In this document: one piece after another, positions 1 to 27,235 of the stretch
How the letters are laid out: every line of letters begins with the position of its first letter
How positions within the stretch are numbered: position 1 is the stretch's first letter
NCBI GenBank assembly: GCA_043745255.1
Contig: JAYTTC010000250.1
Location: forward strand, 1-27,235
Direction of reading: 5' to 3'
DNA length: 27,235 bases
DNA from: Verrucomicrobiales bacterium
GTDB taxonomy: Bacteria > Verrucomicrobiota > Verrucomicrobiia > Limisphaerales > UBA11320
The notes under the pieces: model-generated
What the model was told of the DNA's origin: nothing
Databases searched by the model: none
Seen by the model: the letters and a program-made list of their open reading frames with translations, nothing else
Position numbers and translations under genes: made by a program

Positions 1-1
1 C

Positions 2-238
2 ATCCCGCGCTACGATTTCAACTGGCAAAGGACATACGTGCTGGAGAAGCCCCGCAAAATCCCTGCAGGATCCTGGGTCGTGCTGACCGGCGGTTACGAT
101 AACTCCCCTCAGAACCCATCCAACCCAGATCCGAAGCTGACAGTCCATTGGGGCGAACAGTCTTTCAACGAGATGTTCCTCGGCTGGTATAATGTCGTGT
201 GGGACATTGAACCGCCCAAGCAGGCCTCGGCAAAGTAA
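2..238 (+). CDS. C-terminal fragment (5'-partial) of a copper type II ascorbate-dependent monooxygenase-like domain protein
   Basis: The frame is open from base 2: IPRYDFNWQRTYVLEKP...IPAGS...YDNSPQNPSNPDP...VHWGEQSFNEMFLGW. This is the YDFNWQ / DNS..NP.NPDP / WGEQ..EM pattern of the C-terminal monooxygenase-like domain common in PVC bacteria. Confidence 0.75.
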   Translation: MPRYDFNWQRTYVLEKPRKIPAGSWVVLTGGYDNSPQNPSNPDPKLTVHWGEQSFNEMFLGWYNVVWDIEPPKQASAK

Positions 239-370
239 GAGTGGGGGGCCGGTTCGCACTGAACGATTCGTCAGATTGCGCTCCGACTTCGGCCATCGTT
301 CACTAGCCCTTTGTCTCCGTATTCCAATCTCAGAGGGTTTTCAATGGTGCCATGATTCGAGTCCTCGCAT

Positions 371-1603
371 TTGCGCGGTTGGAAATTCCCTGCTCTCACT
401 CTCTCCGCAGGAGGCCATCTGGTGATCTGGGCCTCCGGAAAAGATAGACGGGATACGAACTCCTCCCTGCATACGAACTTCAGACTCGGCAGCGCGGGCG
501 AGTACCTCGCGCTTCTGCGATCTGAGGGTTCAGTGGCGACGGAGTTCGCGCCGAAATATCCCCCGCAATCTCCGGATGTATCCTACGGATTTCTCCCGGG
601 GATCACTCAGGCCGTCTTCTTCGCGAGTCCCACGCCAGGAAAAGCGAATGAGTCGACTCTTCAATATCCCGGGCCAAGGATTCTCTCGGCTTTCCATTCG
701 CCACAAATTCCGAAGCCTGGAGAGTCGGTTACCATCACGGCTCGTGCCGCTCCTCTAAGTTCGGAAATCACCAATATGACCCTGCATTGGCGGGCTTCCT
801 TTCATCACGAGACAAACACAATCATGGCTCAGTCGGGAGTGGGAGTCTGGACGGCGATCCTGCCAGGAGAGGCAGCCCAGAAGGGCGAGTTTCTCCGATG
901 GCGAGTCACCGCAACAGACATTGCGAGCCATACCTCGCAGCTACCTGTGTTCGGGAATACGACGCTCTCCTCGCGTTACTTCGGTGTGGTGATCCCTGGG
1001 AACAGCATCACTAGCGCACTGCCTATCTTCGAATTGTTCTTGCCGAGTCAGCAGCTACGGCGAGCGAATTCCGAGCAAGGTGCAAGAGGCTGTTTTAACT
1101 GTAGCGGGGAATTCTACGACAACGTTTTCGTGAAGGTGCGAGGCAACAGCACCGCGGGCTTTCCAAAAAAATCACATCGAATCGAATTTCCGCATGATCA
1201 TCCGTTTCGGCATCCGGGACAGGGCGGGCGGGTGAAACACACCTCTCTGATGGCCGAATTCGGCGACCCCACGTATCTGCGCCAGCATTTGTCTTTCTGG
1301 CTGCAGGAGCAGGCAGGTTCGGCTGCACCGTTTCACTATCCGGTGAGGGTGCAGCTCAACGGAGAGTTCTGGCAGCTTGCCATGCACTCCGAGGTGCTCG
1401 GTGAGGAACTCCTCACGCGACATCATCTCGATGGCAACGGAGCACTCTACAAGGCGGTCGGCACGGTGACGCCGGATTTCTCGAGCACGGGTGGATTCGA
1501 AAAGAAGACACGAAAACAGGAGGGTCCGGAGGACTATCTGGAATTGGCCCATGCCCTGAACCAATCCGGCAGGCAGAAGGAGCGACGTGCAGTTCGCTAT
1601 TGA
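371..1603 (+). pseudogene. Truncated lamin-tail-domain / CotH kinase family protein (lacks the first half of the LTD and the catalytic half of CotH)
   Basis: Begins mid-LTD (WKFP..L..GGHLVIWASGKDR...LHTNFRL...GEYLAL) with an in-frame TGA at 353-355 and no signal peptide. It has the CotH N-lobe (VRGNST..FPKKSH, DPTYLRQHL) but stops before the catalytic-loop Asp and the WD.D/N motif. Its stop overlaps the stop of the convergent gene. Confidence 0.65.
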
Positions 1604-4600
1604 TGAACGACCAATCTTGCGAACAGGGCATGCGATGTTGCCTGGTTCATGGAGGTCGCGGTTCGCAAGGTCACGGTTGCGGTACCGTTCCCATTGTTGT
1701 GCGTGCCCACGTAGATCAAGTCCTGTGCTGAGGTAGTCCAATCGCTTAGCTGAGCGGAGGTTTTCACCTCGAACACGATCGAGTCCGCCAGCAGATTCCT
1801 GCGATATGAAAAGGTCACGTAGGGTGCTGCGCTTCCAGACACCATAAATTCCTGGATTCCCGCGCTGAGCACGGCGACCGAGGAGGCAACCAGAGGGTCG
1901 GAACCGATTGCATACTCAAGCAGATTGGGCAGGCCATCGCCGTCGCTGTCGCCGTTGGGATCGAGTGTGAATGGCAGACTGTCTCCCCTAGCGGGACTGC
2001 CGTTCTTGGCCGCACTGGATCGCCAATTCGATCCGAGCGAAGGGTTCGTCGGTGGCTGGGCGTAAGGAGAATTGAGAACAATGCTGTAGCCGCCGCCATC
2101 GGCGTCGATCGGCCAGGGCTCGCTGTCGCCGTAAGCAAAGCTCGTGATGACGCCACCATTTTGGTCCACCAGGGTCAGCACCTCTCCGCCATTATTCAGA
2201 CTGTCGGTGAAGGCCCCCGCGATCTCTCCCTCGGCGAGGGTGCCGTATCGGGCTTGAAACGCAGCACGGTTCGCGCACACCACGAGTCGCTTTCCAGGAG
2301 GGAGGCTCTGCGCAATCGGATCCGCACTGCTGAAGTTGAACAGCACTCCATTGGTCATCCGCACGTTGGCGAGATCGAGAGTGTTGGCGCTGATGTTGAG
2401 AAATTCGAGATACTCAAAGTCGCTCGCGCTAGTAGCAACGGCTAGCTCCGCACCTGCCGGAGGTGCGGGATTGTACATGATCTCTGAGATGATTAAATTG
2501 CCAGCAGCGGCCGGCACCGAGCCCACCACGTAAGTGGCGGTGGCGACTGGAGACCAATAGCCACTGGAAAACACCCGCGCCTTCACCGTCATGGTGGAAT
2601 TGATCGCGATCGGCCCACCGTAGACCTGGGTCGTGATCGGCGTCCCTGGTGGCACTAGAACGGTGCTCACCAGTTTCGGACTGAATAGCGCGTCGTCATC
2701 CGCAACAGTCTGATTGAGCCCGAGAATCGCCAGCACATTTTCGCCCGCACGGACCTTGGCAAGAAAGTTGGTGACCGTGTATTCCTTCTGAACCACCGAG
2801 ACGGTGTCCTTCCAGACGCTCGGTACTGCATTGGGTAGGGTATCGAACGCCGGAGTGTTGGTCGCTCGAAGATTGTAACGGGTGATCTCGATCCCGTTGA
2901 GATAAGCTACAAATCCGTCGTCCGCCCGCATCTTGAGTTTCATCGAGGCCATCGATTCGATCTGAGCTGCGCTCACCGTGAAGGGAACGCGGATGAACAC
3001 CGTCGAGCTGATGCCTTGCATGGCGGCACGGATGTCTCCATCTCCATAGGTGCCACCGCCGATATTGACGTAGAGCGGAGAGGCGTTGTCATCAAACCCA
3101 AGTCCGAGACGGCCCGTCTTCCAGTCGAGCCCAGCAGCGGTCGCGCCGAGACTAACATTGTTCCAGTCCGGGAAAAGAGCGCTGGATCCACCGTTGGCAG
3201 TCGTCGGAACGAAATAGGTGGCGGTCTGAAACTCGGGAACCAGCACCAATTCCTGCGTCGTGGGAATCGGGTAGGCTGAAGGTCGAGGATCGCTGCCATC
3301 CAGGGTGTAATAGACAGTCCCCAAGGGATAATTCTTCCCGGGAGGAGGAGTGCCGCCAAACGGCGCGATGCTCAGTGCAGTACCCAGGGGGGCGACCCCT
3401 CCCGGTCGACTGAAGATCGGTGGGCGAAGAATGGAAATCCCCCCCAGGTTCTGATCATCCACCCAGGCCAAGCGCTGCAGAATCCATTGCTTCATCGAGT
3501 CGATCTCCTCTTGGAAGGTGAAACGCTTCAAAGCGTCAGCAGGGTTCGGCCACTGCCTGGTCGCGAGGATCGGGTACTTGCCATACTGGCGGGCCGCCGG
3601 GCTTTGCACGGAAAGTGGGAGATTGTTGGACACAATGGTGCTAGTTCCATCGAGCAATAGACCCACCGCAGCGTCGATGCGTGCGGTGATGGCGGCATCA
3701 CTCCAGACGCCTCGGCGGAGTTCCCAGTAGCGGTCCCAAGTACGAATCCGGTAGTCGGGATCGGCCTGAAGCCGCGGGTACCAAAGCCCCCCGCCCAGCG
3801 ATGCGACCCCAGTCTCATCGTAAAGCCAGCCCACCGATCGATCCCCAGTGGCATAGTCCGCGTTTCCAAGCGAGATGTTGAAGTCCCAGAGCGGTCCGGC
3901 ATGCACCTTGGAACCGCGGTCCTTGTAGAAATAAGTGCTGAACACGTAACCATCCACCTGCTTGGTCAGCTCCGTCCACCACTGCGCGTCAATGAAGGAA
4001 GGCACGTCGATCCATTTTTCGTAGCCTGTAACAGGATCCCCGAAGCCGGGACCGTTCAAAGCCTTCTCGAAATCGTTCAGATAACCCTGCAGGTACTTCA
4101 CCTGCGCGAGCGAAAAGGCCTCGGGATCGTGGCTTTGTATCCCCACTCCGAAAGCGGAAGTGGTCCAGCTACTCGCCCCCGGGCTGTCCTTGTCCCGTTT
4201 GAACATATATCCGCCGGTGATGAGATTGGTGTCGGTGACCAGCGGATTGATCTTGGCGATGTTCAAACGCCCCTTGGCTCGTTTGAGTTTCTCAACCAAA
4301 AGAAACACTCCACGATAGTCATTGTAGCTCACGGGTTGCCCCGCCTCCTGGTTGTAGAACACTTCAACGAACAGACTGCGGGGTGATGCATAATCGCTTC
4401 GCGAATCATCCATGGTTGAGTACGCGAGGTAGTTTCTCATGAGCGTCTTGTCGGACCACGGTCCGTGGAGAGTCCAATCGGAATCGGCTGGAAGCCCGAG
4501 AATCGAGGCATCTTCATCGTTGCCCGTTTCGTCCCACACTTCCCACGCGTAGGAGCGTTGCGGGAAGCCCGACGAGCTCTCGCCACGCACGTGAAGGCCG

Positions 4601-6291
4601 CTCCGTCCGACGAAGTCTGGGACGTCAGTAAGATGGCTGTGCCCATTGGTGGAATCGGTGCGAAACACCACCGCATAGTTAGGACGGAAGGGCCTGCTTC
4701 CGGGACTGCTAGCAGAGTCGATATCGACTCCGAAGCTATCAAATATCAATACTGGGAGACTCGATGAAAACGGCGCTCCGGTGTTCGCGAACCGCAGGAG
4801 CGAGGTATCCAGTTTGAGGAAGGTCCGACTGCTGGCGCGACCCGGAAGTCGACCGGGCATGAATACCCGGGCCCGAATGGTCCGCGAGTTGGTGATGGAA
4901 AATGGACCGCTATAAACTGCGGACGACTCATCCGGAATCGCGTTGTTCAGAGTGTAGCGCACTACCGCATTGGCAGCCTTGGGGGCACTGATGCTCAGAG
5001 TGACCGGTTCGGAATTGGTAAGCACCCCGCCCTGACGCGAATAGACAATGTCCTCGGCAGGGACGCCATCCGCCACCAGGCTCACGTTCTTCTTCAGCGG
5101 GGTGGGAGTCTCCAGGTAGCCGCGCACCCGAGTACTGCCAACTTCTCCGTAAGCAATATCCAACTTTTGCGGGCCATAGGTGTATTCGGAAGCGACTGTC
5201 AAATCTGGCCGGATCAGAGCCAGGTAACCACCGGACTTGGGAAGTGTGAAATTCGCATGCCAGGTCCCATTGGTGGGGCTTCGATCTTTACCCGAGGCAA
5301 AGACGATTCGATATTGGTTTCCAGGAACGGTCGCACTGGGCAATGGCCACTGGGTCTTGTTGGTGGGATCTGTGGTCAGGAACCAGCCGGCCAAGCTTAA
5401 GAGCGTGCCCCCGCCGTTGTAGATCTCGATCCAATCGGGAGTTTCGAGATCGTCGTCTTCGAGCGAATTTTTATTGTCGGCCACAAACTCCGAGATGATA
5501 AAGCCGCCGGTGTTGACACTGGCCGTGGGTGTGGTCTTGACCTGCAAATTGTCGATGAGGACGGTCTGCGAAACGGTTTCCCCAGTCCGGGCAGCGATCG
5601 CGAAGCGATCGCCAATCATGGCCGAAAATCCAGGCACGGCAAAATTGTTGGCCACCGTCGCGCTGGCGTAGGTGATATCCACCCCTTGGGAGTCCCAATG
5701 AATGGAGATGTTGCGCGAAGTGGCGTCGTAGAAGAACGTTTGCGGGAAAGTTCCCAATTTCACACGATCCGCATAAATTGCAATTTCCCCCTGGGTCTGC
5801 CCGTTGGCTACGTCCACAAAGGTTCGGAACCCCACCACCAGCCCCTTGGGCAGGGCGTAACCCAGCTCTCCATCTGCATCCTCAGGCGGAATGTCGCCGA
5901 AAGAAACAGAGAACCCGTTTCCGGGGAGACCCGTCGCCGCCATCTTCAACCCAAAGCTCAAGGTAAACGCGGAGATGTCCTGCCCGGGGTCGAGATCCGA
6001 CACTTTTAAGGTGGCCAAGGTATTGGTCACACCCTCCACGGAGAGACGGAGCGCGTTGGTCGAAACGGAGGCCACCGGCACCGGGGGTGTTCCGATCCCT
6101 GTGCTGGTGAGAGTCAGCCCGTCGTTCCAAACATCGGAACCGGCCACGGTACCATTTGGGAAGGTGAAAGGTTGCGGACCATAGCTTCCCGCCTGCGCAA
6201 CCCTAGATCCTGTGGAGAGCGCGAGCAGAGTGAAAAGCGAGACAGCGACACCTCGGGTGGAGGCCAGAAGGAGTAAGAACTTCGTTTGCAT
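1597..6291 (-). CDS. Large secreted multidomain protein: lectin-like N-domain, lamin tail domain, chitobiase/beta-hexosaminidase C-terminal-like domain, CotH kinase, second CHB-like domain with insert, second LTD, Verrucomicrobia-type C-terminal domain
   Basis: ATG at 6291 gives a signal-peptide-like N-terminus (MQTKFLLLLA...VAQA). Motifs: IISEFVADN..DWIEIYN (LTD), VRYTLN..P and YYTLDGSDPR (CHB-like), RGESS..FP, DKTLMRNYL, VDGY, PLWDFN (CotH), IISEIMYNP (LTD), DSDGDG..NLLEY...FARL (C-terminal tail). The ORF track extends 11 codons further, to 6324. Confidence 0.9.
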   Translation of the reverse strand: MQTKFLLLLASTRGVAVSLFTLLALSTGSRVAQAGSYGPQPFTFPNGTVAGSDVWNDGLTLTSTGIGTPPVPVASVSTNALRLSVEGVTNTLATLKVSDLDPGQDISAFTLSFGLKMAATGLPGNGFSVSFGDIPPEDADGELGYALPKGLVVGFRTFVDVANGQTQGEIAIYADRVKLGTFPQTFFYDATSRNISIHWDSQGVDITYASATVANNFAVPGFSAMIGDRFAIAARTGETVSQTVLIDNLQVKTTPTASVNTGGFIISEFVADNKNSLEDDDLETPDWIEIYNGGGTLLSLAGWFLTTDPTNKTQWPLPSATVPGNQYRIVFASGKDRSPTNGTWHANFTLPKSGGYLALIRPDLTVASEYTYGPQKLDIAYGEVGSTRVRGYLETPTPLKKNVSLVADGVPAEDIVYSRQGGVLTNSEPVTLSISAPKAANAVVRYTLNNAIPDESSAVYSGPFSITNSRTIRARVFMPGRLPGRASSRTFLKLDTSLLRFANTGAPFSSSLPVLIFDSFGVDIDSASSPGSRPFRPNYAVVFRTDSTNGHSHLTDVPDFVGRSGLHVRGESSSGFPQRSYAWEVWDETGNDEDASILGLPADSDWTLHGPWSDKTLMRNYLAYSTMDDSRSDYASPRSLFVEVFYNQEAGQPVSYNDYRGVFLLVEKLKRAKGRLNIAKINPLVTDTNLITGGYMFKRDKDSPGASSWTTSAFGVGIQSHDPEAFSLAQVKYLQGYLNDFEKALNGPGFGDPVTGYEKWIDVPSFIDAQWWTELTKQVDGYVFSTYFYKDRGSKVHAGPLWDFNISLGNADYATGDRSVGWLYDETGVASLGGGLWYPRLQADPDYRIRTWDRYWELRRGVWSDAAITARIDAAVGLLLDGTSTIVSNNLPLSVQSPAARQYGKYPILATRQWPNPADALKRFTFQEEIDSMKQWILQRLAWVDDQNLGGISILRPPIFSRPGGVAPLGTALSIAPFGGTPPPGKNYPLGTVYYTLDGSDPRPSAYPIPTTQELVLVPEFQTATYFVPTTANGGSSALFPDWNNVSLGATAAGLDWKTGRLGLGFDDNASPLYVNIGGGTYGDGDIRAAMQGISSTVFIRVPFTVSAAQIESMASMKLKMRADDGFVAYLNGIEITRYNLRATNTPAFDTLPNAVPSVWKDTVSVVQKEYTVTNFLAKVRAGENVLAILGLNQTVADDDALFSPKLVSTVLVPPGTPITTQVYGGPIAINSTMTVKARVFSSGYWSPVATATYVVGSVPAAAGNLIISEIMYNPAPPAGAELAVATSASDFEYLEFLNISANTLDLANVRMTNGVLFNFSSADPIAQSLPPGKRLVVCANRAAFQARYGTLAEGEIAGAFTDSLNNGGEVLTLVDQNGGVITSFAYGDSEPWPIDADGGGYSIVLNSPYAQPPTNPSLGSNWRSSAAKNGSPARGDSLPFTLDPNGDSDGDGLPNLLEYAIGSDPLVASSVAVLSAGIQEFMVSGSAAPYVTFSYRRNLLADSIVFEVKTSAQLSDWTTSAQDLIYVGTHNNGNGTATVTLRTATSMNQATSHALFARLVVHQ

Positions 6292-6458
6292 AGGGCATCG
6301 AGTGGGTCGGGAACAAGTCCGCAAAGAACGGACCTGAGGCCCCGACGCTATTCTGAGTGATTATCGGTCAAAATCTCATGTCCTCAATGGGAAGTCCATT
6401 CCTGAAATCCTGCATTGGATCCGGAAAAGGCCGAGGTTATAACCACTCGCCGCGACGC

Positions 6459-7493
6459 ATGCCTTCACACACCCAGTTCTTTAGCTGCGATTGGGGAACC
6501 TCCTCCTTCCGACTCCGTCGCGTGCGCGTTTCAGATGGCCAAGTTCTTCACGAGATCAGGGAACCGACCGGAATCCGTGATCTGTTCTCGGACATTCCCA
6601 ACGCCTCCCGCGAGGCACGCGACGAACGTTTCGGCAGTTTCCTAAGAGATCGGTTGATCGTCGCCATGGACCCCGCAGCCGAAATCGGCTCCCCGATTCC
6701 ACCTGTGCTGCTTTCAGGGATGGCTTCGTCATCGGTCGGATGGCGCGAACTCGCCTACGCCGACGTGCCGTTTTCTCTGGAGGGCTCCTCGACCCGACTC
6801 GCCGTTCTTCCGCTGAGGGTAACCGCGGAATCAAGCACTCAGGTTCATTTGATTTCTGGTGTCGCGACCGGGAGCGAGATGATGCGAGGCGAGGAGACCG
6901 AGATCCTCGGGCTCTTCGCCCATGGGGCGCATCAAGGAATCGCCGAGAACGGGCTGGTCCTGCTGCCCGGAACGCATTCAAAGCAGGTGCGGCTCCAGCA
7001 GCGGCAGATCGTGGATTTTCGCACCTTCATGACCGGTGAACTCTACGACCTGCTGGCCCAGCACAGCCTGCTGCGCGTTTCGATCCAGACACCGTCGAAG
7101 CAAGCAGTCGATCTGGCCCACGCGGACGCGCGGGCCGCGTTTCTTGAAGGAGTGGTTCGGGTTATGGAACGAGGATTGGCAGGCAGCCTCTTCCAGGTCA
7201 GAACGCGCGGGGTATTGGGTGGCCTGCCGCCAAGCCTGAACCGATGGTTTCTGAGTGGTCTGTTGATTGGAGCCGAGATCGCTGATCTCGCCAGATCGGC
7301 GGAGGATTGCCTCCTGCTGCTTGCCGCGCCTCCTGCGACGAGCCTGGCCTACGCACTCGCCTGTCAGTACCACGCTCTCTCCGATCGACTCACCGTAGTT
7401 CCTCCAGAGACCGTGGCTTCGGCTTCCATCGCAGGCCATCAATGGCTTCTCCAGAGAGCGTTACTCGATTCCACCCCACCCTCCACTCCATGA
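6459..7493 (+). CDS. dgoK: 2-dehydro-3-deoxygalactonokinase
   Basis: CDWGTSSFRL, GMASSSVGW.E..Y, MMRGEETEILG, LPGTHSK, F.TFMTGEL..LL..HS.L, LF.VR and LSGLLIGAE are DgoK signature motifs. ATG at 6459. Confidence 0.92.
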   Translation: MPSHTQFFSCDWGTSSFRLRRVRVSDGQVLHEIREPTGIRDLFSDIPNASREARDERFGSFLRDRLIVAMDPAAEIGSPIPPVLLSGMASSSVGWRELAYADVPFSLEGSSTRLAVLPLRVTAESSTQVHLISGVATGSEMMRGEETEILGLFAHGAHQGIAENGLVLLPGTHSKQVRLQQRQIVDFRTFMTGELYDLLAQHSLLRVSIQTPSKQAVDLAHADARAAFLEGVVRVMERGLAGSLFQVRTRGVLGGLPPSLNRWFLSGLLIGAEIADLARSAEDCLLLLAAPPATSLAYALACQYHALSDRLTVVPPETVASASIAGHQWLLQRALLDSTPPSTP

Positions 7494-8194
7494 TCCATCC
7501 CTTCCGCAAAGACCTCTTCGAGCAGCGTCCGATTGTGGGCATCTTGAGAGGATTCCCGCTCGAGATTGTGGAGCCACTCGTGGAGGCGGTGAGGGACGGG
7601 GGCCTAACGAGTCTTGAGGTGACGATGAATTCGGTCGGTGCTGCGGAGCAAATTCGCAGAGCAATCGCTGTGGGTGAGAATCGGATGAACATCGGAGCGG
7701 GAACGGTCACTACCCTCGATCGACTGGAGGAAGCGCTGGAGGCAGGTGCAAACTTCATCGTGACACCCACCTTGGTGCTCCCGGTAATCGCGCGCTGCGT
7801 CGAACTCAAGGTTCCGGTGTTTCCTGGTGCCTTCACCCCCAGCGAAATCAGCCTGGCCTGGGATCTGGGAGCGACCCTGGTCAAAGTGTTTCCCGCCGAG
7901 GTCCTGGGTCCAGCCTTTCTCCGGGCAGTAAAAGCTCCACTCCCCCACATTCGACTCATGCCCACCGGAGGTGTGGATTTGCACACGATCGGCGCATACC
8001 TCCAAGCCGGGGCCGATGCGGTGGGAATCGGCTCGCCGCTATTCAAAGCGGATCGGGTCGCGTGCTGCGACTGGCATTGGCTTCGCGACCGGGCTGCCGC
8101 TTTCGTCGAGGCCTACATTCGCCGGAATGAGATTGGAAGTCTGACTCACACTCCTTCCGAGCCGACAGGCAAATCGCCACTGTCCAAGAGTTGA
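7490..8194 (+). CDS. eda: KDPG/KDPGal (2-dehydro-3-deoxy-phosphogluconate/galactonate) aldolase
   Basis: ILRG (Arg), LEVT (Glu), IGAGTV, G..TP.E, VKVFPA (Schiff-base Lys), LMPTGGV. ATGA overlap with the dgoK stop. Context suggests a DgoA role. Confidence 0.9.
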   Translation: MIHPFRKDLFEQRPIVGILRGFPLEIVEPLVEAVRDGGLTSLEVTMNSVGAAEQIRRAIAVGENRMNIGAGTVTTLDRLEEALEAGANFIVTPTLVLPVIARCVELKVPVFPGAFTPSEISLAWDLGATLVKVFPAEVLGPAFLRAVKAPLPHIRLMPTGGVDLHTIGAYLQAGADAVGIGSPLFKADRVACCDWHWLRDRAAAFVEAYIRRNEIGSLTHTPSEPTGKSPLSKS

Positions 8195-8437
8195 GATCCC
8201 TGCTCCAGGAATAGGCAATACAAGCCCACGCTTCCGGCCGGCTGTACCGTTTTCGTGCCCCAGTGCAGGACACAAAAGTGGGGTGGCAGCTTCGGTCGCC
8301 TCGCTTCAGGTCATCCAGAGTCTCCGCATCTTCACAATAGGACTCCGCAAGTTCTTGCCTTGGCGAGGTTCGGCGTTCAGAGAGTCCTCTCTTGAGCCAG
8401 TGGGCAGGACCCGCCAAGACAAACCTACTGGAGCGCT

Positions 8438-8452
8438 TGGCACGCGAGCTGC
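8438..8452 (+). promoter_or_regulatory. Candidate sigma54 (-24/-12) promoter
   Basis: TGGCACGCGAGCTGC is GG-N10-GC with a perfect TGGCACG -24 element, about 90 bp upstream of ATG 8542 in a ~350 bp intergenic region. Confidence 0.6.
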
Positions 8453-8541
8453 GAGGCGGTCAATCGGCGCGGCAGGGAATGGAAAAGACCCCGTGCGCAC
8501 AGTCGAGCCGAAACAAAAACAGAGGCTCGAGGAACCAAGTC

Positions 8542-9216
8542 ATGAAAACATCGTCCTCCATTTTCAGGCACCAGGGAGTCTCGATCCGAGAGCTGAGACG
8601 GACGGCTGCGGTGACGGTGTCGTGTCTGTCGCTCGCTCTTCAGACTCTTCCGACTTATTCCGCCGACGTAGTCAGCGCGGGGAGAGGCACGGCTCCTGCA
8701 CCCACAGCGGCCAAGCCAGGCATAGGGTCCTATCAATTTGGAAAACTTGAGGTTCGAATCGCCCCGCCTCGCGGGTGGAGGGAATTAGCGGAGAACGGAA
8801 ATACGCGAGTCAGTTTCTTCTCCCCCGACGGTCGCACGGTGATCACCGTGAGACTGACCCCAGACAATTTCCCCGCCGGCACGCTGCGCAACGAGAAGGT
8901 GAGACTGCTCGCCAAGCAACGCTATCCAGCCGCAGCGGTATTGATGGAAACGGAGTGGCTGAATGCCGAGATCAAGGGACGGATGATCGATTTCGAACGA
9001 GCGCAGAAAACATCAACCTCAGCGCCCATCCTCCACACCCGAACCCGCTTGGCCGCCACCGTGGTGACCGGAGGTCTGCTGGAGGTTTCGTTCAGTGCGC
9101 CTGCCACCGAGTTTGGAACCTATCTCCCCGCTTGCGAGCAGCTCCTCTCATCACTCCGTTTCCAGATTCCCGCTGAACCTGCTCCCCAGCCTCAACTCAG
9201 CGCGGTCACTCGCTAG
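8542..9216 (+). CDS. Secreted hypothetical protein, possibly PsbP/Mog1-like fold
   Basis: ATG 8542; basic then hydrophobic N-terminus; Ala/Pro linker; then IAPPRGW..., a pattern seen in PsbP/DUF1795-like domains. Tightly spaced with the downstream pilin genes. The fold call is weak. Confidence 0.6.
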   Translation: MKTSSSIFRHQGVSIRELRRTAAVTVSCLSLALQTLPTYSADVVSAGRGTAPAPTAAKPGIGSYQFGKLEVRIAPPRGWRELAENGNTRVSFFSPDGRTVITVRLTPDNFPAGTLRNEKVRLLAKQRYPAAAVLMETEWLNAEIKGRMIDFERAQKTSTSAPILHTRTRLAATVVTGGLLEVSFSAPATEFGTYLPACEQLLSSLRFQIPAEPAPQPQLSAVTR

Positions 9217-9244
9217 CCCGCGCCCGACTCAACGCAAACCCATC

Positions 9245-9733
9245 ATGAGAATCCCCCAAGCCATCTCGAAAATCTCAAAACGGAACCGCCACAGCTTGGG
9301 CTTCTCACTGGTGGAAGTCATGGTCTCCATGGCTATCGGAGGAGTGGGCATTGTGGCTTTGTACGGCAGCCTGGGTATGGGCACCAACATGCTTCAGTCT
9401 TCGCGCGAGAATCTGCGCGCGACTCAGATTTTGGTCGAAAAAATGGAGACTCTCCGTCTCTACACCTTCGATCAGGTTTGCAGCAACGGATTCATCCCTC
9501 TCACTTTTAGCATCCCGTTCGACCCTCAGTGGCAAACCAGCTCGACCAACTCATCGAGCAGCGTCACGTTTAGCGGTCGAGTGATCGTTACCAACGCCCC
9601 GGTAGCGGCGAGCTATCAATCGGATCTCAAACTGATCACGGTCGACCTGACTTGGACCTCCGGAGCACTGGTCCGGCACCGCGATCTCAGCACCCTCGTC
9701 TCTCGCCATGGACTTCAAACTTACATCTACTAG
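9245..9733 (+). CDS. Prepilin-type N-terminal cleavage/methylation protein (PilV/GspI-like minor pilin)
   Basis: KRNRHSLG|FSLVEVMVSMAI: basic leader, Gly-1, Phe+1, Glu+5, then a hydrophobic helix. Confidence 0.88.
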   Translation: MRIPQAISKISKRNRHSLGFSLVEVMVSMAIGGVGIVALYGSLGMGTNMLQSSRENLRATQILVEKMETLRLYTFDQVCSNGFIPLTFSIPFDPQWQTSSTNSSSSVTFSGRVIVTNAPVAASYQSDLKLITVDLTWTSGALVRHRDLSTLVSRHGLQTYIY

Positions 9734-10250
9734 ATCCCGGTCTGGCGGCTTCAGCTTGGCAGAAACGATGCTGGCGCTCGCGGCCACCACCATGCTCATG
9801 GGGACCTTCGGCATCTTCTCGCTCTACACCTCGAAGAACATTGCCTCGGCGGCCAACTATGTTGACCTCGAGACCGAGAGCAGGATGGCACTGGATCGCA
9901 TGTCTCAGGACATTCGCCAGGTCAACGGGGTCACCTCTTGCACGACGAATGAAATCGTTCTGGCGGACTACGACGGCACCTCCCTCTCGTTCACATTTGA
10001 TTCCAACACCCACACCCTCACCCGCACCAAGGGGATTACCTCGAAAATACTGCTGTCAGACTGTGAATCGCTCGGTTTCGCAATGTTTCAGCGAAACCCC
10101 GTCGCCGGCAGCTACGACGTCTATCCGGCAGCCGACACGTCCACTTGCAAGCTGGTCAGCGTACAGTGGGTGTGCGCTCGCAAGACGCTAGGCACTATTC
10201 GAAACAGCGAGAGTTCTCAAACCGCGAAGATCGTAATTCGGAAGCAGTGA
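9708..10250 (+). CDS. Prepilin-type protein (PilW/GspJ-like minor pilin)
   Basis: RSRSGG|FSLAETMLALA; the later ALDRMSQDIRQ segment resembles the PilW/GspJ helix. Overlaps the previous gene by 26 bp. Confidence 0.88.
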   Translation: MDFKLTSTRSRSGGFSLAETMLALAATTMLMGTFGIFSLYTSKNIASAANYVDLETESRMALDRMSQDIRQVNGVTSCTTNEIVLADYDGTSLSFTFDSNTHTLTRTKGITSKILLSDCESLGFAMFQRNPVAGSYDVYPAADTSTCKLVSVQWVCARKTLGTIRNSESSQTAKIVIRKQ

Positions 10251-10273
10251 CGTAATCCAAATCCCTCCAGCCT

Positions 10274-11542
10274 ATGAATCTTCAATTCAACCGGAAACGA
10301 CGACGCGACGGTGGTGCTCTGGTATTCACAGTGCTCACGGTCGCCGTGCTCTGCTTCTTGATGGCGAGCTATCTCTCGCTAGTGGGAGCCACCAATCAGT
10401 CAAGTTTCCGTTCTCTTGCCTGGAATAGCGCGATCCCGGTGGTTGAAGCAGGAATCGAGGAAGCCCTCGCCCATTTGAACAAGAATGGCTCGGTCTCGCT
10501 GATTGCGGACGGCTGGACGCAAGATTCCTCCGGGTATTCCAAGCGACTCCAGCTTGGAGATGCAGAGACCTACTCCCAGACGCACATCTCGCTGAATACC
10601 CCGCGAGTGATCCAGGCCCAGGGATTCGTTCGCGTTCCGCTCAGTGCGTGGAACTATGTTTCACGCAAGGTGGAGGTGAATACTCGTCTTGACTCGCTGT
10701 TCACCAAAGCGCTCGCCTCCAAGTCGCGGGTCGACCTGCATGGAAACAACCTAAGAGTCGACAGCTTCAATTCCGTCAACCCCAGCTTCAGCACGGGCGG
10801 ACTCTACGATCCCTATAAGTCCGAACAAAAAGGAGACATCGCAGCCACGGCAGGCCTCGTAAATTCCCAGAACATCGGGAGTGCGGAGGTCTATGGAAAC
10901 ATTGCCACTGGCCCCGGCGGTACAGTTGCCCTGGGAACTCAGGGCTTGATGACCGGCACCGTGACCGACGACATGAATGTGACCTTCCCCGACGTTGAGC
11001 GGCCTTTCGCCACCGCACCCTCGCCCAGCTTCGGTATTTCAGGCGGTGGCTATACCCTCGTGCTGTCTTCCGGAGACTGGCAGATCAACGGCAACCTAAG
11101 CATGAACGGTAGCTACGGACCCATTCTCGTCACGGGCAACGCGCGTCTCCTGGTCACCGGCGATATTAACCTCACCAGCACAGCCGCAATCGAGATTGCC
11201 ACTAACGCCACTCTTAAACTCTACGTCGGAGGTGCCACCGCCATCTTGGGTGGAACAGGGATCGTTAATGACGGAGGAAATGCGTCGCAATTCCAGTACT
11301 ACGGATTGCCCACCAACACGCGCGTGGACTATCAGGGCACCACTCCGTTCACCGGGGTCATTTACGCGCCGAACGCCGATCTCACACTCGGCAACGGAGG
11401 GAGCAATACTTACGAGTTCGTCGGGGCAGCGACCACCAAGAGCACCACCTTGAAGGGACATCATAACATGCACTACGACGAAAACCTCAGCCGCAGCGCC
11501 CCCTTTCGCGGTTATGTCGCCGTATCGTGGAACGAGATCTAA
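10274..11542 (+). CDS. PilX/GspK-like pilin with a large Gly/Thr/Asn-rich C-terminal domain
   Basis: RKRRRDGGALVFTVLTVAVL has no Glu+5. It is followed by AI..VEAGIEEALA.LN (PilX N-terminal helix) and a beta-rich tail (FTGVIYAPNADLTLG..., HYDENL). Confidence 0.82.
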   Translation: MNLQFNRKRRRDGGALVFTVLTVAVLCFLMASYLSLVGATNQSSFRSLAWNSAIPVVEAGIEEALAHLNKNGSVSLIADGWTQDSSGYSKRLQLGDAETYSQTHISLNTPRVIQAQGFVRVPLSAWNYVSRKVEVNTRLDSLFTKALASKSRVDLHGNNLRVDSFNSVNPSFSTGGLYDPYKSEQKGDIAATAGLVNSQNIGSAEVYGNIATGPGGTVALGTQGLMTGTVTDDMNVTFPDVERPFATAPSPSFGISGGGYTLVLSSGDWQINGNLSMNGSYGPILVTGNARLLVTGDINLTSTAAIEIATNATLKLYVGGATAILGGTGIVNDGGNASQFQYYGLPTNTRVDYQGTTPFTGVIYAPNADLTLGNGGSNTYEFVGAATTKSTTLKGHHNMHYDENLSRSAPFRGYVAVSWNEI

Positions 11543-12318
11543 CGGGCCGCCGGTTGGCCCACAGGCGCGGGAGAAACTCGTTCTTTCCAGACCTCTTTGG
11601 AAAGCGAATCTCGCGGCTGAACTCACGCGCGAGCCATTGACGTGGCCGATCAAGCGGCTCAGGCAGGGCGGGCATTCCTACCGCCCCACCTGAGCGCTCT
11701 CACCTTGGCGTCTGGAGAACTACCTGAGAAGAAATCGACTCGGTGACTGGAAGCCCCCGAACCCAAAATCCTGCGGCGCTCACACCGGAGTAGCCTCGAC
11801 AAAGCATCAGAGCCGGAAGTCCAGCTCGGAAACGCCGCCCCCCGGCTCAGGTGTGGAGCGAGTCCACGCCTGAGAGGGAAGTCAGCGACAAAAGCGCGCA
11901 CGGAGGCAGGCAAAGCTCCCCCTGCAAATGGGCAGGCGGAGGAAGAGGAAGAACTTTTTGAATCCTGAGGGCTGCTGCATCCCATCCAGTGAATCGGAGA
12001 GACCAATGAGGAGGGTTGCGCGCTTCGGAGGCAGCGGGCTTTTCTCAAGAGAACACCGGTGGAGGTGTTTGAGTTCACATGACCCCGAGCGCAATATGTA
12101 TGCCGGGTTTAGAAATGCGCAAAAAACCCGCTTTTCCAAGGCTTCTCATCAAACCCTAGAAGAGAGTTGCGCGAGGTTCACGCGGCAGTGCGTGGCCCGT
12201 GCACTCCGCCATTCTTCCAAGCACGAATCTCATTCCAGACGGCAGAACCGGCCCAGGCCCATATTTTTGTCGTTAATCCCCATCCCCTCCCCCCTTCGTG
12301 TCTGCCCGCTGCAGTTCT

Positions 12319-12341
12319 GTAGCGTGGGCCGTATCGGCCCA
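12319..12341 (+). repeat. GTAG-family REP-like element, type A (solo copy)
   Basis: GTAG-CG-TGGGCCG-TAT-CGGCCCA. The 40 bp 12308-12347 are an exact reverse complement of 25960-25999. Confidence 0.8.
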
Positions 12342-12532
12342 TCCCCGCCCGATCTCGATCTTCTACCGAAGGTAACAAAGAGGGGCAGGGCGAAATGGCC
12401 TTTGGTCCGTCGAACTTCAGCGCCAACGGCGCGGCCTCATTCCAGCCTGGGCCATCGGCCCAGGTATCGAAACTGCCGCTCCAACGCGCTACGGCTTGCT
12501 AAGGCGGCATCGATCCCTCCAGAGTTCCGTGT

Positions 12533-14134
12533 GTGCTCCGATCCCAGTTAAGAGAACCGCTCGCACGGACTCGCTCGATCGCCCAGATCCTTCTGCCGGT
12601 GGTATCGATCGCCTGGACTCTAAGCACGGTGTCTGGTTCTGAACTCGAGCAATCGCTCAAGGCCATATCCTTTACCGGTCTCCTCGCGGTGCTCGGTTTG
12701 TCCTTTCTCCAGTCGATTCTTGAAGCGACAGGCTGGCACCACACCCTGCGCTACCATCGTGCCTCGGCGCACCTGGGTGCCACCATCCGCACGCTCCTCC
12801 TCGACCGTTACGCTGAGCTCACTCGATGCCCGCCCGCCCGCTGGCAGCGCGGCCGGGCGGAGACCTACGTTCGCAGGTTCGATCAGGACCCTAGCGCCGC
12901 CCAGCGAGCCGTCTTAGACCATTTCTTCCTGCAATCGCTCGCCGCGCTTTCCATCGGATGCGTGGGGTGGCTGCTTCTTCCCGAACTCACAAACCGCGAA
13001 GTGGACGCGGCAGGCCGAGTGATCGGATGGCTTTTTCTGGCCGCGGTTCTGCTGGAATGGATCGGTCGACTTATGGAATGGCACAGAGGTGCCACGCGAC
13101 CGGGCCGCGACCGAGGCGAGTTACGCTCTGCCTTCGTCTACGCGTTATCGGAACAAGCCATGGGCGGTATCGTTTTCTGGGTGAGCCTTCGTGCTGCAGG
13201 CGCGCTGACAGTGCCGTGGACGACGTTCATCGCAGTGACCGCTGTCTCGCGAATCGCAACCTTGGGGGGTCGGTCTATGGACGGTTGGGGCGTACGGGAA
13301 TTTCTGTTCGTTGCAGTCCTTCCTCTGAGCGCTCTACCGCCCGTGATCATTCTGAGCTCAGGGTTCCTGATCCTAGCGTCCCACGCTAGCGTGGGGGTGA
13401 TCTCTTGGATCGCCGCCCAACGCGAGGAGCAGCGACGCTGCGATCTATCCCTCACCCCGGTTCGGTCCATCAGCGTCGTCATCCCCACCCTCAACGAGGC
13501 CGCCGGAATCGCTGAAACGATCCGTCGCGCCAGAAGGATCCCCGAAGTCTGTGAGCTGATCCTGGTGGACGGGGGCAGTCAGGATGACACTGCGGAGGTG
13601 GGCGCAGTGGAGGGGTGTCGCGTGCTGCACGCTCCTGCGGGTCGCGGTGGCCAACTGCGCGCCGGTGCGCTGGCCGCGAAAGGTGACGTCATTCTCCTGT
13701 TGCACGCCGACACCTGGCTTCAGGCGGACGCGGGCGTGGCAGTGCTTCAGTGTTTCAAGGATCGAACCGTAGTGGCCGGCGGCTTTTGGAAGAGCTTTCG
13801 AAACACACCCCTGCTGTTGCTCGGCTCCCGACCCAAATGCGCGGTCCGGTTGTTCCTCGGAAGAAGAATCGTCGGCGATATGGCTATGTTCGTTCGACGG
13901 GACGTGCTCGTAAAAATTGGCGGGGTCCCAGCAATGGAGTTGATGGAAGATTTCGAGCTCTCAAAACGATTGCGTCATGAGGGCCGATTGGCGCTAGCAG
14001 ATAGCACGGTGACCACTTCAGCACGACGGTTTCGGCAGAAGGGCGTCCTTCCCACCTACCTCAAGATGTGGAGAGTGGCAACGCTCTATCGCTTGGGCAA
14101 ATCACCGGCAGATCTGCGCAGAATCTACGGCTGA
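12533..14134 (+). CDS. Fusion: divergent lysylphosphatidylglycerol-synthase-TM (UPF0104/flippase-like) region plus TIGR04283-type family 2 glycosyltransferase
   Basis: The C-terminal part has ISVVIPTLNE, VDGGSQD, GRG.Q..AGA, LLLHADT, GD(M), MEDFELS.RL, TSARR and L..LG.SP..L...Y. The N-terminal part has several TM segments and S.DGWGVRE. The start codon is uncertain (GTG 12533; in-frame stop at 12500-12502). Confidence 0.8.
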   Translation: MLRSQLREPLARTRSIAQILLPVVSIAWTLSTVSGSELEQSLKAISFTGLLAVLGLSFLQSILEATGWHHTLRYHRASAHLGATIRTLLLDRYAELTRCPPARWQRGRAETYVRRFDQDPSAAQRAVLDHFFLQSLAALSIGCVGWLLLPELTNREVDAAGRVIGWLFLAAVLLEWIGRLMEWHRGATRPGRDRGELRSAFVYALSEQAMGGIVFWVSLRAAGALTVPWTTFIAVTAVSRIATLGGRSMDGWGVREFLFVAVLPLSALPPVIILSSGFLILASHASVGVISWIAAQREEQRRCDLSLTPVRSISVVIPTLNEAAGIAETIRRARRIPEVCELILVDGGSQDDTAEVGAVEGCRVLHAPAGRGGQLRAGALAAKGDVILLLHADTWLQADAGVAVLQCFKDRTVVAGGFWKSFRNTPLLLLGSRPKCAVRLFLGRRIVGDMAMFVRRDVLVKIGGVPAMELMEDFELSKRLRHEGRLALADSTVTTSARRFRQKGVLPTYLKMWRVATLYRLGKSPADLRRIYG

Positions 14135-14152
14135 TCCGAGGAAACGCCGCCC

Positions 14153-14332
14153 TTACCAGACCTGGACAGAATCGGCGGCAAAGATGCGTTTCACCAGACT
14201 GCGATAGTCGGGGTCGGGCTGCGAGAGATCCACGCACTCAATCTCGTGAGTGCCGAGCAGTCGCTGCTCCGCGATGATCTCCTGGGCCAGCGAGTCAGTA
14301 GGTCGAGTCAGCAGATTCAGAATGGTGGGCAT
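14153..14332 (-). CDS. Small DsrH/TusB-like protein (59 aa, absent from the ORF track)
   Basis: Translated by hand: MPTILNLLTRPTDSLAQEIIAEQRLLGTHEIECVDLSQPDPDYRSLVKRIFAADSVQVW*. The C-terminal DY..LV..I...D.V..W resembles DsrH/TusB. It starts 5 bp after the DsrF-like stop, in E-F-H order. Confidence 0.75.
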   Translation of the reverse strand: MPTILNLLTRPTDSLAQEIIAEQRLLGTHEIECVDLSQPDPDYRSLVKRIFAADSVQVW

Positions 14333-14337
14333 GGAGA

Positions 14338-14688
14338 TTAAAAACGAAGGACGTATTGGTGCCGTGCCGAGAGCGCTGCGAGCTGATCGTCCGCGATCTC
14401 TTCGAAGGCGAGGGACGCCTGTCCCAACTCTCGGAGCAAGGGCGCACCTTTTTGCACATAGATCGAGTGCCCAAATTCTCCGACGATGGGAAAGTATCGG
14501 GTGTAATTGTCCTCATCGATCAAGTCGTCGGGAAACTCGCTGAGCGCGAGCACGCCTGCGTCGCGAAGATACACCGAGACCTCGACCTTCTTCCACGTGC
14601 CGACGCCAGCGGCGATGCGAATTGCCTCGGCGGGTCGGGCGCTGGAGCGAGGATCGCTCGAGATGATAAACAACACGCTGGGTTTCAT
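14338..14688 (-). CDS. DsrF/TusC-like protein (DsrE/DsrF family)
   Basis: MKPSVLFIISSDP...AEAIRIAAG...VSVYLRDAGV.AL...YV.......; no Cys; ends VLRF. ATG at 14688. Confidence 0.8.
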   Translation of the reverse strand: MKPSVLFIISSDPRSSARPAEAIRIAAGVGTWKKVEVSVYLRDAGVLALSEFPDDLIDEDNYTRYFPIVGEFGHSIYVQKGAPLLRELGQASLAFEEIADDQLAALSARHQYVLRF

Positions 14689-14698
14689 TGGCTTGGTC

Positions 14699-15016
14699 TT
14701 AGTTAAAACTGACGAAGCGGTCGGTGCTGGCAATAAGATCATTGACCACCGTCAGTCCGGCGAAAGTGGCCTGCTCACCCAACGGAATGTTCCGGCGCTG
14801 CGCGCCGTAAGCACAGGCATAGACAATCAGGCCGTCGGTTCTCAGAGCTTGAAGCTCGGGATCCTCCACCCCGGCGACGGCATCATCGATGCAGTAGAGA
14901 TAAACGGTCACTCCTTCTTCGAGGGCCGCAGCCGCCGTGCGAAGCCCCTGCCGAAAGCTCGGAAGGGAAGGGGCGGAGGAGAGCAGCAGCCCGAGTTTTT
15001 TTCCGCGCAGAGACAT
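14699..15016 (-). CDS. DsrE/TusD-like sulfur carrier protein
   Basis: LGLLLSS.P, V.LY.IDDAV, YACAYGAQRRNI (the Cys aligns with the DsrE/TusD persulfide Cys), GL..V.DLIASTDRFVSF. Confidence 0.85.
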   Translation of the reverse strand: MSLRGKKLGLLLSSAPSLPSFRQGLRTAAAALEEGVTVYLYCIDDAVAGVEDPELQALRTDGLIVYACAYGAQRRNIPLGEQATFAGLTVVNDLIASTDRFVSFN

Positions 15017-15021
15017 GTCTG

Positions 15022-15051
15022 AAGCTAGGGAAGCGCAGACCTCCGTGTCAA
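15022..15051 (-). promoter_or_regulatory. Candidate sigma70 promoter for the dsrE-like gene (near-leaderless)
   Basis: On the minus strand: TTGACA (15051-15046), 18 bp spacer, TAGCTT (15027-15022), then 5 nt to the ATG at 15016. No Shine-Dalgarno sequence. Confidence 0.5.
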
Positions 15052-15209
15052 ACTCCCCCGAGAGTCGTCCGCGTTCTCGAGAAACAGCCGGTCATCCATT
15101 CAAAGTGAGAACATCTTCGGAATCTGCGCACACCCCTCAACGAAATCCCACCCTACTTTTTCTTCTCACCGCACGATCCTTCGCCCACACTCCGTTTCGA
15201 ATTTTATCT

Positions 15210-16388
15210 ATGAGCAAGAAACCAGCGCATCCGCTCTCAAAGAGGTTCGCCTCTTACCCGCGTCTCAACCCGCTCGGCATCGGCACCCGCATCTCGGCGG
15301 CCGACCTGGTCGACCACACCCTGCTTGCCTACAACGGCGGCCGACTTCGCGAAGCCGCGCAGCTCCTCGCCCGGAAGATGCTTCCTGAAAACGGATATAT
15401 CGGACTCAGTCTCACTGGTGCTCTCACCCCGGCGGGTCTTGGCAAGAGCTGCCTGATCCCTCTCATGAAGGCCGGGTTCATCGACTGGATTGTCTCCACT
15501 GGAGCCAATCTCTACCACGATCTCCACTTCGGCCTCGACATGGCACTGCATCGCGGGAGCCCGTTCCTCGATGATGTCGTGCTTCATCAGGAAGGCGTGA
15601 TCCGCATCTACGACGTGCTCTTCGATTACAATGTGCTTCTGGATACCGACGAGTTTGTGCGCGAGGTCATCCAGGGACCCGAGTTTCAGCGCCCGCTCGG
15701 GACGGACGAGTTTCACTACCTGCTCGGCAGATATGTGCACGCCCGCGGCCGCAAACTCGGCTTGAAGGACTCGAGCGTCCTGGCCACCGCCTATGAGTGC
15801 AGCATCCCCATCTTCACCAGCAGCCCGGGAGACAGCTCGATCGGAATGAACGTCGCCGCCATGTCCATGCGCGGCTCGAAACTCACCTTCGATGTGAACC
15901 GCGACGTAAACCAGTCGGCGGCCATCGTCTACGAGGCGAAGTCCACTGGACACAACAGCAGCGTGCTCATCTTCGGGGGTGGGAGCCCAAAGAATTTCAT
16001 GCTCCAGACCGAGCCGCAGATTCAGGAAGTCATGGGGATTGCAGAAAAAGGACATGACTATTTCCTGCAGTGCACAGATGCCAGACCCGACACCGGTGGA
16101 CTCAGCGGAGCCACCCCGGCCGAGGCGGTCAGTTGGGGCAAAGTGGACCCCGACAAACTTCCCGATTCGGTGGTCTGCTACACCGACACCACGCTGGCGA
16201 TGCCACTGCTCACGGCCTATGTGCTAAATCGAGTGAAGGCGCGAAAACAAAAACGGCTTTACGACCGACGCGACGCGATTCTCGATTGCGTGCAGAGGCG
16301 CTATCTGGCCATCGGCACGGTCTCGAAGATCAAGACCAGCCGGAAGATCGCCAAGCGCTCAAGCAGTATCGGAATCAAAAAGAAATAA
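15210..16388 (+). CDS. Deoxyhypusine synthase-like / homospermidine biosynthesis protein (SpeY-like)
   Basis: SLTGALTPAGLG, DWIVSTGANLYHD, IFTSSPGDSSIG, GGGSPKNF, DARPDTGGLSGAT..EAVSWGK (catalytic Lys retained). ATG at 15210. Confidence 0.9.
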   Translation: MSKKPAHPLSKRFASYPRLNPLGIGTRISAADLVDHTLLAYNGGRLREAAQLLARKMLPENGYIGLSLTGALTPAGLGKSCLIPLMKAGFIDWIVSTGANLYHDLHFGLDMALHRGSPFLDDVVLHQEGVIRIYDVLFDYNVLLDTDEFVREVIQGPEFQRPLGTDEFHYLLGRYVHARGRKLGLKDSSVLATAYECSIPIFTSSPGDSSIGMNVAAMSMRGSKLTFDVNRDVNQSAAIVYEAKSTGHNSSVLIFGGGSPKNFMLQTEPQIQEVMGIAEKGHDYFLQCTDARPDTGGLSGATPAEAVSWGKVDPDKLPDSVVCYTDTTLAMPLLTAYVLNRVKARKQKRLYDRRDAILDCVQRRYLAIGTVSKIKTSRKIAKRSSSIGIKKK

Positions 16389-16437
16389 ACTCCGCCCCCT
16401 TTTCCAACACCTGCACTGGCTGGCCTGAGATTCCCGT

Positions 16438-17076
16438 ATGAACGACGACTACATCGCGCGGAAGGAGCGGTGGGCCCGCAAGATGGCCGGCAAGGCCAGC
16501 GCGACCGCGCGGTCCGAGGATCGTCTGCCGCCGGGCCAGCGCCAGGTCCATAACTTTCCGGTACTCGACCTCGGCATCCAGCCCGAGGTCCCTCTAGACA
16601 AATGGGAATTGAAGATCCATGGGCAAGTGGAGAACCCGGTCACCTTGAATTGGACCCAGTTCCTGGATCTTCCCTTATTCCGCGACCTCAGCGACTTCCA
16701 TTGCGTCACCACCTGGAGCCAATTTGACATGGCTTGGGAGGGGGTCGCCTTCTTCACCCTGGCCGATCTAGTGAAGCCAAAACAGGAGGCGAGCCATCTC
16801 CATTTTAAGAGCTACGACGGCTATTCCACAAATACCCCATTGTCTGCCTGTCTGGATGAGGACGTCCTCATCGCTCACACCTGGAACGGCAAGCCGCTCA
16901 CCAAAGAGCACGGCGGGCCTGCAAGGATGATCGTTCCCAAACTCTACGCCTGGAAAGGCGCGAAGTGGGTGCGCGAAATCATCTTCCTCGATCGCGATCT
17001 CCTCGGTTTTTGGGAGCTTCGCGGCTACTCCAATACCGCTGACCCTCGCTCGGAAGAGCGTTTCGCAAATCCTTAG
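16438..17076 (+). CDS. Sulfite oxidase-like molybdopterin-binding oxidoreductase (MsrP/YuiH-like catalytic subunit, no Tat signal)
   Basis: RLPPGQ, FPVLDLG, DFHCVT.WS (Mo-ligand Cys), DGYSTN, EHGGP.R..VP.LYAWKGAKWV, GFWE.RGY...ADP..EERF. Confidence 0.9.
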   Translation: MNDDYIARKERWARKMAGKASATARSEDRLPPGQRQVHNFPVLDLGIQPEVPLDKWELKIHGQVENPVTLNWTQFLDLPLFRDLSDFHCVTTWSQFDMAWEGVAFFTLADLVKPKQEASHLHFKSYDGYSTNTPLSACLDEDVLIAHTWNGKPLTKEHGGPARMIVPKLYAWKGAKWVREIIFLDRDLLGFWELRGYSNTADPRSEERFANP

Positions 17077-17083
17077 GTAGTCA

Positions 17084-18235
17084 GTGCGCACTATTTACTT
17101 CGATTACAACGCAACGACTCCCCTCGATCCCAGAGCGAGGGAGGCGATGCTTCCTTTTCTAGGGGAGATCTTCGGGAACCCCTCGAGCGTTCATCATGTG
17201 GGTAGACAAGCGCGCGCCTTGTTGGACGAGCTTAGGGATCGCACTGCCCACGCCTTCCGTTGCAAGCCGAGCGAGGCGGTTTTTACCAGCGGTGGAACCG
17301 AAAGTAATAACATGGCAATCTTCGGGACCGCTCGGCTTCTGAGGGACAAGGGACGCCATCTGATCACTTCAACTATCGAGCATGACGCTGCACTCCATGC
17401 TTTTGATTACCTCGAGAAAAAGGAGGGCTTTGAAGTCACTCGTCTCCGAGTTGATTCTTTGGGTCGCATCGACCCCGATGATCTCATCGCTTCGATTCGA
17501 GACGATACGGTCCTGGTCTCGGTCCAGGCAGTAAACAACGAGATTGGGACAATTCAGCCGATTGCGGAACTTGGAGGCCTCTGCCGAGAGCGTGGCGTGA
17601 TCTTCCACACCGACGCGGTCCAGTGGTTTGGAAAACTCCCTTTCACCGACATTCACCAATTTCAGGCGGATCTAGTCTCGGTGTGTGCTCATAAGTTCCA
17701 TGGACCGAAGGGGGCCGGGACCCTTTTCATCCGATCGCCGCTTCAACCGGATCCCATTCTGTTCGGAGGAGGTCACGAAAATGAGCGCAGAGCCGGAACA
17801 GAAAATGTGGCGGCCATCGCGGGCATGGTTGAATCATTCCAGAAGTGCGTTCTGACCCCTTGTTTTGATTCCGCGCATTTGCGCCCACTCTCAGAGCGAC
17901 TTGTACGAGCGGTGGAGGAACTAGCACCGAGCGGGGTGGTGTTGCGCAGCCCCCAAGAAGGAGTTTTGTCGAACACGGTGTCGTTCACCGTAGACGGAAC
18001 AGACAGCATGAACTTGCTCGCTGCGCTCGATCTGGAGGGTATTTGCGCCTCCAGTGGTTCCGCATGCTCTGCCGGGTCGATTGAGCCGTCTCATGTCATC
18101 CTAGCGCTGGGGGCGGGTGCCGCCGCAGCCAGCGCGCTGGTTCGCTTCTCCCTGGGACGCGAAAACACCCTGGCCGAGGTCGAGGAGGTTTGCCGACTCC
18201 TTCCCCAGCTTCTACATCGTGCACAAACCGCTTAG
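17084..18235 (+). CDS. iscS: Cysteine desulfurase (IscS/NifS family)
   Basis: YFDYNATTP, GNPSS.H, FTSGGTESNN, FHTDAVQ, AHKFHGPKG (PLP Lys), RAGTEN, SSGSACS (catalytic Cys). GTG start. Confidence 0.93.
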   Translation: MRTIYFDYNATTPLDPRAREAMLPFLGEIFGNPSSVHHVGRQARALLDELRDRTAHAFRCKPSEAVFTSGGTESNNMAIFGTARLLRDKGRHLITSTIEHDAALHAFDYLEKKEGFEVTRLRVDSLGRIDPDDLIASIRDDTVLVSVQAVNNEIGTIQPIAELGGLCRERGVIFHTDAVQWFGKLPFTDIHQFQADLVSVCAHKFHGPKGAGTLFIRSPLQPDPILFGGGHENERRAGTENVAAIAGMVESFQKCVLTPCFDSAHLRPLSERLVRAVEELAPSGVVLRSPQEGVLSNTVSFTVDGTDSMNLLAALDLEGICASSGSACSAGSIEPSHVILALGAGAAAASALVRFSLGRENTLAEVEEVCRLLPQLLHRAQTA

Positions 18236-18319
18236 CAACCTCCGGGCACCCTGCGAATAACATGCGCAAAACTCACGGAACTATGGGTTCGGTCGCCTTG
18301 TTCTGCCCTCGAACCGTAG

Positions 18320-18446
18320 TTGTCCACCGGAATACTTTTTACCTAAGTCCCTGTGGGAACCTTGACACGGTTCCTGTTAATCCCTTATTCACACCCCTTA
18401 ATACGGATATACCTTTTCATTTAAAGGTTCTATTCAATATACATCA
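18320..18446. promoter_or_regulatory. AT-rich region with DnaA-box-like sites upstream of dnaN (promoter and/or origin candidate)
   Basis: TTATTCACA at 18385-18393 fits TTWTNCACA perfectly; TTGTCCACC (18320-18328) and reverse TGTGGGAAC (18352-18360) each have two mismatches. TTGACA at 18362-18367. Hand count: 42 G+C in the 116 bp 18331-18446 (36%). Confidence 0.55.
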
Positions 18447-19556
18447 ATGAACCTGACCATCGCGAAGGAGCAGTTGCTCGCAGGGTTGCAGTCGGTGCAG
18501 AATGTCGTCAGCACGCGCACGACTCTGCCCGTGCTCTCGAATGTCCTACTGCGCGCCGAGCAGGATCGCCTGGTGCTCACTGCGACCGACCTCGACGTTA
18601 CCATCTCGTGCGCCGTCACCGCGACCATCAAGCGCCCGGGATCCACCACCATTCCGGTAAAGAAGATCTTCAGCATCGTCCGTGAGCTGAGCGTTGCTGA
18701 GATCGAACTGGAGACCGACGACAAGAATGTAACCAGCGTTCGAGCGGGGGCTTCCTTCTTCAAGATCCGCGGTCTGGGGCCGGAAGAGTTTCCGGCGATG
18801 CCCAAGTTCGCGGAGGATCGCAAGGTGGAGCTTCCACAGGAGAAGATGAGGACGATGCTCAAGCGAACCGCGTTCGCCACCTCCTCCGACGAGAGCCGCT
18901 ACGTGCTCAACGGAATCTTTTTCAGCCTCAAGGAACAGAAGCTCACACTGGTGGCCACCGATGGACGCCGACTCGCCATGGCCGAGGAAGAGGCCGATGT
19001 CTCCGAGAAAAGCCAGGGCGATTTCATCGTTCCAAGCAAGACGGTGACCGAGCTAGGTCGACTGCTTTCTGACAAAGGGCAGGTCCAGTTGCTCGTGGGT
19101 GAGAACCAAGCGTGTTTCAATCTAAGCGACGAGAAGGGCACCGGTGTCACCATCATCACCAAGCTGATCGAGGGCAACTATCCCAACTATCGACAAGTGA
19201 TTCCGGGCGAGGCGAAGGAACGGATCGCCATCGGACGCGAGGAGCTGCTGCACGCACTCCGGCGTGCCGAGATCATGACCAGCGAGAAGCAGAACTCGGT
19301 GAAACTCGCGTTCACGAAAAACAATCTGGCCATCACCGCCAACTCGCCCGATATCGGTGAGGCGCAGGAATCCCTGGCGATTAACTACAAGGGTCGCGAT
19401 GTCAGCATCGCCTTCAACCCGGGATATCTTCTGGATCCCTTGACCGCCCTGGCGAACGATGAGGTGTTCCTTGAGCTGATCGATGAGCTCAGTCCCGGGG
19501 TTCTCAAGATCAATGGACCGTTCCTTTACGTTGTCATGCCCATGCGGCTGAGCTAA
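18447..19556 (+). CDS. dnaN: DNA polymerase III beta sliding clamp
   Basis: TLPVLSNVLL, ATDLD, R.VLNG, VATDGRRLA, LIEG.YPNY..VIP, IAFNP.YL.D.L, YV.MPMRL. Confidence 0.97.
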   Translation: MNLTIAKEQLLAGLQSVQNVVSTRTTLPVLSNVLLRAEQDRLVLTATDLDVTISCAVTATIKRPGSTTIPVKKIFSIVRELSVAEIELETDDKNVTSVRAGASFFKIRGLGPEEFPAMPKFAEDRKVELPQEKMRTMLKRTAFATSSDESRYVLNGIFFSLKEQKLTLVATDGRRLAMAEEEADVSEKSQGDFIVPSKTVTELGRLLSDKGQVQLLVGENQACFNLSDEKGTGVTIITKLIEGNYPNYRQVIPGEAKERIAIGREELLHALRRAEIMTSEKQNSVKLAFTKNNLAITANSPDIGEAQESLAINYKGRDVSIAFNPGYLLDPLTALANDEVFLELIDELSPGVLKINGPFLYVVMPMRLS

Positions 19557-19567
19557 CGAATGGGCGA

Positions 19568-19591
19568 GTGGCGGCGTTAAGGCGCCGCCAC
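19568..19591 (+). terminator. GC-rich hairpin after dnaN
   Basis: GTGGCGGCG-TTAAGG-CGCCGCCAC, a perfect 9 bp stem 12 bp after the stop. No U-tract follows. Confidence 0.4.
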
Positions 19592-19748
19592 CGGACCCGG
19601 CGCAATCGCTGACCGGACCACGGAGGGGGGTCGTCAGTTGGGTTTCGAATTGACTCGGTGCCGCTTGGTGCCGTTTCCCTGACTCCCCTCGGTTTCTTTC
19701 ACAGGCTTCTTAGGTTGAATAACGCCCCGAGATTCCTTCACGGCTCGT

Positions 19749-19774
19749 GCATCCGTTTTGAGGCCGCATCCGTA
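19749..19774 (+). promoter_or_regulatory. Candidate ECF (SigK/RskA-type) promoter for the DUF4331 operon
   Basis: GCATCC-N15-CCGTA, 75 bp upstream of ATG 19850. Resembles my recollection of the mycobacterial SigK motif CCATCC-N15-CCGAA. Confidence 0.45.
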
Positions 19775-19849
19775 TTGCCTGTGTTCATGCGCACCTGGCT
19801 TGGTTTCCGGGTGGGGCATGGACCGAGAAAATAAACTGCCCAACCCATC

Positions 19850-21457
19850 ATGAAACAACGAACCTTTCGCCTCCTTGCGACCACTGCCTTCGCGGGCTTG
19901 GCTGCGCTCACACTCAGGGCTTCCAGTCACCGAGAAGCTCCCATGATCACCAGCATGCCCAAGCTGGACTGCTCGGACTTTTACGCTTTCAACAGCTACG
20001 AGCCGGGCCGTTCCAACTACGTGACCCTCATCGCAAATTACATCCCGTTGCAGGATGCCTATGGCGGTCCAAACTATTTCACCATGGCCACCAATGCGGT
20101 GTACGAGATTCACATCGACACCGATGGTGACGCGGTGGAAGACCTCACCTTCCAGTTTCATTTCCATCAGGAGTATCGCGGGATCACGCTGGGCATCGGG
20201 CCGGAGGGGAATCGACGTACCAATGCTATTCCCCTAGTCGTTGCAGGCCAGGTCACCAAGGACAGTTCTGCAGCGCTCAACTTGCAGGAGCAGTACACCC
20301 TCGTGGTGTTGGAGGGGCCTCGTCGCAACGCGACTTCGAAGATGCCTGTCTTCAATCTGCAAACGGGTGGGATCGATTTCATCAAGCCGGTTGACAATAT
20401 CGGAAACAAGACGCTTCCAGATTACACGGCCTACGCAGACCAGTACGTGTATGAGGTCCTCATTCCCGGTTGCCCGGACAAGGCGAGGATGTTCATCGGT
20501 CAGCGCAAGGATCCATTCGTGGTCAACCTGGGGGAAACTTTTGACCTCCTCAACATCAGCACCAGCCCGCTTGGGCCGGTCGATGCGAACAAGGACAGTC
20601 TAGCTGATAAGAATGTGACCTCTATCTGCCTGGAGCTTCCCAAGAGCTGCTTGCGCAAGGGAGCTCACAACGTTATCGGAGCCTGGAGCACCGCCAGCCT
20701 GATCCAAGGGCATGACTTTGTTCAGGTCTCCAGACTCGGAATGCCTTTGGTTAATGAGGTGGTGATTGGTCTTCCGGATAAGGACAAGTTCAACGCGAGC
20801 GAACCGAAGGATGATCCGCAATTCATTGATTACATCACTCACCCTACCTTTCCAGCGTTGGTCGAATTGCTCTATGGAGCTGCGGGAGCCAAGGCTCCCG
20901 CAATCCCGCGCAATGATCTGGTAGCGGTCTTTGCCACCGGCCTTGCCGGGCTCAACGCAAACGGCAGCGTAGGCGAGATGTGCCGTCTCAACCTGGACAT
21001 TCCTGCCCGCGCCGCTGCCGAGCAAAAAAATCTAGGAGCTCTCGCGGGGGATACGTCGGGCTTCCCCAACGGACGGCGTCCCGGAGATGATATCGTCGAC
21101 ATCGTACTTCGCGTTGCGATGGGTGCACTCGTGCCCGATGCCCCAAACAAGGACCTGCCCTTCACGGATGGTGCTTATGTGGATGCCAGTTTCTTTGGCG
21201 AGAAGTTCCCGTATCTGCGGCCGCCGCTGAAGGGTTCTCCCAATGATCCGACCATTGAAATCCTGCTCAAGACTGCCGCCACTGCGGCCGGGCCCTACCA
21301 GAACGCCACCGGTGTGAAGTGGAACGGGGATCAGCAAACGCTCACCGCCGACAAGACTTCCTCTCCAAACGGATTCTACAAACTGGAGGCGAATGGGAAG
21401 GTGGGTTTCAACGGGATCCGCCTCGACGGGGATAAGGTGAAGCTGGGACTGAAGTGA
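19850..21457 (+). CDS. Secreted DUF4331 domain protein with an extra C-terminal tail
   Basis: Signal peptide then SSHREAP, D.SDFYAF.SYE, LIANYIP.Q...GGPNYF, F.GQRKDPF, QVSRLG.PLVNE, GFPNGRRPGDD, FPYL..P: all DUF4331 hallmarks. Confidence 0.92.
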   Translation: MKQRTFRLLATTAFAGLAALTLRASSHREAPMITSMPKLDCSDFYAFNSYEPGRSNYVTLIANYIPLQDAYGGPNYFTMATNAVYEIHIDTDGDAVEDLTFQFHFHQEYRGITLGIGPEGNRRTNAIPLVVAGQVTKDSSAALNLQEQYTLVVLEGPRRNATSKMPVFNLQTGGIDFIKPVDNIGNKTLPDYTAYADQYVYEVLIPGCPDKARMFIGQRKDPFVVNLGETFDLLNISTSPLGPVDANKDSLADKNVTSICLELPKSCLRKGAHNVIGAWSTASLIQGHDFVQVSRLGMPLVNEVVIGLPDKDKFNASEPKDDPQFIDYITHPTFPALVELLYGAAGAKAPAIPRNDLVAVFATGLAGLNANGSVGEMCRLNLDIPARAAAEQKNLGALAGDTSGFPNGRRPGDDIVDIVLRVAMGALVPDAPNKDLPFTDGAYVDASFFGEKFPYLRPPLKGSPNDPTIEILLKTAATAAGPYQNATGVKWNGDQQTLTADKTSSPNGFYKLEANGKVGFNGIRLDGDKVKLGLK

Positions 21458-21465
21458 ATTAGCGG

Positions 21466-21496
21466 GCCGCGCGGTCGGGTGTTCCTGCCGCGCGGC
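21466..21496 (+). other. Intergenic GC-rich hairpin between the DUF4331 and TPR genes
   Basis: GCCGCGCGG...CCGCGCGGC 9 bp stem with further inner pairing; no U-tract. Confidence 0.45.
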
Positions 21497-21513
21497 ATCG
21501 ATGGAATCAGCGC

Positions 21514-22701
21514 GTGAACCGATTAAGAAATAGGGTTGGGGGATGGATGCTCGGGATTCTGTTGGGATTCGCGACCCAACAGAGCCTGGCATCTCCCCGG
21601 GTGCCCACGGACGATTCCGAGGTGCTCGAACGTCTGCCCCAAGTCCCGACGCTTTTCGCCGGTCGAGGCAAGGCTGCGGTCGCGCGGTCGCCGGATCCAA
21701 TAAGCGCCGCGATCGAAGCCCGTCGCTGGTTAGAGCTCAACCGTGCTGAGTCGGATCCCCGGTATCTTGGCCGCGCGCAGGCGGTGCTCTCTCCCTGGTG
21801 GCATCAGACCGATCCACCCATTGAGATCCGATTGTTGCGCGCGACGGTGCGTCAGAGTCTTCATGATTTTCAAGGGGCGATCACCGACTTAAATGAAGTT
21901 CTTCGTGTCGATCCTTCCAATGCCCAGGCGTGGCTCACCAAGTCCTCGATCCACACGTTGCGTGGCGAGTGGGTGGAGGCTTGCGAGGCCGTGGTTCGGC
22001 TCACCCGGCTCACGAGTCGTCTTGTGAGTGCGACGGCGGCCGCTTCCGTGTTGAGCGTGCGCGGCCAGGAGACGGAGGCCTGTGGGCTGCTGCGCAATGC
22101 CCTTCGAGAAAATCCCACAGCACCCGGGTCGGTCCGCCTCTGGGCGCTCACCCTGTTGGGAGAAGTGGACACCTGGATGGACCGTGATACCGAGGCTGAG
22201 CTGCATTTCAAGCAGGCGATGGAGCTGGGCCTCCGGGATGGCTATCTGCTCGCGAGCTATTCTGACTTCCTACTGGGCCAGCGCCGGTTCGAGCAGGCCG
22301 CTAGGCTGGTCGAACCCGAGACCCGTTCCGACAATCTGTTGCTGCGGCTCGCCCTTGCGGAGTCGAACCTCAATCCATCGCCTCCCCTGTTTCAGGAACA
22401 TGTCAGAATCCTCGGAGAGCGGTTTGCCGCCGCCCGGGCTCGTGGAGAGGCGATCCACCAACGGGAAGAGGCTCGCTACCAGCTTGAACTCCTCCATAAG
22501 CCCGCACGCGCCTTGGAACTGGCCCGCGAGAATTGGGGGATTCAAAAGGAACCCGCCGACACGAAAATCCTACTCGAGTCCGCCCTGGCAGTGCAGGATG
22601 CCGCCACCGTTGAACAGGTTCGCGATTGGATGAAGACCAGTCGGTTCGAAGATCGACGGATCCTCCGGCTGCTGGAATCCCAGCAACCGGCTTCTCGATG
22701 A
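21514..22701 (+). CDS. Secreted tetratricopeptide repeat protein (DUF4331/HupE-associated type)
   Basis: Signal-like N-terminus; P..D.EVLERLP, SDPRYLGRAQA.L.PWW, A.V.QS.HDF, DP.NAQAWL, DNLLLRLA, H.REEARY, LA..NW..Q.EP.D. Start is GTG 21514 or ATG 21544. Confidence 0.82.
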   Translation: MNRLRNRVGGWMLGILLGFATQQSLASPRVPTDDSEVLERLPQVPTLFAGRGKAAVARSPDPISAAIEARRWLELNRAESDPRYLGRAQAVLSPWWHQTDPPIEIRLLRATVRQSLHDFQGAITDLNEVLRVDPSNAQAWLTKSSIHTLRGEWVEACEAVVRLTRLTSRLVSATAAASVLSVRGQETEACGLLRNALRENPTAPGSVRLWALTLLGEVDTWMDRDTEAELHFKQAMELGLRDGYLLASYSDFLLGQRRFEQAARLVEPETRSDNLLLRLALAESNLNPSPPLFQEHVRILGERFAAARARGEAIHQREEARYQLELLHKPARALELARENWGIQKEPADTKILLESALAVQDAATVEQVRDWMKTSRFEDRRILRLLESQQPASR

Positions 22702-23864
22702 GATTGGCGATTGAGATTTTGACTTCGCATCCACTGCGGCGGTGGGTGCGCGCTGCCTTTGTACTCGGAGTCATGCTTCAGTGTGCCGCACCTCGAGCCT
22801 TCGCTCATTCCTCGAGTGACGCGTACATCACGCTCACTTTCACCAATCAGTCCGTCCTGGGCCGTATTGACCTGGCACTGCGGGATGTTGATGCGTTGTT
22901 CGGGTTGGACGATGATGGCGATGCCCATGTCACCTGGGGAGAGCTCAAGAAACATCAGACGGAGCTCTTTCAATACCTCGGCACGAATCTCGTTTTTCGG
23001 GGGGAGGGTCGAGCTCTCTCGCTCGGTTCCCCGGAACTCTCGGTGGATGAGCATGCAGGTGCGATGTTCGCCGTGACTCGTTTCCTCCTTCCTTCCGCCG
23101 CGACAACTCGGGTGTTGGAAGTCGACTATCACTGCGTGTTTGAGGTGGATGGGTTGCATCGTGCGATCCTCAAGCTGGAGCGGGAGGGCAACGTGACGAC
23201 GGGCTTGTTCAGTCCCGAGCAAACGCATCTGCGTTTCGAGTTCAGCCTCCCAATCGGAGCCACCTCAGGACTGCAGAGTTTTATTCGAGATGGCGTGCGG
23301 CATATCTGGACCGGATACGATCACATCCTCTTCCTTCTCGCTCTCCTGTTGCCCGCAGTGGTCCGTCGTGAGCAGGGAACCTGGCAGGCTGTGACCGCCC
23401 TGCGTCCTGCGCTCTGGAGAGTGCTTCAGACTGTGACTGCCTTTACCGTGGCGCACTCCATCACTCTGAGCCTTGCAGCATTCAACCTGATCCACCTTTC
23501 CCCTCAGTTCGTGGAGCCGGTCATCGCGGCCAGCGTCGCGGTCGCCGCTGCCAATAACCTCCGTCCCTTCTTTCTCGAGCGCGGTTGGATGGTTGCCTTC
23601 GGGTTCGGGCTGATCCACGGATTCGGTTTTGCCAGCGTGCTCCAGGAACTTGATCTCGCAGGACAGTCGCTCCTCTGGCCCCTGCTCGGGTTCAATCTCG
23701 GTGTCGAGCTCGGCCAGGCCACTCTCGTGCTCCTCTTCGTTCCGCTGGCTTACGGACTTCGCCATACCCGCTTCTACAGTGTCGGTGCACTGCGATTTGG
23801 CTCGGTCGGAATCGTCCTCATCGCCACCGCTTGGTTCATCGAGCGCCTCATCACCGGGCACTGA
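22698..23864 (+). CDS. HupE/UreJ family membrane protein with an N-terminal extracytoplasmic domain
   Basis: ATGA overlap with the TPR stop. AFA|HSSSDAY; GVRHIWTGYDHILFL, FTVAHSITL, FGLIHGFGFA, FNLGVELGQ. Confidence 0.9.
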   Translation: MRLAIEILTSHPLRRWVRAAFVLGVMLQCAAPRAFAHSSSDAYITLTFTNQSVLGRIDLALRDVDALFGLDDDGDAHVTWGELKKHQTELFQYLGTNLVFRGEGRALSLGSPELSVDEHAGAMFAVTRFLLPSAATTRVLEVDYHCVFEVDGLHRAILKLEREGNVTTGLFSPEQTHLRFEFSLPIGATSGLQSFIRDGVRHIWTGYDHILFLLALLLPAVVRREQGTWQAVTALRPALWRVLQTVTAFTVAHSITLSLAAFNLIHLSPQFVEPVIAASVAVAAANNLRPFFLERGWMVAFGFGLIHGFGFASVLQELDLAGQSLLWPLLGFNLGVELGQATLVLLFVPLAYGLRHTRFYSVGALRFGSVGIVLIATAWFIERLITGH

Positions 23865-23866
23865 TC

Positions 23867-23896
23867 GGGGTCCGCAGGCTCCGTCGCGGACCTTCT
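23867..23896 (+). terminator. Possible terminator hairpin after the HupE/UreJ gene
   Basis: GGTCCGC (23869-23875) pairs with GCGGACC (23886-23892), followed only by TTCTC. Confidence 0.3.
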
Positions 23897-23912
23897 CACG
23901 CCTCATCACTGA

Positions 23913-24374
<462 letters not shown>

Positions 24375-24423
24375 ACCGTTTCGCCTCCAACCTCAATCCG
24401 CGCCCTCGCTAACCCCATCCCCC

Positions 24424-25836
24424 ATGAACCGACGCACCGTGCGCCGCTCCGTCCTGTGCCTGTTGTTGTTGTTGTGTCCTCTGAGTCTGTTCGCTGCTGT
24501 GCCCACTGAGTCTCAGCGCCTGGCCGACATTGAGGCCTATCTCAGGAATACTCCCAGAATGGAAAGCGCTGCCGGGATGCTGCCGGGTCCCGGGCACAAT
24601 GCGTGGATGATGATTTCCTCGGCGCTGGTTCTGTTCATGACGCTGCCCGGTCTGGCCTTGTTCTATGGCGGACTGGTGCGCCGTAAAAATGTTCTTTCGG
24701 TGGTGGGACAATGCCTCGGGCTCGCGTGCGTGGTTCCGATTATCTGGTGGGCGGTGGGTTACAGCCTCTGTTTCTCGAAGGGAAACGGATTCATCGGGGG
24801 ATTCGATCATGTGTTTTTTCGAGGCGTGGACGCGACGCCAAACGGAGACTATGGCGGGTGGGTGTCGCACAACATCTACGCGATCTATCAACTGATGTTC
24901 GCGATCATTACTCCGGCGCTGATCATCGGCGCGATTGCAGAACGGATGAAGTATTCCGCCATCATGTTGTTCTGCGTGATCTGGCTCTTTGTCGTCTACT
25001 TCCCCTGCGTCCACATGATTTGGGGGGTGGGCGGGTGGATGAACGGGATCGCGAACAAGGATGCGGCCGTTAAGAGCATCGATTTTGCCGGAGGCATCGT
25101 GGTGCATATGACGTCCGGCTGGTCGGCCCTGGTGCTCTGTTTGCTGCTGGGAAAGCGTCTCGGCTTCGGCAAGGAGCCCATGCCACCCCACAGCATGGTT
25201 CTCTGCGCGATCGGCACCGGAATGCTCTGGGTGGGCTGGTATGGATTCAACGCGGGCAGCGCCGTGGCGGCCGACAGCATCGCAGCGAACGCCTTCGTAG
25301 CCACGACCTTTTCGGCTGCAGCCGGAGGGGTCACCTGGGCAGTGATGGAGCTATGGCTGCGCGGCAAGCCGAGCATCCTGGGTCTCTGCTCTGGCGCAGT
25401 GGCGGGGCTGGCGACCATTACTCCCGGAAGCGGCTTCGTCACCGCGAACGCCTCGATCCTAATTGGAGTGCTTGCCGGCATCGCCACCTTTGTGGCCTGC
25501 AGTAAACTGAAAGCGAAGCTCGGTTACGATGACTCTCTCGACACCTTTGGGGTTCACGCTGTGGGCGGTACGCTGGGAACCCTCCTGGTTGGTTTTCTCG
25601 CGACTCCCCTGGCCAATCCCAATCTTGCCTCGGAGTCGCTCAAGAGCATTGTGGGAAAGACCCTCTGGCTCGAGCAGCTGAAAGCCGGAGGCGTGGTCTT
25701 GCTGCTCTCGGTCGTGGCAACCACGGCCATCTACTATCTCGTGGGCATGATGGTGGGAAGCCTCCGCGTGGATCCCGAGACGGAGACCGTGGGTCTCGAC
25801 CTCGCGGAACATGGCGAGGAAGGCTACAACGAGTGA
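24424..25836 (+). CDS. amtB: Ammonium transporter
   Basis: LVLFMT.PGLALFYGGLVR.KN, YQLMFAIIT, DFAGG.VVH, LW.GW.GFNAGS, DDSLD.FGVH (twin His present); cleavable-looking leader. Confidence 0.96.
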   Translation: MNRRTVRRSVLCLLLLLCPLSLFAAVPTESQRLADIEAYLRNTPRMESAAGMLPGPGHNAWMMISSALVLFMTLPGLALFYGGLVRRKNVLSVVGQCLGLACVVPIIWWAVGYSLCFSKGNGFIGGFDHVFFRGVDATPNGDYGGWVSHNIYAIYQLMFAIITPALIIGAIAERMKYSAIMLFCVIWLFVVYFPCVHMIWGVGGWMNGIANKDAAVKSIDFAGGIVVHMTSGWSALVLCLLLGKRLGFGKEPMPPHSMVLCAIGTGMLWVGWYGFNAGSAVAADSIAANAFVATTFSAAAGGVTWAVMELWLRGKPSILGLCSGAVAGLATITPGSGFVTANASILIGVLAGIATFVACSKLKAKLGYDDSLDTFGVHAVGGTLGTLLVGFLATPLANPNLASESLKSIVGKTLWLEQLKAGGVVLLLSVVATTAIYYLVGMMVGSLRVDPETETVGLDLAEHGEEGYNE

Positions 25837-25959
25837 GCTGCCATCAGGGGCCTGGCATGAGGAGTCGATGTTTTTCCAAGGTTCCCACGATCTGGATGAT
25901 CGCGGGGGTGGAATTAAAAAAGAGGGAGAATGGAGTCTCGTAGATTCTAAAAGATGGGA

Positions 25960-26121
25960 CGGGGATGGGCCGATACGGCCCACGCTACAGAACTGCAGCA
26001 CGTCTTCCGTAGTGTCGTCCGTATCGGACGATTCGGGCCCTCTCCATTGCATGGGTTGTCTTCTGTAGTGTGGGCCGTATCGGCCCATCCCTGCCGAATC
26101 GTCCGATACAGACGACGCTAC
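25960..26121. repeat. BIME-like cluster of four GTAG-family REP-like hairpins (A reverse, B forward, A forward, B reverse)
   Basis: A- 25966-25988, B+ 26009-26031, A+ 26065-26087, B- 26099-26121. A = GTAG-YG-TGGGCCG-TAT-CGGCCCA; B = GTAG-YG-TCGTCYG-TAT-CGGACGA. Confidence 0.82.
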
Positions 26122-26248
26122 CCATTCAGGCTTTCGCCAAGGATCCACACCTCACCCACTTTTATTTGCATCCTCGTCGCGGTGCGCGCTAATCCTTGGA
26201 TCGACAGTCCGGACATTTTTATCGGACATTCGTTTTTGCGTGCGATCG

Positions 26249-26320
26249 CGATGGAATCACCTGGCCGCCCTGCTCTGTATCTTCGGTGCGGTGGCGTTCA
26301 CCTTCCTCCCCAAGAAATAG
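26249..26320 (+). pseudogene. Remnant resembling the last TM helix of a DUF486 (DMT-family) protein
   Basis: Hand translation RWNHLAALLCIFGAVAFTFLPKK* recalls the DUF486 C-terminal WNH..AF.C..GAV.F.F pattern. No recognisable remainder of the gene lies upstream. Confidence 0.45.
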
Positions 26321-26326
26321 CCTGGC

Positions 26327-26354
26327 TTGCAATCACTCCACGCAGACCTAGGAT
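26327..26354 (+). promoter_or_regulatory. Candidate sigma70 promoter for hisI
   Basis: TTGCAA-N16-TAGGAT, ending 9 nt before ATG 26364. Confidence 0.35.
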
Positions 26355-26363
26355 TCAGCCGCC

Positions 26364-26753
26364 ATGAGCTTTATTGAGAAGCTTAAATTTAATGCGGACG
26401 GCCTCATCCCGGCCATCGTTCAGGAGAGGACCACAGGTCGCGTCCTGATGATGGCTTGGATGAACAAGGCCTCGTTGGAAACCACGATGACCACCGGGCG
26501 GACTCATTTTTGGAGCCGCTCGCGACAGAAGTTCTGGATGAAGGGCGAATCCAGTGGCCATGTGCAGATGGTGAAGGACATCGCGTTGGATTGCGATGGA
26601 GACACACTCCTGATCCAGGTGGAACAGGTCGGCTCCGCGTGCCATGAGGGGTATCAGTCCTGTTTCTTCCGCTCGGTCGGGGCGGCCGGAAACGCTGTCC
26701 GGATCACCGAACCTCAGCTGGAGACTCCTGCCGACATCTACGGCAAGACATGA
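26364..26753 (+). CDS. hisI: Phosphoribosyl-AMP cyclohydrolase
   Basis: [46 protein letters not shown]. Confidence 0.96.
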
Positions 26754-26756
26754 GGA

Positions 26757-27235
26757 ATGGATGACGTTGTCCCTTTTGGCGGTGCGATCTGGTGCTGGCT
26801 GCTGCTCGCTCTTCTGGTCGGGCGCGGCGCGGACCTGTTCAGCACTTGGGTCGCCACTCCGAACCTGGTCCTGGAGGCGAATCCGCTGGCCCGCTGGCTC
26901 GGCTGGCGATGGGCTCTGCCTTTGAATGTGCTGATGAGCGTGGCCTTCGCGTTCTTTCCCATGCCCGCCATCATCATCGCCACCACCAGCGCGCTGGTGG
27001 CATCGCGAAATTTTCAGCAGGCCTGGGTGATGCGGACTCTCGGCGAGGAAGCCTATCGGGATTGGCATGTGCGACGGTTGATGGAAACACCGCTTGGCTT
27101 GTTTCTCGGATGTCTCGGGATGCAGAACCTGCTCATGGCTGCGATCGGAGGCGTGCTTGCGTGGAGCAGCGTCAATGGAGACGCGGTCGCTGTCGTTCCT
27201 TTCGGTATCGGTGTGGGTCTGATCGCCTATGCCCT
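26757..27235 (+). CDS. Membrane protein, 3'-partial (DUF5658-like motif)
   Basis: Not in the ORF track because it runs off the window end. Hand translation: MDDVVPFGGAIWCWLLLALLVGRGADLFSTWVATPNLVLEANPLARWLG...; D..ST......E.NPL motif and several TM segments; starts 3 bp after the hisI stop. Confidence 0.75.
   Translation, partial: MDDVVPFGGAIWCWLLLALLVGRGADLFSTWVATPNLVLEANPLARWLGWRWALPLNVLMSVAFAFFPMPAIIIATTSALVASRNFQQAWVMRTLGEEAYRDWHVRRLMETPLGLFLGCLGMQNLLMAAIGGVLAWSSVNGDAVAVVPFGIGVGLIAYA

Follow-up and report, generated by a model that had tools for sequence, protein, structure and literature searches.

A DUF4331–TPR–anglerase permease operon with a predicted ECF promoter as a candidate system for transition-metal acquisition

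Organization and conservation of the operon

The window (the whole 27,235-nt stretch that was analysed) includes an operon of three genes encoding a DUF4331 protein, an exported TPR protein and a HupE/UreJ-2 permease. The genome that carries it belongs to a sediment Verrucomicrobiota. Each of the three proteins has an N-terminal hydrophobic leader. The ATG of the permease gene (22698-22700) lies on the TGA of the TPR gene (22699-22701) as an ATGA overlap, and the reading frames bear out the earlier note's description of three co-oriented exported or membrane genes, the last two joined in this way. The gap between the DUF4331 and TPR genes contains a hairpin (RNA fold -30.3 kcal/mol, z -2.0) that might act as an attenuator inside the operon or stabilise the RNA. 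Predicted cleavage sites are marked below by an arrow.

19748..19774, + strand: predicted ECF-type promoter TGCATCC-N16-CGTA; the start codon of DUF4331 follows about 100 nt downstream
19850-21457, + strand: DUF4331 gene, 535 aa, exported, Pfam PF14224
21463..21500, + strand: GC-rich hairpin without a T-run, in the 56-nt DUF4331/TPR gap
21514-22701, + strand: gene for the exported TPR protein, 395 aa, GTG start, leader ending SLA↓SP
22698-23864, + strand: HupE_UreJ_2 permease gene, 388 aa, modelled as anglerase-type, Pfam PF13795

The trio is one copy of a widespread, conserved functional unit, far beyond a chance neighbourhood. Phylogenetic profiling, a check proposed in the earlier note, recovers the full trio in 13 of 16 close (type-1) loci and in all five divergent (type-2) loci of the same taxonomic order, and in 14 of 20 gammaproteobacterial loci; the conserved linkage spans two phyla. 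At least four gene orders occur (DUF-TPR-HupE, TPR-DUF-HupE, DUF-HupE-TPR and a convergent arrangement). Within the order, PF13795 is found in 40 of the 43 DUF4331-positive genomes (odds ratio 16), and the DUF4331 and PF13795 genes mostly lie on one contig less than 3 kb apart. The literature searched contains no description of this unit.

The operon is preceded by a predicted dedicated ECF-type promoter that is conserved across phyla. A de novo dyad search located TGCATCC-N16-CGTA ahead of DUF4331 at 15 of the order's 16 loci, plus a TGAATCC version in two gammaproteobacterial loci; in further loci the ECF-type promoter also stands ahead of the first operon gene and of some sigma genes. No sigma-70-like promoter was found in 19500-24100. 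The operon promoter is one base off the RpoE-ChrR consensus TGATCC-N16-CGTA (PMC5507510, PMC4336711). Homologous sigma genes adjoin 12 of 22 loci, and a sigma/ChrR pair adjoins the operon in two same-genus relatives (L040 and L041) and at many other loci. The window lacks this pair, and a search of the assembly found no ChrR-like gene. Another contig carries a paralogue that has the same promoter; the one sigma factor in the genome that matches (contig C430) is instead partnered by a membrane-spanning anti-sigma factor.

Features of the three proteins

The DUF4331 protein matches PF14224 over the entire profile (positions 1-421 of 421), with E 1e-135 and a score of 453.7 bits where the gathering cut-off is 27, and carries an extra C-terminal β domain. 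The domain of ~440 residues is 51% identical between Verrucomicrobiota and Thiotrichales. The family is large, with 4,759 matching clusters (50% identity level, E <= 0.001), and has neither an assigned function nor a solved fold. It has no matching NCBIfam model and its name is absent from the literature searched, in keeping with its earlier description as uncharacterised.

residues 1-24: predicted signal peptide
residues 25-459: DUF4331 domain
residues ~466-535: C-terminal β domain
codons 19922-19930, + strand: predicted mature start Ser-Ser-His

ATCUN sites are amino-terminal Cu(II)/Ni(II) sites, found for example in serum albumin and at the tip of the copper importer Ctr1. The DUF4331 protein keeps the sequence A↓SSHREAP. 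Among 51 diverse representatives, H27 is the only conserved His (88% of sequences), and besides it they show no conserved His, Cys or Met from which an active site could be built. In each of the 43 DUF4331 proteins or loci examined, the leader is immediately followed by X-X-His, usually Ser-Ser-His. With His at position 3 and a residue other than Pro at position 2, the predicted mature N-terminus is a candidate ATCUN site of the Cu(II)/Ni(II) type. The A-x-A pattern ahead of Ser-Ser favours cleavage at this point, although cleavage may alternatively occur after A-S-S and leave an N-terminal His. The AF2 model of the protein is confident overall (pLDDT 91.7, pTM 0.84), with the N-terminal tail modelled as disordered (pLDDT <50 at residues 18-26). 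No structural relative of the model was found in the PDB.

On the TPR protein, Pfam detects only generic TPR families (residues 104-210). An HMM built from orthologues finds the protein next to DUF4331 in two phyla (E 1e-24 to 1e-189), and gives weak matches (1e-7 to 1e-13) ahead of DUF4331 genes of the divergent type. DPRYLG and PWW are among its conserved motifs. By these sequence criteria, the TPR protein belongs to a dedicated family that accompanies DUF4331.

The permease consists of an outer β-sandwich domain followed by a membrane domain that matches PF13795 at residues 195-356 (E 1.6e-47, 161.5 bits; cut-off 24.5).

residues 1-36, + strand: predicted signal peptide
codon 22806-22808, + strand: His37, the predicted mature N-terminus
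residues 37 to ~190 (22806-23267), + strand: Ang-1-like β-sandwich domain, from AF2 and Foldseek
residues 71-82 (22908..22943), + strand: EF-hand-like loop D-x-D/N-x-D-G/A-x-I/V-T-W-G-E within the Ang-1-like domain
residues 195-388 (23280-23861), + strand: HupE_UreJ_2 membrane domain, PF13795

The earlier note had read the motifs RHIWTGYDH, AHSIT and LIHGFG as retained His motifs, and had placed an N-terminal His after AFA. All three motifs are present, with H202, D208, H209, H253 and H307 invariant in 29 homologues. His37, in PRAFA↓HSSSD, is likewise invariant in these homologues at the predicted cleavage site, and the A↓His junction recurs in 32 of 32 DUF4331-linked permeases. In the EF-hand-like loop, D71 and E82 are invariant among the 29 sequences, of which 14 give weak EF-hand_5 matches; the permease profile also matches EF-hand proteins in the PDB, below threshold.

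The AF2 model of the permease (pLDDT 85.9) has as its best Foldseek match in the PDB 9GCE, the structure of Cu-bound RbAng-1a (E 9.8e-6, probability 1.00), with a TM score of 0.60 by target over 154 columns and 18% identity. Neither phmmer nor the 29-sequence permease profile reached 9GCE among PDB sequences at E <= 10. The kinship with RbAng-1a is therefore drawn from the fold, the architecture and the weak DUF6702 matches of 23 of the 29 homologues. As modelled, the permease is an Ang-1-type anglerase with its own capture domain, a feature absent from the earlier note, so DUF4331 would be neither the only nor necessarily the first catcher.

Proposed metal acquisition and competing explanations

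As the earlier note stated, urease and hydrogenase genes are absent from the window, and the search of the 82%-complete assembly yielded none either. For the lineage, the lack of a Ni enzyme does not hold, since all five more complete trio-carrying relatives have urease, encoded on other contigs. Urease is present in 25 of 43 DUF4331-positive versus 27 of 108 negative genomes of the order (odds ratio 4.2, p 2e-4) and in 15 of 26 versus 39 of 224 in the Gammaproteobacteria (odds ratio 6.5, p 2e-5), statistics that ignore shared ancestry among the genomes. A control family, multicopper oxidase, gives odds ratios of only 2.0 and 2.3, respectively. The greater frequency of urease in DUF4331 genomes tilts the choice of metal towards nickel.

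The trio is probably an ECF-sigma-controlled envelope system that acquires a scarce transition metal, with nickel slightly favoured over copper. Linkage, the N-terminal motifs, the RbAng-1a match with the published metal affinities, the retained channel residues, the conserved promoter and urease co-occurrence make metal uptake, as the earlier note had proposed, the best reading. Of the three proteins, the permease alone falls in a class that has been studied experimentally. In the following scheme we infer metal binding by DUF4331, hand-off between partners, the TPR role, the identity of the metal and inward transport. The operon would be transcribed from its dedicated ECF promoter, and the DUF4331 and TPR proteins exported by Sec. 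Signal-peptide cleavage would leave DUF4331 with an NH2-Ser-Ser-His tip as a Cu(II)/Ni(II) site of the ATCUN type. In the inner-membrane permease, NH2-His would be exposed at the Ang-1-like domain that is attached to the HupE/UreJ-2 channel. DUF4331 would catch or concentrate the ion, the TPR protein would hold the partners together or aid assembly, and the Ang-1-like domain would receive the ion and pass it to the H-x5-D-H/His cluster of the channel for import.

Several observations count against metal uptake. In about 42% of DUF4331 genomes urease was not found, DUF4331 occurs without its partners at some loci (L045 and L046), and Idiomarina sp. A28L lacks PF13795 altogether. After 9GCE, the next Foldseek matches of the permease are the zinc-binding proteins PA4063 and ZrgA. 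Cu(II) and Ni(II) leave ATCUN sites slowly. The size and strong conservation of DUF4331 are more enzyme-like than carrier-like, R-E-A-P after the His is conserved beyond the needs of ATCUN chemistry, and the promoter and ChrR-type anti-sigma factors resemble a family that responds to (photo-)oxidative stress rather than metal starvation.

The last three of these points would suit DUF4331 as a client, a periplasmic metalloenzyme possibly acting in an envelope oxidative-stress response, whose N-terminal site is loaded with the aid of the TPR protein and permease through periplasmic metal supply or exchange. Known members of the family with this promoter type and ChrR-like cupin anti-sigmas answer singlet oxygen and peroxide, and metal sites formed by an N-terminal His or amine are catalytic in LPMOs and Ni-SOD (PMC12537917). 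We nevertheless consider a client enzyme unlikely: H27 lacks conserved His, Cys or Met companions for an active site, its tail is modelled as disordered, no structural relative was found among enzymes, Cu-loaded Ang-1 has no notable oxidase or peroxidase activity (PMC12537917), and the co-occurrence with urease better fits cytoplasmic supply.

That association, with a nickel consumer, points to supply also when set against a module that buffers, senses or detoxifies excess periplasmic metal, in which DUF4331 and the Ang-1 domain would sequester the ion and the permease would be an exporter or sensor. ECF sigma systems often respond to envelope or metal stress, the import direction of HupE/UreJ-2 is inferred only, and N-terminal sites of high affinity would be suited to sequestration; for the related DUF6702, which is termed a 'sequesterase', Ni2+ binding at 5.6 pM is reported (PMC12537917). 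Yet the loci examined have no linked genes for efflux pumps, metal resistance or metallothioneins, and characterised HupE/UreJ proteins are importers in the comparative-genomics literature (PMC2667541), which makes such a module quite improbable. Only a slim chance attaches to a role outside metal handling, with DUF4331 a Ca-stabilised β-sandwich surface protein or carbohydrate binder and a permease that moves non-metal cargo. Such a role would accommodate the top structural similarities of DUF4331, which are at noise level and fall on carbohydrate-binding modules (Sas6, Z 7.5; 4jpq), its many conserved Asp/Asn/Gly loops, a DxDGD motif among them, and a divergent DUF4331 (P0180) flanked by a glycosyltransferase and an exosortase. 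This sole exosortase-linked member, however, has neither the His tip nor a permease; in DUF4331 and permease alike the N-terminal His motifs are invariant, the membrane domain retains a His/Asp signature of the Ni/Co-permease type, and the match of the outer domain is to a Cu-binding domain of known crystal structure.

If metal acquisition is correct, DUF4331 gains a testable role, anglerases gain a physiological context that includes two obligate partners and a sigma factor of their own, and the short list of bacterial nickel and copper importers gains a new route, which matters for nitrogen use that depends on urease in soil, sediment and seawater. We offer more tentatively, as possible but short of probable, the wider proposal that DUF4331 is the founding family of a new class of exported proteins for metal capture, working in a relay of ATCUN-tipped catcher, TPR scaffold and anglerase permease, with its own ECF sigma switch, and that this relay is a major overlooked supply route for nickel (or copper) in many bacterial phyla, feeding urease among others.

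Comparison with known systems

The predicted mature DUF4331 resembles known ATCUN sites in its X-X-His sequence, free amine and non-Pro second residue. Unlike in serum albumin or Ctr1, the motif tops a conserved domain of 440 residues, in a fold without a known relative, and the downstream R-E-A-P is conserved as well. The promoter shares its -10 element and spacer with RpoE-ChrR (ECF11-type) promoters and has a near-identical -35, and the anti-sigma factors of relatives have a ChrR-type cupin with the H-x-H...E...H ligands retained. It differs in the -35 sequence TGCATCC and in a regulon that seemingly comprises just the operon and the sigma gene, and the anti-sigma N-domains inspected lack the Zn-binding Cys motif.

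HupE/UreJ proteins are established Ni/Co permeases. Like canonical members (PF04955; Rhizobium and cyanobacterial HupE), the permease is a multi-helix protein of the secondary-permease type with further conserved His residues, and H202-I-W-T-G-Y-D208-H209, where the first channel helix begins, is presumably the canonical-type H-x5-D-H signature. In contrast to them, it belongs to PF13795 and has no PF04955 match at E <= 1 (weak matches occur in 19 of 29 homologues), carries an additional N-terminal capture domain, is encoded away from urease and hydrogenase genes, and has two dedicated exported partners. Its outer domain also shares the fold of ZrgA (Vibrio cholerae) and PA4063 (Pseudomonas aeruginosa; TM 0.56-0.68 by target), zinc-binding periplasmic metal-handling accessories of an importer encoded in Zur-regulated transporter operons. 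These are stand-alone proteins of ABC-type systems that bind Zn via His-rich sites, whereas the permease would use its mature N-terminal His, and neither Zur nor ABC genes are present at the locus.

The anglerase permeases were first described in 2025 by Franco Cairo et al. in Nat Commun (PMC12537917), from isolated domains and with neither partners nor regulation described. That paper does not mention DUF4331, the TPR partner or ECF control; the Ang-1 gene neighbours it reports are DUF4198, indigoidine-A-like proteins and PfkB. RbAng-1a binds Cu2+ (Kd 74 nM) and Ni2+ (220 nM), binding of both ions by Ang-1 being via His1 in a mono-histidine brace with a second O ligand (PMC12537917). The present permease differs from RbAng-1a in its low identity to 9GCE and in the added EF-hand-like loop, and its host is a member of the Verrucomicrobiota, whereas Ang-1 is mainly from Pseudomonadota in PMC12537917. 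As in Ang-1-HupE/UreJ-2 fusions, its predicted signal peptide is followed directly by His, by a non-cytoplasmic (periplasmic) Ig-like β-sandwich modelled with helices inserted after strand 2, and then by a short linker and the PF13795 membrane domain. Common to both is the proposed capture of an ion that is fed into the channel.

Organization and conservation of the predicted three-gene operon

The predicted operon consists of a DUF4331 gene, a gene for an exported TPR protein and a gene for a HupE/UreJ-2 permease. This set had been read from the sequence in an earlier note and is confirmed by the open reading frames, the ATGA overlap that couples the TPR gene to the permease gene, and the Pfam matches:

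19850-21457, + strand, DUF4331 gene: 535 aa, full-length match to PF14224 (E 1e-135)
21514-22701, + strand, TPR gene: 395 aa, GTG start, generic TPR families
22698-23864, + strand, permease gene: 388 aa, HupE_UreJ_2 (PF13795) at residues 195-356 (E 1.6e-47)

An NCBIfam search gave no specific model for any of the three proteins. The gene caller put the DUF4331 start at Met32 (P0001, 504 aa); the 535-residue frame with its signal peptide is the right form, because homologues span it entirely. The DUF4331 and TPR genes are separated by a stable GC-rich hairpin (-30 kcal/mol; 21463-21500) that has no T-run and might raise the relative level of the first gene product. The source assembly, from a sediment metagenome, is 82% complete (841 contigs, 4.5 Mb) and carries a single copy of each of the three families. 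The window is its entire contig C250 (27,235 bases), with nearest protein relatives in the Verrucomicrobiota (Verrucomicrobiae/Limisphaerales).

Among 151 genomes of the order, DUF4331 is present in 43 and PF13795 in 89, and 40 of the 43 DUF4331 genomes have both (odds ratio 16). Fetched loci were scanned with HMMs made from the window proteins and their relatives, a set counting as complete when DUF4331 and the window's TPR family occurred together with both an Ang-like N-domain and the membrane domain of HupE. Complete sets occur in 13 of 16 close loci of the order (type 1; DUF4331 52-74% identical) and in all five divergent ones (type 2; ~27% identical), which begin with the TPR gene. DUF4331 is found in 27 of 251 sampled gammaproteobacterial genomes; one of these, the unpublished G441, was omitted from the fetched loci and from the urease and oxidase statistics. 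Fourteen of 20 fetched gammaproteobacterial loci hold the complete set, in the orders DUF-TPR-HupE, TPR-DUF-HupE and DUF-HupE-TPR, with one convergent case. A phylum-wide sample contains DUF4331 in 2 of 251 genomes, and there the family centres on the window's order. Exceptions to the set are two loci with DUF4331 only (L045, L046) and one that lacks the permease (L047).

A chance neighbourhood of three genes is ruled out by linkage kept across several gene orders, and the trio is a conserved functional unit.

The genome of Idiomarina sp. A28L lacks PF13795 altogether. Its operon (L004) is composed of DUF4331, a small ORF, the TPR gene and a terminal 163-aa ORF (L004:11152-11643), followed by a large opposite-strand ORF. 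The stand-alone 163-aa product has His directly after a leader ending in Ala, and bears a weak likeness to the Ang-like N-domain (hhalign probability 46%).

Predicted metal sites of the permease and DUF4331 proteins

Judged by its modelled fold, the permease is a new, distant member of the anglerases, a class first described in 2025 in which an Ang-1 metal-binding domain is fused to a HupE/UreJ-2 permease. The AF2 model (pLDDT 85.9) contains a beta-sandwich with inserted helices (residues ~41-181) followed by a helical membrane domain. Its best PDB match is 9GCE (E 9.8e-6, TM 0.60 by target, 18% identity), with zinc-binding PA4063 and ZrgA next. Neither sequence nor profile searches of the PDB with the permease reached 9GCE; the link comes from the fold search only. 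The 9GCE structure is a Cu-bound Ang-1 domain from a HupE/UreJ-2 protein, with His1 and Asn41 as ligands and a Kd of 74 nM for Cu2+ and 220 nM for Ni2+; its authors suggest that ions are 'fished' by the domain and passed on to the permease (PMC12537917).

His follows the leader directly in 32 of 32 DUF4331-linked permeases. Across 29 permease homologues this residue (His37, predicted mature residue 1) is invariant, as are H202, D208, H209, H253 and H307 of the membrane domain. The homologues also give weak matches to DUF6702 (23/29), a domain that binds Ni2+ at 5.6 pM (PMC12537917), and to EF-hand_5 (14/29), the latter falling on a D-x-N-x-D-G-x-I-T-W-G-E loop.

In each of the 43 DUF4331 proteins examined, the small-residue end of the leader is followed by X-X-His. 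The tip is Ser-Ser-His in 39, the remainder having Thr-Ser-His, Ala-Asn-His or Ala-Ser-His. In 51 diverse representatives this His (H27, predicted mature position 3) is 88% conserved and is the sole conserved His; conserved Cys or Met residues are absent, and many Asp/Asn/Gly positions are conserved, a DxDGD loop among them. The A-x-A ahead of Ser-Ser favours cleavage at that point, which would create an ATCUN-type NH2-X-X-His site. A possible alternative is that the leader is cut after Ala-Ser-Ser, in which case the protein would begin with His.

DUF4331 is modelled confidently by AF2 (pLDDT 91.7, pTM 0.84), with a disordered tail (residues 18-26), a beta-rich core, a helical subdomain (~300-365) and, in good confidence, an extra C-terminal beta domain (strands ~471-534). 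The ~70 additional C-terminal residues of Verrucomicrobiota DUF4331 proteins correspond to window positions 21245-21454. No solved structural relative was found: Foldseek against the PDB gave TM <= 0.13, and the best wide VIA-align Z score, 7.5, sits at the noise level of unmatched models. Searches of the AFDB clusters returned DUF4331 members only, and the ESM Atlas gave no match beyond the family. A divergent DUF4331 protein, P0180 (L058:1522-3165, L059:926-2569; 37% identical), is flanked by glycosyltransferase and exosortase (EpsH) genes with no permease near. It is without the X-X-His tip, so one branch of the family lacks the metal-type signature.

Promoter and proposed sigma control

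De novo search of upstream regions recovered TGCATCC-N16-CGTA/T in 15 of 16 loci of the order, including one site in the window:

19748-19774, ECF-type promoter motif, ~100 nt before the DUF4331 ATG

The motif also precedes the first operon gene in more gammaproteobacterial and type 2 loci, as well as several sigma genes; two gammaproteobacterial loci have a TGAATCC variant. No sigma-70-like promoter was found in 19500-24100. Genome-wide, three matches were observed against ~4 expected by chance, so the count is uninformative and only the positions count, namely this operon and a sigma gene on contig C430. The third match, on contig C829 (L055, ~1274, minus strand), lies ~150 nt ahead of an ORF whose N-terminus is cytochrome-P450-like and may be due to chance, ~4 being expected.

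Homologous ECF sigma genes adjoin most loci, mostly paired with an anti-sigma factor bearing a ChrR-type cupin (Cupin_7) in which the H-x-H...E...H ligands are conserved. Beside the sigma/ChrR pair, six DUF4331 loci also encode a conserved cytoplasmic protein of ~455 aa with an N-terminal RRSRRFG motif, which has no Pfam match and did not turn up in the window's assembly. Its genes include:

L046:8665-10023, - strand
L035:11315-12712, + strand
L049:346-1743, - strand
L053:9768-11132, + strand

Both same-genus relatives (L040, L041) carry an ECF sigma/ChrR-cupin pair in the dnaN-DUF4331 interval. In the window the gap is only 293 bp (19557-19849), with the promoter kept and the pair missing, and the assembly has no ChrR-like gene. 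DNA contigs from two runs that may represent the source samples cross the dnaN-DUF4331 junction without differences. Among RNA runs, none contains the sequence. The shortened interval suggests that this lineage has lost the regulators by deletion.

A sigma gene of the DUF4331-linked family is present elsewhere in the genome, on C430 (L054, 4023-5449; gene at 4122-4712), and is 40-53% identical to the locus-linked sigmas. TGCATCC-N16-CGTT lies upstream and an anti-sigma gene comes next. The anti-sigma is membrane-spanning, with an N-terminal domain resembling that of the cupin-type anti-sigmas, indicating that the sensor module was swapped. The C430 sigma factor likely drives the window's operon.

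Candidate metals and relation to known systems

The predicted ATCUN and N-terminal His sites would point to Cu(II) or Ni(II), and the permease family to Ni/Co; the structural relatives ZrgA and PA4063 bind Zn. The window's 82%-complete assembly yielded neither a urease nor a [NiFe] hydrogenase gene. Five more complete trio-carrying relatives have urease in every case and hydrogenase in two. Across the order, urease occurs in 25 of 43 DUF4331-positive versus 27 of 108 negative genomes (odds ratio 4.2, p 2e-4), compared with 14/43 versus 21/108 for a multicopper oxidase control (odds ratio 2.0, p 0.09); the two enzymes show no mutual association there (odds ratio 1.0). The Gammaproteobacteria give 15/26 versus 39/224 for urease (odds ratio 6.5, p 2e-5) and an odds ratio of 2.3 (p 0.09) for the oxidase. 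The urease association leans to nickel, in statistics that ignore shared ancestry and genome size. NiCoT/NicO complementarity is uninformative, NicO being present in 19 of 151 genomes and, among urease-positive ones, in 4/25 with DUF4331 and 2/27 without. On contig C55 of the gammaproteobacterial genome G421, a urease alpha gene lies ~23 kb from the DUF4331 operon; every other genome checked has them on separate contigs.

We consider it probable that the module is an ECF-controlled Ni/Cu-type uptake system, in which the anglerase permease would work with two dedicated exported partners. The main rival, which we regard as rather unlikely, casts DUF4331 as a metalloenzyme client, perhaps within an oxidative-stress response. 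The RpoE-ChrR family does respond to singlet oxygen and peroxide (PMC5507510, PMC4336711), which would suit a client role; the retained linkage to the permease and the urease association fit the uptake reading.

Searches for DUF4331/PF14224 and for ChrR with HupE found nothing relevant, and the anglerase paper mentions neither DUF4331, TPR partners nor sigma factors (PMC12537917). An anglerase partnership with DUF4331 and TPR proteins, and its sigma control, appear in none of the literature searched. The present analysis adds the urease co-occurrence in two phyla, the tally of gene orders, the loss of the sigma/anti-sigma pair from the locus in this lineage, and a promoter nearly identical to that of RpoE-ChrR: the consensus there is TGATCC-N16-CGTA (PMC5507510, PMC4336711), from which the window motif differs by one base.

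Follow-up and report, generated by a model that had tools for sequence, protein, structure and literature searches.

The window analysed here, a 27,235-nucleotide stretch of DNA from a Verrucomicrobiales bacterium, carries a gene for a DUF4331 protein that is followed on the same strand by genes for an exported TPR protein and a permease. The features are as follows:

19749..19774, + strand: ECF-sigma-type promoter-like motif, GCATCC-N16-CGTA, which recurs upstream of homologous genes
19850-21457, + strand: DUF4331 ORF, 535 aa
19850..19921, + strand: Sec-type signal peptide of 24 aa, with a basic n-region, a hydrophobic core and Ala at -1, ending T-L-R-A
19922..19930, + strand: Ser25-Ser26-His27 (TCC AGT CAC), the predicted mature N-terminal Xaa-Xaa-His (ATCUN-type) tip
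19934..19936, + strand: Glu at mature position 5, a candidate extra oxygen ligand (putative role)
19922..21244, + strand: DUF4331 domain (PF14224), a beta-sandwich with a helical part (Pfam match and AlphaFold2 model)
21245..21457, + strand: beta-rich C-terminal extension of about 70 aa, common to close (Verrucomicrobiota-annotated) homologues
21547..22701, + strand: exported TPR protein, whose start may instead be a GTG at 21514
22698..23864, + strand: HupE/UreJ-2 permease (PF13795) with an extracytoplasmic N-terminal domain, its start overlapping the TPR stop (ATGA)
22806..22808, + strand: codon for the permease's predicted first mature residue, a His that follows A-F-A, an arrangement shared with anglerase domains

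Upstream, dnaN (18447-19556) lies between a cysteine desulfurase gene and the DUF4331 operon, and dnaA is not beside it.

The PF14224 profile matches residues 25-459 of the ORF (E 1e-135) with 453.7 bits against a curated cut-off of 27, covers profile positions 1-421, and places its position 1 on Ser25. In mature numbering, the residues kept across lineages are His3, Asp16, Asp19, Asp197, Arg271, Asp298, Arg385 and Asp389, while position 5 is Asp or Glu in all exported lineages seen and Asp or Ser/Thr in those that have no leader. The named close homologues belong to Verrucomicrobiota. The family as a whole comprises 6,260 clusters at 50% identity, with thousands of members; a literature search, conducted outside subscription papers, found no paper naming DUF4331 or PF14224.

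The C-terminal extension of the window protein is a possible surface-sorting tail. In other lineages, DUF4331 carries a T9SS tail in 88% of one atlas cluster and a sortase-like anchor at locus L009, and an exosortase adjoins it at L056. Given these tails and anchors and the adjoining exosortase, DUF4331 may be surface-displayed. The promoter-like pattern GCATCC-N16-CGTA occurs upstream of 10 of 26 homologous genes against a 5% background, an eleventh occurrence having been left out as a tandem-repeat artefact; no promoter turned up in a sigma-70 scan. Some DUF4331 copies have sigma and anti-sigma-like genes ahead of them. At locus L065, a 7-base tandem repeat (TAATCCG units, at least 6 copies) lies about 300-350 bases upstream of the DUF4331 gene.

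Cleavage of the leader was predicted with the -3/-1 rule and a hydrophobicity filter. Taken alone, the window protein is ambiguous: a cut after Ala24 puts Leu at -3, and the rule equally allows a cut after A-S-S, which would leave His at +1. Nor is a lone His at +3 remarkable, since a crude signal-peptide scan of the window's genome found one in 8 of 401 proteins (2.0%), a rate equal to the background frequency of His. The register therefore rests on homologues. In the window protein S-S-H-R-E-A-P directly follows the 24-aa leader, and this motif is invariant in 117 close homologues with an intact start, where the residue preceding SSH is Ala in 106, Gly in 10 and Ser in 1. These homologues have a small or aliphatic residue at -3 and no constraint at -2, as is typical where signal peptidase cuts. 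Distant lineages were sampled through plasmid records, genome searches and two further homologue searches, and over the whole set of leader-bearing homologues His at +3 fits the rule in 343 of 357 (close homologues, 104/113; cyanobacterial, 119/119; 50%-cluster representatives, 108/113; other loci, 12/12).

The competing register, with a cut after A-S-S and His at +1, would make DUF4331 a histidine-brace protein like LPMO, CopC and the anglerases, and it satisfies the rule in 112 of 113 close homologues. However, it needs an invariant Ser at both -1 and -2, while the pattern of a variable -2 and an Ala at -1 lies two residues earlier. It is also impossible where Asp precedes His, as in all 119 members of the cyanobacterial set (S-D-H), in which a cut before His fits 0 of 119; A-D-H forms likewise exclude it, as do Met-Ser-X-His forms. 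We regard this register as extremely improbable.

Leaderless DUF4331 proteins arrive at the same position by another route. In all 129 examined (120 of 120 proteins of one lineage and 9 of 9 loci of others), the start codon stands directly before Ser/Ala-X-His, giving M-S-N-H, M-S-H-H, M-S-D-H or M-A-D-H, and a purine-rich, Shine-Dalgarno-like sequence lies just upstream of most of these starts. Methionine aminopeptidase removes Met when Ser or Ala comes next, so the leaderless copies would also reach His3. The weight of this evidence lies in the number of lineages, since the large homologue counts include near-copies; some of the counts for positions 1 and 2 came from a search pattern that restricted those letters and are not independent evidence. 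The tip is best written X-X-His: positions 1-2 vary (SS, SD, AD, SN, SH, AS, AG), and position 2, Ser26 in the window, is S, D, N, H or G in the homologues read. The sequence-only reading had placed SSH after a 24-aa leader at 19922-19930 of the 19850-21457 ORF and had proposed that processing leaves His at position 3 throughout the family, to be checked on many homologues. Both points bear up by prediction, in 343 of 357 leader-bearing members and, through Met removal, in 129 of 129 leaderless ones. Its view of SSH as the family's hallmark needs amending, in that His3 is kept family-wide while the two residues before it vary and about 5% of distant homologues have no His. Collectively, these patterns make it highly probable that the predicted mature protein begins after Ala24 with His at position 3.

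In a quick tree, which leaves out one exported Pseudomonas copy, the exported proteins form four deep lineages and the leaderless proteins three; the processing route changes twice, and at least one of these changes is forced. In a search not anchored on His, six of roughly 120 representatives with an intact start had no His at +3; they mostly keep the core motifs and are nested in the SSH clade. No TPR or permease neighbour was found at these six loci, two of which lie on short contigs, and two of the six copies stand in tandem with a His-bearing paralogue (L053:3712-6994 and L055:3269-6195); the His-bearing member of the L053 pair carries a fused CHRD domain. We had considered His loss as a natural control for the permease linkage and ruled it out, since His-bearing copies of like divergence also stand without TPR or permease genes, one of them in the same gene neighbourhood as a His-less copy. 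His loss is thus tolerated in orphan DUF4331 and says nothing on whether the linkage needs the His. A separate clade with S-S-H-S-E-A-P (P0417, P0421, P0424, P0427, P0430, P0446, P0477, P0480 and P0490, the last at L078:48-1709) is confined to contigs of 1.6-2.5 kb that bear a single gene, and its signal peptides resemble those of eukaryotes; its members are probably transcripts of microbial eukaryotes.

The TPR and permease genes recur at other DUF4331 loci. Within about 7 kb of 20 exported, His-bearing copies, HupE/UreJ-2 was found at 15 and a TPR gene at 16; no permease was detected at 5 of these 20 or at 11 of 15 leaderless loci. The window permease, the only HupE/UreJ-2 copy in this assembly, has the architecture of the anglerase-HupE/UreJ-2 proteins (signal peptide, His1, extracytoplasmic domain and C-terminal PF13795), and a phmmer search of its outer domain against PDB sequences, where Ang-1 is 9GCE, gave no match. 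In Streptomyces and Nostoc, a permease gene comes after the exported DUF4331-TPR pair; its product has a His1 outer domain and, among NCBIfam families, matches nickel/cobalt efflux (RcnA) best, at a score below the family cut-off. His stands at +1 in every neighbouring permease read, these RcnA-like ones included; anglerase-type His1 domains thus occur on efflux-family permeases too. Importer-type HupE resembles the window permease weakly (E about 5e-4), though more than the RcnA-like proteins do. Directly downstream of 4 of the 15 leaderless copies lies a nickel importer, NiCoT in three (two of the three matches pass the curated cut-off) and HupE/UreJ in one. One further exported copy sits with DUF4198 and HupE/UreJ, and TonB-dependent receptors adjoin some copies. 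The linkage to HupE/UreJ that the sequence-only reading hoped to explain by the tip is therefore real at 15 of 20 loci and extends over three permease families, but many His-bearing copies have no permease neighbour.

Among side observations at these loci, Idiomarina sp. A28L (L003:9002-9553) has the His1 outer domain as a short ORF in which no permease part was detected, possibly a truncated gene. SLAC1/TDT-family channels follow leaderless DUF4331 twice, and thiamine-diphosphate enzymes lie nearby several times (loci with either neighbour: L047:4278-5318, L084:6008-6982, L045:4053-5954, L044:4592-6214 and L086:1-1077).

A permease gene beside its client is a known pattern for hydrogenase and urease. 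The Ni/Co permeases found here (HupE/UreJ, the NiCoT proteins HoxN/NicT and RcnA-like proteins) repeat the pattern in standing beside a presumed client, but that client is a family of unknown function rather than hydrogenase or urease. Neither urease nor NiFe hydrogenase was found in 9 of 18 DUF4331 carrier genomes; six of these nine have the permease, and two of the six are nearly single-contig. Absence of the two enzymes from the window's own genome was rejected as evidence, as completeness of the assembly is 82% and urease is present in all three congeners. A Ni-SOD search gave no match anywhere, controls included.

AlphaFold2 modelled the mature window protein with a mean pLDDT of 94.1 (77 over the first ten residues) and a leaderless member with 88.4 (53 over the first ten). 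The low confidence at the start, among the least confident parts of both models, is compatible with an accessible tip. For both models, the best structural match was residues 274-574 of Sas6 (PDB 7uwu; Z 7.7, rmsd 5.0, 198 residues aligned, below the Z 8 guide), a starch-binding CBM74 whose Ca-binding sandwich is related to CBM9; CBM9 itself (1i82) and DOMON-like domains (2ivf chain C, 1ulv C-terminal) followed at Z 5-6. These families resemble DUF4331 in that the matches start at residue 1 and in being Ca-binding beta-sandwiches with many Asp residues, and differ from it at Z 7.7 or less, rmsd 4-5 and 9-13% identity, with no sequence match. The models weakly suggest a CBM74/CBM9/DOMON-like fold. 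To our knowledge, no N-terminal His site is known in these families. Sequence searches of the PDB found no relative of DUF4331, Foldseek returned antibody fragments only (TM under 0.3), and a structure atlas search returned DUF4331 clusters only. A predicted complex of DUF4331 with the TPR protein, Zn and Ca included, scored 0.11 and was weighed on neither side.

The Sas6 match, obtained with both models, bears on whether a transition metal is involved at all. The amine and His3 might instead dock to finish or activate the fold of a carbohydrate-binding or structural envelope protein, with the permease linkage reflecting a shared stress regulon, as the ECF-type promoter and the many copies that have no permease would allow. 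Yet a Z under 8 may reflect merely a common sandwich, three permease families were recruited separately, and any accessible NH2-X-X-His binds Cu(II) or Ni(II) by its chemistry (PMC7701195). We consider a role free of transition metals improbable. From chemistry and conservation together, the X-X-His tip is likely a physiological metal site, with one Ni(II) or Cu(II) coordinated by the amine and His3, and DUF4331 is, as read from its sequence, probably a metalloprotein not described before.

Its geometry is less settled. The tip is ATCUN-like in its predicted positions, and we put a strict four-nitrogen ATCUN arrangement at about even odds. ATCUN demands no particular side chain at positions 1, 2 or 5; in DUF4331, position 1 is nearly always Ser or Ala, position 5 is nearly always Asp, Glu, Ser or Thr, and Asp16, Asp19, Asp197, Asp298 and Asp389 are kept across lineages. 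Such constraints would suit a site embedded in the protein and built from the amine, a carbonyl, His3, the position-5 acid and conserved Asp residues, rather than a four-nitrogen square; Ni-SOD, HypA and Zn phosphoesterases have N-terminal metal sites to which this could be likened. Against this, both processing enzymes also demand a small residue at position 1, the Asp residues may serve to bind structural Ca, as happens in CBM74 and CBM9, and in both models the tip counts among the regions of lowest confidence. We judge an embedded site quite unlikely; it overlaps in function with the acceptor model set out below and differs from it in geometry. Some of the conserved acids may bind structural Ca, and others could complete a site with the tip.

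Published affinities bear on the direction of metal transfer. For ATCUN sites, Cu(II) binding constants run from 1e11 to 5e14 per M, and Ni(II) is bound about 1e6 more weakly (PMC7701195); the anglerase Ang-1 has Kd values of 74 nM for Cu and 220 nM for Ni, which were obtained from thermal shifts of other proteins (PMC12537917). Cu(II) would therefore flow from the nanomolar permease domain to the picomolar tip; this argument covers Cu(II) only, as for Ni both affinities would be similar. In small samples, importers adjoin cytoplasmic DUF4331 and efflux-family members adjoin exported DUF4331, and a role for RcnA in providing cable bacteria with periplasmic Ni has been proposed (PMC11247825). 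Since permeases of known direction point to the compartment of DUF4331, the protein is favoured as acceptor. Nickel is slightly favoured over copper, since the cytoplasmic copies, which would not meet Cu(II), adjoin nickel importers.

On the permease pattern and these affinities, our leading model is that DUF4331 receives metal rather than feeding the permease, to which we assign a probability of roughly 0.45. Signal peptidase I would cut after Ala24 to leave a free amine on Ser25, two residues before His27. We infer the steps beyond this register: the free amine and the His3 imidazole, probably with two backbone amide nitrogens, would bind one Ni(II) or Cu(II), and the tip, carried on a rigid beta-sandwich protein, would be the site that makes DUF4331 a metalloprotein. 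The permease, its His1 outer domain and the TPR protein would load it with metal, and the loaded protein would act as an envelope stress-induced enzyme or as a tight metal sink.

The opposite direction would make DUF4331 a scavenger for import: its tip would capture Ni(II) or Cu outside the cytoplasm, and the metal would then reach the permease by way of the TPR protein and the His1 anglerase domain and be taken up. The operon with HupE/UreJ-2 at 15 of 20 loci is what such a scheme expects, anglerases have been proposed to feed these permeases (PMC12537917), TonB-dependent receptors are neighbours of some copies, and surface-sorting tails are found on many. It is inapplicable, however, to the leaderless cytoplasmic lineages, which keep the tip and adjoin importers; Cu(II) transfer from an ATCUN site to a nanomolar one would run uphill unless coupled to reduction; and 330-440 conserved residues with invariant Arg and Asp exceed the needs of a carrier. 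We think the scavenger role somewhat unlikely.

An extension of the acceptor model goes further. DUF4331 would be a hitherto undescribed enzyme that uses nickel (or copper), and its active site would be centred on the X-X-His tip which processing exposes on a DOMON-like sandwich, a His3 analogue of the histidine brace in LPMO. The TPR protein and the anglerase-permease would form a maturation system devoted to it, and the enzyme would exist in the cytoplasm, in the periplasm, at the surface and, apparently, as a secreted form in eukaryotes. We offer this as a speculative proposal, unlikely as a whole.

Known systems resemble this one in part. Few nickel enzymes are known, and most known natural ATCUN sites are in proteins and peptides of animals. 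Examples of such sites are those of serum albumin (D-A-H), hepcidin (D-T-H) and human Ctr1 (M-D-H) (PMC7701195). DUF4331 is like them in its predicted free amine, two residues and His3, exposed by processing and with no Pro at position 2 in the lists read. It differs, reading from sequence, in that the tip sits on a bacterial family of 330-440 residues with exported and cytoplasmic lineages, and in its extra conserved side chains (positions 1 and 5) and permease ties. The anglerases Ang-1 and Ang-2, described on HupE/UreJ-2, DUF4198 and DUF6702 proteins (Franco Cairo et al. 2025, PMC12537917), are likewise bacterial, exported and equipped with a metal site at the processed N-terminus, as predicted for DUF4331; moreover, the third gene in the window joins a His1 domain to PF13795, and DUF4198 adjoins DUF4331 at one locus. 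There, however, His is at +1, in a histidine brace, and in DUF4331 it is predicted at +3; the His at mature position 1 that marks the brace is absent from DUF4331 and present in the neighbouring permease. Because the anglerase search placed His immediately after the signal peptide, proteins with His at +3 lay outside its reach, and the paper mentions neither ATCUN nor TPR proteins (PMC12537917). Searches for His at +1 thus miss a class with His at +3, and DUF4331 is a likely partner for the recently described anglerase permeases. What the predictions describe is a familiar metal-binding motif, kept throughout a family of uncharacterised bacterial proteins that has a permease module of its own. 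This family holds His at +3 by two processing routes and has recruited three Ni/Co permease families, and its X-X-His tip offers an inexpensive first experiment on a domain of unknown function.

One chemical property of the tip touches on handling of the protein. Ni(II) cuts peptide chains upstream of Ser in the pattern (S/T)-X-H-Z (PMC3344860), which the window tip (19922-19933) fits. Ni-assisted self-cleavage was set aside as a natural route, since the signal-peptidase sites are conserved and Ala-X-His forms exist; N-terminally tagged DUF4331 constructs might nonetheless cleave on nickel resin.
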